Shown one piece after another: positions 1-64,000 of a stretch of DNA of 64,000 nucleotides. The position numbers and the translations under genes are program-made. The stretch's first letter is position 1. Each line of letters opens with the position of its first letter. The notes below the pieces were generated by a model that saw only the letters and a program-made list of their open reading frames with translations, did not search any database and was not told the DNA's origin. Origin of the DNA: Schizochytrium sp. TIO01 (lineage: Eukaryota > Protista > Bigyra: Labyrinthulomycetes); the NCBI GenBank assembly GCA_004764695.1, contig SMSO01000032.1, positions 3,752,483 to 3,816,482 of the forward strand, read 5' to 3'.

Positions 1-1391
1 TCACGAATTAATTTTGATCCGTGCCACATTCCCAACCAATGAAAAACGCCTCCTCCTGTAAATCGGTTTCGATTTTTCAGTGTTTGCCAAAGGCTTACAA
101 TCAGCACAACTTCATGAATTTTACTCGGAGAATGACAACTCCATCCAAACTTTCCTGTGTTGATGTTTTCCTGGCATTTTGGAATGAGAGGTTGCCATCC
201 GGCCCACCCACCAATGCAGCTCACGGTCCTTCCTAGAAACCAGGATATGAGGCAGTATGGTCGACTTCCGATTAAGACAGTGTCGTACAATGATGGATAA
301 ACTTTACATAAGTCACAATCATTGCCGAAGAAAGTTTGATAAAGCTTTCGTGCAACAATTCTTATTTGTTGACGTCCTTGGAGGTCTGTGTACGCAATCA
401 ACCCAGACATAAACGTGTGTATTATGAGAGTATCTAAGTCCTCCTCACTGTCAGGTAGGATTGCCCTGAAACCGGTTGCATTTTGAAACACAGATTGAAA
501 TTTTTCGATTTTTTCTTCAATTTCCTCGCGTTCAGCTCCCATAAGCTTTTTTGTTATATTGGGAAGGCTCTGCAAGAGTGTCTCTGGTGGCTCTTTGCTA
601 TAACCAAAATAAAGAGAGGACATCGTCAAATGCACTTTTCCATCGTTAGAGGTTCTGTATAAAGTAACGTCAGCATTGTCGTGTCGTAGCTGCTGGAAGA
701 TTTTGTCTATTTCAGGGTCATCTGATTGCAAGTTTTCCACTAGAACCTTTTCTAACAGCTCAGCGGCTGTCAAAATTTGGCCTTGAAACTGCTGTCCAAA
801 GCAATCCATCGGCACGGGCATTGACCCAATATCTTGCAAATACGCCGTAACGCATCCAATCAAGGTTTTGCCGGAGCCAGTGCCCAAATTCGCTTGAAGA
901 CCTGGCTGAGTTGCCGCAAGCGGGAAAAGAGCAACCTTTGTTAGCTGCTCATCAGTGACACATCCATCGGAAGGCGTCTTGCCAGTCTGAATCTTCACCT
1001 CTCCACTGCTCAGTGCTGAGAAGACTTCTTTCTGTCCTGATCGGAATAAGTTTGAATTGCATTTTTCACGAACATAATCAGCAATGAGGCAGTGTATGCG
1101 ATCTTTGATTAATTCGCGAGATTCAATGTCTCTATGTATACGTTCGAAGAAATTCCCTTGCGGATCTTGCATTGCCTCCAAGTCCTGCACACTCAAAAGG
1201 ACTGTACCAACGTTCTCAGCGATACGTTCTGAGCTCATAGCATAAATTGGGACGGGATTGAGACTTTGCGACATTGTTCCAATTGTTGAATTGAGCCTAT
1301 TCCTTGGTTTATTTCTTGAAATTTGATGCCAGCGAGTTGTGGGTTTGCTTGCGACTTTGTTAAAGCATGTGAATTCGGTTGCAATAGACTC
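1..1391 (-). CDS. Atypical SF2 (DExH, Res/HsdR-like) helicase/ATPase, paralog A; 3'-partial, runs off the left edge of the window
   Basis: Hand translation: the minus frame has no stop from 1391 to position 3 (first ATG at 1274). It is absent from the ORF track because there is no stop inside the window. It contains a Q-motif-like FRSGQKEV, Walker A GTGSGKT (884-864) and ends ...KLIR+GA at the edge, matching MLIRDEAH of paralog B. Multi-block similarity to 3453-7471. A probable further N-terminal segment lies in another frame (1482-1363). Confidence 0.85.
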
Positions 1392-1566
1392 TCACTTGTT
1401 GAAGAAAAGGCTTTGATTTGAGGGACACTGTGACAGTTGTAAACGTTGACTTGTTCTGGGTAGGTTTATCTGATAAACGCCTCTAACCTCGCATTAAATT
1501 AAAGCATGGGAGAATTGTATCTGACGAGCCGCTTATCACATGTTGAAGTTGTACGCAGTGCCAATG

Positions 1567-1609
<43 letters not shown>
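1567..1609. repeat. Compound (AT)n(AG)n microsatellite between the divergent helicase genes
   Basis: Direct reading. Confidence 0.95.
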
Positions 1610-3452
1610 TGTGAATACCTATGCAGAAAGATAAACTTTTCTCAAATTTAGGATAATTACTAATGGACCTTTAAAACGTATGAATAAAAGCACTTGATTT
1701 CCCGTGTTCCTCCTTCTTTCTCCTTGTTGTCCAAAAGAGAGCCAAATCCTGACCAAACTAATTTATTATTATCATTTTTTTACTTTTCAAGTAAATTTAA
1801 ATTTAAAAAAAGAAAAAGTTTTAATCTTTAAAATCGCCGCTTGTTTCCTCTGGCTAAACTTACTCTTGGTCCTCACTCGGCAAAACATGATTACACGAAT
1901 CGAGTCAAACCAAGTCAAAACTTTTTAAAGGCAGAACAGATAGCTCCGCCACAATATTCACTTAGACATCTGGAACGGCAATACGTGAAAACCAGAGAAG
2001 TTTTTTACTGAGCTGAGGGTCAGAATCACAATCTTTGATGTGCGTTGATGTGTGACGCTCCTGCAATTCAGTTCCGCAGTCGACCGTAAATTCAAGGTTT
2101 GCGCTGGCCACGAAGTTTTCCGAGGTGGATCTTGCTCCTGGCATTCATTCACGTCAATTGCTGGTTAAAGAGATAAATTTAAGAAACCCCTGCAGCTAAT
2201 TTGCGCGGGCCTGTGTTTTTGAAGAAAGATCGAAGTAGATCAAACTTGAAAGCAAAGATCTCCAAGACGTCTCTATTATAAGGTTCGTCTTCGGCGCCAA
2301 TACAATTTAGTGTCTACGCCTTCGTTAGCATTGCTTTGGTTGTATTCTCAGGAAAGTTGGAACTACATGGCGAGAGAGCTAATTGGAGTCCGTTTTTCCC
2401 AGGTGATACTGCCTTCAACATCCACGTGTCTGGCGCTTCTACCAAGTCTTCATAGCCAGAGAAGCCGCGATCAATTTCCACTCTTTGACCTGGATAGAAT
2501 AAGAGATCAAGCCCTCGTGAACGTCAAGAGCTGGAGTGGCGGTCAAGTCCAAGAAGTTAGGAATTGAAAGCAGCCTGAAGCATACGCATTCAGGAGAACT
2601 GATTTGGGTGCAGTCTGCATTGGCGGTCGGCCGAGGAATGGCTTAATTTGAGCTGCTCAGACGTCTCTAAAGTAGGCAAAGCCTGGTCTCTCCCTGTAGA
2701 TGTGGTGTGCCTGTCCACGTTTTCATCGATTCGCTCTCTAGGTCCGCAAATCGCCAATTCTAAACGCCCGAGCTTACAGAGGCAGGAGTCTCCTCGAGGG
2801 TTTCAACAATCTTGGCTTCATCTTGAAGCGGCGCAGCACTTTGTCCGTCTAAGACCCATGCACAGCTAGCTCTACAGCCGTGACAAAGCGTGACGGCTGC
2901 GTCTAAAACAAAATATCGTTCCAAGCTCACGTGTATCGTTTTATCCATATTTATTATTAGGATTTATAAAACTAACAGACAAAATCTCACTTTGCGAGCC
3001 AAATAAAGCCTGCTGGAGCAGAGGCGCCTCTGGCTGGACCCATCTCTCTCCCTTCTGCTGGCACTCGTTTCTCCCATCCTTTAGGACTGCCAAGGCATGT
3101 GACTACGTCTAGCAGGTGCGATCTTTCAGGTACGATTAGAGATCCCTCGGTTCAGTTCTTCCAAGCCCCATCCACGTTTTCGTTTTGCTCTCAATCTTCA
3201 AATACTCTTTTTTTAAAATTAAATTTGTACATAGCATAAAATAAGAAACAACATAAAATCCCACTCTGAGGAAAAAGGCGCCTACGGCCCTTTCTGTGGT
3301 ACAGGGAGCCTCCCCTTTGCTTCTACACCTGCACATATCATATCGATAATGTTGTGAGCAACCCCTTTTCATATTAAACGCATACTACACTTACACAGAA
3401 AGAGGTCAGCAATTCCTTTACTGCTGCTTCGAGTGGGTAAACGACGAAAATT

Positions 3453-6400
3453 TTGCCAGTCAAAAGAGCGAGATTGAATTCATATTGCAAGAGGCGGGAA
3501 GCCTTAAATAAGCAGCATACCAGCTTCTTGAAGATGCCGCATAATGCAGGTGCGACCGCGGGAGTGAGTCTTGCCAAGTTGAAGGTTCATACGTCTCAAG
3601 ATCTCCAAAATGTATCTCATGTTAGTATCACTAACAACGAAGTTTACACAGAGGCTCTTAAGAATTGTAGATCAATAATTCGGCATGAGGAAATACACGA
3701 TATGATGAATAATACAAGCAAACAGTTTAAAGTTAATCATTCATCCGGAGTGGGTCTGGATCCTGCCGTGTTTTGTACAAACGAGACATTCATAAACCTG
3801 AAAGAATTTTTATGGGAACATTTCGATGAGCACGTTTTCCCTTCATTAAGAGAATGTCAACAAGAGTGCCTTCGTGCTTTGAGGTCCGGAGTAATCTTAC
3901 ACGAGGTAGGTGAAAATGGCGGCAACAAGACATATAAGAATCGTGACTACGGTCCACTTATGGTCACGCAACCGGGCGCACAACATAAAGCTGGACCAGG
4001 TCAGGGGAAAACGATATCCGCCTTTCTTGCGGCACTCCTTCCATTAAGCTCGATCCCAGTAGAGGGTTCTGAATATGGCTACAAGGCTGGAACTCTCGGT
4101 ACATTTATGAAAGGGGTTCTCACCAGACAGAGCATCTCGAAGAATCCTGGCGTTGAACATGTTCTGAATTGCATTCGTCACAATAACAGGAAGGTTCTGA
4201 TATACACAACTAAGGATGGCCAAACTAGGTTGATGGAATCTTCCGTCTTATTTGGATACGGCTCTGAACCAGCAGACAATTTCTGCAGTTTACTTCCTGA
4301 TGTATGGAAACTGTTCAAAGTTTATACAAACGGAGAAACCAGAATATTCACGCAGAGAAACCTATTGATAGAAAATTTAAAGCGATATGTACCCTATTTG
4401 CAAGGAAGACCAAAAAGGTATTGCAGTTCCCACGCCAACTAAACCAAAGAGACAAACACAAATTTGTTTTGGAAACTTTGTTGAGTGGATCGATAGCATA
4501 TCGGGAAAATGACTGTCAGTCTGTACACATTGAACATCTCGGATATGACCTGATCAAGGCTATATTCAAGAAAGAATTTCAAATCTGTAAAATGTGGACA
4601 TCGCTTTGTGAGCCTGTCCTTATTGGACGGCGTTTGTATATGCCACTTATGTGGATTCTAGCTCGAACGGTTGTATGGAGCGGTGGAGTGAATACATGGA
4701 GGGTAATGGCACCAATCGAACAATATGATAATTTTGACTGCAGTATTGAAGCAGAAATCCAAAATTGTGTTTTACTTATTGGATGTTGGGGAACAATGCG
4801 GAGCCAAAGCAAAGGTTCCAAAAAAAAGAATAAAACTGAGAATGGGAAGAATCTCCCTAATTGGATTCAGCATGCAAACTTTGGTATGCTCATCCGCGAT
4901 GAAGCTCATGTGGCATCTGACGAAACCACCAAGACCGAAATATTTCTGAAAGAACATGTTGAGATACAAATACCAGCTGCAATTCATTTCAGCAGTACTC
5001 TTGATATTAACAAAACAAAGATGCATTCCGCTCGTAGCACCTCGTCTGCACGCAAACCAAACGGTTTCCCGATCTCTGACTCGGTCAAAAATAGCAATAA
5101 TCAGCCTGCAACTACTTCTTTGCCACATTTTATTATGTACGACCCCAAAAAGCTAGATATATACGCGAATAGACAAGTACAACATAGAGTCTATGAAGCA
5201 GCTGCGGTGTTCCGACAGGTATTAAGTATTTTTTATTTAATAATTGAGGAAAATATGCGTCTTGCAGGCTATAGAATAGGTAAGAAGAAGTATTCGAATC
5301 TTACGAAGCGCGAAAGGAAGTACCATTTCAGCCTCTGTCGGTCTTTTCCACTTGTTGGACTTTGCTCATTCGCAACATCTCAAGATCTCAACAACTTCAA
5401 GGAACAATATATCGTTCACACAAAAAAGTCTTCTTATAACGAGAAGGACTCCTTTTTGGACGCCTGGATACACCATGCATGCAATCGTGACGGCAGAGGG
5501 TTTTTCTCAGGGTACTTTCATTCTAAATCAAGAAAGTATAGAGTTTTCAAAAAGAACCGCCCCTTGTTGATTCAAAAGATAGTCCCAATAATTTCGACTG
5601 CAGATACAACTGAAATTTACGACTTAAAATCAGGATGTTTCAAAAAGATTCCAGCAACTGATGTACATCTCCTGCTAAACGAAGGTAAGGCCAACTTTCT
5701 GATGGTCCTTCATAAACACCTCCAATGCCTCAATGTACCTCATATGCAGTATGCCATTATACTGAGATCTGAAGGTACCTCAAAACAAACATTTCTACAA
5801 GCTCAAGGACGTATATCACGCAACCCAATAGACCAAGCAGCTATAAGAAGTGCTGCTCTACGAGGGTGCTCCATAGTTGCAAAATCATCTTCCGACAAGA
5901 TCAAACCTCCTTCAGAAAGAATTAAAAGGGACATCGAGCGAGTTTGTAGAGGCACTGGAAATGAACAACGTATGCACACAAAGTTCTTTGTACAGCCAGA
6001 CACAAATTCGCATATCATTCTTGCTGCCCAGGCACTTTTTGAGAATGGATTCAGTATGAACCAAATCCAAGACGACCTAGCAAACACGTTTGAGTGTTGC
6101 TCTAAATGTGGAAAGCCCTTGAAACTTTGTCATGTCGATTCGCTGGGCTATTCAACCCCTCTTCTATGCAAAGCTGATGATCCATGCTTAGACATATGTC
6201 TGCCTAGCATAACAGATTGTTATCCCGCAGCCACTGATTTGATAGGATCTGTTTCCCATGTGGACTGCCTTCCAGTGCACAACAGTGCTTTGCAAGGTTG
6301 TTCTTCATCCAACGGGCCCGTAATAAAAGTTGAGAGCCATGCTGATTCTGAACCAGGAGGACCGCGATCTATTCATGCACCTCCCCGTCAGGCTGTTAGG

Positions 6401-7471
6401 GGTAATATCTCGGGAGCTTCAGTGCATCCATTGAAGGCGGAACACAAACACCGAAAAAGTAACTCCCATCACAGCATCTCCCCCAACAAGCGCAAGCACA
6501 TAAGGGAAAGACACGCCAAATTAAGTTTGTCTTGTCAAACAACAAGTGGCATTCCGGCACGCAATTGTAAAATTATTCAAAAGCCAACTGTGCATGCTAA
6601 TACTCGGCTATCTGAGGCGAACCAACAAGTAACAAGCTGTTCCCGTCAAACAAAAAATCGTAATTTAAAAATGAGTCCTCGATTATCAACGCATCTAGGC
6701 AGTGCTCGAACCCTCAATAAAGCTGATTCGCCATGCATATTGGGCCGTTGCTATATATGCAATAAGGACTGTGTTCCAGTTTCTAGGGAATCCCTCGACT
6801 TGGAGGAAGATCGTTTCAAACTTAACTATAAGCTTTTCAAGGATAAGACAGGCAAAATCGTTGCTGAAGAGAAGCTAGAGAGTGGTCGACTAGTCGGTTA
6901 CAAAGTCCATGAAATGCACCATTCCAAAAAAGGTTCCTCCTTGGTTGTACCGGTGGAAACTTCGAAATCGCAATACCCCAAAGACCTACGCTGCTATTTT
7001 TGCGCGGAAAGCGAACCTTTGTCTGAAATTCTTCTGGAAGAGATTGTAAGATGCAATGAGGAAATAGAACTGAAGTGCCCAATGGGCTTTAAGTGTGCCA
7101 ATTGCTTAAAGGAACTTCGTGTTGGTATATATCTCCATGGTGAATTTGTCAAATTGCCCGGTAATGGAGCAGATTTGGAGACAACTGCTTTGGTGCCATC
7201 ATGCTATTCACGTGGCACATGTGCCAGCGGTTCGAAGAAAAGAAGTTACCGCCAGATGTCTGGGTCGAACGATTCCTTTTCCATTTCAAAAGGGGAAATT
7301 TTTAATAATTACATTCGAGAAGGTCGAGATCCGCAGAATAAATATTGTTTGTTGCTATTGAGGCCATTTCATAAAAACGAAATATGTATGGCTTGTGATC
7401 AATCAAACCGTACACGTATCTTTGTTTCAGATGCAGACAGCAGTCGAAAACGATTAAAAAATATACTATAA
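3453..7471 (+). CDS. Atypical SF2 DEAH helicase/ATPase with Cys-rich (CxxC) C-terminal region, paralog B; split into two overlapping ORFs (3453-4442 and 4304-7471) by a -1 frame change
   Basis: ORF1 has Q motif LRECQQEC and Walker A GPGQGKT (3993-4013). ORF2 has Walker B LIRDEAH (DEAH 4898-4909), motif III-like HFSST, and motif V/VI LNVPHMQYAIILRSEGTSKQTFLQAQGRISR (QxxGRxxR at 5798-5821), then CSKC, CYIC, CYFC, CANC and CMAC. Paralog A is continuous across the equivalent junction, so the two ORFs are one gene. True start is uncertain (first ATG 3534). Confidence 0.85.
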
Positions 7472-7499
7472 TGGATCAGTAGTTGTATGCGTGTCAAAC

Positions 7500-8543
7500 T
7501 TAGCTTTTTGAATTTTGATGAACAGGGTAGAATTCGGGTTTAATCTTGACAGTCTTGGTGTGATACACGCGTTGAAATCGAGAAACTTTCTGCTGCACTT
7601 TCCGACCTGGTCGAGAAGGCTTGGTACCTGCGAAAATACGTAATGCTGTCGATTTGCTAGCCTGCTTTGGTTGCGCCTCCGCCTTTGAAATTACTTCCGC
7701 AATTGCTCTTTCTAAATCATCCGCTGAAGGAGTCAAATTTTGTGATGCATGGGGCGGAAGTGCGTACAGCAATGCTCTTGCTTGCTCATAGTGCTGCAAA
7801 GCTTTCTCCATGTGTCGGGTATGCTCCATCTGTGCAGCGAAACTGAAGTGAGCTGCGATTAATAAGGCAGGAACTTGATACGACGCGTCAATATTTTGTA
7901 CCAAGCTCGGTCGTCTTGAAGTCTCATCTGCAAGGGCCCGAGTAGGAACCTCCTCATTCTGAGCAAGGTTTCTTGCAGCTTGTAATGCTTTCAGCGCATG
8001 ATGTGCAGCACGATTGTGTTGGTGCATTTCGGAAAGGATTGCACATAAGTTCAAGTGGGTGCCGATTGGTTTACGTCGCAATTTGAGCTCTGCGTGCAAA
8101 CCTCTTTGGGCTATAGTTAGTGAGCAGTGGAGCTGTCGCTGGTGTCTATGTACACAACTTGAGTTTGCACAAACGATGCTCTGTAGCTCCCAAAATACGG
8201 TTTTTGGAAAAGTAGATGATGCTGCCATGAGCAAGTTTTCCACGCGCATGATGAGCCTTAGTGCGTTGGTGAGATTTTCAGGTGACGGAGTTTCAAGCAT
8301 ACGTACAACATATGCGTTTCCCGCCAGCAGAAGATCTCGTCGCTGTCTCACTTGATCTTCAGGTGAAAGAATAGGCAGAAGCAGGGTGAGTTGAGTGAAC
8401 TTTTGTGCGAAGGCTTGTTCGTATTGATTTGCACTTTCGAGACGCAGTACGTCCGCCTGTAAGTCTTCCAGCGTTGATGCAGAAACCATTGTTGTAGAAG
8501 CACACACAAGATCTCGCGTGTCTTCTTCCGTGGTGGACTCCAT
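7500..8543 (-). CDS. TPR-like helical repeat protein
   Basis: Long ORF (first ATG 8543; the track extends it to a TTG at 8657). TPR-like segments: THLNLCAILSEMHQHNRAAHHALKAL and AAHFSFAAQMEHTRHMEKALQHYEQA. Confidence 0.7.
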   Translation of the reverse strand: MESTTEEDTRDLVCASTTMVSASTLEDLQADVLRLESANQYEQAFAQKFTQLTLLLPILSPEDQVRQRRDLLLAGNAYVVRMLETPSPENLTNALRLIMRVENLLMAASSTFPKTVFWELQSIVCANSSCVHRHQRQLHCSLTIAQRGLHAELKLRRKPIGTHLNLCAILSEMHQHNRAAHHALKALQAARNLAQNEEVPTRALADETSRRPSLVQNIDASYQVPALLIAAHFSFAAQMEHTRHMEKALQHYEQARALLYALPPHASQNLTPSADDLERAIAEVISKAEAQPKQASKSTALRIFAGTKPSRPGRKVQQKVSRFQRVYHTKTVKIKPEFYPVHQNSKS

Positions 8544-10021
8544 TTCTATATCGCTGCCTGCGCCTACTGGATAAAGCAAGTGCCCTTCTGCGAGCGGCAG
8601 CGTTGGTGGTCCTTTTGCCACAGCGGAAAGGTGACAGACCTCCCCGCCTCTAGGCAAGCCTCCGGGCCGTTCTTGGAGCCTTTGAGCGGTTTGCTGAGTA
8701 CATGCTAGCTATAGCGCTTCATTTCCTACGCATATAAAATTGAATGTGCTGTTAGGACTTGCAGGATCAAACCGTGAACGGATCTTTTTTAGATTCGTGA
8801 AAAAAAAAAAAGAGTAAAAAAGAATATCCCTGCCTAATTTCATGTAGCAATTAGCTACACAAATTAACTGAATTCGTCACAAGAAGAAAAAAACCAGAGT
8901 CACATGCACGCAGGCTGTTAAAGACAGTTGAGAAGAGTCCATAGGGTTCTGTGCCTCAGGTCGCTCTCGTTCGTAGGTCATCGACTGCTACCATGTAAAT
9001 AGTTCTTCCAATCTGGTACTTGGTTGTTCAAAACTCAGGTGTCCTTTAGCCTGTTGTGCGCTAAAGTAAGTGAATTGCATGAGTCATTTACTCATGTTTC
9101 CTTATATATAGCGATTATCAATTCTTGGAGATGCATTTGCTAGCTATTTGAATTCATAGGTTTGAGATTTCATTTCCTCTTGTTTGAGTTATTTCCATAG
9201 TTTAGTTCGCAAGGTTTTGATACGAGTTCAGATGTTCCTTTATTAATAAACTCGATTTGTCATTGGTGCGCTAGGAACGCATAGACTCACTTTCATCTTT
9301 AGCTGACGCACTAAATTGTAGCTACAAATTTTATAAATGTTCGAAGCCCGTGGATGGAAAAGTTTTTTTGGCTGTCACACAGAGCCTCTTAGGCCTCAAA
9401 GAAACATTTTGCGAACCTAGCTCAATGGTTTAGTATCCTGAAGAAAACCTTATGAATTGATGTACTTTATGGCTTATGTATTACAAACAAACCTCGCATC
9501 TTGCGACAATGTATAGTCAGATTTCTCAGAATCTTGACTACTGCCCTACTTTGTTATATTCCGGCGCACATTCCATTCTGTGAATGTGAGCTGAGAACTG
9601 GAAATTCGTCCGCTGAGTAGACGCAAGAGGAGTATTGCATCCTCCTGCCTGGATCCAGGGAATATGCTAGTCCAAATGAAAGGAGCTGTAAAAAGACCAA
9701 AAAGGGTGACGGATTGCAGAGACTACGCTATCATATAGTTAGTATAATGACATTGTGCGAAACACAATAAATTGTTTATTTGGCAAATTTAAAGAATTAA
9801 TCAGAGGTACATGTTAGAAAATGTCGAAGAATTATAATTGTACAAAAGTCTGCGGGTCTCATGCAGTAGATGGAACTGAATTTGTGCAAGTTGGTGTTTA
9901 TAGCACACTGATAATTGTCGATCTTAACTGCATGCAAGTGAAATACATATATATATGTCGTAAACAGGTCCACAACAAAGAAGACAAGGCATGAGTTTCT
10001 ACATCTGAACATCTGAAAATT

Positions 10022-10915
10022 CTATTTGAGATTCGGCGATGAGAAATCCTGATTGGCTGCTGCTGCGTTGCTCTCGACTGGTGTCTCTATTATTGTGTTG
10101 AAGTCCGCTTTGGTACAAACATCACAGGCCACAACAGCATGACCATTGCGATCAAATTTATGAAGACAGCAGCCAGGAGAGCATTCCATAGTCGACCAAA
10201 TGAATGTGCAGCCACCGTGAAAAGGTGTAACTTCATGGCGACCACGCAATGTGGAGGTGGGGACTCGTTGGCGAGCGTAAAGCACAATCTGTAGCTCTAC
10301 AAAAATGAGAACTAATAAGATAGTCATAACTAAGATCAGAGGAGGCCTCTTGATGCCAAATCCATTGTTGCCCTCATAGGTGCTGCTTGCTCTGCGCGTG
10401 CGCACGATAGGGGTTCCACAAACCGGCGCCGTCTCAATGAGCCTTTGGCTAAGAGAGGAGTGGAGGTCTAACCGTGACAAAATGCGTACCGAATTGCCTT
10501 CACTGCTGTTGCTAGTAATGCTTGAGGAGGACGCCGGAACTACTCCACTACTAACGGTGTGCGGTTGCTCCCAGAGTTTCGGCTCCTCCGTGAATGCAGA
10601 AGAAGGAGACAGAATTGATGATGCCAAGCCAGAAGTCGCAGCCGCACAAATAGGAGAACTATCCAAGGATTTCATGGACGGGTGCGATGATGCTGATGGC
10701 AACTTTGATGGCATCCAAGATGATGATTTTATGCTACCAGAAGCAACATTATTACTTTTGGTATTGCTGTTGCCACCACCTAGGTTGGGGTCTTGGGCAT
10801 CGAGTCCAGAGACAGTACAAGCTGAGGCGCAGCGAAGGAGCGGAGCTGACGCGGAAGACGCGTCGGTGTGTTGCCAGCTATCGAGGCTAGCTGCAGAAGG
10901 CCTTCCTGCCGGCAT
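10022..10915 (-). CDS. Hypothetical single-pass membrane protein: Ser-rich N-terminus, one TM helix, small Cys-rich C-terminal module
   Basis: 297-aa ATG ORF; hydrophobic LILVMTILLVLIFVELQIVLY; GCTFIWSTMECSPGCC...CDVC. Confidence 0.65.
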   Translation of the reverse strand: MPAGRPSAASLDSWQHTDASSASAPLLRCASACTVSGLDAQDPNLGGGNSNTKSNNVASGSIKSSSWMPSKLPSASSHPSMKSLDSSPICAAATSGLASSILSPSSAFTEEPKLWEQPHTVSSGVVPASSSSITSNSSEGNSVRILSRLDLHSSLSQRLIETAPVCGTPIVRTRRASSTYEGNNGFGIKRPPLILVMTILLVLIFVELQIVLYARQRVPTSTLRGRHEVTPFHGGCTFIWSTMECSPGCCLHKFDRNGHAVVACDVCTKADFNTIIETPVESNAAAANQDFSSPNLK

Positions 10916-11333
10916 CTCGTGCAGACAATTTATTTTTATGTTGTGAGTGAACCAGGGACAGAAACTTTAAGCAGGCGCCCGGGTAACAAAGCGAGGTGGT
11001 GCTTTCTTCAGTAAACTCTAGCGACTAAAAACTAAACAGAACAAGTGAAACTCAAATGGCGAGACACCAAAACTTGAAGACGGCGCCAGTCCAAGCCATC
11101 CACGGGAGCCACGCAAAGCCGCAGGATGGGACGTTCTCCGCGAGTCGCCGTTCCAGGCTCTCGCAATCGACCAACAACCGATCGCCGACCGATCGTTGAT
11201 CGATTGGCGGTCACGCTGCCGGCGATTCGGGTTTTGGATTGGATGGGCAATGCCATTATTGCGATCTCATCGCGTGAAAGCGAAGAAAGTAACAATTTTT
11301 CTCCATCAGTTAGTTAACAATCCATTCCCTTTT

Positions 11334-11395
11334 AAAAAGTCTTTATAAAAGTCTTTATAAAAGTCTTTATAAAAAGTCTTTATAAAAAGTCTTTA
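11334..11395. repeat. Minisatellite, 12-13 bp unit AAAA(A)GTCTTTAT, about 5 copies
   Basis: Direct reading. Confidence 0.9.
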
Positions 11396-12964
11396 CCTAT
11401 CTTTTCCCAATCCCTAGTGCCTCTTAGCTGAGTGCTAAGTACCTACCTACCTAAGCAACCTGAAAGAGTTCTCTCCTCACTTTTCTTTGAATTTGGGATT
11501 GAACCTTTTCAATCGAGTTAGTTCTTATAGTTACTACGCAGTGCTTCCTTTAGTTTAAAGACAGACGCCCGAAAGAAGAAGAAGGCGAAGGATCTTTCTT
11601 TTCTGCTCATATTCTGTGACGCCGTTTTAGTATTATGGTCAAACTTTAATAAATAAATAAATAACTTTAAATAAATACCTTTAAATAAATAACTCTAAAT
11701 AAGTAAGTAAAAATGGTATCCTTATAACAGCACTTTGCGGAATGAACACAATTGTACGCTCATTCGAAGCTCCAAGCGCGCGATCAGCCATCTTCGCGTA
11801 CCTTCTAAAGCGCCCTCTCGAGATCGAGGACGCCTCCATCTGCTGCAAACAAAGGCCTTTTTGATCGCGATCTCGAAAGTGCTCTCGAGAAAATAGCTCA
11901 GATTTTGAGCGAATAGATAGACAGATCGATGGACAGATAGATAGATAGTTAGATAAATAGATATCAATCGATGCACGAATGCATCAATGAATAATGAATA
12001 CCCAAAAGATTTCACTCGTTTTCTTTCTCTCTCTCTTTCCCCTCAGTTCCTGCGGCATATATGGAGAGTCTCAGAGTTTATAGTAGCTAAGCCCTAGTCG
12101 CCGCGGACAGAGGAGGACCTTCCCTCTTAGAGTTTAGTGTGGCCACACTGTTTTAATTTGAACTTACTTACTTACTTTATGAAACTAATAATATGAAATT
12201 CTGTCAAAGCGAGTTTTCTGTAGAAATTGCGATTCCTTGAGTTGAGCTCTCGAAGAAAACACGGCCTCTGCAAAGGAGGTTCCATACACTCTGACGCCCC
12301 TCGGGCTTTGAGGCGTCCTCACATTTGCACAGACGGCTTCGACAGATACTTTCAGATTCAGGCCATCGTGAATTCGGGGTAGGTTAGAGAGTCAAAGGAG
12401 ATTCAGGCCTTTCAATAATCCAAGTTTCGCCTAGCCAGCCCCTACCGTTGCCTAGCCCTTCCCTGGCATAGAGGAAATAAGTTTTCATTAATAAGCTTTC
12501 CCTTAATTTCCCCTTTGAAAGTACTTCGAGTTCTCCTTTCTTCAATGGGACGTGACGTAATCTTAGCTTTGGTAATGTACCATTAGGCCCACCCTACGGG
12601 TCCTCAGACAGCCCAACTAGCCAGGCACTAGCAGTTACTACCGCAGACTAAGAAGCTAAGATCAAAAACTTTTCTCTTTTCTCTTTCTGCTCTTAATTTA
12701 AGAAGAACATCACAAATTCAGACTCCAGATAAGGAAGAAGAAGGAAGGAAGACCTCTCTAAACCTGCACTGTAAACTGTTTTGTATACATTCACTGTAAG
12801 CCTAACATTCGAATTTCCCTTTCGGCTAAACCTTTAGGCAGTCTTAAGGTCCGTTTACGGACTCCTATCTATCGCTTCCCTTTCCGAGGTGGACCATCTA
12901 GCGCCAGCCTCCTAAAGTTTTCCGTAACAACCTACATAAGAGCCGTTGCTTCCCGTGTTTAGTA

Positions 12965-12966
12965 TT

Positions 12967-13018
<52 letters not shown>

Positions 13019-13020
13019 TT
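12965..13020. repeat. (TTTC)n microsatellite
   Basis: Direct reading. Confidence 0.95.
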
Positions 13021-13339
13021 TTCTTTTTCTTTTAATTGATTGAAAAGAACGAGGGAAGAAGAGAGTCCATGGGCGGAAAAGGTCAGTGCGCTCCTTCTCT
13101 GTGTCGCATTCGCAATGACCTAAGCGGATTTAAAGACCGCGGTGGGCGGATCTCTGTCCTCTATCGCCTCTCTTGGCGGTTTTCCCTTCTGCTGTCGTTT
13201 CTATCTCTGCCCTTCTTTCTAATTATCTAACTATCTATCTAATTATCCACTCCTTCATTCAATTTTGCTTAGTCACACACACTCTAACTCACTCACTGAC
13301 TGCCTTCCTTTCTGACGAGTGAGAAAGAGAGAAAGAGAG

Positions 13340-13393
13340 TGAATGAGTGAATGAGTGAATTGATGAATGAATGAATGAATGAATGAATGAATG
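13340..13393. repeat. (TGAA/TGAG)n microsatellite
   Basis: Direct reading. Confidence 0.9.
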
Positions 13394-15290
13394 ACTGTAT
13401 CTTCGTGTTGGGGTATCGACTCTTAAGCCCTCCAGGCCTGCTCAGGACCGCTCGCCCGTTGCAGGACCGCTATGGGGGAGGCTTGAGCCTTAGAACCTCT
13501 CCTCGTCTATCTTATCAGCCTCTCCGTCTTGATCTATTTATTCTTTTAATAAATTATTCTTTTATCTACTTATTCTTTTATTCATTTATTCATTTATTCA
13601 TTTTTTTGTTGACTGACTGACCTCAAGTTAGTTTCAAAAATTAAAATTAAGATATGGAGGCTTCCTACGTATCACCAGCGTAGGTGTCGAAGCGTAGGAA
13701 CTATTCAGATCACTGCAAGTATGCACCGGCATCTATCTAACCTATTTGTCATCAGCTATTCATGACTCGTTCGGTCTCATGTTTCCAAGCATCACTTTTA
13801 GGCTACTGATGCGGTGCGCATTTTCTTCTGTTTCTTTTGGCTTATAAACTGGAAACTGAAATCTACAATTTGCTGCTTTATTATTATATTTTAATTTTAT
13901 AATTTTATAATTTTATAATAGACATGTAGATACATAGTACATATATGTAAAGAGTAACCACATGATTAAGTTTACTTTTCATATCTATCTGAGATTGAGT
14001 GATTCTATTATTCTAAAGTCAAATATCAGTGGTAGGTCTGTCTGTATCTACGAAGAACAAAGCTCTGAATGCGGACTTCTGTTGTTTGAGAAGGCCTCTC
14101 AAAGCTGTGCATTCCCTCATCGACAATCGGCCAAAGGTGCTTTCTACCGTGTCAACTCCTCCTCTGAGGCTGCCTTCCTCAGCATCCGCTCAATCCCAAC
14201 CATCGCCTGAAAGAAAGAGAAGCAGGCAGAGAATTCTACTATGCTATCGAGGACAAAAATGAACTGCTCACTCTTCGAAAGACCCTTGCTCGCAGGCGCG
14301 CGCGCACTGTGGGCGACCCTCCTCTCAAACCGCAGGGGAAATTCGGCCAGAGTACCACCATGTCACGCACCGCTGCGGGAACAGCGGTTAGACTGACCTC
14401 ACCTTTTTGTCCAACTTATCAGGAGTCACTCCACTGGCGCTGCGGGGCTCAGGGGCGACCATGTGGGGTCTCTTCCACTCTCTCTCTCTCCCTCTCTCTC
14501 TTCGAGCATCCCCCTTCCTCACAAAAGATACTTGCTAGTGCCTACCTAACACTTTCGTTAGTAATGGTGAAGTGCGCAGTGCGAGAACTTTCTTTCTTTC
14601 TCTCTTCCTCTCAATCCTCAATCTTCAATCATGCGTCTCCAGCCACCACGGGCGAAGAAGAACGCCAAAGAACACCGCAAGTCCATCCCTATTATCATCC
14701 AATCGTTCCAATCCTCCGTTCCACTCGGTCGCGGTCCTTTCTGAGGGAGGCAGACCAGCCCCATCGTTCTGTTCTCTATCGCTTGTTCGTTCCGTTCGTT
14801 CTCTCTGCGGTGTTCCGTCTGGGCGTCGTATTAGCGCCCTGGGCGAGGCGGCCAAGAAGACAGCCGGGGCGTGTCTGAGGAAGAAGAGGGACTGTTCTCG
14901 CGTTCTCTTCTCGGCGCGGCGCCCTTGCAGAACAGGCCCGCCTCTGGGTTGGAGAAGTACGTATCTAAGTACCTTGATTTCAATTCGGAAACTCTGAGAG
15001 GGGTGAGCATGGGTCTGCTCTCTACGACTGAGTTCTGTGACCTGCGGAATTGAAGAAGACCTCGAGAGCGAGGTTTGATTTATTTCCTGGGATCGAGGTA
15101 TTTATTTGCTTGCTGGTTGCATGCATGCATGCATGGCTTCATTGTAATGAGGCAACTTGTGAACCGCGATGCAGCACTTTACTTTCTGGGATCTATTTAT
15201 AGACTCTGTCAGAGTTTGGTAATGCATCGATTGATGATGAATTGAGATCTTAAGGGTAAGGCTCGAGATTCAAGATCCGAGATTGCATGA

Positions 15291-15412
15291 TTTTGATCTG
15301 ATTTTGATCTGATGTTGGTCTTATTTGAGCTTAGTTGAGCTCACTTGAGCTCATTTGATCTCATTTGATGATCTCTTTTGATCTCATTTGAGCTCATCTG
15401 ATGATCTCTTTT
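15291..15412. repeat. Degenerate ~10-bp tandem repeat (TTTGA[G/T]CTCA-like)
   Basis: ttgatctgat, ttgagctcac, ttgagctcat, ttgatctcat units. Confidence 0.8.
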
Positions 15413-18400
15413 CGCGGTCGGTCATTCAGCCAACCAGCCATTCAGTCGGTCATTCAGTCAATCAGGCACCCAAGCTCGACGCACGTCAAACAACCGCTCT
15501 CGAAGATCTTGCTGTACTTCGATCTTTGCGCAGGCCCAAAGCAACATCAGTGGCAGGGACTCAGGGACTGCTTCTGTGTTTGATTGTACTGTTGGACCTA
15601 TCCATGTTCATCAGTATCATCGATTAAAGTTGCAGAACCCCAAATGGCCTTGCTTGCCTTCTCAAGGCAAGAGTTCTAAGATCAAGTAGTCTCCTGTTTG
15701 GTTTCACGAAAGATACATCTAGTTCGATCCGGCTCCAAAGCTGTGTCTATTGGCGTGTAAATCGCTCCTCTCGCTCGCTATGCTCAGTGGTCGGCCATGT
15801 GTCTTCAATACCCATCTCTTTGGCGCCTTCATGGCCGTTCTAGGTATACAAACTTCTGATGTCATGGTTCATGATGCAATAGAATCGATACTTTTCCTCA
15901 CACAAAGATGACTCAAGTTTGACCAGAGACTCTGTACAATACAAGCAGAATGGTGGAATCGAGTGTAGGGAACTCAGTTAGCCCTGAAGACGTCTTTGTA
16001 AACGTTCCTGAGGCATTCCGTCGAGAAACTCAGCCACTGTTTATGCGGCTGAAGCAGTCAAAGCGGCAGAGCCCCCCTGCGTCCTCGGCATTGGCAGCCG
16101 TGCATTCAATCTCCGCCATAAATCAATCAATCAATTAATCATTCATTCGTTCATTCATTCATTCATTCATTCAACCAAGAAAACTTGGGAACCTTAGCAA
16201 AGCTGGTAAAAGGGTTGCGCAAGCAGATCATTATTCCAGTTCATCGGAAATACCTACTAGGGCTCTCAAGCACCGCAGCGAACGATAAAGCGATCTCTAA
16301 GAAATCGCTGTAAAGCTCTTCGGATACGATATCGACCAATATATCGTGACGTAGAAAGCAAGCGGATAACGGCAGCAAGCTTACTGGGCTTCAGGGCGAG
16401 TCCCAAAATGCACGACCGTCCTGGCCATCATAGTCCAATTTCGTTCAAGGCAATCACTTTCTTTTTCTTTTCTTTCTTTCCTTGTGAGTATTTTATTAAC
16501 TTTTAAAATATGCATTTAATATGTTTATATATTAAAAATTAATTATTAAAATAAAATGAAATAAAATTAAGTATTAAAGAAAAGAGCAACAACATTTTCT
16601 TGAATATATAAATACAATTTTAAAACTTTATACTTCTTCTTCTATTTTTTAATTGAGAATGGCAAATGTGAAGTATAATGCAAATTATAACGCCCGCTGC
16701 TTTATGTTGTGCGGCGGTGGCTTCAAGGATGTCGAGCCCGTCAGCTGTGAAAGATGTATGGGAGGACTGCGAAGAGATTTCACGTTTTTTCAACATCAAT
16801 TCATCTATTTTAACTTTTTATTTTACATCATTGTAATTTGTAATTTTCCAAGGCCAAGTTTTTCTAAATTAAAAAGGAGGTAGGTAGGTTGGTACTTCAG
16901 GATGGAGTTGAGTTTTCGAGTTTTCTGTAAAGAGTATTGTTATGTGCATCAAGAGATGCAAATCCTGGCAAGTATTGCAGACTAGATACCACTCGGCCAA
17001 GGACCTGAGAATCTCAAGTTCTGCTCCACAGGATCTCAACGATCTGAACGTGCTTCTAGTCTACTAGTCTACAGGCATTTGAGCGAGTAGGTGAGTAGGT
17101 GAGTGAGTGAGTACACGACTGAGCATTCAAGCCCTCTAGGTGGTCAAAGTGCATGGAGGACATCATCTATCTAGTTGGCTGTAGCTCCTTGAATAGCCTT
17201 ATACTGTACGCGAATAGGATTTAATGTTGCTTGATGATAGAAATTGAACCTCCCATCAGGACTTCTCACAGTACCTAGGCTGGAGTCCAAGCCTCAAAAA
17301 TAAACTTTTGACCGGTGATTTATATGGAAAAACAACTCACACATGGAGAGCAGCCCCGATATTAGACTCGAACGCAGCTACAACAATCTAACACAGCACG
17401 CCTAAATCCACGTCAAACGACAGCTACCGAGGTGAAGAAATTTGGAGGCTTTAACACCGCGCGGTGAGTGGTTTTCACAAGGCTAGTGGCAGCGATGAGG
17501 CAATGAAATCAGATTCTGAGGATACTAACTAATGCTCTGCAAAGACGCGGCCTTAGCTTGGTTTTGTCTTCGTAGAAGAGAAGAGAAGTTTATACTGTCG
17601 AGAAAAAAGAGAATAGAACTGAAGGGCTTAGCTTTATTATTTTATATATCATCATTACCGAGAGAGAAGCATAGAAAAGGCATTTTTCGTGAACATGGCG
17701 GTGCTTGACATCACACCGATGCTCCAGCTAACGCCTTAAATGATTATTCTTTGGAGGAAATGAAAAACAAAGTTGATAGCTTCGCAACGAAAGACATAAA
17801 ACCTTTCGTTTCTGGAGATCATGGAATTCTTTTGATTACTAAAAGGAGACCTCGAGCGGCGATAGTTTCATTTGTTGTAGAGAAGCGCCAAAACATGCTT
17901 CTCAAAGAACATTTGAGCATACTCGCATGAGAAAAATGATCGAAAATTGTCGCAATCCGAATTTTGACATCAATAGATCATCCGCCGGCAACTAAAGCTT
18001 AACCCAGGTGTCCGCACTAAAGTATGCACCTGTAAGAGATGAAGTATCGGTGCGGGGCACGCTTTGTGCTAGCAGTTTCCAGATTATTCTTATTTATATC
18101 ATTTAACTCATGTGTGTGTTTCACCATTCTAAATGTCGTTAGGGTCAGGTTAGCATTTTGCAAGTATGCTAAAGTGTTTTGGGCACATGAGCCCAGGAAT
18201 GATGCTCCCATAGACTATTGAAAGCATTAACTTAATGAAACGAATAATCTTGCTTGTAAATTTTAACATTTTGCTTGCTGGTCATTCAGCTCGCTTCTCT
18301 TTATGAAACAAACTATTAACGTTTGGACTTACACTATTGAAAAATAAGAATGAGAAAATTCCTAAGTATTTTGTTTTCTATCTCTTATCGTAGCAACCTT

Positions 18401-19218
18401 CCAACCCTAGTTCGGACCCACCCAATGTTCGCTTTAGGGCGGGACAACTGCTGCAACGCATGGATGTGATATGTCAAAGTGCACCTATTTAGATAGTTTT
18501 TAAAAATTACCTAACTCAAGATGAACATTCCTTCTTCCCTTTGCCTTTGTGACAAATCGAAACGAAAAGTTGATGGAATAGCCGGAGTCTCATTAACTAA
18601 TTGCTACCAAAACTTGAAACTATAACGAACAATTTTTCTTAATATTGGCGGTCATTTTATCGTGGGAGGCCCAATTTTCATGTCAATAGTCCCTACCTTT
18701 GATTATAAATAAATAAATAAATAAACAAATAATATTTCCCCCAGTTTCTTTTCTTGTTTGAAGCCATATGAGAATAAGTATCATGACGAGTACATCGTAT
18801 ATCTGGTTTCACTTCATTCTCTGCGCGTAGACTAAGCGTTTTATATATCTACAAATAATGTCATTCACACTCTTGCCCATTAGTAGCACATAATTCAAAC
18901 AATATACTTAGCAGCTTTTGTAATTTCGTTCTTTCCGGGAATCTATGACAATTCACCTCCTACCAATCCCATTTTAAAATGTTAAATTATCCTGAATCAA
19001 ACTTTGAAGGAATCAGAACTACTCGCAGGAAAGACTCATTACAGTTAACACTTCACCATAACGGTAACAACAGTCCCCGTGTACCTCTTCTCAAAGTGTG
19101 CACTAGAGGTAGAAGGTAAATAAACCTTCTTCCTGTACATGACAGGGTAAATTAATTTGCTCAAGGATACCAAGACTTTGACTAAAATCGATTTTTAGGC
19201 TTCTCATCCGCTCCCGCG

Positions 19219-20400
19219 ATGGAAGTGGAGGGCGCCGTCTCTGCTGCCCCTGCTGCAGCAGCTCCTGCTGAGGCAGCAGCTCCCTCATCCAACCCTACTG
19301 CTCCTGCAGTGGCATCAAAAGTCACGCGCAAAGATGGGACTTGGGATGCTGGTTTTGTGGACGCCAATGGTCTCATGCAAGGTCTTGGCGTGCGAATGAT
19401 AGTGCCAGGACGCGAGTGGTACGAAGGCGAGTTCGTGGACGGTGAGCCTCATGGAAAAGGTTCTTACCGACACGCGAACGGCATGATCACCTGCGGCGAA
19501 TTTCAAAACGGCAAGGCCCACGGCTTTGCACGCCGCGAGTTTCCGTCCGGCGACGTCTTCTCGGGCGAGTTTAAAGACGGACTTAGCAACGGCCGAGGAT
19601 CTTATAAATTTGCAAACGGAGACATATTTGAGGGAGAGTTCACGAGCGGAGGTGCGAGTGGAAGAGGCATTAAACAATTTGCTCAAGGGATGCGGTACAC
19701 TGGCGAGTTTCTTAATGATGCCATGTCTGGAAAGGGACTTTTGCAGTACAGTAATGGCGATGTTTACAAGGGCGAGTTCAAGGAAAACATGATGTCTGGC
19801 AAAGGTCTATATCAGTTTGATAGTGGTGACTACTGCACAGGAGCGTTTACAGCTGATGCGATGGACGGGCCTGGAGAATTATTTTTTGCGAATGGTGATA
19901 AGTACGTGGGAGACTTCAAAAATGATGAACCTTGTGGAAAGGGCATCTACGTCTGGGCGGCGGAGAATGGCGAGCCCAACGAAACCTATGAAGGACAGTT
20001 TGAAAACGCACTTATGCAGCCCAGGGGTAGAAGGACATTTAAGGATGGATCTTCCTGGACAGGGCCGTTCAGGGATGGCAAGCCCAATGGAGCAGGTATC
20101 TTTAGATTTCCAACGGTTGGCCCAGATGCAGGTAGGGAGGTTGAATGCACTTATAAAATGGGAGACCTCCAGGACGAAGGAGTACCAACTGCAACAGGAA
20201 TCCCTGCTTCGATTACCAGCAGCCATGCTATGGGTGTGAGTTCAGCATCAGCTCAGGCCAGTGTAGCGTCAACATCGATTCCGGCAGCCCTAGCAACATC
20301 ACCAGGAACGGGGTCTTCAGCACCCATGGGAATTGGTCTTGGTGCAGAGGATGCTACGCAAGAAGAAGCAGAAGGTATCGATGCACTCATGTCCTTCTAA
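19219..20400 (+). CDS. MORN-repeat protein
   Basis: About 11 tandem ~23-aa repeats of type YEGEFxDGxxHGKGxYxxxNGD, flanked by Ala/Ser-rich low-complexity ends; no kinase domain. Confidence 0.92.
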   Translation: MEVEGAVSAAPAAAAPAEAAAPSSNPTAPAVASKVTRKDGTWDAGFVDANGLMQGLGVRMIVPGREWYEGEFVDGEPHGKGSYRHANGMITCGEFQNGKAHGFARREFPSGDVFSGEFKDGLSNGRGSYKFANGDIFEGEFTSGGASGRGIKQFAQGMRYTGEFLNDAMSGKGLLQYSNGDVYKGEFKENMMSGKGLYQFDSGDYCTGAFTADAMDGPGELFFANGDKYVGDFKNDEPCGKGIYVWAAENGEPNETYEGQFENALMQPRGRRTFKDGSSWTGPFRDGKPNGAGIFRFPTVGPDAGREVECTYKMGDLQDEGVPTATGIPASITSSHAMGVSSASAQASVASTSIPAALATSPGTGSSAPMGIGLGAEDATQEEAEGIDALMSF

Positions 20401-21283
20401 ATGAATCTGTACTCTGACTGTTGCATTATCGTACAGCAGCGCCGAGGGTTAGCCCCTTTGTTCATGCGTTCTGGCGCTACAGTCGGGAAGCCGTGGCCCC
20501 GAAGATCATACTGCATTTGTTTATGTACGAGTGAGTCCTCACAATAGTTAAAGGTTTTTCCCATCTTGTTTATCTACATCAACTACGGAGAAGCTGGTCT
20601 GCTTCATCTGAGTGTCTAGAAATCACAGGTTCCCGTTGAAACGTGGTTCTTTGTTTGCCGTATCTCTCCCAACAGCTTTATATTAAAAACAAATCAAACA
20701 AGACTTTTGCCACTTATTCTATTGTTTAGGTTTGTAGGCTTTTAATAATTTGATAGGGCGTATTTATAGATCTAAGATGCGGATAATACTATCAGACTTT
20801 AATTCTCAAAGACCTAGACCTTATTGTTTTCCTATTTGTTCTCTTCAGAGGCCGTTGGAGTACTCTTGTTGTGAAGGTTACCTTGATTCGCTATTTTTTT
20901 AATCAGTTAAACCATAAGCGATATCTCGCTGTTCTTACAGACAAAATAGCACCATAATTCATCGCGAAATTGACAAAGTAGCAGTATCTCTAGGACAAAC
21001 AAATTCCGTATGTACACAGCCGGTATGGAATCTCCAAATAAATCTTGTCTTGAATCTTTAAAAAGGCCTTAAACCCGCGGCCGACGTAAAGATCAAGTTG
21101 TAAGCTTTCTAAAAGAAGAAAACAAAGCTATCATGTAAAAGAATCCTGTTACTTTCTTAGAGCACTTCCTATCAAAGATTGCTGCATCATATCCTGCACA
21201 ATATTTGGCAAATACAAAATTTTATCATTCAATATATGAGCAGAGGTCAGCAGTGTATACAACACATCAATATGTTTAGCATT

Positions 21284-22375
21284 CTATGAGCGACGGGCAA
21301 TAATTTGTTGGAGACGCTCACGCCACTTAGAATGATCGAGCCGAGAAAAGTCTTCCTCGGTTTCTGCAATATGCTCCAAATACGCACCAATCTCCAAGAG
21401 CTCGCGATCGTTCACAGAGCGAGAGCGACGGCGCTTGAAAGCGGTGCATTGCAGGCCACTTTGGGGGTTCATTGCAAAATTCCGCGCCAGGTCATCAATA
21501 TGTACGGTGTTCTTTGCCGACCATTGCGGGAATTTAGCCCAAATAAGCTCTAGAGCCTTGACCTCGTGACGCTTCGTTTCCCCATCACGCTCGCGCGTTA
21601 CCTTGAACATGGATGTTCTGTCCAGAGCAAAACAAATTTTGTATTCAGAATGAGAGATAATGCCAAGTTCTGTGAGCTTGAGTTCTACATAGTGCCAACG
21701 TGTCTGCGACCATGCTACAATGTCAAAGTGCCTGTAAGCGGTCGCGAGGAACTCATCCATGAAAGGTCTCTTGAGATCTTCTGGTGATGATGAGTGCTTG
21801 CGGTAGCTAAAATCAAGTAATGTGTGGTCTAAGTCTAGTACAAGGAGGCCCTTTCCCTCTCGAGGGGAGTTCATAACGTGGATGACTGTTGTTTCAATGC
21901 GATCCGCGAGGGCCTCCCTGGCCTCTGCCATACGTAGCTCCGCCTCCAAATCTGCATGAGAGTAGTCAAAGTCAAGATCGTCCAAAATTTGGGCCCCAGC
22001 AGCAGCTTCTGCTGCGGCTTCCTCCATCTCGTCAATGAGTGTGTCTGGAGAGCCCATCATTTTAATCACATGTCCATTTGTGATGCCGAATTCCGCCATG
22101 CAAGTCTCAGGAGGCAACCTCGCTACTGGTTTACCTTTAATCTTGAGTCCAAAAATCTTTTGATTGTGTGGCTGAACACCAGTTTCTAACTCAATTAGAT
22201 CATGGAGATCTTCGACCGTCTCGCCGGAGTTCATCTGGAGCAAGAAATCGCTGCCGCCCCACTTCAGCACCAGGGACAAAGGCGATCCTCCAGCCGAGTC
22301 TACAAGCTCTTCGCCAGCCTGAGCAGCTCGAGGAGCAGCGCCTAGGCTATGGCGAGCATCACCTTTGGCACTCAT
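21284..22375 (-). CDS. UBLCP1: Ubiquitin-like domain-containing CTD phosphatase 1
   Basis: N-terminal UBL (LVLKWGG...TGVQPHNQKIFGL...IKMMG) plus FCP1/HAD phosphatase (LLVLDLDHTL, KRPF, WSQT, HIDDLARNFAMNPQSGL). Confidence 0.92.
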   Translation of the reverse strand: MSAKGDARHSLGAAPRAAQAGEELVDSAGGSPLSLVLKWGGSDFLLQMNSGETVEDLHDLIELETGVQPHNQKIFGLKIKGKPVARLPPETCMAEFGITNGHVIKMMGSPDTLIDEMEEAAAEAAAGAQILDDLDFDYSHADLEAELRMAEAREALADRIETTVIHVMNSPREGKGLLVLDLDHTLLDFSYRKHSSSPEDLKRPFMDEFLATAYRHFDIVAWSQTRWHYVELKLTELGIISHSEYKICFALDRTSMFKVTRERDGETKRHEVKALELIWAKFPQWSAKNTVHIDDLARNFAMNPQSGLQCTAFKRRRSRSVNDRELLEIGAYLEHIAETEEDFSRLDHSKWRERLQQIIARRS

Positions 22376-25126
22376 TGCGAATAATGGAGCTTATACCTCC
22401 TGCTAGACTTCTCCTGCTTCGTTCTGTACACGCGGAATCGCAAAAAAAACCTTTGCAGTTGACGAACTTCGATTCTCAACACAATACCTACCAAGTCGCG
22501 AGGAGACTGTAACTGAGGCGTGTTCCCAACACACCCTGTATGACTAAGCGCTGTAAGTCAGGGGCGAGCTCTGGGCTTGTCAAATTGGAAACTGTCCTTC
22601 GAGTAAACACCGAAAGGTCTTTAGTGAGCATTGATTTGTTGTGTGCTTCTTTGCGTTGAAACAACAATCTATGTACTACTAAAAAGGCGTAGTGCTTATT
22701 ATGCAGTACTAGGAAATACGTTCTTCAATACTCTTTAGAAGAAATACTATTATACTGCTTCTCTTTTAGATTTTTATTTTATGAATTGCTTTGAGACCCT
22801 GGAATCGATCGTACACCCAAACTTGGTGCTTGGGCTTTGTTGCTGACAAGTTGTAGTCGACAGCGAGAATCTTGGTGCGACATTAAAGACAAAATACACC
22901 AAGTAATTCGTTGCTCACGCGTCCTACAGAATTAGCGCTTCTTTATTTTCGATGCTAATGGAAGGTTCCTGAGAGCGCTCAGAGGAAAGCTGTATTCCCA
23001 CAATCTCGGCGTGGTGCTAACGTGTTATAAGTGGTTACAAGGTACCCGGGATTTTATTGACTGAGGTTCCATCGAAGATCCTGAATAAGAATGTTCTGCG
23101 ATAGATATTGCTTTGAATTAACCCATCCTAGGATAGAGAAAAACAAACAGCTATATCTAGAAAAGCAGAAAATTCTACAAGTAGATTGAAGTATGGCTAC
23201 ATAATGGACTAACTATTTTCAAAAACCCAAGAGAATCGTCACATCACATGTCAGTGTTGAAAGACACATGCATATTCTTGAGAATGCTCCATAGTAAATC
23301 AGTCATCTACTTTTTTTTTTGGTGCTTTTTTTTTTTATAATCACGCTACTCGGCCAGGGTCTTGAAAAAGGGGAAATCTGAAAGTTAACGTTTTCCAAGT
23401 GATCGAAGGATTTGCCCTTAAAACTTTGCACCTTTTTGTAAATCATATTTACGATAAGAAATTTAGAACTTATAGTCTTTATCAACACCCAATTTACAAA
23501 TCTACCTCACAATTTTTGGCAAGAGTGGTGTCTTAATAACGATTCGTGCATCTATGAAGCTACCTGTGCACTACCTTACTGGCGTACCAAGTTTCACAAG
23601 CTGTAGAATATGGGCGTTCTACCTTTATGAGCAGCAATGCTATTTTTTGCACTAAACTATCAAATTATCTTCGCACGTCGAAATACGATTATGAAGCCTC
23701 GGTATCTCTATTCTGACTCTCAAAAGGAGAAACATTGTATATTTTCACTTCTCTAAAAAAATTAGAGTATAAGTGTATCGACGGAAGGTCTCGCCATCGC
23801 CGGCAATTCGTCCAAGGTTGTTCTGCATCAGTTTCCATATCCTAAGGACGGTGCGAGAGTACCAGACTTGCGCACACTCCTACTAGTTTCCTCAATTTCG
23901 GAAAAAGCAAAAAGCACAAAGCAAAAAAAAACGAAACGAAACGACTGACATGGAATATAATCTAATCGGCGACCGCGTTGAAAATCTCGCGCGAAGCTCT
24001 CTTTCGTCTACTACAAGTTAAACCAGCACCAAGTAGAAAAGCATGAGTTACCTAGCGCAGTGCCTGCTTTAACTCAGGGAAAACACTTCACTTTGAGGAG
24101 GGAGTGTGTAGAACAAGAGAGCGATATAAGAACATTACACTCTTTTTAACTCTAGATTGGTAGTAGGTTACTTGAATTTCCACGCGACCACTCAAAACTT
24201 ACAAGACACGGATATACTATGATTTATATGGGAGGTGCGGCACGTGTGCAAATTGAAACACGATCATCAAGTTGGTAGCAGTCCGCAAGAAAGGCTTTCT
24301 TTGCCCACGTTGCTGCTTGCACCCAACGGTGTTTGCAGGCACCATGCCAAAAGCTCAGCTACTGCTGCTGCTGCTGCTGCTTTTCAGGAGACAGCCTCGG
24401 GTTGATGGTCGACCGATAAGTCATGTTTTGCTGCGAAACAACATCTGGAAGTCCCATCTTTGCAAGATTGAAAAAAAAAGAAAACATTCTATTTTTCTTT
24501 ATTTGTCTCATAAATGAATAATAACATGGAAAGGTCTCCAAACACCAATTCTTCGCTCGCTCGTGCGCCTGCTCGCCTCGGCACGGTGCCGGTGGACGGA
24601 GCGCAGGGGCATCCTGCCGGGATTTGCGGTGGTGTTTCGTTGGTCCCAGACTGTAGTGAGGTGCCCTCTGGCCTCTAGTTCTGATCTCACGCAACTTAGG
24701 ATTGGCGGACCAGCGGTGCATCACTTCATAAATAAGGATCCCCGCCTTACCTGTATCCCTCTTCTGCAAGTGGCGTTCGAAGACAATCAAAAGCACAGGA
24801 AGCTGTTCGTCAGTCCTGGTTGTCAAGCTTGATTCTTGTGAAGTACTGCACTGTGTGAACATTCACGCACTCATCGCAACACGGTAGGTGGGTGCTCAGT
24901 GATCACTCACTGATCACGTGGTATGAATTCTGCTTCTGCCTAAATAAACATAACGATTGGAGAGCATAGACGCAGCACGTTCACGTCAAAGAGACACACG
25001 CTGTTTGCAGTTTCAACACTCCAGCGAAGACCGCTGGGCGACGATCTTCGCAGCTTGATTACGGCGGGTTTTGCAAATCTACAGACAAGAAAATAGACGG
25101 GAGATTTTGCGAGATTTGTGTGCATC

Positions 25127-27472
25127 ATGGCGATGAGGCGTGGCGCTTTACGCGCTGCAGGTGACTTTGTGAATGATGAACTAGACAATGAGTCAGAAGG
25201 ATGGGGAGACGGTATGAACGATGATGATGATGACGACGGCCGGGCAGCCTATCCTCCCAAACCCTCAGGCACGTCAAGATATGGTTCTCAGAATGCAATA
25301 CCAGGAGGCCCTGCGAAGCAAATCAACCCTGCAACGACTACCACGTCAAGAGTACCTGGGACGACGCCCGGTTTTGCAGGGTATGCAGATAGCAAATCGA
25401 ACTGGTCACCAGCTCAAACTCCTCTCCGGCGAGACCGACGGCCATCGTTAGCTCCAGGAGAAACTGGAAAGTCTGGAATACTTCATGAAATTCGAGGAAA
25501 GAAAGCCATTGTTCGATTTGTGGATGTGCGTCGCAAGCATCTGCAATACTTTGCACTCAAGCGCACGATCGGCGAAAAGGTCCTTCGTAAGAACCTTGCC
25601 ACACGAAAGCCAGAGGCCCTTGAGTACCGTGTAAACTGGAATCGCCCAGTTGCGAACCTCGATCTTCGGTTATTCCGCATAGCACTCCATGAACACGCGC
25701 GCCTGAACCATTCTTTTCGCCTTGAAAGTGCACAAGACGATAGCTACATCATGTTCCGCGCCCAAAGCTTTACTGAGGCAAAAGAATGGGTCGAATTACT
25801 TAAACATGAGCAAGAGGTGTATCTAGATGAGCAACGCCACCGCTCTACAGCTTTGAGTTTGGGCCTCCCGCCAGCAGAGCAAATGAAACCAGCAATGCCA
25901 ATCCTTCCAACAACTTATCCCGGTTACGAACTCGTTGAGTATTTTGAAAGAAAGGATATGAAATTCATGATCTCAGATATCCTCGGCAGTAAAGTGGAGA
26001 AACGCAATGGGTTTGCTATCCTTTCCTTTAATCTGCTGGCCAATTTCTATATAGTCACTACAAAACGACCTGAAATGTATGCACACTGTGACAAAGGTTG
26101 TCTCAATTGGAGATATCGCTCTAGGCGCATTATTCATCACTTAATTACATGCGATTCTGACATCATTTGCCTTCAAGAAGTTGAACGTTGGGTCTTCGAA
26201 GATGAGCTTATGATAGCGCTCGGTAGTCGCGGCTACACTGGCAAATTAGAATGCAACAAGCGTAAAGATGGCTCTGAGGTTCCAGGTACAGCCACATTCT
26301 ATAAGACTAAAATGTTCAAGGAGGTGTGGCAGGAACGCTCCTACCGTTCCTTATTGATTGGCCTTCAAATCTTGGAGGGCCCTGAGAAGGGTTCCGTTCT
26401 TGCCTGCGCCAATTCGCACCTTGAAGGTAATCCGTTGCGTGCCAAGGACCGCGCTAGCCAGATTCGAGGTGTTTTCAAGAAGCTAGAGCGGCGAAAGGAT
26501 GAGCATCGCTTTGTTGTTCTTTGTGGAGACTATAATGATGGTTCACAAAGTGACTTATGTCAGACAGTCCTTGCAGAGCAACATTTCATGAGCTGCTACG
26601 ATAACAGTGAAGCTCGAGATGCCACTTGTCTGCTCGTACCAGATGATGCTAAAGAGGCTGACATTGAGGCTTTACGTGTGGATCACATCTTCTTTGACTC
26701 ACGGCTTCGCGTTCGAGCTATTATGAACGTAATGAACGAGGCTTGGTCTCGCGAGGGAATGATTGAGCTTGGCCTGCCTAGTTTGGCATGGCCTTCAGAC
26801 CATTTGAGCATTGGCGCTATCATAGAATTTAATCAAGATTCCGAGATGTTCCTCGTCAAAGAAGAACAGGAGGAAGAGCAAGAGGTTGATCCGTTTGAAA
26901 TCATGACGTCTGACGAGATCTTTGGCAGCGATGCATTCAACCCTCTTTCTCTCAGCGAGCGTGCAGTTTGGCTAGATCATGAAAGCAGTACCACCTTTGA
27001 AAATAATGGTCGACCTTCTCCTGAAGAAATTGAACGCCGCAAAACAGCCTCAGCTGCCAAAGAGGCTTTCTTAAAAAGCTTACCGGAAGACAAGGAGTCT
27101 TTTCTCCGGAAAATTATTGCTTTGCGGCGTAAAGAGGCCAAAACATCGAAGAAAAATAAGGGCAAAGGTGCAGGCAAACCGCAAGCGCAGCGTCGCAAGA
27201 GTTTTACAGAACGGCTTCGCCAAAGCGGAGCTGCTGCTCGTCAGAGCATTTCACATGGCCTCGCTCGCCTCTCACATCGCTCGCGTTCAAAAAGCCGAGC
27301 AGGGTCTCAGTCTAGCTTGGGTAAGCCATCTGCTACTGCAGCACCCCCGGCGAAGCCTAAGGTAAGACGTGGGTCAACAGTCCTCACATCAGCACACCAA
27401 TTACAGTCTAATAAGAGGCACTCAGATGACGACGATGATGATGACGATGATGGACTTCGTGACATAATTTAG
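25127..27472 (+). CDS. PH-like domain + CCR4/Angel/nocturnin/PDE12-family endonuclease-exonuclease-phosphatase (EEP) protein
   Basis: EEP motifs ILSFNLLA, DIICLQEV, SHL, LCGDYN, VDHIFF, WPSDH. Upstream PH-like segment KSGILHE...HLQYF...SFRL...IMFRAQSFTEAKEWVELLK. First ATG 25127. Confidence 0.85.
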   Translation: MAMRRGALRAAGDFVNDELDNESEGWGDGMNDDDDDDGRAAYPPKPSGTSRYGSQNAIPGGPAKQINPATTTTSRVPGTTPGFAGYADSKSNWSPAQTPLRRDRRPSLAPGETGKSGILHEIRGKKAIVRFVDVRRKHLQYFALKRTIGEKVLRKNLATRKPEALEYRVNWNRPVANLDLRLFRIALHEHARLNHSFRLESAQDDSYIMFRAQSFTEAKEWVELLKHEQEVYLDEQRHRSTALSLGLPPAEQMKPAMPILPTTYPGYELVEYFERKDMKFMISDILGSKVEKRNGFAILSFNLLANFYIVTTKRPEMYAHCDKGCLNWRYRSRRIIHHLITCDSDIICLQEVERWVFEDELMIALGSRGYTGKLECNKRKDGSEVPGTATFYKTKMFKEVWQERSYRSLLIGLQILEGPEKGSVLACANSHLEGNPLRAKDRASQIRGVFKKLERRKDEHRFVVLCGDYNDGSQSDLCQTVLAEQHFMSCYDNSEARDATCLLVPDDAKEADIEALRVDHIFFDSRLRVRAIMNVMNEAWSREGMIELGLPSLAWPSDHLSIGAIIEFNQDSEMFLVKEEQEEEQEVDPFEIMTSDEIFGSDAFNPLSLSERAVWLDHESSTTFENNGRPSPEEIERRKTASAAKEAFLKSLPEDKESFLRKIIALRRKEAKTSKKNKGKGAGKPQAQRRKSFTERLRQSGAAARQSISHGLARLSHRSRSKSRAGSQSSLGKPSATAAPPAKPKVRRGSTVLTSAHQLQSNKRHSDDDDDDDDDGLRDII

Positions 27473-27627
27473 ACCAGGCCATGCAGACTGTAATAGAGAT
27501 GCACCGTTAAAATACATGTTATGAAGCAAGACATGATATCATCTTGGTTTACGAATAGCCAGATGACTGTTTCTCGCCTCTCAACTCTGATACTTTAGAG
27601 CTTGCTCATGCATGCGCAGCTTCCTAT

Positions 27628-27693
27628 GTTTATTTGTTTGTTTGTTTGTTTGTTTGTTTGTTTGTTTGTTTGTTTGTTTGTTTGTTTGTTTGT
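27628..27693. repeat. (TTTG)n microsatellite
   Basis: Direct reading. Confidence 0.95.
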
Positions 27694-28110
27694 TATTCCA
27701 AGTTTCTTTTTTCTTACGGAATCACTTCGAAATTTTACTTCTTGAATTAGATCTAGCTCAACCTTTTATATGTGTTTTAGTCTGGATCCTTCCAATCACA
27801 CATATAAATCTTCTTCAATTTGTCTGTTCGCTTGTGCAAAGCACAGAGCGCAGCAACGCGACTAGTTGTGCTCACTTCACGGTGCGAAAACAAGAAGCAA
27901 CTTCTTCTGGCGACATCGTATTTTTGCTGCTACTTTAATAAGTTTTGCACATGGACATTTATGTACTAAACTTCAAAATCAATAGAGAGAAAAAAATCAC
28001 GCGTTGGGCCATTTCATGTCACAAATAGGCCACTTTACGACGCCGTTGAGCAGACGACCAAAGCTCCATTAGATTATCACTGAGAACTCTTTACGCACGC
28101 AGGAACGAAG

Positions 28111-29103
28111 ATGGCTTCCCAGGGCAGGTTTGCAGAGACCTCTGAAGAGGTAGAGGTACGTTTTACCAGATAAGCCAGTCTTGCGCCAGTGAATGGCCGC
28201 GCTCAGGTCTTCAAACGTTGCAATTTGTCTCGTCACCGTCAACAAGCTCAGCCACGCTTCGCGAACGGACGTTGGCCTTGCGCCCAACCCTGCGGCTCAT
28301 CGTCGCTATAGCATCGAGGGAGAACCATTGCATACGTAGAAAGTCAACATCCTCTGTACGAAGTATCTCATGAGGATTCCCAACGATGGAAAATGGAATG
28401 AGATACCGTATAGGTATGGAATATATGGGCTGCCTTCAATCTTTGCCTGTGATTACCGAGAGCTCGATGTCAGGGATTGTATGCTATAGTTTAAACTCCA
28501 GACGGAATCCCCTCCGAGGGAAATCTTAGTGAACTGTGTTTGCTCAAGATAACTTCTCGTGGGCTTCTTATATGCAAGGCAGGCGTAATGAATTATCTTG
28601 CCATTTATGAGATTCCTTTCGCATGCGCTCTGCTGATGACGTAGAAAATCATGAGTTATTTGTAGTAGCGCAGATACCCGGGCGGGCTATCAGGTTTCAA
28701 GAGGAAGATGACTAACATGTAATTTGTCCATAACCACTTATTATGAGGACAGGTTCGCCAGGAGGACCAGGAGCGTATCAATGAATTTGGTGTAATCCAC
28801 CAGCGTCTGGCTGATCTCAAGGGTGAGCGCAAAGCGATCGAGGAGATGTTGATGAATATTGAGGATGCCGAGCAAGAGGTCATGCTTGCAGATGATAACG
28901 AGCACTATTTGATTCAGTTGGGTTCTACCTATGTGCAGGTCAACGAGGATGAGTTTAACGAATATATTGAGAAGAAGCGTAACGAGCTTGACGAGAAGAT
29001 GTCTAACATCAACTCCAAGTCTGAAGATCTGGAAAAGCAGAAGAGTGATCTTAAGGCAACACTCTACGCCCGTTTCGGTTCCACTATCAACCTCGAGGAT
29101 TAA
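28111..29103 (+). CDS. PFDN4: Prefoldin subunit 4; exons 28111-28155 and 28753-29103
   Basis: Spliced product MASQGRFAETSEEVE|VRQEDQERINEF...NIEDAEQEVMLADD...LKATLYARFGSTINLED (131 aa). Phase-0 intron 28156-28752 with donor GTACGT, branch-like GACTAAC near 28710, and CAG acceptor. Confidence 0.88.
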
Positions 29104-30029
29104 GAGATTAAGAAACTTGTTCACACCTTTTTTAAAATAAAGATACCTGATATTGCTAACCGTTTAGGTGAAGAAGAATGAACATCCATGCCTGGAATCG
29201 TACTGCAAGTGCTGCTAGTTGTTTTTTCCTCTTCGTAGTACGTTTCATTTTGTCTAGCTTTGTCTTGTGCTCTTCATGAATGCAGTTCGCTCCATGGTTT
29301 TACTTTCACTACCCATCGAGAATGCGAGGATAAACAGCATAGAAACAGCCACTGAAGGTCTAAATGATGGCTATAATCTATATTTTACATGTACGCCTGT
29401 GTTATCCTCATGTGATAGCCTTCTCTTGTTACGGAAAAAGAACAATAAAACCCTTTTCATTTCAGCAGATTAGAGGTACTAGGTCCTCCTGCGTCGATTT
29501 TCAATGTCATGCTTCATATTTATTATGCACTACTCACAGTCAGCCAACGTCTTACATCGATTCCACGCAGCTACTAGCAAGCGAGGTTGATCCCTTCTGC
29601 TGGACAACTCCAATCTCAATATTTTGATTACTAAGTTCACTGTCCACAGAACTTTTACTTGTTAATATTACAAATCTATTAGAAGATTAGTATCAGTACC
29701 TATGTACCTACTCAAAATTACACTATATAAGCTACCTATCTATAACGAACGTATTGGCACGGGATAGCATGGGTAGAAGTCTACTAATAGGTACTAGTAG
29801 AAGCCGTACACACGGCACTTGCACGTGAGATTGAACCACAGACGGGCATTCAATAGCCCTCGCGAGTGGTGTGTCTCTCCAGTAGCCCGAGATTGAATGC
29901 CTCACTAAAGCCCATAATTGGCTTGGGGCGAATTGAAAGAGACCCAAAGGCCTGAACTGTCGTCTCTGGTTTTTCTGAGCATTGCAGAACTGCGGGACAA
30001 TCGAAAGAGGGGCAAGGTAAAGTTCGCTG

Positions 30030-30749
30030 ATGACGATGCCCAAACTTCAACGAGCGGGAGCTCAAACACAACACCACAGGCAGAAACTTTGCCTTGTAAG
30101 CACATTGGCATTCTTGTTTATGGTGGTGGGAGCAAGCCCTACATCGGTCTCTAGTCTAGAATGCATAAACCAGGCTGGGGACCAATGCGATGGTTCGGGA
30201 TTTCAAGGTAACACTTGCTGTCCTACTTTTACTACATGTAGATTCATCTCTGAAGACTGGTCTGAGTGCCAGTTGCTAGAGGACAGTACGATTTCACCAT
30301 GTCAGAATAAGGTATACGATCGCTGTGGTGGTGATGCGAGTTGGACTGGACTGAGCTGCTGCCCAGCTGGGGCTGTTTGTCATCCAGAACTCAGTATTTG
30401 CACACCATTAAAAGAGCTTGAAAATAGAACAGAGCGATCAGCACTAGCGTTTGAACAAAACAACAATACGCACAATGGCCTGAAGCTTGCACATCCTTGC
30501 AGTGTATCGACAACGGGGTTTAACAATAGGAGTCTTTCGACAGAAACAAATTGTGGTTCTAGACTAAAAACAGTCACCCATCGTCGTAGCGCAGAAACTA
30601 CTACGGTAACTGTCAAGCCTAATGTGGTCGCTATAGCCTTGACGTTTGGCACTGCTATTTTTGCCACATTCATCCTTGTGGTTCTGATGCTACTACGCGA
30701 AAGGTCTGAGTATTCTCTCTTGCCATTTCAGGTTCCACCTCACGCTTGA
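30030..30749 (+). CDS. Secreted/membrane-anchored protein with two CBM1-like (cellulose-binding) modules, no catalytic domain
   Basis: N-terminal hydrophobic signal; QCDGSGFQGNTCCPTFTTCRFISEDWSECQ and RCGGDASWTGLSCCPAGAVC match the CBM1 pattern; C-terminal TM VVAIALTFGTAIFATFILVVLMLL. Confidence 0.75.
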   Translation: MTMPKLQRAGAQTQHHRQKLCLVSTLAFLFMVVGASPTSVSSLECINQAGDQCDGSGFQGNTCCPTFTTCRFISEDWSECQLLEDSTISPCQNKVYDRCGGDASWTGLSCCPAGAVCHPELSICTPLKELENRTERSALAFEQNNNTHNGLKLAHPCSVSTTGFNNRSLSTETNCGSRLKTVTHRRSAETTTVTVKPNVVAIALTFGTAIFATFILVVLMLLRERSEYSLLPFQVPPHA

Positions 30750-32064
30750 AATACCAGCGTCCAAAAGGAACTGGAAAGCTTTTTTTTGGTGCCATGGGCA
30801 CTTTTGATCACTACCAATATGTCAAATGTTTTTTAAGCAGTGATGAAGTTCTAAACTGATCTTCCTGAATCATACTCGAGCATATTTTGTATCGCTCCCT
30901 GCTGGTGTAGATGTCTAAATAAGGCAAATTGAGTCTATAATTCATCTCTGATCTCTAAGCTCGTAAACAACTTTTACTTCTTGAGAGAGATTAAAGTACC
31001 AAGGTAGTCGAAGCAGCTTGAAAATAATACAATAAAAAACATAACCCACACTCTACTTGTTTCTCAGGAATTTGACTCTTGCTCTCAAGTTTATTTGTTT
31101 TCGATTTATATCACATCTGCTTGATTTCTACTTTCTCTTCTCTTTGGTTCAATTTCTTCTTAGATAGATTTCACTGTTTCTTTATTCTTTGGATCGAGTC
31201 GAAAATCTTTCTCTCTTTTTTGCGAGACTTTGAATTTAGGCGGTTAATATGAACGTGCATCCTCACTTTGCTTACCCGTTCCTTCGTTCCTTGGTTGTAG
31301 TAACTTTTCAGCATAAATTGCCTTCTTCAGCAGCGATTCTGATGGCCCTACAGACCGAGTTTCTTGCATTCGTCATTTTACTCTCCGATGTTGCAAATCC
31401 ATGTTTAGGTCATGATCCACCATTCCCATAATTTCATCGCTTCTACTACCACGGAAAGCGTCACTACAAATCGACTACGAGCAGTCCAAGATAAGCCTCC
31501 TCAAGCTCAGTTTGAAAGCATGTCATTTCAACAACTGCTTCAAGAGAACTACTCCATGACAGCTTTTCCAACCCATGAACATACAATTTGCTCATACTCA
31601 GAGCCTTATCAGACTGGATGTCAGGATCACAGTGGGTAGAACTTGTATATTCACAATAACCCATCGATAAATAAAAGGAAACAGGCAATATTTAGTCGAA
31701 AAAAAAAACACTCTTTTAAAATAACAATAAAAGTCTTTTTTTCCAATAATAATAAAAATAACTAAAATAGAACAAAACTCTTTTCACGCCGCTGCACAAA
31801 AGTACTTTGCCAAAATTGATGAAAAGAAGCAGTAGGTACACTTAACATCAAAATAATCCTTACTTAGCTTCCACGCATACCTTCCTTCCTTCTGCACAGA
31901 TAAAGGTAGTCTAAGCTGAGCTGAGCTCTGAGCTCAGCAAATGCTCTGAGCTAAATACAGCCTAACTACAGACAGCTAAACATTTCACAGCCTCACTCCG
32001 TCCTTTGCCTGGGTTCCAAAAGGTACAGCGGCCACTCACTGATCCTTAGTTTTAGTACGCAGGC

Positions 32065-32233
32065 ACTTACTTACTTACTTACTTGCTTACTCACTACTTA
32101 CTTACTTACTTACTTGGCGAAGTATGTATGAATTGCATTAAATTACATTACATTACATTTCACGAAACAAACAAACAAACAAACAAACAAACAAACAAAC
32201 AAACAAACGAACAAACAAACAAACAAACAAACA
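32065..32233. repeat. (CTTA)n then (AAAC)n microsatellites
   Basis: Direct reading. Confidence 0.9.
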
Positions 32234-32615
32234 ACTTTACACTGAAGATGCGCTGATTGGTTTCTTGATCTCTTTGCAAATGCCATCCATTCCTGGGGAC
32301 TATCACCACCCTCTTGGGCTTGAAGCTGCAAAAGCTTTCGAGCGGCAGGCAAATGAATGCAGGCATATGAAGGCATGGCGGCTTTCACTGCCCAGGGATG
32401 AAGAATGGCGATCGTGTCATTTCGGAGGAGAATGGAATGGCGATCACGATGTCTTCTTCATCTGAGCCCATGGTACAGGAATTATCGCTCGGAGCGAAGG
32501 CGTTATGCGCCATCGTTTATGGTTTCTTTTCGCTTACTGTATCCTCGATGGTGCATTGCAATCGGTTGACTCTGGCCCCAAAATGGGCCCTGGGCGAGCG
32601 TGATCTCCAGGCATT

Positions 32616-32663
<48 letters not shown>
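32616..32663. repeat. (CAAG)n microsatellite (same motif at 34373-34403, and as CTTG at 37202-37240)
   Basis: Direct reading. Confidence 0.95.
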
Positions 32664-32666
<3 letters not shown>

Positions 32667-34371
32667 GGCTGTTGGTTGGAGCAGCTTGCGAAAGGTTCGC
32701 CGCCAAAGGAGCGCATAAATCGACTTCCTTGAGAAAGCAGCCGCCGAGTTGCTGCTGATTCCCGTCACAGTTTGCACCTGAAAGTTCATGGTTGGAGTGC
32801 AATTCACCTCGGTAGGTGGGCATTCTATCGGCGCTTTTGCACGACCATGAGCTCCAAAGAGGAGACGACAACATCGCAACTCACGCAACTATCAACCAAC
32901 AACAATGCGTCAGAGGTAGTAGGTACCTCGGTACTATGTTACAGCCAACCTGCAACTTGGACTTGGTGCGAACATCTGATGACGCGAAATGCACCTCGTA
33001 ATAGTCCATGGCCATCATCGTTGATGCAATGAGAAAGGACTCGGGAGGCCTCAAGCCGCAAAAGAAATAATAACTATAAATATATATATATATAACACTG
33101 CGTTGGTCGTGTATGGGCTGTCAGCGGCATTTACTTATCTTGCCATCGTTTGGTCGTCAAGCGGACCTGATCGGAATCTGCTGATGTTGGGCATTTCATC
33201 CAACTCGGGTTATGAATGTTGCCTACCTCCCCATCGGGCGGAGCTGAGCACCCAAACACTCGTTGACGGTCTCCAACTTCGCATCAGTTCCGACATCTTC
33301 TCAACTGGATGGATACCCCCTTTCTTCAGAAGGAGAGCAAGAAGTAGCCCAGTAGATGGCGCATTACTTTGGAGGCTGACTGTGAATACCTTTTCAAGTT
33401 GGATTTCGCACCAACTGGAGATAAGGCCTTCCTGAAAGTGGATAAGCTCGAGCCTTGTTTGCTTGTTTGATTGAATGATTGATTGATTAATTAATCGATT
33501 GAAGGAAACCAAGGCTCATTCATTAAGGAACTCCAAGCCCAAGTTGCAGTTCGATGAAATGAACCCAACTTCAAGCTGCCATTGGAGAGCGTGTGTAATA
33601 CAGGGAGGGCTTCACAGGCAGTTCTTAGCGAGTTCAGCCGCGAACCCTCGAAGCACCGTACTGCTAGTAGGTACTATGAATTGGCTAGCAGCTTTCTGCT
33701 CCTGCACTTCGATATTCCGCCATCCCGGCAATTCCACGTGGGTCTTCCACAAAGCCGTGGCGTCAAGATCTTCGCACCTTCTCCACGAGGCTGAATGAGA
33801 CACCCAGGAGTTGGCAAAATATAGCTAGTTAGTTTCCCAGAACTTAATACCACCCAGAATCTATGGCAGCAGCGATCTATCTTCATCATAGGTACCTCCT
33901 GTGCTTTACCTCCGAGTCTCTCGCGTTCTCAGCACTCGTGGCACACAGAAAAGGTAGACTTGTCACCACTGACCCATGATTCTCGCACACCCTTCGTCGA
34001 TGAAGGAAGAAGAACGAACTAACTAATTCTTTTTCTTCTTCTTCTTCTTCTTCTTCCTTTTCATTTCAATTTAACTTTTTCAATTAAAAAAATTATAGAA
34101 TTAAAAAAAGTAAGACACACTATTAATTTCCTACCTATGGTAGATATGCTTTCCTTACGAAGACTTATTCATTTTCTATATTTATTTATTTATTTATTTA
34201 TTTATTTGTTTATTTATCAAATAAATAAATAAAAATCTAAATTCGTTAGTTATCATTTAATTTTAGAAAAATAAAATTAAACTAAAATCATCTTGGGACT
34301 GAGAAACCTTCAAAGCGGCACATAGCTAAGCTCGGGCGCAAGACCTTTGAACGCACGAGCACCACGAGCAA

Positions 34372-34405
<34 letters not shown>

Positions 34406-36044
34406 TCGAGGGATCCCGCCTGGTGGTCCGGGCACAGGCTGGTCTCGCGTCGCCGCTTCTGTGGCTAGCTAGTTCACAGGCTGGGCTGTCCAGAACCTCT
34501 GTAGATGCTTCTCATCAGCAGTCCGTGAGCGAGCGAGCGAGCTAACCCCTGCGTGGCAAGCTAAAAATTCGTCGAGAAGGGGGGCAGGGAGGCTGTGGCT
34601 GAGGTGGCAGCACGGGGCCACGCACACTGCAGGATGATGTTCCCACCAAGACGATCCACCGCCTGAACTTTGCACGCTCTTGCCCTTGCGCTTCCATGTG
34701 AGTCCCTTTCGTTTGGCAAACTCCCTTTATTCTTGAACAAAGGAGAAGTAATGCAGGAGGACCTAGGTGGGCTATAAGTGACTCCTAGGCGCCAAAGTTC
34801 TTTCTCTCTCGTTCGCACTCTTTGCGACAGAGCTTTGTTTTGTAATCGATCAATCCACGATTCACTCATTCATTCATTCATTCATGGGCAAACCAAGACC
34901 GCAGAAATTACAAGTATTCTCAAACAAACCAAGAACCTGCAAAAACGCAGCTGACTCTGCGACGTTCTCACGATAGCTCAGCGTGCCTGATCCACAAGCT
35001 GACGGCTGATGGTCGAACCCTGAATCCGTAGAATTGTAGACGCCTTTCGTTCTTCTGCAGCTGCTTCAAGGTCTTCCGTAGCACCACATCAATCGATCGA
35101 TCATCGATCAATCAACCATCGATTGCTAACCTATCGCAAAGGTCAGTTTTTGATGTTGATGTTACGAGTAGCAAAGTAACAGGAACTGCAATGAGGGAAG
35201 AACCATGAAAAGCCTCCAACAAATTGGCTAAACCCCGCCAATAGATCCATCCCCAAACAAGCCAAGCCGCCTCCTCGTGATGTGCTTTGGCTCCTGCTCT
35301 CACGCAGCCACTCGAGAATAATGAATCTTGCGAAGCCTGCCGGATCGTGGTATCTGCTCGTGCTCAAAGATCTGAGTGTTTCGTTCGTTGAATGGTTCTT
35401 CACGATTCCATTCATTCATTCATTCATTCATTTATTCATCTGTTCGATTAAGTTCTGAGAAGAAGTCAGCGAGCACTAGTCATATCCTACTGTATAGCCT
35501 AAGATGTTCTATCCCGCGGTAGAGGGTTGGAAGGAGTAGTGCAGCCGTTAGCATAAACGCTAGCAATTTGGGACTGCGAAAAGTAAATGAAACCGAGTTT
35601 AGAGACGAAAGTAATACGATTTCTTTTCGATCTCTTTTAATTAAAACAACAATTTTTAAGAATAACACTGTCATTTTATAAATATTTTATTCATAATTTT
35701 TTTTATCAAAAAATGTGATTATAAAAGAAGGGAGAGAAAGAACCAGAAAAAGCATGCCGCAGGAATATAACCCGGATCAATCAACCTATAACCGAAGCAC
35801 AACGCTCCTGCGCAGCTACAAGCCTTCATCGGAGACTGCACACGAATGAACCGGCCCACCCATCGGCTACTGCGCCCCGGTCTATTTATGAAACGAGAAG
35901 CACAAGCTCTTCTCTCTTCTCCATCACCTGCACCACATTTATTTTTCTTTCTTTCGTTGCCATGATTCTTTCTCTTTCCTTCTTACCATTACAAATTATC
36001 TTTCTCAGCGTGAATATTATGTGTTTGTTTCTTTTTAACTAACG

Positions 36045-36045
<1 letters not shown>

Positions 36046-36074
<29 letters not shown>
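36046..36074. repeat. (AACT)n microsatellite
   Basis: Direct reading. Confidence 0.9.
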
Positions 36075-36075
<1 letters not shown>

Positions 36076-37200
36076 CTTTAAAAGGAAAAGAAAGGAATCG
36101 CCAATCTTTAATCGGCAATCGTAGTCAAATCTATGGAGGATCAAGATTGCGGGAGCGAGCGCCATCCGCGAAACGAGGCCGCCGAGTCCGGCGCAAGGAT
36201 TCCCGAGCCGGCCACGGCGCGCTCTGAAGAACAGGATCCGGCGCCCGCTGGCGTATCCGGCCACCACAGGCTGCGTTTCCCCTCGCAGCCGCAGCCGCTG
36301 CCTTCTTGCGTCGTCTCACCGCAGCCGCAGCGGCCTTCAAGAGCGCCATGACATGACGGCCAGCCAGGTGACCTCCCTCGACCCTGGTGCGCTCACAAGC
36401 GCAACCGAGGGCCTAGATTTCTAGAGCCCTGAGAGCACATTGCAAGGTAGACCTCGCTCCATCTCCCGAGCCTTTGGGCCTCCCTCGCGAGGGAGTCTGG
36501 CGAGGACTGGAGACACTCAGTCGCCTTTGGCAACTGTGCGATTGCAATCGCCACCGATGGCGATGTCACGAGCAGGACCGCTCGAAAGCGCAACTACGCC
36601 TAGCAACGAACAGCGACTGCTCGACCCAAGCCGCCATGCGGTGGCCAGCTTCGCCTCGAGGCCCCGTGGCTGCTAGCCGTCGAAGAAACCGCCTCAAGCC
36701 TGCCGTTCTTGTGCTCCGCTGGCCCCTGGAGCTCTTGTGAGTGCTAATGCTCATCGCCTTTCCCAGCGACCCTCACTCACCCCGACCTCGCTTCTGATAC
36801 GGCTGGGAGACGAGGAGACCGCTGCGCCAGGCTGGTGTGGAGCAATCAGGCGTACGGGAGGCGCACTTCTCTCTCTCTCTCATCATCAGCGATCGCTCAT
36901 GGCACTTTTGACGCAGGAGGCCAAGGAACAAATTCGTGCTGGCCTGAGCTGTGAAGAATCGTCGGTTCCTGCGCGTAATGACCGAGCCTTCCTTCACGAG
37001 AGTATCTATCCTCTGCAGACATACGCGCAATCAAGACATGCAAGACGTGCAAGACACGCCTGAGTGAAACTTTCCTGCCTGGCCCCAAACCGGAGCAGCC
37101 TTCTTCGTCAAACAGAGCAGGCTTGGCGGTCGCAGGGCGGGGCTTATGCACGCCTGGAACCGGTGCCGGGGGTAATAAATAACATTGGCGAGATGGTGAA

Positions 37201-37241
<41 letters not shown>

Positions 37242-40040
37242 CTTGCCATGGCTAATTGCCATGGCTGGCTGGCTGGATTTGACGATGCCATCCATCCCTG
37301 TCTCATGAGCGATCGAGCACCAGGATCGTTCGTTGCTGCGTTGCCTTCGTTCTCGCCGGCCACTTTTGTTATCTCTCTTATTTCTGTCTTTCTTTGTAAT
37401 TCCTGCGCTGTTACATTTATTTGTCATCCATACGTACTCAATACCACCTCTTTCTTTTTTGTGTATGGCTGTTTTCATTTTGTTTCCGCAGAGCCACAAA
37501 GATCTCTAAGTGGGAAACTGACTAACTATCCAACCCATTATCTAATCTACTAATTTGCTAATTTGCTAATTTACTGATTTACTGACTGACTGACTAAGTA
37601 ACTAACTAACACCTTCAGCCAAAAATGCTTCTTCGAAAAAAGAGATGAAAAGTTCCTCTAACTGCGAAGAAACAGTCGAGAGATCATGAAAAAGCGGGAT
37701 TGCCTCAGCCCTGGTTCTAAAGAGAAGTAAGAAACCAAGTAAAAGCACGCGAAGCGCCGTGTGATTGAGCAGTGATGATTGCAATCTATTGGGTCAATCA
37801 ACTGTTCTGAAGGCAGAACTCGCAGGGTACTTTACACATTGTTTCCTGTTTTCCCTTTCTTTTTATCCCTTTTTCTTTAAGGTAATGACAGAGGTAACCT
37901 AAATGATATTTAGTCAGTTAAATTAAAAAAAATATTGATAATAAATTATTTTCACGAGTTTTCAAGAGTGCACAAAACCTCCAGACTTTAGCGCAAATCT
38001 GGACAAAACCGGCTCCGAACAGGGTCCAGATGCGAAACGGCAGACATAAACTCGCCTCCAAAGCTGCATTGGTATGGCCCTCTGTGATGGCACCTGTATG
38101 CTTCAAGACCGCTCATTGGGCATGCGTTTAGCGATCTCCGCTTTGGACCTTGATTTATCCCTGTGCCATAAAAGTTTCTCTTTGGGGGGAAAAGGAAAAT
38201 ACAACAATAAACATTTTTTCTTAACATTTTAATTTTTGATTTAAACTAAATTATAGAAAACAGTACTACTACAAAAGAAGAAGAAGAAGAAGAAGAAGAA
38301 GAAAAAGAATCTGTGCAGAGAACATCCACAAAAATCAGTCACAGCTCAATCAAACAATAGCAAACCAATCTGTAGTCTGCAGAAGCTGTCTTCGCACTCC
38401 GTCTTTGTGTGCATTCCACGAGTCCTGGCGACGATCTGAGACGCACAGGGATTATGCTGCTGTAGGTAAGAAACAGCAACTGAAGAGAGGATAGGACCTC
38501 GAAGAAAGAAATGAGCAGACAAACGAATCGAAAGAGAATGGACATAAAAACTAACGCCCACAAGTTATTTGCTTCAACACCTCAAATACAACAAGAACAC
38601 AGGTAGGATTGCTCCTCCGCCACTTGCTTTCTGTCCCCGCCGCAAGACCATACTGTTTGCCCGGGCCTACGCACGTCTTATCATACTTGTATTGAACAAG
38701 CCAGTGACTCTGTGCAGGTTCTCCGTCGGTCTGGTCTGCTTCCCTCAGAGAGCCTTTCCTCTTTTGTAGACAGTGGTAGCCTAGTCAGTGCATAGATACT
38801 GTTACTCCCAGACTCATGATACGGTCCCTCTGTGGCCCACTGAAAGAAATGAATACTCTGTCCTCTCAGCGCATTCTCCTCAGTCCTAGCAAATGTGTCC
38901 CCTCCACGCGTGGGCAGACTCCTCCCGAACACTGACCATGGAGGGGGGAAAGCCTGGAAAAGAACCAACCCTTCGCCTCACAAGCTTCTCGAACTTGCCG
39001 CCCTCTCATCCTCGTTCCTCCTCCCATAAACCTTCTTACCAGCAAGAGGGGAATTGGAAATTGAAATGCAGAAATCGATCACTGGGGGGGTATCCTTTGC
39101 TACACAAACTCTACTGCCCCTCGAGAGGGGACTCTCCGCCCCTCTCCCTTTCTTTTCTGTTTGTAACATACATTCTTTCTCCCATAGTATCTCAGCCTTT
39201 AAACAATAAAAGCTCTTATCTTTGGCATATTTGTGGGTACCTTTTCACTTACTTTGGTAATGGGATTTGAAATCTCTTCCCATAATGAGCAATTGAAAGA
39301 AACAAAGAAAACAAAGGAACAAACTGTTTGTTTTAAAAAAACATTCTCTTTCTTTTCAACACAGACATCTTTTTTGAACTCTTTCTTGAGCGCGCAGACC
39401 TGCAAACAAACCCCAATCTCGGAAACTCTGACCCCGACGACCTCGCACCGGTACGTGTATGCTCCTCCCTCCGCCCCCTCCCTCCGCAGCCCTCCCTCTG
39501 CTGCGTGGCACGCCGGGCCTCGCCTCCCGCCCTCTTGCTGCAGCGGAATCGTCCCCATCGATGCCGCTCATGTTGAAAGAAAGAGAAAGATTGGTTTGAT
39601 TTCTTTCTCTCCATCTTTCTTTCCTCTCAATCAATATATCTCTCCCCTGAGGAGCGGAAAGGCCCTCAGGCGGATAGATAGATGGACGAGTTGCCTCTGC
39701 CGCTGCTGTTGCTGTTGAACGCGTAGCTCCTGCAGACGTCGCTGCCTGTTTGTGAGAGGCTGCGGTCCCGTCTTTTCGAAAGCGTATGGTCTTACCTGCT
39801 TCTGTTGGAATGGCGTTGACTAACTTTGATTCGACGAACTCACTCGTTTTTCCTTTCCTTCTTTCCTTCATCACACTCCCTCCTTCTCCATTGTTTGTTT
39901 GTTCTGATTGCTTTCGCCTCCGTCTGTCAACCTTCTGCACCTCTGCTCGCCGTGGCATCTCCCGCGATCTCCTTCAACCAACCCCTGTGTTCTGGCACCT
40001 CCGGTCGCTCTTCTTCTCCACGTCCTCTGTCTCTCTCTCT

Positions 40041-40108
40041 GTATGTATGTATGTATGTATGTATGTATGTATGTATGTCTGTATGTATGTACGTCTGTAT
40101 GTATGTCT
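40041..40108. repeat. (GTAT)n microsatellite
   Basis: Direct reading. Confidence 0.9.
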
Positions 40109-40746
40109 GTTCGCTGCCTTCCTCGGCTTCGTTGTGGCGGTGAAATCCATGACACCTCTTCACTTATTTCTGCCTCGTTCTTCGTTGAAGTTTCTTTCGC
40201 TCTTTCTTCCCTATGACTCGTTACGGTGTACGTACCACGATGGTGCGATGATGGTTGATTGTCTGTCCATCGATCCATCTAATCCTGTTTCTTCGTACCT
40301 ACCTCCTCGCTGTTCTGTAATGGGCAAATCCAATGCGACGTAATGCAATGCAATGCAATGCAATGAATACAATGTAATGTAATGAAATGCTATTGCTGAC
40401 TATGGTGTGCTGCTCTGTGCTGTAATGTGCTTTGCGGTTATGTCACGTATTGCAATGGCATGGGAATATGGGAATATCATGCGACGTCATCGTGTCCTAC
40501 CTCGCGGCGAACGCACTCTGGTCTTGCCTTTCTTGGCATGGCATGGCACGGCGGCGTGTTGTCGTGGGCTGCTGCTGTGGTCTGTGTCTGGGAAATAATA
40601 ACATGATTGGGGAATTGATTGATTGATTGATTGATTAATAATTGTTGATCAATGGATGGATAAATGGGGGTTTTCGCGTTGTTATGGATACTGTGTTGTT
40701 GGGTCTCTTTCTTGTGTAGATTCCGTTGACTATTTACAAACTCAGA

Positions 40747-41991
40747 ATGCAGTCTGCCATGAACCTCGCCCAGCGCGCCTCGCGCGCCGGCCTCGCCCGC
40801 GTGGGTGCCCGCAACTTCTCCGGCAAGGCCTTCCCGCCTCTGCAGACCCTCTCCGATGAGGAGCAGATGTTCAAGGAGACCGTCGCTCGCTTCTCCCAGG
40901 AGGTTATCGCCCCCAAGGTCCGCGAGATGGACGAGACCATGACCATGGACCCGGAGCTTATCAAGCAGATGTTTGAGAACGGCCTCATGGGTGTTGAGAT
41001 CCCTGAGAAGTACGGCGGCTCCGGCGCAAGCTTCCTCAGTGCCATCCTTGTCATTGAGGAGCTCGCCAAGATCGACCCTGCCGTTTCCGTCTGTTGTGAT
41101 GTGCAGAACACCCTCGTGAACAACCTCTTCAGCATCTACGGTAACGAGGATGTCAAGAGCCGCTACCTTCCTCGCCTTGCCAACGAGTGCCTCGGCAGCT
41201 TTGGTCTCTCTGAGGCTGGCTCCGGCAGTGACGCCTTTGCTCTCGCCACCCGCGCCGAGCAGAAGGACAACGGAGACTACGTCATCAACGGCTCCAAGAT
41301 GTGGATTACCAACGCCGGCGAGGCTGAGATCTTCCTCGTCCAGGCCAACCTCGACCCGAGCAAGGGATACAAGGGCATCACTTGCTTCATCGTCGAGCGC
41401 GGCATGGAGGGCTTTGAGGTCGGTAAGAAGGAGAACAAGCTCGGCATCCGCGCCTCTTCTACCTGCCCTCTCACCTTCACTGACGTCGTTGTCCCCAAGG
41501 AGAACGTCCTCGGTGAGATCGGCAAGGGCTACCGTTACGCCATTGAGATCCTCAACGAGGGTCGCATTGGTATTGCGGCTCAGTGCCTCGGTATGGCCCA
41601 GGGTGCCATGGATGCCACTCTCCCGTACCTCCACGAGCGCAAGCAGTTTGGCCAGTACATTGGAGACTTCCAGGCCATGCAGCACCAGGTCTCTCAGTGC
41701 GCTGTAGAGATTGAGGCAGCCCGCCTCCTTACCTACAACGCTGCCCGCAAGAAGATGAACGGCGAGTCCTTTGTCAAGGAGGCTGCTATGGCTAAGTACT
41801 ACGCCTCTGGAGTCGCCGAGCGCACTGCCTCCAAGTGCATCGAGTTTATGGGTGGTCTTGGCTTCACCAAGGACATGCCCCAGGAGAAGTTCTGGCGTGA
41901 CTCCAAGATTGGCGCCATCTACGAGGGTACCAGCAACATCCAGCTCACTACCATCGCCAAGCTTGTTCAGGCTGAGTACAAGACCAAGTAA
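40747..41991 (+). CDS. ACADSB: Mitochondrial short/branched-chain acyl-CoA dehydrogenase
   Basis: Arg/Ala-rich presequence; [77 protein letters not shown]. Strong C-ending codon bias. Confidence 0.93.
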
Positions 41992-44088
41992 ATCTTTCAT
42001 TCCAATCCTGGGATGTAGGCTTGATTTGTTCCTTGTTCATGCAACCAAATTAGACCCGTATCTATCTACTACTACTTATACTACTTATCCCATTGGCTCT
42101 CGCTGTTGCTATGGCAAGCGTGCGCTTCGATCATTGTATCATGTTAATCACTCACAATGCACACGACAAAAGCATATGCCTGCTTGTCCATTCAACAGTG
42201 CTAGCGAATTTCGTCTCATCAATCACCCTTACCAGTACTCTTTTTTATCAAAACATTTACTTAACCAAATTTTCTGGCCTTTTAAACATGCAACGCTGCC
42301 TTCATTTTTTGCGCCAAAAATCTTCACCAACTCTTCCGCAGTAACAACTTTTGTGTCAACAAACATTCACAACGAGGAACATCAAGTTTCCTAAAGTTAC
42401 TCGCTTTTGTGTTCCCCACGGGTCATCAAACTTGTGTTGTTGTTCTGTATTTCTTAAGACTCTCTAGCTAGAGTGAAATCCAAACCAGCACCACGACTAC
42501 CATGGCAATCCAAGGCAAGCTTGCTGTCACTCACCCAAGTGTACCAAGGCCAACCTCCCGCACTACCGACCGCCACACCTAGCTAGCTCGCTCTTGTAAA
42601 GTACCTTAAAGTACCTTGTGTGTCTTGCTCTATCTAGTGCCACAGGTTGTCTCGAAAACGCCACTATCTTAAACCCCAAGTTTCTGCCTGCTACTAGATA
42701 CAATACAATACAATACAATACAATGCAATACATGCACGCCAATTTAACTCTCGATCTTCGTTTCATCGACTTTGACGAAGCTGCAGCGATTACATATTAC
42801 ATCCCCGCGTCCCTTTTGACCCTCTTCTCAGGGCAGGACATTTATTAGTTCCATATATGTACAACAAACAGCACAGAGCGCAGCGACTTTGACGCCATGA
42901 GTGAGAGGAGGAGTGAGTGAGTGAGTGAGTGCTCTGCTGCCTATCAATTTCGAGTTTGCAAGGCAAGCCAGGAGGCTGCAGCGGGTCCTTGGTGTGCAGG
43001 CGCTATCAGCAGCGCCATGCCGACGCCCGATTGCAGTGCTCCCTTGGTCAAGGCCTCCGCCGCCAGCCTGTTCAAGCAGGTCATGATTTCTGAAAAGCTG
43101 TTCTTCAAGTTTTTCTTTCAAGAACCTGTTATTTGGATGTTCGTGGGCAGTAGGGTTACCTAGTGCCTGCCTATTCTTATTTTAATTCTATTTCATTGAT
43201 CAAATCATCTTAATTAAAAATATAATTATAATTAAAGTACATTAATTTTAATTACATTACTTTAAAAAGTAGTGTACCAAATAATAAATATAACAAACAA
43301 ATAAACAAACAAACAAACAAACAAACAAATCCAACAAACAAACGAAATGATCTATGAAAGCGGTAATAATGAGCTTTGACCATTCTGTTATCTTTCTTCG
43401 TTTTGTGGCATTGATTGCGTTGGATCATGAAAAGTGGAGCCATAATTACGATGGCAGAAGAGAGAGAAGATCGAGGACAGCCAGGAAGACCTCGAGAAGG
43501 CCTTGAGAACCGGGCTGGTGGCTCGCAAACCGCGGCCTGACGCTCGCTCGCTCTCCATGGCCCACACTCATCGAGGTCTTTGCCAGTGGGTTTGTTTGTT
43601 TGTTTGTTTGTTTATTTATTTGCTCTGTGGAGCTTCAACCATGAATTGATTGGATCGAGATCAAGATAGATATGTATCTCTCTGCAGGAATTGAGGCAAA
43701 AGAAGCTGTAAAAGAACTGAAGGAAGAGATTGCTACAGCCGGGGACCCCTTTTGATTTAACTTTCCACTTGCGGACGCGATTAATGCGCATAGTAATTTG
43801 AGAGCAAAGTGGAGTATTTATCAGTTTCAGAGCTTACCATGAAGAAGGAAGGCGACGGGCACAAGTCACGGTGCAGCGAATCAAAGAGGATTGAGCAAAA
43901 CCCGAACTAGCCAAGACCCTCGCGCGGACGCCCGCGCTTGGACAAGCCCTGCTGGACCCTGGCGACTAGGCCAAGCGGCAAATCTTCGGTGGCTGCAACA
44001 CGCGTGCCCACGGCCAGCCGTAGCGACGAAAGTCAGCTGCGTATCTTAAGCTTGGCGATCTTGCAAAGGCCTTAGGACGGAGGTCAAA

Positions 44089-45707
44089 ATGGCTGCAAAA
44101 GGGACGTCTAGCGGTGCCAAAACGAGCAAGCCTTCGGCGCCTACGAGTGCCAAGGCAGGGGATGCTGGCGCGGCTACAAGCGAGAAGAGTTCTTCATCAG
44201 GCTCGAAATATCTTGCAATTATTGCAGTAATTGTGGCGGCTGTTGCAGCAGCTCTTGCAGGACCGTACCGCGAAATCCTTGATGAGTTTCTTTCTGCGCA
44301 GGGAATAGCTGAGAGCACCGCTGCTCCACTCACTCCTGGACAAAGTCAAAACTCCTCTCGCCGCAGGGCTGCAGAAGTAGAATATATGCCTGCTAGCATG
44401 GCAGCACAGTATGAAATTACCGATGCTGAGGAATTACCGTATACTACGTATCTTCTCAACGCCCCGAACAAGGGCGCTGAGCAGCCAATGGGTGTTACCT
44501 TTCGTAGCTTCTATCCCTTTGACATGACCATGTGGTGGGACAATGGCACCCCTGAAGGTGTCTACTCAGGTTCAATCAGAGCTTTTGGCATTTCCGCCAC
44601 TAACTCGTACACTACACACGTGTTTCACTTTCGCAAGCGCGACACTGGTGAAAATATTGTATCTGTGGAGATGAAGAAGGGACAAAACATGGTTTTTCTT
44701 GGCCCCGCTGAAGACGATGATGCAACTCGAGAATCCTCGAGGTACAAGGAGGCTGTGGAAGAACTCAAGTTTCGTACTGACTACTATGAGAAGCACAACA
44801 CACCCTGGCTGTCTCACTACCCACCGGTCAAGCCGGCGCTCTCCTTTTGGCCTGCTGATTTCGTTGGACAAGAGCATAAACTGCGCTCTTTTGTGGGCTA
44901 CTTCAACGAAGATGGCACTCAATCCCCTGAGCCTGTGGAGTTAAAGATCAAAGTGGTTTCAGTCCAGCCTCGTGTGGTTGTGATAGAAAACCTACTCAGC
45001 CCTGCAGAAATCGAACATATTCTCAACCTTGGTAAGGGAGTAGTACGTCGCTCGAGTGTTGGCAGTTCTTCCGAAGGATTTCAGAGTGATACCCGCACTA
45101 GTGACAACGGTTGGATCAGTCGCAAACGCAGTAATCTGCTCAACACCGTCTATGATCGATTTGCCGACGTCTTGAACATGACCGATGCACAGGCATCAGA
45201 AGGTCCCAATGGAAACATCGAGCAGCTTCAGTTTGTTCGCTACCGGGTTAGCCAAAAGTATGACCCTCATCATGATTTTGGCTACAGTGGTAAGCCGGAG
45301 CAGCGCTTCTCAACTCTTTTCATTTACCTCCAGCCATCCGCAGCAGGCGGCGCCACATCCTTTCCAAAGGCCTTCAACGGACGCGGTATCAAAGTGAAGC
45401 CTCCCGCAGGTACTGCGGTTCTTTTCTATAGTATGCTTGAGGATGGTAATGGTGACGATCTCAGTCTCCACTCTGGCATGCCCGTCAGTAAGTTTTCTTT
45501 GAGATGCGCAAAACCACTTCCCTTATGTTTCTTCTTTTTGTGGGAGCTCCCTCTTCCCTTGAAGATGCTTGTCTGGTTTCTTATTATGGTAGAACCACTG
45601 AAAACTAACAGCCTGTGAATGCTTGAACCTTGCTTATTACTCTCTTATTAGCCGACGGTGAGAAGGTTGCAGCTAATTTGTGGTCCTGGTCTCCACGTTA
45701 CAGATAA
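44089..45707 (+). CDS. Membrane-anchored prolyl 4-hydroxylase alpha-like 2OG-Fe(II) dioxygenase; exons 44089-45487 and 45652-45707
   Basis: TM anchor YLAIIAVIVAAVAAALAG; P4H motifs QPRVVVIENLLSPAEIEHI, RTS, EQLQFVRY, YDPHHDF, GGATSFP. The phase-1 intron 45488-45651 (GTAAGT...ACTAAC...TAG) restores LHSGMPVTDGEKVAANLW. Confidence 0.9.
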
Positions 45708-46415
45708 TTGGGCTTTGGCGTGCCTCGACAGAATCAACAATTGTTTACTGAGCTTGTGCCGTCCTTCTTCCTGCGAAAGGTTGTATTCTATTCGACCATG
45801 GCCGTAGATATCTCTCATTTGCTTTGGTAAAATATTGCATCACGCGTGCATTCTTTTTATGCCATCTACGAAGAAGACAACCAAGAGAACAAATCCGAAA
45901 ACAAGCAAAGCTACTTTTGAAATGATTCGAATCTTGTGAGAGTATGTGTAAGCCTTCTAGGAATAGTACCTGGAAGAGGCATTGCTAAAGAAAGTTATAA
46001 AAGATGGAGGAAAGAAAAGAACATAAATTAATCTCTTATTGCCTGAATAATTCAAATTAAAAATTGCTCTTCATTTTCTCCCTCGCGTGCCTGGTTTTAA
46101 AAAACACATAGTCTAGATTCGCCGTTTTATCGCAGTTGAAAGAGAAATTATAGTAATATGCAATTTGCATACTAAATGAAATGGCTTGGCGAGAGAATAT
46201 GCTTCATGCATCAATAAATTTTAAGTGAGTATGGTTTCTTCGTACAAGTATATGCCCATTAAACATCCAAGCAGGTGTGCTTGCTATTAGTGAACTTGCA
46301 AATTTTAAAAAAGGGTTTCGGGGCTGGCACCAATTTTAAAAAAATAAAAAATTAAAAAAGGATAAAAAGGCTTTCCAAAATCGGAATTCGATATGTCAAA
46401 CAAATGGCAGGCAGC

Positions 46416-47790
46416 TCATGTTTTCATTTCCATTTCCGTTCTTTCTTCATGAATTATAGCGGGGTCAAATACAGGCAATGAACGTTCAAAAATGTCAATC
46501 CAATTCCATTGAAAGATACCGTGTGCAGCTTGCCAAGCTGCGTGACTCCATATATCAGCTCCGAAGCCACGCGAGCCTAGGCGTGTTTGTTGATTCTTAT
46601 CAAGAAGGCCAACGACAAAACGTCGTACTTCGAGTGGAACCATGTTCTCGAAAAAATCGTCATCTGGGATAGGATTCATGCAAATGTCTCTGCACTGTGC
46701 TTGAGGACCGTCTCCGTTGTCTGGCCAAGGCACGTTTCCTGTAAAGGCTTCAAAAAGTACAACTCCAAAACTCCACCAATCAGCTTCAAACCGATGTTGG
46801 CGGCGACACAGAATTTCGGGAGCTGCATAGGCTAGAGTGCCAGCACCTGAGATGATAAATTCAGGGTACTCACATTGCTCTCCGATTCCATTGGCAACGT
46901 CTTCTTCACTATCATCTGATGGGATTTTCAATCTTTGGGATAAGCCAAAATCAATTAGCTTTGACGTTGCCCGAGATATCAAAACATATATTTTCCGGTT
47001 TAATATCTCCATGGACAAATCCTGCACGATGAAGAGTGTCCAGAGCAATACAAACTTGAGCTGCCATCCGCATTGTTGCTGACACGCTGAATAAGCCTTG
47101 CCTTTGCCAGACTTGCACCAAGTCACCGTGGGGGCAAAACTCGAGAAGGAGACTTGATTCTCCAGAGTTGTGATGGTGAAATACTCCTTCAAGGAAAACT
47201 ATAAATGCAGAGTTGCGAACGAGTGGAGAGCCCAAGGCCTGGACCTCACGTTCATACATGTTTCTATCGTCTACGCGCTTGACGATGACACCATTTTGCA
47301 GAGCTTGCTCCCTAAGACGAATGCCAAATTTGCCTGCAAGAAGAAGACCACTAAACCAGCTCACATTCGGAGGTGGGGCAGAAGGACTTATTGAAAGGGA
47401 AGCGCAATCCTCTGTATCATCATTTTCTGCCTCTGCAACGGATGTTGTATCTTCGATCTCATTGATTCCATCATATTCGTCATGGCTCCCATCCACGTGC
47501 TGCTGGCACAGTTCTTCGGATAAGAGCTCGCCTCCTCGTTGCCCTCCTCGTCGATCATGGGTGTACAGCGAAATCCCTGTTCTCGTGGACAGACTCTCCC
47601 TGGGTGCCCGCTTCTGTATCATTTCCCAATTTTCTCCAAGGCTTGCCAAAATCTTCGCCGTGGGCCCTTTTCCCATAAAAAACGAGTCGCTCCTGCACTG
47701 CCGCGATCGGTGCATCTCCTCAAAATTGCTCCAGCGAGCTCCGTCTCTGCAATCGGCCATATCTCGCTCAACCCACAAGGCCTCGTTCAT
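46416..47790 (-). CDS. AGC-like Ser/Thr protein kinase interrupted by a 1-nt frameshift at 46960-46962 (assembly error or pseudogene)
   Basis: ORF 47862-46951 gives VIVKR, YEREVQAL, LLLEFCPHGDL, VHGDIKPENI...GNVK. ORF 47192-46416 continues LIDFGLS, GTLAYAAPE, ADWWSFGVVLFE, GLLDKNQQTRLG. Minus strand GTC AAA GCT AAT TGA becomes GTC AAG CTA ATT GAT if one A is removed. Confidence 0.85.
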
Positions 47791-49387
47791 CCTGCTGCTG
47801 ACCTCTAGTGTACAATAACGATGTGTTGGATCGATCAATTTCGATGCGTTCGTGCCGAGCAATAACTATATAGATTGCTCCTGCTTCTAGCACTTCTCTC
47901 TTCCGCAGTTAGGACCTCACTACAGTTGTAGTGGGCCCCGGCTCCGCCCCATTACGGTTTTGCTTTCTCAAGCTCAGCCCTTTTCCCTTCGTGCCCCTTC
48001 GTTTGATTTGTGCACGTTGGTTTCCTCTCTTTCAGCCTTCACTGACGAAATGAAGGATGTGCCTGCTACTCCTGAAAGGAAGAAAGGGCGGTAGATAGGT
48101 AGGTAGCCACCCACTAGGAGTCACTAGCAGACGTTTGCTTTTTGATTCTTTCGTTTTTAGCATCTCTTTCTCTCAGGATCGAAAAAATATTGATTGCCAT
48201 TATTGACGACGCGTTTCCTCTGCTTTTGCTGCTTTTGGCTGTTGTTTTTAATTTTAGATTTAAATTTAAAAAAAAATTAAAAAATATTTCAAATATCTTT
48301 TCTTTTCTTTTTTCAAAGGGAAAATTATCCCTTTTCATTGGTTTCCCGTTTCATTTGTTTCCGCGTGTCTGTACTGGCAAGAGTACTCGCCACTACGAAG
48401 AACCGTAGCGAAATTAGATTTTTAGTTTTGGAAGGAAAAACTAATCCTCCTCTTCTTTCTTTCTCCTTTGCCTTTCTGATTATCTTTACAAACGAGTGAA
48501 CATTTGGGTCGTCGGTACTAGTACCTACTATTGTTTCCTATCTGTACACCTTATTATTTAATAACATCTTTACAAAAATTAAAAATTAAAAAAAATTAAA
48601 AATTAAAATATAGCTCCCACTAAAAACTACATATCCAGTAGAATAAAAGCAAGAAGAGCCTTTCCATCGCCGCCCTGTTGCCAAATAAGTCCAAAGCAGA
48701 ACGTTTCGACCCTGGTTTCCTTTCCCCAATCAGATCCGGTCAGTTCCACCTCACTTTGGTTTTCTCTTGGGCAGACAGACTCTTTCCCCCAAAGCAGCTA
48801 GCTCATCTCCTTTCCTTCTTTCAATGTTCTTTTCATACTCCAAACCCCATTCAATAACTCCATTCATTCATTATTCATTCTTTTTTATTATATTATTTTC
48901 ATTTTCACTTTAAATAATAAAATGTTAAAAAGCAACAACAACGACGAAGAAGACAGCGACAAAGCAAAGAACGCGCTCGCGAGGACGGGATCCCTCTCGC
49001 AAGCCTCTGCGAGCGAGGCTTCAGTAGCCGCTGCGACGATCTTCCCTGCGGCCGGAGATGTCGGCGACTAACCAACTGTTCATCCCTCAGCAGCTGTGCG
49101 TGCAGAAGGAGCTGATATGCCACGCCTGCTTGCTTGGCTTCTTCTCAGTATGGAAGGGAGGTCGTCGCCAGAGCTCATTCATGCTTCCCTTGGGAGCAGC
49201 GAGGCTCGCGCTGTGTTCTCGCAGACCCATAGTACGCGGCAGGTACTCGCGCCGATGCTAACCCGCTCCACAGACAGAGGCCAAAGGCCGGAGCGAGTCG
49301 GCCTCAGGGCACCCGCCCAGAGGCGCCCGAGTTGGCGGCGAAGAGGTCATTCAATTCATTCCTCGCGCTCTTCGCCGCTCTCCATCT

Positions 49388-49543
49388 CATTCATTCATTC
49401 TTTCATTCATTCTTTCATTCATACTTCTTTCATTCATAACTCTTTCATTCATAACTCTTTCATTCATAATTCTTTCATTCATCATTCTTTCTTTCATAAT
49501 TCTTTCATTCATCATTCTTTCTTTCATAATTCTTTCATTCATC
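49388..49543. repeat. 15-bp minisatellite derived from (TTCA)n (TTCTTTCATTCATAA-like)
   Basis: Direct reading. Confidence 0.9.
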
Positions 49544-51184
49544 TGTCAAAATCAGTCTGTGCTCTATATAATAGCTAAGTAGGCACTAGGAGGTAGTAAG
49601 CGCTTAGACAAAGGCGACCGACTGACTTAGAAATGCTAAAGAGAGAGAGAAAGAAAGAGAGAAAGAAAGAGAGAAAGAAAGAAAGGTCAGAGACGAAGGA
49701 TGAATGAAGGCCATTGGCGATGTGATGCGAAGGTATGTATGTGTATGTGTGTCCGCATTCTTGTGCCCATTCTTTGTGGCGGAAAAGGGAGAGGGCCCTG
49801 AAGAAGAGAAGAGCGAGATGAGGAGAACGCCTCGATCGGAAGCCGCGATGGAATGAGAGAGTGAGGGCTTGAGGGCATCCACGTTCCTCTTCTTTTTCTT
49901 CTTGTTCCTTTTTTTAGGATGATCATCATTTATATCGTTAACGACATTTTAATGATCACAGTGACAATAAGAATAATCATCATCATCATCATTCATAAAA
50001 TATAGAATTGCTTTCTCTTCTCGCTTCCCTTTGGTTTGTAATTCTTAGTTTGGGATGCTGAAGCAAGATAGCAAGATAAGATAGCAAGTTGTTGATTCTC
50101 CTCTCAGAAATCGACCTTGGAGGCGTCGCCAAGGCATGGCGTACTGAGCGGAATGGTGGACGGCGTGAGGGGAAGCGTGCTTGTCAAGTACGAGATCAGC
50201 TTTAGCCGCTTCGCACATCAGAGACTGCAATATTGCCACAAGTTGCCAAATAAATCTCTTTCCTTGCCCTTTAAAAAAAGTAATAATAATCACAACAATA
50301 ATCAGCAATTGAAGGAAACGAAAGAGAAGCAAGGAAAGGCTGATCCCTTTTTTCAATAAACCTTTTATTGTTTAACAAATATAATATATATAAATTATTA
50401 TATATATAAATTATATATATATATAATGTTATCATAGAGAAACACAACAACCAATGTTCCTCCTACGAACCCGAAGAACTGTTTCAAAGACAAGAAGGAG
50501 AAACCAAGCTCGAGCAAGCTTTGTCCTCGATGGGCAGAGGCCGGCGAACAAACAGGAGCTGCTTTACGCCAGAACGGCTCGGTGCCACCGTCACATTGGC
50601 TGGCTTCGAGCCGCAGCTTTGCTTTGCCTGACTCCGGAATTGACGAAATCGTCAACGACGTTGGCATTTCTTTCACCTACTGCTAGAGAGAGGGGTCCTT
50701 TCTTTTTGTCTGTTGTGCCTATTGAGCACTATAGCATCGCCACCAAAAACTTACTTATACTCTTCGCTCTTCGGGGTTATTTGGAGAAGGAGGCAGTAAA
50801 GCAAAACGAGTGTAAAGAAAGAAAGAGTCCACTTTTGACTATGGAAGCTAGCTAGCTTCGTTCTGAGGTGTTGGTTGCTATTTGGTTATAGAACCGATGA
50901 AGTACGGAGAGATGGTTTTTACACAAAAATAATAAACTTACTCGATTTTATTTTAGTTTTAGTTTCTAGTTTTAGGACGGGAAGCTCAGCAATGAACACA
51001 TGAAGTACTGTTACTTAACAGCAGTTGCTTGCCGACTCGGCTCAAACCGGCACAAGACCTGAAAGCCATAAAGCTCTTCGGCCTCCCTTCACGCACCTCA
51101 ATCTTCATGTTCGTCAGCCTCATCGGCTTCGTTTGGATATCACTAGAACTTGCAAGGCGCCCTCCTCCGTGTTATTCAAGATGT

Positions 51185-51278
51185 TTGTTTCTAATTGTTT
51201 GTTTCTAATTGTTTGCTCGTTTGTAATTGTTTGTAATTGTTTGTAATTGTTTGTAATTGTTTATAAAATTGTTTGTTT
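51185..51278. repeat. 10-bp tandem repeat AATTGTTTGT
   Basis: Direct reading. Confidence 0.85.
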
Positions 51279-53096
51279 GCGGCAAGGCTGACTTTGTTTC
51301 CACGTTCGAGCCAATTCAAAGACGCTCTGAAGGCACAATAGAAGCCACAATGGCCGATGACCGACAAATTGGACCAAATAGACACACAAAAGGTTAGTTG
51401 CATATCTCAAGATCTCTTTTCTTAGAACCTCCAGCTTCGAAGCAGAAGTAGTATATATACCTCTCACACGATCTTCGGCGCCCAACTCAATGTAATCAGT
51501 CGGCTCCTTGACGAGCTTTATCCCATTCATAGTGACTGCAACTATCTGTATTGCGAATATTACCCACTGCTCGATTCCTTTGAACAAGTTCATTTCTGGT
51601 ACAGGTCGAACGTTTAAGACTAGAATCTATCAACACGGCTGCTACTCATGACAATATTAATAAAAAAACCGACAGATATTTTGCCCGCACAATAAATATA
51701 GAATCAGCAAATTCCAGGTAAGAGAACAAAACTTTTTTTGCGCAACTAGAATAAAAGTATTTTTCAATTTCCAAAATTATAGTTTTTAAAATTACATGCT
51801 CGAATCCCGATTCTGGTTTCCCGAAAGAGGAGGCTGGAGCAAACGATGGCATGTGCGTCGGAGCATCGCAATGGATGAAAGCAATCAGGCGCGATACCCG
51901 GCCTTTCTCTACCTTTCCGTGGTGTGCCTGCCCTGTCTTTCAAACCAGGTCCACCAGGGATCATTCATCTCAGAAGCTATCTACTTGCTACGCCTGGGTT
52001 CCTCACGTCGACTTCTCCGGTCCATCTGCCCCGCATTTGAAGATCAATCAATCATTCATTCATTCGACAGCTCATTCAAGAATTCATTCAAGAATTCATT
52101 CCATCCATAGGTATCTTGTTTGCCTATACGAGGAGTGCCGTTCCAGGCTTTGGCCTTTGCGCCATTGTATTGATCGATGCAATGAGCTGATCGGTTCTGT
52201 TGTAGTACGCTTCAAAGACGAGAGATTGAGGGCTCCAAGAATTGAGTTTAGGGCTCCTCGATCCTCGATCGATGGCTTGGATGCTTGGCTCTTACAAAAA
52301 CGTCGATCGATCAAACTTACCCAATATCCAGAGAAGCGTCGTATTTGGCAATGCTCGCTGCCATTGCAGCCCTGAAAGTCCCCGCGTGTCGCCTTTACCA
52401 ACCCCTTCTCCAGCGAGCTTTTCCACGTTACTCTGAGCTAAATCGATGGCTGTGCATTTGTTGTATCTAGGCCACCGGTTCTTGACAAGTGTGAAAGTAT
52501 TCATGATTGTATTCAGGATTTTATTCATGAAGACTCAACAACAGTTGTTCACAGAAGAAAGCAAACTCGCGCGATGGCAATGAGCGCCGCTCTTCGAAAT
52601 GCAGAACCATCTGTGAGCCCTTCCTTCCTCCAGCCATGAGCAAATGCCACGCACATCCAAGGCCCCTGGGAGCTAGCTACCGCGTCTCTAAATCAAAAGT
52701 CGGTACCTTCGTGCTCATCGCCATCCAGTCGACGGCAACTTTACAGGGAGGGAGAGCGATCGACCTTTCGAATGGATCAAAGCCGTACTTTCTGTCTATC
52801 TGCCAGGCTCTAGGAGGGCTTGTGGGACAAATGTTGACGACCCTTTTCATAGCGAACCCTAAAAGTTCGCAAGAAACTCCGTCATTGCCCAACGTGCGAA
52901 GACATAAGCGACCAGGTGCGCTTGTCTGTGTGAGTTTATCTTGAACAAATACGAGAATAACAGCAGCAGCAGCAGCAGCATTGAAATGTGAGCATGGCGC
53001 CGCTAATAAAGATCCTCTCGCTGCTTCTTCGAATAGGCGTCAGGATGCCCAACAAGTCAGAACTGCAACTGCAACTGCAATCAATCAATCAATTGT

Positions 53097-53130
<34 letters not shown>

Positions 53131-54077
53131 TAAAGAATGCCAGATGGCGCATATTGGAACTAGAAGGGTTTAATCTTGCTTTTTAACTTTTCGATTTAAA
53201 ACTTTTAATATAAAACTTTTATTTTTAAATAGAATGCATTAGTTGATACGAACATGTTCATTTTCGTGTTTCGATTTCTCGTTTCCACGAATACTGCAAA
53301 ACCGCCTTACTTTTAAAAGGCCATCCATGCCCGAAAGCGGAGCGGATATTGAATCGAATAGAGCGAAAAGCTGAGCGGTCCAAATCTTGAGTCCCTGCCA
53401 TCCTTCCTCCGAGTGGAAATAGCTTATCATGACCATAACAAAGCAACGGGAAAACCGGTACCTACGTTGGTGTACGCGGCAGAGAAGATAGATCCCCTAC
53501 TGCTCCGCCTTTTCTGAAGTACTATAGTTTAGATCCCAAGCTGTATAACTCTCTAACTCTTTTATAGAAGGATCCCCTTTTAAACGTTAGTGCAGCTTTG
53601 GTAGTGTGTAGTGAATCTGTAGCCCCTCATACTTGAGAATTACTGAGGGGAACGTGTCTTTGTGGGGCACTGAGGGGCTGTGGGTGGGCTCCTTCTGAGG
53701 CTTCTGATACCTCACCTCATTGGACTCCTCGTTTTCTAGAGCTCTCTCTGTTCTGTGTTGCTTGCTAGTAGCCACCTAGGTCCTTGCTTAGTCATCTTTG
53801 CTCGAACAACTTATCTTCGCTCAAGCAGCTTCAGATGTTTTACAGGTCTCTTGGGAGGTCGCTGTGTGACGGACTGATCTCCTGAAAAAGAAACTCGTCG
53901 GTGAGTAGGATGCTTTTTTGTCGCTTGATTCCAAAATTTGGGAGATATGTACACCTAGGTCGTACCAGGGTACCTCCCTCCTCCTCACTTCTTTATGTTT
54001 TTATAGTTTCACTAAAAACGTGACTGAGAGGAGCCTAACTAATTAGCATTAAGCACTTTCTATGTATGCATGCATGC

Positions 54078-54260
54078 CTGTTTGTTTGTTTGTTTGTTTC
54101 AAGTTGTTTGCTTCAAGTTGTTTGCTTCAAGTTGTTTGCTTCAAGTTGTTTGCTCCAAGTTGTTTGTTTCAAGTTGCTTGTTTCAAGTTGCTTGTTTCAA
54201 GTTGCTTGTTTCAAGTTGCTTGTTTGTTTGTTTGTTCGTTTCAAGCTGCTTGTTTGTTTG
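54078..54260. repeat. 14-bp minisatellite TTCAAGTTG[T/C]TTG[C/T] embedded in (TTTG)n
   Basis: Direct reading; about 10 units. Confidence 0.9.
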
Positions 54261-56932
54261 GGAGGAGTCGAGTTTCTTAGTGTGAAAATGTGTGTCATGT
54301 TTTGAGATTCATTACATTGAGCAGTTGAGTGACGCAGACCAACACGAACAAAGTCGATTTAAAGATCCACCGATCGAACGATCGAATGGTCACATGTCTG
54401 ACTCGACGAATAGCTGATTGACCAACCAACAACTGACGAACTCAGACTTGTCTCTGTGTCCGATGTTTCGCTGAAGAATCGAGTCAGTTCTACCAAACAA
54501 GGCCAACTAAACAATCAACCCAACGCAGGCTTTGAGGCAAAATTCACGTATTAGCTTTCCCCATCTCCACCTCTCGAAGGCCAGGCACCACTGCGAGTTC
54601 CCTGGAGCATTCGCTGCCTTTGGTGTTGCGGTCGTTGAGGCCCCGCCAAATCTGTTGTTGAAGCTGTCTGTTGAAGCTGTCTGTTGAAGCTGCTGCGGTT
54701 ATATGTGTAAAATACATATCTTGGAGTCGAAGCTCCTGATGGCGGATTGTGTAATCTCCAAAGCCCAGCACGAAGCGCATCTGCGAACGATCTGCCGTCG
54801 CTGCGCTTGGGAACGAACAGCTCGCGACCCTCTTGGTTGGCAGCACCACCACCAGCAGCACTCGGCGCTTGAGCTGGAGCAGCGAAGAATCAACACCAAC
54901 ATTGATTTGATTTGGCCGAAGCGCCGTATCAACTCTAAGCCCCTGCGGACCACAAGTCGAGCAGCGGAGAGAAATCTCGAACTGCGTTTCACGTTTCAAT
55001 GCAGCTCAGGCGCTAAGATAATAATACCCCAACTGCGCCCGCCAGCTAGCTAGCTAGAAACCCGCCGCTGCTCAACAAACTCGCTGCAGCATCACGAGAA
55101 GAAGTGCTCCGCTCAAGCAACAGCTCCAGCTCAAGGCCGCCTCAGTTAAAATGCTGTCTGTGTCTGTCTTGGGAGTTAGTGAATTACACAGAGGCAGGCA
55201 CACACCTTTTTGCGTTTGAGGTGCGAAGAAAGAAAGAAAGAAAGAAAGAATTAATTACCCACGAGGAACGTCTTTCGACTCGAGCTTTCAGAGCGCCCAA
55301 AGCGAGTGAGTAAGACGATGGACAAACTGACACGTAACTACGCCGGTGAAACGGTCTTTTATCGAGAGACCAGAGCGCCTCGCAGCCAGGCAGGAAGCAA
55401 GCGTTTGAGGGGCGGCGTGGCGGCGTACAACTTGAAGGCGCGACTGGAGATAGATAAGCCGAAAGAACTGACTGCCGCTTTGAGGCTGAAGCCTGTTTAC
55501 AAGTCGCTCGTGATACTGCATCGCGGAACAGACACACCACAAAGGAGCCCGCAGCTGCTAGCACAGCGGTATACGATCCCTATTTGGCAGCTGTGGGTAG
55601 AGGCGCGGGCTCTGTCTGAGGAGCACACAGCGAAGAATACAAGAGGAGCTTGAGATTTTTAGCGGCTCTCACACATGCGGTATCAAATGCTGCATGCATT
55701 TAGACGATACCATACCAGGGACTACGCCTGCTCAGGAAGCGCAGCGGAACACATCCTGAGCACTCGTCATTCTGATTTGGATGGACAGCTAACGAAGAAA
55801 AAGATCAACGTTTTCGCAGTGGCTCGGCCCTCCTCTAATATCAAACTTTGAAGGGTCGATCGTGAACAAGAAAGCGTTGGTACCGAATACTAAAAGGTAT
55901 CTTTGTAACTTGGTGAGAGAGCGCTGTTGTTCCGAAAGGAAAGTTTTACTTTAGAAATCAGAAAATATCATCGTCTTCGTTTTGATATAATATACTAGCA
56001 TTATTTTTGTGCTACTACCTGGACACTTCGCTGACTTATGTTAGTCTAAGAAAGACTTTACTGAGCGTGGCTTTGGGCTTCAATAGACCTTATATACTAA
56101 CGGGAATGGGCAATGGAGGAGGTTTCATGGACTCTAATAACAGATCACGTCTGGAGGAGAGATGCACAAGTTTACAAATAACAAAATCTCTTTGTGCCTC
56201 GAACTTCACTCTTGTCAGCTCTACGAACTTTCACCAAAAAGGTTTTCTTTGTTGGTTTTGTTTTTGTTGGTTTATTAAGCAATAATCTAACGGAAGAGAC
56301 TGACTGACTGTCGAGGTTGGATTTTTACTTGCTTTGAAATTACATGACGGCTTTCACTCATGTAAGTAAACTAATTTTAAAAGTATACCTAAGTAAATAA
56401 GTATGCTTTTTGAGTATACTAAGCCTTCTGACTTATTCCCTTAAACCTAAAGGAAAGAAACAGGCATCCATAGACAATAGCAAAATGTATGGGGTCGCCG
56501 CTTTGAATCGACTCTTCAGACACGTGGAATCTTGATTCCAAGCGAGATAAACACGCGCAACTATCTGTTTCCTTATACCCGCCTAGTCACGCGGCCTTTG
56601 TCGCGTAGAACGTAGTATTTATTTGGTAGAACTTGTATTGACTGCCTTTTTATTTGGCAATTTTGCAACCAAAGTTTGAAACTTAAAGACCTTCCTTCGT
56701 ATACGCAATTCTCTTCTTCAAAGATCGCGGCTGCTCAATTTTTGCCTTTTTTCCCCTTTTTCAGATTTTCTCCAGGTTTTTTTTTTAAACATAATAGTTG
56801 TCATATGATAAACGCATGCTTCTTTGGGAAGTTAATTACACTGGGCTCTAAACCTCCTTGCAATACTTTATTCAACTGTTCTTAAAGTTACCCATGTATG
56901 TAGATGCAAGAGACCCAGCAACAACAGAATGG

Positions 56933-57947
56933 TGACAAGGTTTCCTAATACTTAAAATAATTGTAATAACCCGTCTACTGCGCAGAACATCCTTTTGTGT
57001 AGCTTGATTCGTAGAACTCGGTATAGCTGACGATGCATAACTGTGTATATAGGTCCATGTAATCGTGCGCAACCCATCGACTTTAGTTCTAGAGCTTGTA
57101 ATTCGGCCAAATAGATGGGACACTACTACTACTACACAATGATACGTTGTGTAGTAGTAAATATGACTACTACTATGGTGTAGACTTATCTCAAGTACGA
57201 ACAAGTACTGACTGCAGCATAATTGGCTGCATCATATTTCGCAAAGTATTATTACAATTCTTAAAATCATGACAAGGTTTCCTGATACTTATAATTGTTG
57301 TAATAATCCGTCACAGCTTGTAGACTGCTCAGAATGCCCTTTTGTGAAGTTTGATTCGTAGAACTCGGTATAGCTGACGATGCATAACTGTGTATATAGG
57401 CCCATGTAATCGTGCGCAACCCATCGACTTTAGTTCTGAAGCTTGTAATTCGGCCAAATAGATGGGACACTACTACTACACAATGTATCATTGTGTAGTA
57501 GTAAATATGACTACTACTATGGTATAGACTTATCTCAAGTACGAACAAGTACTGACTGCAGCATAATTGGCTGCATCATATTTCGCAAAGTATTATTACA
57601 ATTCTTAAAATCATGACAAGGTTTCCTGATACTTATAATTGTTGTAATAATCTGTCACAGCTTGTAGACTGCTCAGAATGCCCTTTTGTGAAGTTTGATT
57701 CGTAGAACTCGGTATAGCTGACGATGCATAACTGTGTATATAGGCCCATGTAATCGTGCGCAACCCATCGACTTTAGTTCTGAAGCTTGTAATTCGGCCA
57801 AATAGATGAGACACTACTACTACACAATGATACGTTGTGTAGTAGTAAATATGACTACTACTATGGTGTAGACTTATCTCAAGTACGAACAAGTACTGAC
57901 TGCAGCATAATTGGCTGCATCATATTTCGCAAACTGTTATTACAATT
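56933..57947. repeat. Direct tandem array of three ~340-bp units (starts 56933, 57270, 57614), each with two hairpins
   Basis: Units begin TGACAAGGTTTCCT and end ...TATTACAATT. The three near-identical minus-strand ORFs in the track reflect this repetition. Confidence 0.95.
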
Positions 57948-58140
57948 ATAAGCCCAAACTACAGGCGAAACGCGTTGCTCAAAGAAAATAATTTATCTTT
58001 AAAATGATCAAGTGCGCCCTGGCTTGAGAGCATTGACTCTTGAAAATTTAATCTGGCACTAGTGTATCGCCTGGCCCTATTGTATTTGGCTGTTTAGATT
58101 TTATCCCTGAGCACGCTACAAGAGCAACCAATCGGTAGAA

Positions 58141-59202
58141 TTAAAGCCGCGCAGGGGAAGCAGAAGCAGGAGCGGAAGTTGACGACGTTGCAGATGGTCC
58201 CTCAAACAAAGCAGACTTGGCCTGAAGCCAGGACAAGAGTGCTTTACTACATTCTTCTGGGCGCTCTTGCAAGACCCAGTGCCCAGCTTCAAGTACATCA
58301 TGTTGTGTGTAGTCCTCCATGTAACCTGGCATGTGCTTTGTCATTGACGGAGGCAAGGTCGCGTCACGCCCTGCAGTAACCATAAGGCAAGGGACTTTAA
58401 AAACTTTGCCTTCGGTAGACGTATTCCATTTCCAGTTGCGCTCAACGTTGCGGTACCAAGAAAGCATCCCAAAGAATCCGGAACGGGCAAATGAAGTTGC
58501 GTATTCACGTTCTTCGGCTTCGGTCAGCATTTCGCTACGTGAAATGCCACGCGGAAAATTGACGAGAGCTCCGCCATCTTTGGTTGGTCGCCATGGCATA
58601 CGCATGAAGTCTCCAGCTGCTTCATTATCTTTGTCGGACGTGCCACGAATCATGCAGCGCACTGTGCGATAGTAATCTCGTTCGAGTTCCGCCTGCGCAG
58701 CTTGGCCCAGAAAATAAATTTGATAATTGAATCTCGAATCCACATTAGCACGCATTCGTGGCCATGGATTCTCTGGGCGCCAAGGAAAGTACGGCGTACA
58801 AAATGCTGCGACACCAAGGACTCGCTCTGGGTAGTGCATGGCAAAACTCCATACGCATGTACCGCCCCAATCGTGACCAATGATGACTACTTTTTCAACA
58901 AAAAGAACATCTAAGAGGGCTTCGAGATCCTTGCAGATCTCTTCCATGGCATATGCCTTTTCCTCGCGAGGGACACTTGTTGAACCATATCCACGCATGT
59001 CTGGCACAACAACTCGATATCCTGCCGCGGCCAGCGCTGGAATAACTTTTCGGTACCCAAACCATGAATCAGGGAATCCGTGCACGCACAACAAAGTTGC
59101 GCGGATTTCACCTTGCGGGCATGCTTCTACGTAGTGCATCGTAATATCCGTGCGCAGTGGTGCAAAATAATGCTGCACAACATACTGTTGATTTGCAGCC
59201 AT
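58141..59202 (-). CDS. Soluble epoxide hydrolase-like alpha/beta hydrolase with C-terminal PTS1 (ARL)
   Basis: HGFP oxyanion motif, PDMRGYG, GHDWGG nucleophile Asp, lid Tyr residues (FNYQIYF, SWYRN), GRD, AGHWVLQERP. First ATG 59202. Confidence 0.92.
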   Translation of the reverse strand: MAANQQYVVQHYFAPLRTDITMHYVEACPQGEIRATLLCVHGFPDSWFGYRKVIPALAAAGYRVVVPDMRGYGSTSVPREEKAYAMEEICKDLEALLDVLFVEKVVIIGHDWGGTCVWSFAMHYPERVLGVAAFCTPYFPWRPENPWPRMRANVDSRFNYQIYFLGQAAQAELERDYYRTVRCMIRGTSDKDNEAAGDFMRMPWRPTKDGGALVNFPRGISRSEMLTEAEEREYATSFARSGFFGMLSWYRNVERNWKWNTSTEGKVFKVPCLMVTAGRDATLPPSMTKHMPGYMEDYTQHDVLEAGHWVLQERPEECSKALLSWLQAKSALFEGPSATSSTSAPASASPARL

Positions 59203-60522
59203 CTTGCAAACACGTTCCAGTTTCAAGATGCAGAAACTTGCTAGCTTAGCTAGCTTTCTTTTCCTGAACTTGGTATTAGCACCTAGTGTAACTTTCACTT
59301 CAGCGTATCGAGAAAGCCTCAGACCACTACACAAACGTTATATAGCTTCTGCCCAATGCAAAGGCAGCCCCGCTGACCTTTGGCTACAGATTGTGGGTTT
59401 GGTGACGACATCCTTAAAGTCCAAAGCTCGCTTGTGTTCTGGGACGGACTCATCGTGCCACATCTCCTTAGGTACTCTTAAGATACTACCATAGGCTCAT
59501 TTCAAGTTTTTCTTCCTTCTTTCTTTTTTAAGTAAAGCAAAATCAAAAGTGAGGATGCCACTACTTATTAACAAGAGCTCTGCTTGAAATTTGGGGGGGG
59601 AGAGCTTGTTTCAGATGAATGAATGAACCCTTTCTATCTTGATAACTAGCTCCACAACGTCAGTTATGCTCTCAAGCCATCTGGAAGTAAATTCGCCAAG
59701 CAATCAAGATAGCTAGCTAATCCTGAATAATCAATCAAGAGATACGAAATCTTAGAAAATTTTACAACCTTAAAGAGTCTCAAGTCTTGACCAGAATGAT
59801 TTCGTTGAGGTGGGGGGTGTTCTAATCTTGTACGCCCAATACCCAATGCGAATGCTTTGCTCTCAGAGAGGTAATCACCTCTGTTGACTACAAAATGAAG
59901 GCCTATTGACTGTGTGACTTGCTTATTAGTATTTGGTACTATCAGCCAAACATCTTGTTCTCACAAACAGGTTCAGGTAGTTAACCCACAAACCCCGACC
60001 AGATGCAATGAGAACTTAAACTTGCTATTTACTGAGGAACGAACTTTTGCTCAACTTTGAGTAAAGTAACAACCTCTAGTTTCTACTTTGGAGAAAAGAC
60101 AGGGATACATACATCTTGAATACAGATACACAATTTGATGACAAAAAAGAGGAGTGAAGCTTAGTTTTATTTGATGATTTTTCTACGTGGCACCAGCAAA
60201 AAGCATACAAGAAGGAATTCGTCGAAAGCATCCACAGGGAGGCCTTTTTACCAGCGGAAAACCTTGCGGTCTTTATTGCATTAGACAAAGGTTGCCGAGA
60301 TGAAAAGAACGGTAGAATTGGAGCACAGCAACAAAGCAAGAGGCGCCGAGCTGATGGAACAAACGAGAAGAAGATGATGAAGAAGATGAGAGAAGGTTGA
60401 GGATTGATAGACACGCTGTTGGACGGCGAGTCTAGAAAACAGCCAAAGGAGCGGCACCAAATCTCCAGGGACGAGTTGCCATGTAGGAAATCAATATAAG
60501 AGGTGAGAAAACCAAAGCCAGC

Positions 60523-61467
60523 TTACACTCTAGTGCTGAAGAGGTTCTTACGGATCTCAGGCATGAGCTGGTCGAATGCAGTCTTGAGGCGGCTGTCGAG
60601 AGTGTTGTCACAGACGATGCGGCCATTCGAAGCGAGAAGCTTGACACCACCGGCGCAACTCTTCTTGTTAGAGCCATCTGGGGCTGGGGGCAAGCTCTGG
60701 CCATTCGGGTTCAAGGTGAGGGTCACGTTAGCAGTTTGACCGGTGGCCTCCTTAATCACCTCAGTGTACTTCTTCGCTGCAGCATCCTTAGCTCTCTCTG
60801 CAATGCTAAGGTCAGCCTCGCGCACGAGCAGCTCCACTCTGGGCTCGTTGAGTTTGATAAGGCCTTGCACAATGAGATCGCACAGCATAGTTTCGTACTT
60901 TCCCTGGTCAGCGGTGGCCTTGGTCAACGCCTCAATGCACGAGCCCTTGACCTTGTCGAGGAGCTCCTCGCGGGCCACCATCTTCTTCACACGGAACTGA
61001 GCCTCGGCACGAGAGACCTTGATGCGTTGTTGAATTTTCAGCTATGAAAATTGAAAAAACAAAAAACGAAAAAAACGCAGAGTTAAAATATAACCACAGC
61101 TCCCATATGCAATAGTATGAGTTTGCCAATCAGGGAGACAATGTCATCGGAATATGTGGCATCGATGGGTAGCAGGGTGGAAGGATCAAGATGCAAAGGT
61201 TAGTTGTCTGGTTGAAATATTTGCAAGATTCCTATGATCAAATGAGAAAATCCAAGGAGCTCTCTTTCGTTGAAAACGTACCTGTTTTTCCTTGTCCTTG
61301 ACCTCCTTCTGGATCTTGCTCTTGGCTTTGTGAACGGTCATCTGCTTCTCCAAGTTAGAATCGTGCGCTGTTTGCAGGTGGATTTCGTTGACCTTCTCCT
61401 TGGCCTCCTGGATGATGAAATCGCACATCTGCTGGATCTGCGCATTGCGCTGAGCAGAGGAGTCCAT
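60523..61467 (-). CDS. ATP6V1E: V-type proton ATPase subunit E; exons 61467-61282 and 61041-60523
   Basis: QIQQMCDFIIQEAKEKVNEI...KEKQ|LKIQQRIKVS...LIVQGLIKLNEP...CAGGVKL...GRIVCDNTLDSRL...PEIRKNLF (234 aa). Phase-0 intron 61281-61042, GTACGT...TAG. Confidence 0.95.
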
Positions 61468-64000
61468 CTTGCCCTTAACGATAGGTTGCGACTTCTATTA
61501 TCTAAACTTCCTCTCCTCTGAAGATTATTATAACCTGTATTAATCATCATCACGTCAATTTTTGCCCGAATTATTCATTTGTCAGTCAACCGAAAGTCAG
61601 ATCTACATGAACCCTACATATCACAGTCTGCTTAAATATGTGCTGGTGTCCCCTTCGTACATGAATTTCATGCTGGTTTATCCCGAAACAGCCTCGCCAA
61701 ACAAGACTTTGTCTTTGTAGATGCCTCTAGCGTTGGTGCTTCAGGCCATCGAATTGTTGTCCAATAAAACAAGAGGAATCAGCAGTCTAGTTCAAGGACC
61801 TCATTTTGGCGGAGCAAGCCATCCACGCAGGTTGGTGCACATTTGCAACTCGCCGAATGTGGCAAGTCAAAGGGACCCACCAAGATTTAGTTATGTGTAT
61901 CCATCGACTATCTTATCAAAATGGAAAATAATCGAGGTATCCAATCTTGACGAATCTCTACAATTCCAACGATCGAAAGCTGGCTAAGCGGAGAGCCTCC
62001 AGAGCTAGAAAGATGACTTAGGAGCCCCCAGGGCCCCGCCGATGCCAAGACCAGCCCGACACAGTCGGCCGCGGCAGAACGCGACGAGTCTGAGGCAAAG
62101 AAAAGCCAGAAATGGCGAAAAAGGAGTCCATGAGAGGCGCTCACGACCGCCACGCCGCTCGCTGACGGGGCGCTGGAGGATCGAAGGCGCTAACACATGC
62201 AAAATATGATACGTAACGAGATGTTCGGGGGGCTGGTTGCGCAGAGAGACGTACCTCGAGCCTCGCGCGGAGGAGCGTTTGCTGTGCCGACGACGATGAC
62301 AATCTTTGAAAGAGAGAGAGAGAGAGAGATACTATTGACAAAGACAACATGGAACATAGAACAGAACAAAAAAGAACGCTTCTATGCTAAAATATGGAGA
62401 AAAATCAATCGCTATTAAAACATAACAGTATGCGCTTCTAGGATATGTATACGCGATAAGGTAGAAGTCCACGTAGGATCCTTTTTCCTCTTTTCCATGC
62501 TTTTGGTTTCTTATTTTACTCAAGTTGATCTTTGTTGGCTCTAATGATGAGCTGTTGAGGTGTCGTTAGTAGAGAAAAGGCAGCTTTTGATGACGTGAAG
62601 AGGGAAAGATCACAGGGAATCAAGAGATATGAGACGTCCGCTCGCAATAATCAATAACTAATAGCCACTTCGGTACCTGACGATACGTAGTTCTGATCGA
62701 GGCTGTATCTTTCTTTCTTTCTTTCTTTCTTTCCCTCAGCTTCTTCCTCTTTTGATTTTTAGTGATAAATTAAAAATCCCGCAGTGACTTTCCGGTAGAC
62801 TAATGTGAGGGGTGATTGTTTGTCATTTGTGAGGATATTTACAATGGATACTTGCCAGTGGAGACAGAGATAAAGAAATGGTAATTATTGACAGTGCTTT
62901 TCCTCTCAAGATCCACTGAAGCATATTTAGATATAACGTCTAGTGGAACTTTACCAATAATTTGTGATGCTGATGGTATGTTATAATTATATGATCCTAA
63001 TGTGAGAGAGTCAGTGGAGGTAAGAGGTACAACACTGAGGTTAGGTGCTAGAAAGCAGAGTAAAACAGAGTAAAGCACAATACAAATGCTGAGTCGAATA
63101 TTGGATTTCTTCCTTCACGATGATTAATGTTCAAGTGCATCGTGATGGTTGGGAGGCATTTAACTTAAATTTGAGCTGGTAAGTGCAGTACGTGCTCTCA
63201 AAATTTGTCATCAAAAAGCATTACGAAAGCCAGATCGTTCGTTTTGAATGCATCGCGACGCTCATTAAACAATGAAACTATTCCCACAAAATGTCTGGGA
63301 TACGATACCCTTGAGAAATGCTAACCCTTGGTTCTGCTTAAATAACTTACTCGTGTCTGGTAGTTTTTCTGACGAACTGTACTTCATTTGCAATTTTCAG
63401 AATAGGTATACACATTAGCACTATTCTGTGTCGGAGTAATAGTTACCTCAAAACCTGGCCGCATACTAGTTTTAGTGCTGGCGTTCCTTGAAGTTGAGGA
63501 TAACAGAAATGGTGCAAATTCAATACTAAAACTACCTCCTGAAGTTTTTTTTTTAAAGAGGTGAACAAAAATGCAAGTGCGAAACCTAGTTATAATGGTT
63601 ACCAATGAAACTGCATTAAACAGGCAATTAAAAAGTCCCCAACCTAGAGAAATCGTTAATTTATACTGCTTACACTATTAGGAGCTTCACGGGTGCGTTT
63701 TAACATTACTATAAATCTCCTAACCTCTGTGAAGTAAGTTGGGGAGATCGTGCAAGAGAACTAGCTTCTCTGCGCATACGCGTGTGAGAAAAATGTAGGA
63801 TGTACAGTGCTTGTTGGGCATTCTGTTCAAGGTCCCAGCCTGAATCATTGCAAATTCATTCGCATACCTACACGTAAACTACTATGTCCTGTGACATAAT
63901 GTCAGTGCACAGAAATGCCAAAGTGCACCACAAATCACAAGCAACGTCAGGCGGACTGGCTCGTCTACCGATTAACTAATTGCACGACTGCCTGAATTCC

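Follow-up and report, generated by a model that had tools for sequence, protein, structure and literature searches.

The window, the whole 64-kb stretch of Schizochytrium sp. TIO01 DNA that was analysed, begins with two divergently oriented genes, designated A and B (Table 1). The ORF calls bore out the layout given in a preliminary description of this DNA, with a minus-strand ORF (A) and a split plus-strand gene (B) leaving a common spacer; the spacer, put there at about 2 kb, measures 2259 nt from ATG to ATG. The A frame (3-1391, minus strand, first Met at 1274) is open at the left window edge, where motif II is cut (...IR, then the GA of a D/E codon), and sequencing contigs extend 1.5-1.8 kb past position 1. 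Since its second half lies outside the window, A may not encode a full enzyme; no full-length A was found among longer proteins, by the family-profile search, or in metagenome and viral contigs. Gene B occupies two frames in the window (3441-4442 and 4301-7471, first Met at 3534), and an intact B protein of 1312 aa exists as a database record. The spacer had no Rfam match, and its six read-through frames gave no Pfam match of interest; a decayed retroelement was rejected there as a likeness of motifs by eye alone, without Pfam support. Scanned for promoters and terminators of bacterial type, the spacer scored no better than shuffles.

Table 1. Features of the divergent gene pair and its spacer (window positions).
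Feature	Position	Strand	Basis
Gene A, first 424 codons (predicted RecA-like domain 1, with insertion)	3-1274	minus	ORF, paralogy to B
A, Walker A / motif I GTGSGKT	864-884	minus	motif profiles
A, Q-motif-like FRSGQ	1032-1046	minus	motif mapping, alignment
Divergent spacer A/B	1275-3533	.	2259 nt, ATG to ATG
(AT)n(AG)n microsatellite in spacer	1556-1618		
AT-rich 21-nt inverted repeat in spacer	1793-1813 / 3206-3226		
Gene B (frameshifted in this strain; 1312 codons where intact)	3534-7471	plus	intact record; 8 runs
B, Q-motif-like LRECQ	3846-3860	plus	motif mapping
B, Walker A / motif I GPGQGKT	3993-4013	plus	motif profiles
B, family-specific motif I-II stretch with ~190-aa insertion (limits approximate)	4070-4760	plus	spacing; conservation, six members
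1-nt deletion allele frameshifting B, polymorphic among strains	4320-4321	plus	sequencing runs
B, motif II LIRDEAH	4889-4909	plus	motif profiles
B, motif III FSST	4988-4999	plus	alignment
B, motif VI QAQGRISR	5798-5821	plus	motif mapping
B, CxxC of predicted zinc-binding element after predicted second RecA-like domain	6098-6109	plus	alignment
B, C-terminal cysteine-rich region after poorly conserved linker	6749-7396	plus	

The break in gene B is a natural 1-nt deletion allele and not an intron. One A nucleotide is missing after position 4320 in this strain; the extra base, which leaves the frame intact, was present in six of eight sequencing runs and absent from two. No splice joint was found in B across the eight runs, which rules out an intron at the break or at 5218, and assembly error is ruled out by a run from a second study that likewise lacks the base. 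The two frames of the preliminary description are real, but they belong to a gene that is neither spliced nor in two parts. SNPs in B comprised 15 silent and 11 replacement changes (pN/pS about 0.2-0.27, P 6e-5 to 1e-3), which shows purifying rather than diversifying selection. Purifying selection on B speaks for the explanation preferred below, and the lack of a diversifying signal against it.

To judge from their sequences, A and B are divergent paralogs from an old duplication that can be traced at protein level only. BLASTP aligned A with the first frame of B at 31% identity over 166 aa (E 9e-20) and with the second at 26% over 203 aa (E 9e-15); with intact B, identity was 27% over 369 aa (E 6e-34). 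The six collinear blocks described earlier were all present and in order, and the claim of an old duplication held, with no A-B similarity in DNA by blastn (word 7). The proposed tblastn check of copy number, run on the 64-kb window, gave no third family copy.

Motifs Q, I (GxGKT), II (DExD/H), III (S/TxT) and VI (QxxGRxxR), the ordered set that marks SF2 membership, were found in order in intact B and in both full-length relatives from Hondaea fermentalgiana (003362 and 003342), while A shows Q and I only. The Hondaea copies carry DEAD, not DEAH. The distance from Walker A to DEA(D/H) is about 290 aa in the family versus 82-111 aa in most references, and motif III follows about 30 aa past motif II. 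The insertion in the motif I-II stretch had no match in any library searched, and its best ESM Atlas score, 0.85, is a lead only. In motif V, just upstream of motif VI, B has C in place of the G found in three relatives, a departure that counts against the explanation preferred below. Every member whose sequence reaches that far, four in all, has the CxxC after motif VI, and these four have further conserved cysteines. The C-terminal cysteine-rich region of B is weakly shared with Hondaea 003342 (6/1000 shuffles reach the score) and less clearly with a metagenomic copy, L001 (60/1000 and 22/1000). Family proteins measure 930-1375 aa with a variable tail, and no nuclease domain was found in them by Pfam, NCBIfam or PADLOC.

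A family-profile search of 1.84 billion proteins (E<=0.001) returned only five members: B, three Hondaea fermentalgiana proteins and one metagenomic pseudogene. This agrees with the earlier suggestion of a lineage-specific expanded family, and its remark that no standard eukaryotic ortholog was recognised was also upheld, none being recognisable in Pfam, protein-library and PDB searches. Members are annotated 'hypothetical', and identity between genera is about 30%. Two of the three Hondaea members are clustered, one gene number apart; the third, 022112, has only 389 aa and carries GEGRK. L001 is the single family copy on its 9.4-kb contig, flanked by CoA-binding and ACSF4 genes, and is broken by two in-frame stops and one frameshift, with altered motifs I and VI. 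In the best tree the Hondaea pair are sisters (support 91/92, not starred). Because the pair groups together, it looks like a separate duplication rather than orthologs of A and B, although of the one-to-one A/B-Hondaea pairings two were rejected (p-AU 0.020, 0.019) and two were not (0.067, 0.056). Duplication and breakage have each occurred repeatedly, and the proteins form a new lineage-restricted SF2 family that evolves by birth and death and is found so far only in thraustochytrid-type protists. No paper on the family was found, the bioRxiv supplements that possibly name these genes lying outside the scope of the literature search; the Hondaea identifiers appeared in no paper found, nor in four supplement files of PMC12221091.

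The family is placed at the level of SF2, not of a subfamily, because only short motifs align with known families. On reference SF2 proteins the motif profiles recovered Walker A in 15 of 16, DE(A/C/S)(H/D) in 9 of 16 and motif V-VI in 9 of 16. PADLOC, PHROG and NCBIfam gave no meaningful match, plasmid and prokaryote genome searches were empty, and PF04851 listed no member at E<=10 (in one scan E<=1), so that none reached its curated cut-off. Among 50,697 phage records, Hondaea 003362 had a single match (E 3e-3), to a helicase of the ResIII/Helicase_C type for which RadD is the best relative in PDB; intact B scored E 0.11 against the same protein, which is not a match, and against the RadD-like phage profile it did no better than shuffles (3/100 reached its score). 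Phage tblastn was empty for intact B and gave only E 6 for Hondaea 003342. ESM Atlas feature hits for 003362 (0.92) were ResIII in all eight rows shown, and its structure rows had TM 0.36-0.41 by query, both from one source and below its naming bar; by target, TM reached 0.63 to DEAD/ResIII clusters. AlphaFold2 models were poor (pLDDT 35 and 39). A VIA search with a poor model gave at best Z 4.8, to SF2 RecA2 domains, with nothing at Z>=5 and thus below a trustworthy level, and Foldseek had no match in PDB or BFVD at E<=0.001, a blank that is uninformative on fold with such low-confidence models.

On these comparisons ResIII/RadD/XPB-type helicases appear to be the leading look-alikes, so that the restriction R-subunit/XPB/Irc3-like identity proposed earlier stands for the motifs and is limited to them. 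RadD/YejH-like and phage ResIII-Helicase_C proteins (PF04851 + PF00271; e.g. E. coli RadD, Sinorhizobium phage Phosso XYS97225) have the same Q-I-II-III-V-VI order. The phage type aligns with Hondaea 003362 in motif V-VI (26% over 150 aa), and RadD-like helicases share the CxxC after motif VI and the absence of a nuclease. The family differs from the RadD-like phage set in the spacing of its cysteines, with one CxxC plus others where RadD-like proteins have a zinc-binding CxxC...CxxC, so that a zinc site of that type is only putative; it also differs in its motif I-II distance (82-111 aa in RadD/ResIII references), and in being eukaryotic, multi-copy and longer, with a variable tail. Type I/III restriction subunits (HsdR, Res) likewise have an SF2 motor of the ResIII-like group, a group seen among the Atlas hits, but the PD-(D/E)xK nuclease and linked methyltransferase that define them were not found: the family has no detected nuclease domain, no match to an R-subunit family and no PADLOC match, and there was no methyltransferase or specificity gene among the listed window ORFs (nine scanned), which covers DNA right of A only. 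XPB/Rad25 is an essential TFIIH subunit, unlike a family of narrow range and repeated loss. The motif V-VI match to the Sulfolobus-type XPBII chain 6p4f was faint and not significant (E 1.5-1.9, the best PDB value being 1.5), Pfam scans detected no XPB N-terminal domain, and no XPB-like protein was among the library hits at E<=0.001. The SecA DEAD domain (PF07517) matched the Q-motif to GEGKTL region of Hondaea 003362 (residues 43-159) at E 0.005, with 16.5 bits against a cut-off of 24.6, and SecA, not a ResIII protein, was the best Walker-A region match, HsdR ranking second; however, the family lacks cross-linking and wing/scaffold domains and differs in the position of motif III. That position also leaves no place for the Arch domain that XPD/DinG proteins have between motifs II and III, and the family insertion lacks the four conserved cysteines of their Fe-S cluster, which lies after motif Ia. 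UvrB separates Walker A from motif II by the same distance as the family does (295 aa), but the idea of a UvrB-like insertion found no support: the inserted stretch aligned with the UvrB and DinG sequences of E. coli no better than shuffles did. A motif II-III mini-profile gave only noise against PDB.

Our preferred explanation, to which we give a probability of about 40%, is that A and B are old paralogs of a small thraustochytrid-type SF2 family of nuclease-free nuclear DNA translocases, acting as separate, dispensable accessory enzymes, most likely in the surveillance of foreign (viral) DNA. By analogy with SF2 biochemistry, ATP would bind between the two predicted RecA-like domains through motifs Q, I, II and VI, and motif III would link its hydrolysis to translocation on nucleic acid. 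The likeness to ResIII/RadD, together with basic clusters and the CxxC that follows motif VI, suggests that the substrate would be nuclear DNA, either duplex or branched, and that the insertion and the C-terminal cysteine-rich region may set the choice of substrate or partner. A local duplication in inverted orientation would be the simplest source of the head-to-head layout. The family likely helps to deal with DNA that is foreign or damaged. Defence is a plausible role, given that the family evolves by birth and death in hosts where DNA viruses persist; mirusviruses and skiaviruses are both persistent in thraustochytrids (PMC12606086; 10.64898/2026.07.28.741200). No effector domain was found in the family proteins, which counts against this role. 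Such a domain is frequent in defence helicases.

The same family and enzyme type could instead serve accessory DNA repair or recombination, as bacterial RadD or yeast Irc3 do, and redundant duplicates would then tolerate null alleles. This is possible, if rather doubtful. The RadD-like phage helicase with its own CxxC is the best sequence match, archaeal XPB is the faint PDB match to motif V-VI, and purifying selection on B would fit; but repair helicases are usually conserved widely, whereas this family amounts to five library hits with low identity between genera and repeated decay. RadD itself assists RecA in strand exchange, although it does not unwind DNA by itself (PMC8887467). A non-DNA substrate, with a SecA-like or RNA-acting SF2 ATPase remodelling proteins or RNA-protein complexes, seems unlikely: the SecA_DEAD match (below cut-off), the first place of SecA in the Walker-A ranking and the DEAD of both full Hondaea copies point that way, but the motif I-VI layout and the Atlas hits match ResIII/Helicase_C, and SecA is absent among the C-terminal profile hits.

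Two readings raised in the preliminary description fared worse. An origin in a mobile element or in one of the large DNA viruses, with partial domestication and decay in several lineages, would fit the lack of introns seen in B, the low GC3 (0.36-0.40), the weak match to a jumbo-phage helicase and the host-virus gene exchange reported for thraustochytrids (10.64898/2026.07.28.741200). We consider it improbable, since several host neighbours have GC3 as low (0.38-0.44), none of the five library hits is named as viral, and four IMG/VR scans, which reach close relatives only, gave no relative. The neighbours are genes usual for a host (MORN, ubiquitin-like phosphatase and V-ATPase E here; those named above for L001), with no viral hallmark genes right of B in the window or beside L001, and the notion of viral or mobile cargo finds no support. 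Co-regulation of A and B from a shared promoter as an obligate heterodimeric translocase is very unlikely. The head-to-head layout, the two clustered copies in Hondaea and contigs covering both genes in four runs, taken to be RNA by guess since no run with the locus is on record as RNA, would suit it, but the ATGs lie 2.26 kb apart, the Hondaea pair seems to be its own duplication, a third lineage has a lone copy, and null alleles of B co-occur with an open A frame. A conserved two-helicase system is not supported.

Sequence searches against Pfam, NCBIfam, PHROG, PADLOC and PDB do not reveal the family, which makes it an SF2 branch not recognised before, one with a new inserted domain. Among cultured hosts of mirusviruses thraustochytrids are the main ones, and the family could bear on the question of how they control persistent DNA viruses. 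In its strongest form, which is speculative and unlikely, the surveillance reading would make these proteins new eukaryotic antiviral DNA-sensing motors, an SF2 family that came from a phage or restriction-type helicase, has its own insertion of ~190 aa for recognition, and was duplicated and lost while co-evolving with mirusviruses and skiaviruses; natural B-null and B-intact strains would then differ in viral load. A role in redundant repair only would be a modest addition to helicase diversity. With a natural B null allele in a culturable, genetically tractable protist, strain comparison can address defence versus repair.

Protein alignment showed that both reading frames of gene B are collinear with the divergent gene A (E = 9e-20 and 9e-15), and all of the A/B blocks aligned in the preliminary description are real. 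Its observation that the two genes lack likeness at the DNA level was borne out by nucleotide comparison within the window, where none was found, and no third family copy was found within the 64 kb. To the left of position 1, the A-side contigs of four sequencing runs (X1, X2, X15 and X16) all stop 1795 nt beyond it, which suggests a repeat or branch point that may bound gene A at ~1020 codons or less.

Features of the window, with positions in nucleotides
Feature	Position	Strand	Remarks
A frame (ORF listing)	3-1391	minus	first Met 1274; open at window edge
Mid-spacer segment	1793-3226		GC ~47%; flanked by AT-rich 21-nt inverted repeat
24 nt in mid-spacer	1882		missing in one strain
Reverse-transcriptase-like motifs, mid-spacer	~2270-2430	plus	by eye; riddled with stops; no Pfam support
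B frames, two, overlapping (ORF listing)	3441-4442 and 4301-7471	plus	first Met 3534
Compensating 1-nt insertion and deletion	5446-5450		X15-group B haplotype; ~two codons altered, frame kept
Second copy of the final ~640 nt of B plus downstream DNA	6828-9000		in X2 and X3; left flank differs at 6828, depth ~doubled up to 9000; likely segmental duplication or heterozygous rearrangement
347-aa gene	7503-8543	minus	convergent with B, ends ~30 nt from B stop; faint TPR match (E 0.22); joined to B by contigs of two runs guessed to be RNA
297-aa orphan gene	10025-10915	minus	hydrophobic segment, Cys-rich C-terminus; no Pfam match; found in transcriptome collections
AT-rich short tandem repeats	11329-11387, 11654-11709, 11913-11960		units 12-14 nt
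Regions with transcriptome cluster records	44089-45615 and 25127-27469		taxid 87120, which NCBI assigns to a fungus; digits probably transposed from 87102 (A. limacinum)

The only protein found with the second frame of B as query, P0004 (1312 aa), crosses the break in B in a single frame. Eight of the 24 listed runs were compared at B. One extra A after 4320 was present in six (X3, X12, X15, X16, X17 and X20), and X1, which may be the source of the window, and X2 were the same as the window. As differences are common to X15, X16, X17 and X20, these are probably one strain, leaving about three intact haplotypes against one broken. No splice joint was seen in any of the 8 runs, which, with the additional A of the intact runs, rules out an intron; error is ruled out because X2, which agrees with the window, comes from another study. 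The break is a natural null allele of B, as the run comparison and the lack of joints show.

Among the B differences listed for the X15 group and X3, in tables that omit 17 and 49 rows and with rows found only in X12 left out, 15 were silent and 11 were replacements, whereas chance alone would make 21-27% silent (P = 6e-5 to 1e-3; pN/pS ~0.2-0.27). The 18 differences from the second copy of the B 3' end, counted separately, matched the expectation without selection (5 silent, 13 not silent). All 4 of the 4 differences listed in the coding part of A replace a residue, a number too small to interpret. In four runs guessed to be RNA, contigs covered A together with B in large part or entirely, but left most of the spacer bare, unlike the DNA runs, in which it was covered; contigs of two studies ended at 1504 and 1508. 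Transcription of both genes is weakly suggested by this pattern.

A family profile (B core plus A) searched over 1.84 billion representatives gave 5 matches at E ≤ 0.001: P0004 itself, the Hondaea fermentalgiana proteins FCC1311_003342 (1375 aa), FCC1311_003362 (928 aa) and _022112 (389 aa), and lastly a protein of 429 aa, without a name, on the 9.4-kb metagenomic contig L001. A second profile search added no further members. Hondaea also supplied the nearest named homologs. The L001 copy is single and has one frameshift and two in-frame stops, and its motifs I and VI are altered; a CoA-binding gene and an ACSF4-type propeller gene flank it. The core and Cys-rich tail of this decayed member are still recognisable at 2630-6865 of L001 across several stops, mostly TAG.

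Intact B, _003342 and _003362 carry motifs Q (LRxxQ), I (GxGKT), II (RDEAH/D), III (S[GS]T) and VI (QxxGRxxR) in this order, followed by CxxC. Walker A and motif II are ~285-299 aa apart in these proteins, whereas 11 of 12 measurable references have 82-111 aa; UvrB resembles the family in length (295 aa), but its insertion does not align with the family's. The intervening stretch is conserved across 6 of 6 members and had no match in the libraries searched. Downstream of the core, a poorly conserved linker leads into a Cys-rich tail that is weakly shared. B and the Hondaea proteins also have basic clusters, which might serve as nuclear signals. No nuclease domain was detected in the family.

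B had no Pfam match, and _003362 had sub-threshold ones only (SecA_DEAD, E 0.005; Helicase_C, E 0.18). PHROG, NCBIfam and PADLOC yielded no meaningful match for the family, and the PDB sequence search returned archaeal XPB alone (E 1.5-1.9). ESM Atlas grouped _003362 with ResIII/Helicase_C proteins (0.92). The sole phage match, over motifs V-VI, was the RadD-like helicase of Sinorhizobium jumbo phage Phosso, which scored above all 960 shuffles against a three-member core profile. Three results count against this relationship: a profile-profile comparison gave no more than 66% probability with nine RadD-like phage helicases, B alone stood at shuffle level, and SecA ranked first at Walker A. Placement in SF2 is secure, that in a subfamily is not. 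Alignment depth was too low for a confident predicted structure. Searches of literature other than subscription journals and bioRxiv supplements found nothing on this helicase family and no paper containing the Hondaea member identifiers. This SF2 family is undescribed and has an insertion of its own.

The window proteins share 27-33% identity with those of Hondaea, and the two members of the Hondaea pair (_003342 and _003362) are 50% identical to each other; the genes of this pair lie one gene number apart on the same 346,940-nt contig. In a tree of the shared N-terminal region, with three long branches and 8 of 9 tests completed, the pair formed one branch (support 91/92), and p-AU values for pairing its members one-to-one with A or B were 0.019, 0.020, 0.056 and 0.067; a sister relationship of A and B was neither shown nor rejected. 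Clustering of family genes thus recurs, though probably through separate duplications. The co-regulated, possibly heterodimeric two-helicase system proposed earlier was not demonstrated, given this probable origin of the Hondaea clustering and the single copy on L001, and an obligate A-B heterodimer is the least likely of the readings considered.

In SF2 enzymes, ATP bound between two RecA-like domains produces stepwise movement on nucleic acid. By the same mechanism, ATP held between the RecA-like domains of the A/B-family ATPase would drive stepping along nucleic acid; a substrate other than DNA is improbable. The family might instead be a viral relic, which we consider slightly less probable still; the rest of the window holds ordinary eukaryotic genes, with a Pfam match in 8 of 9 scanned (MORN repeat, ubiquitin-like phosphatase, exo/endonuclease-phosphatase, CBM1, 2OG-Fe(II) oxygenase, alpha/beta hydrolase, V-ATPase E and kinase). 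Accessory repair is a doubtful but better candidate, second to surveillance of foreign DNA. Thraustochytrid hosts carry persistent DNA viruses (PMC12606086; 10.64898/2026.07.28.741200). Narrow range, fast divergence and repeated duplication and breakage are consistent with dispensable genes engaged in genetic conflict, and this conflict-like evolution, together with the persistent viruses, makes surveillance of foreign DNA our leading guess for the putative role, with a probability of about 0.4.
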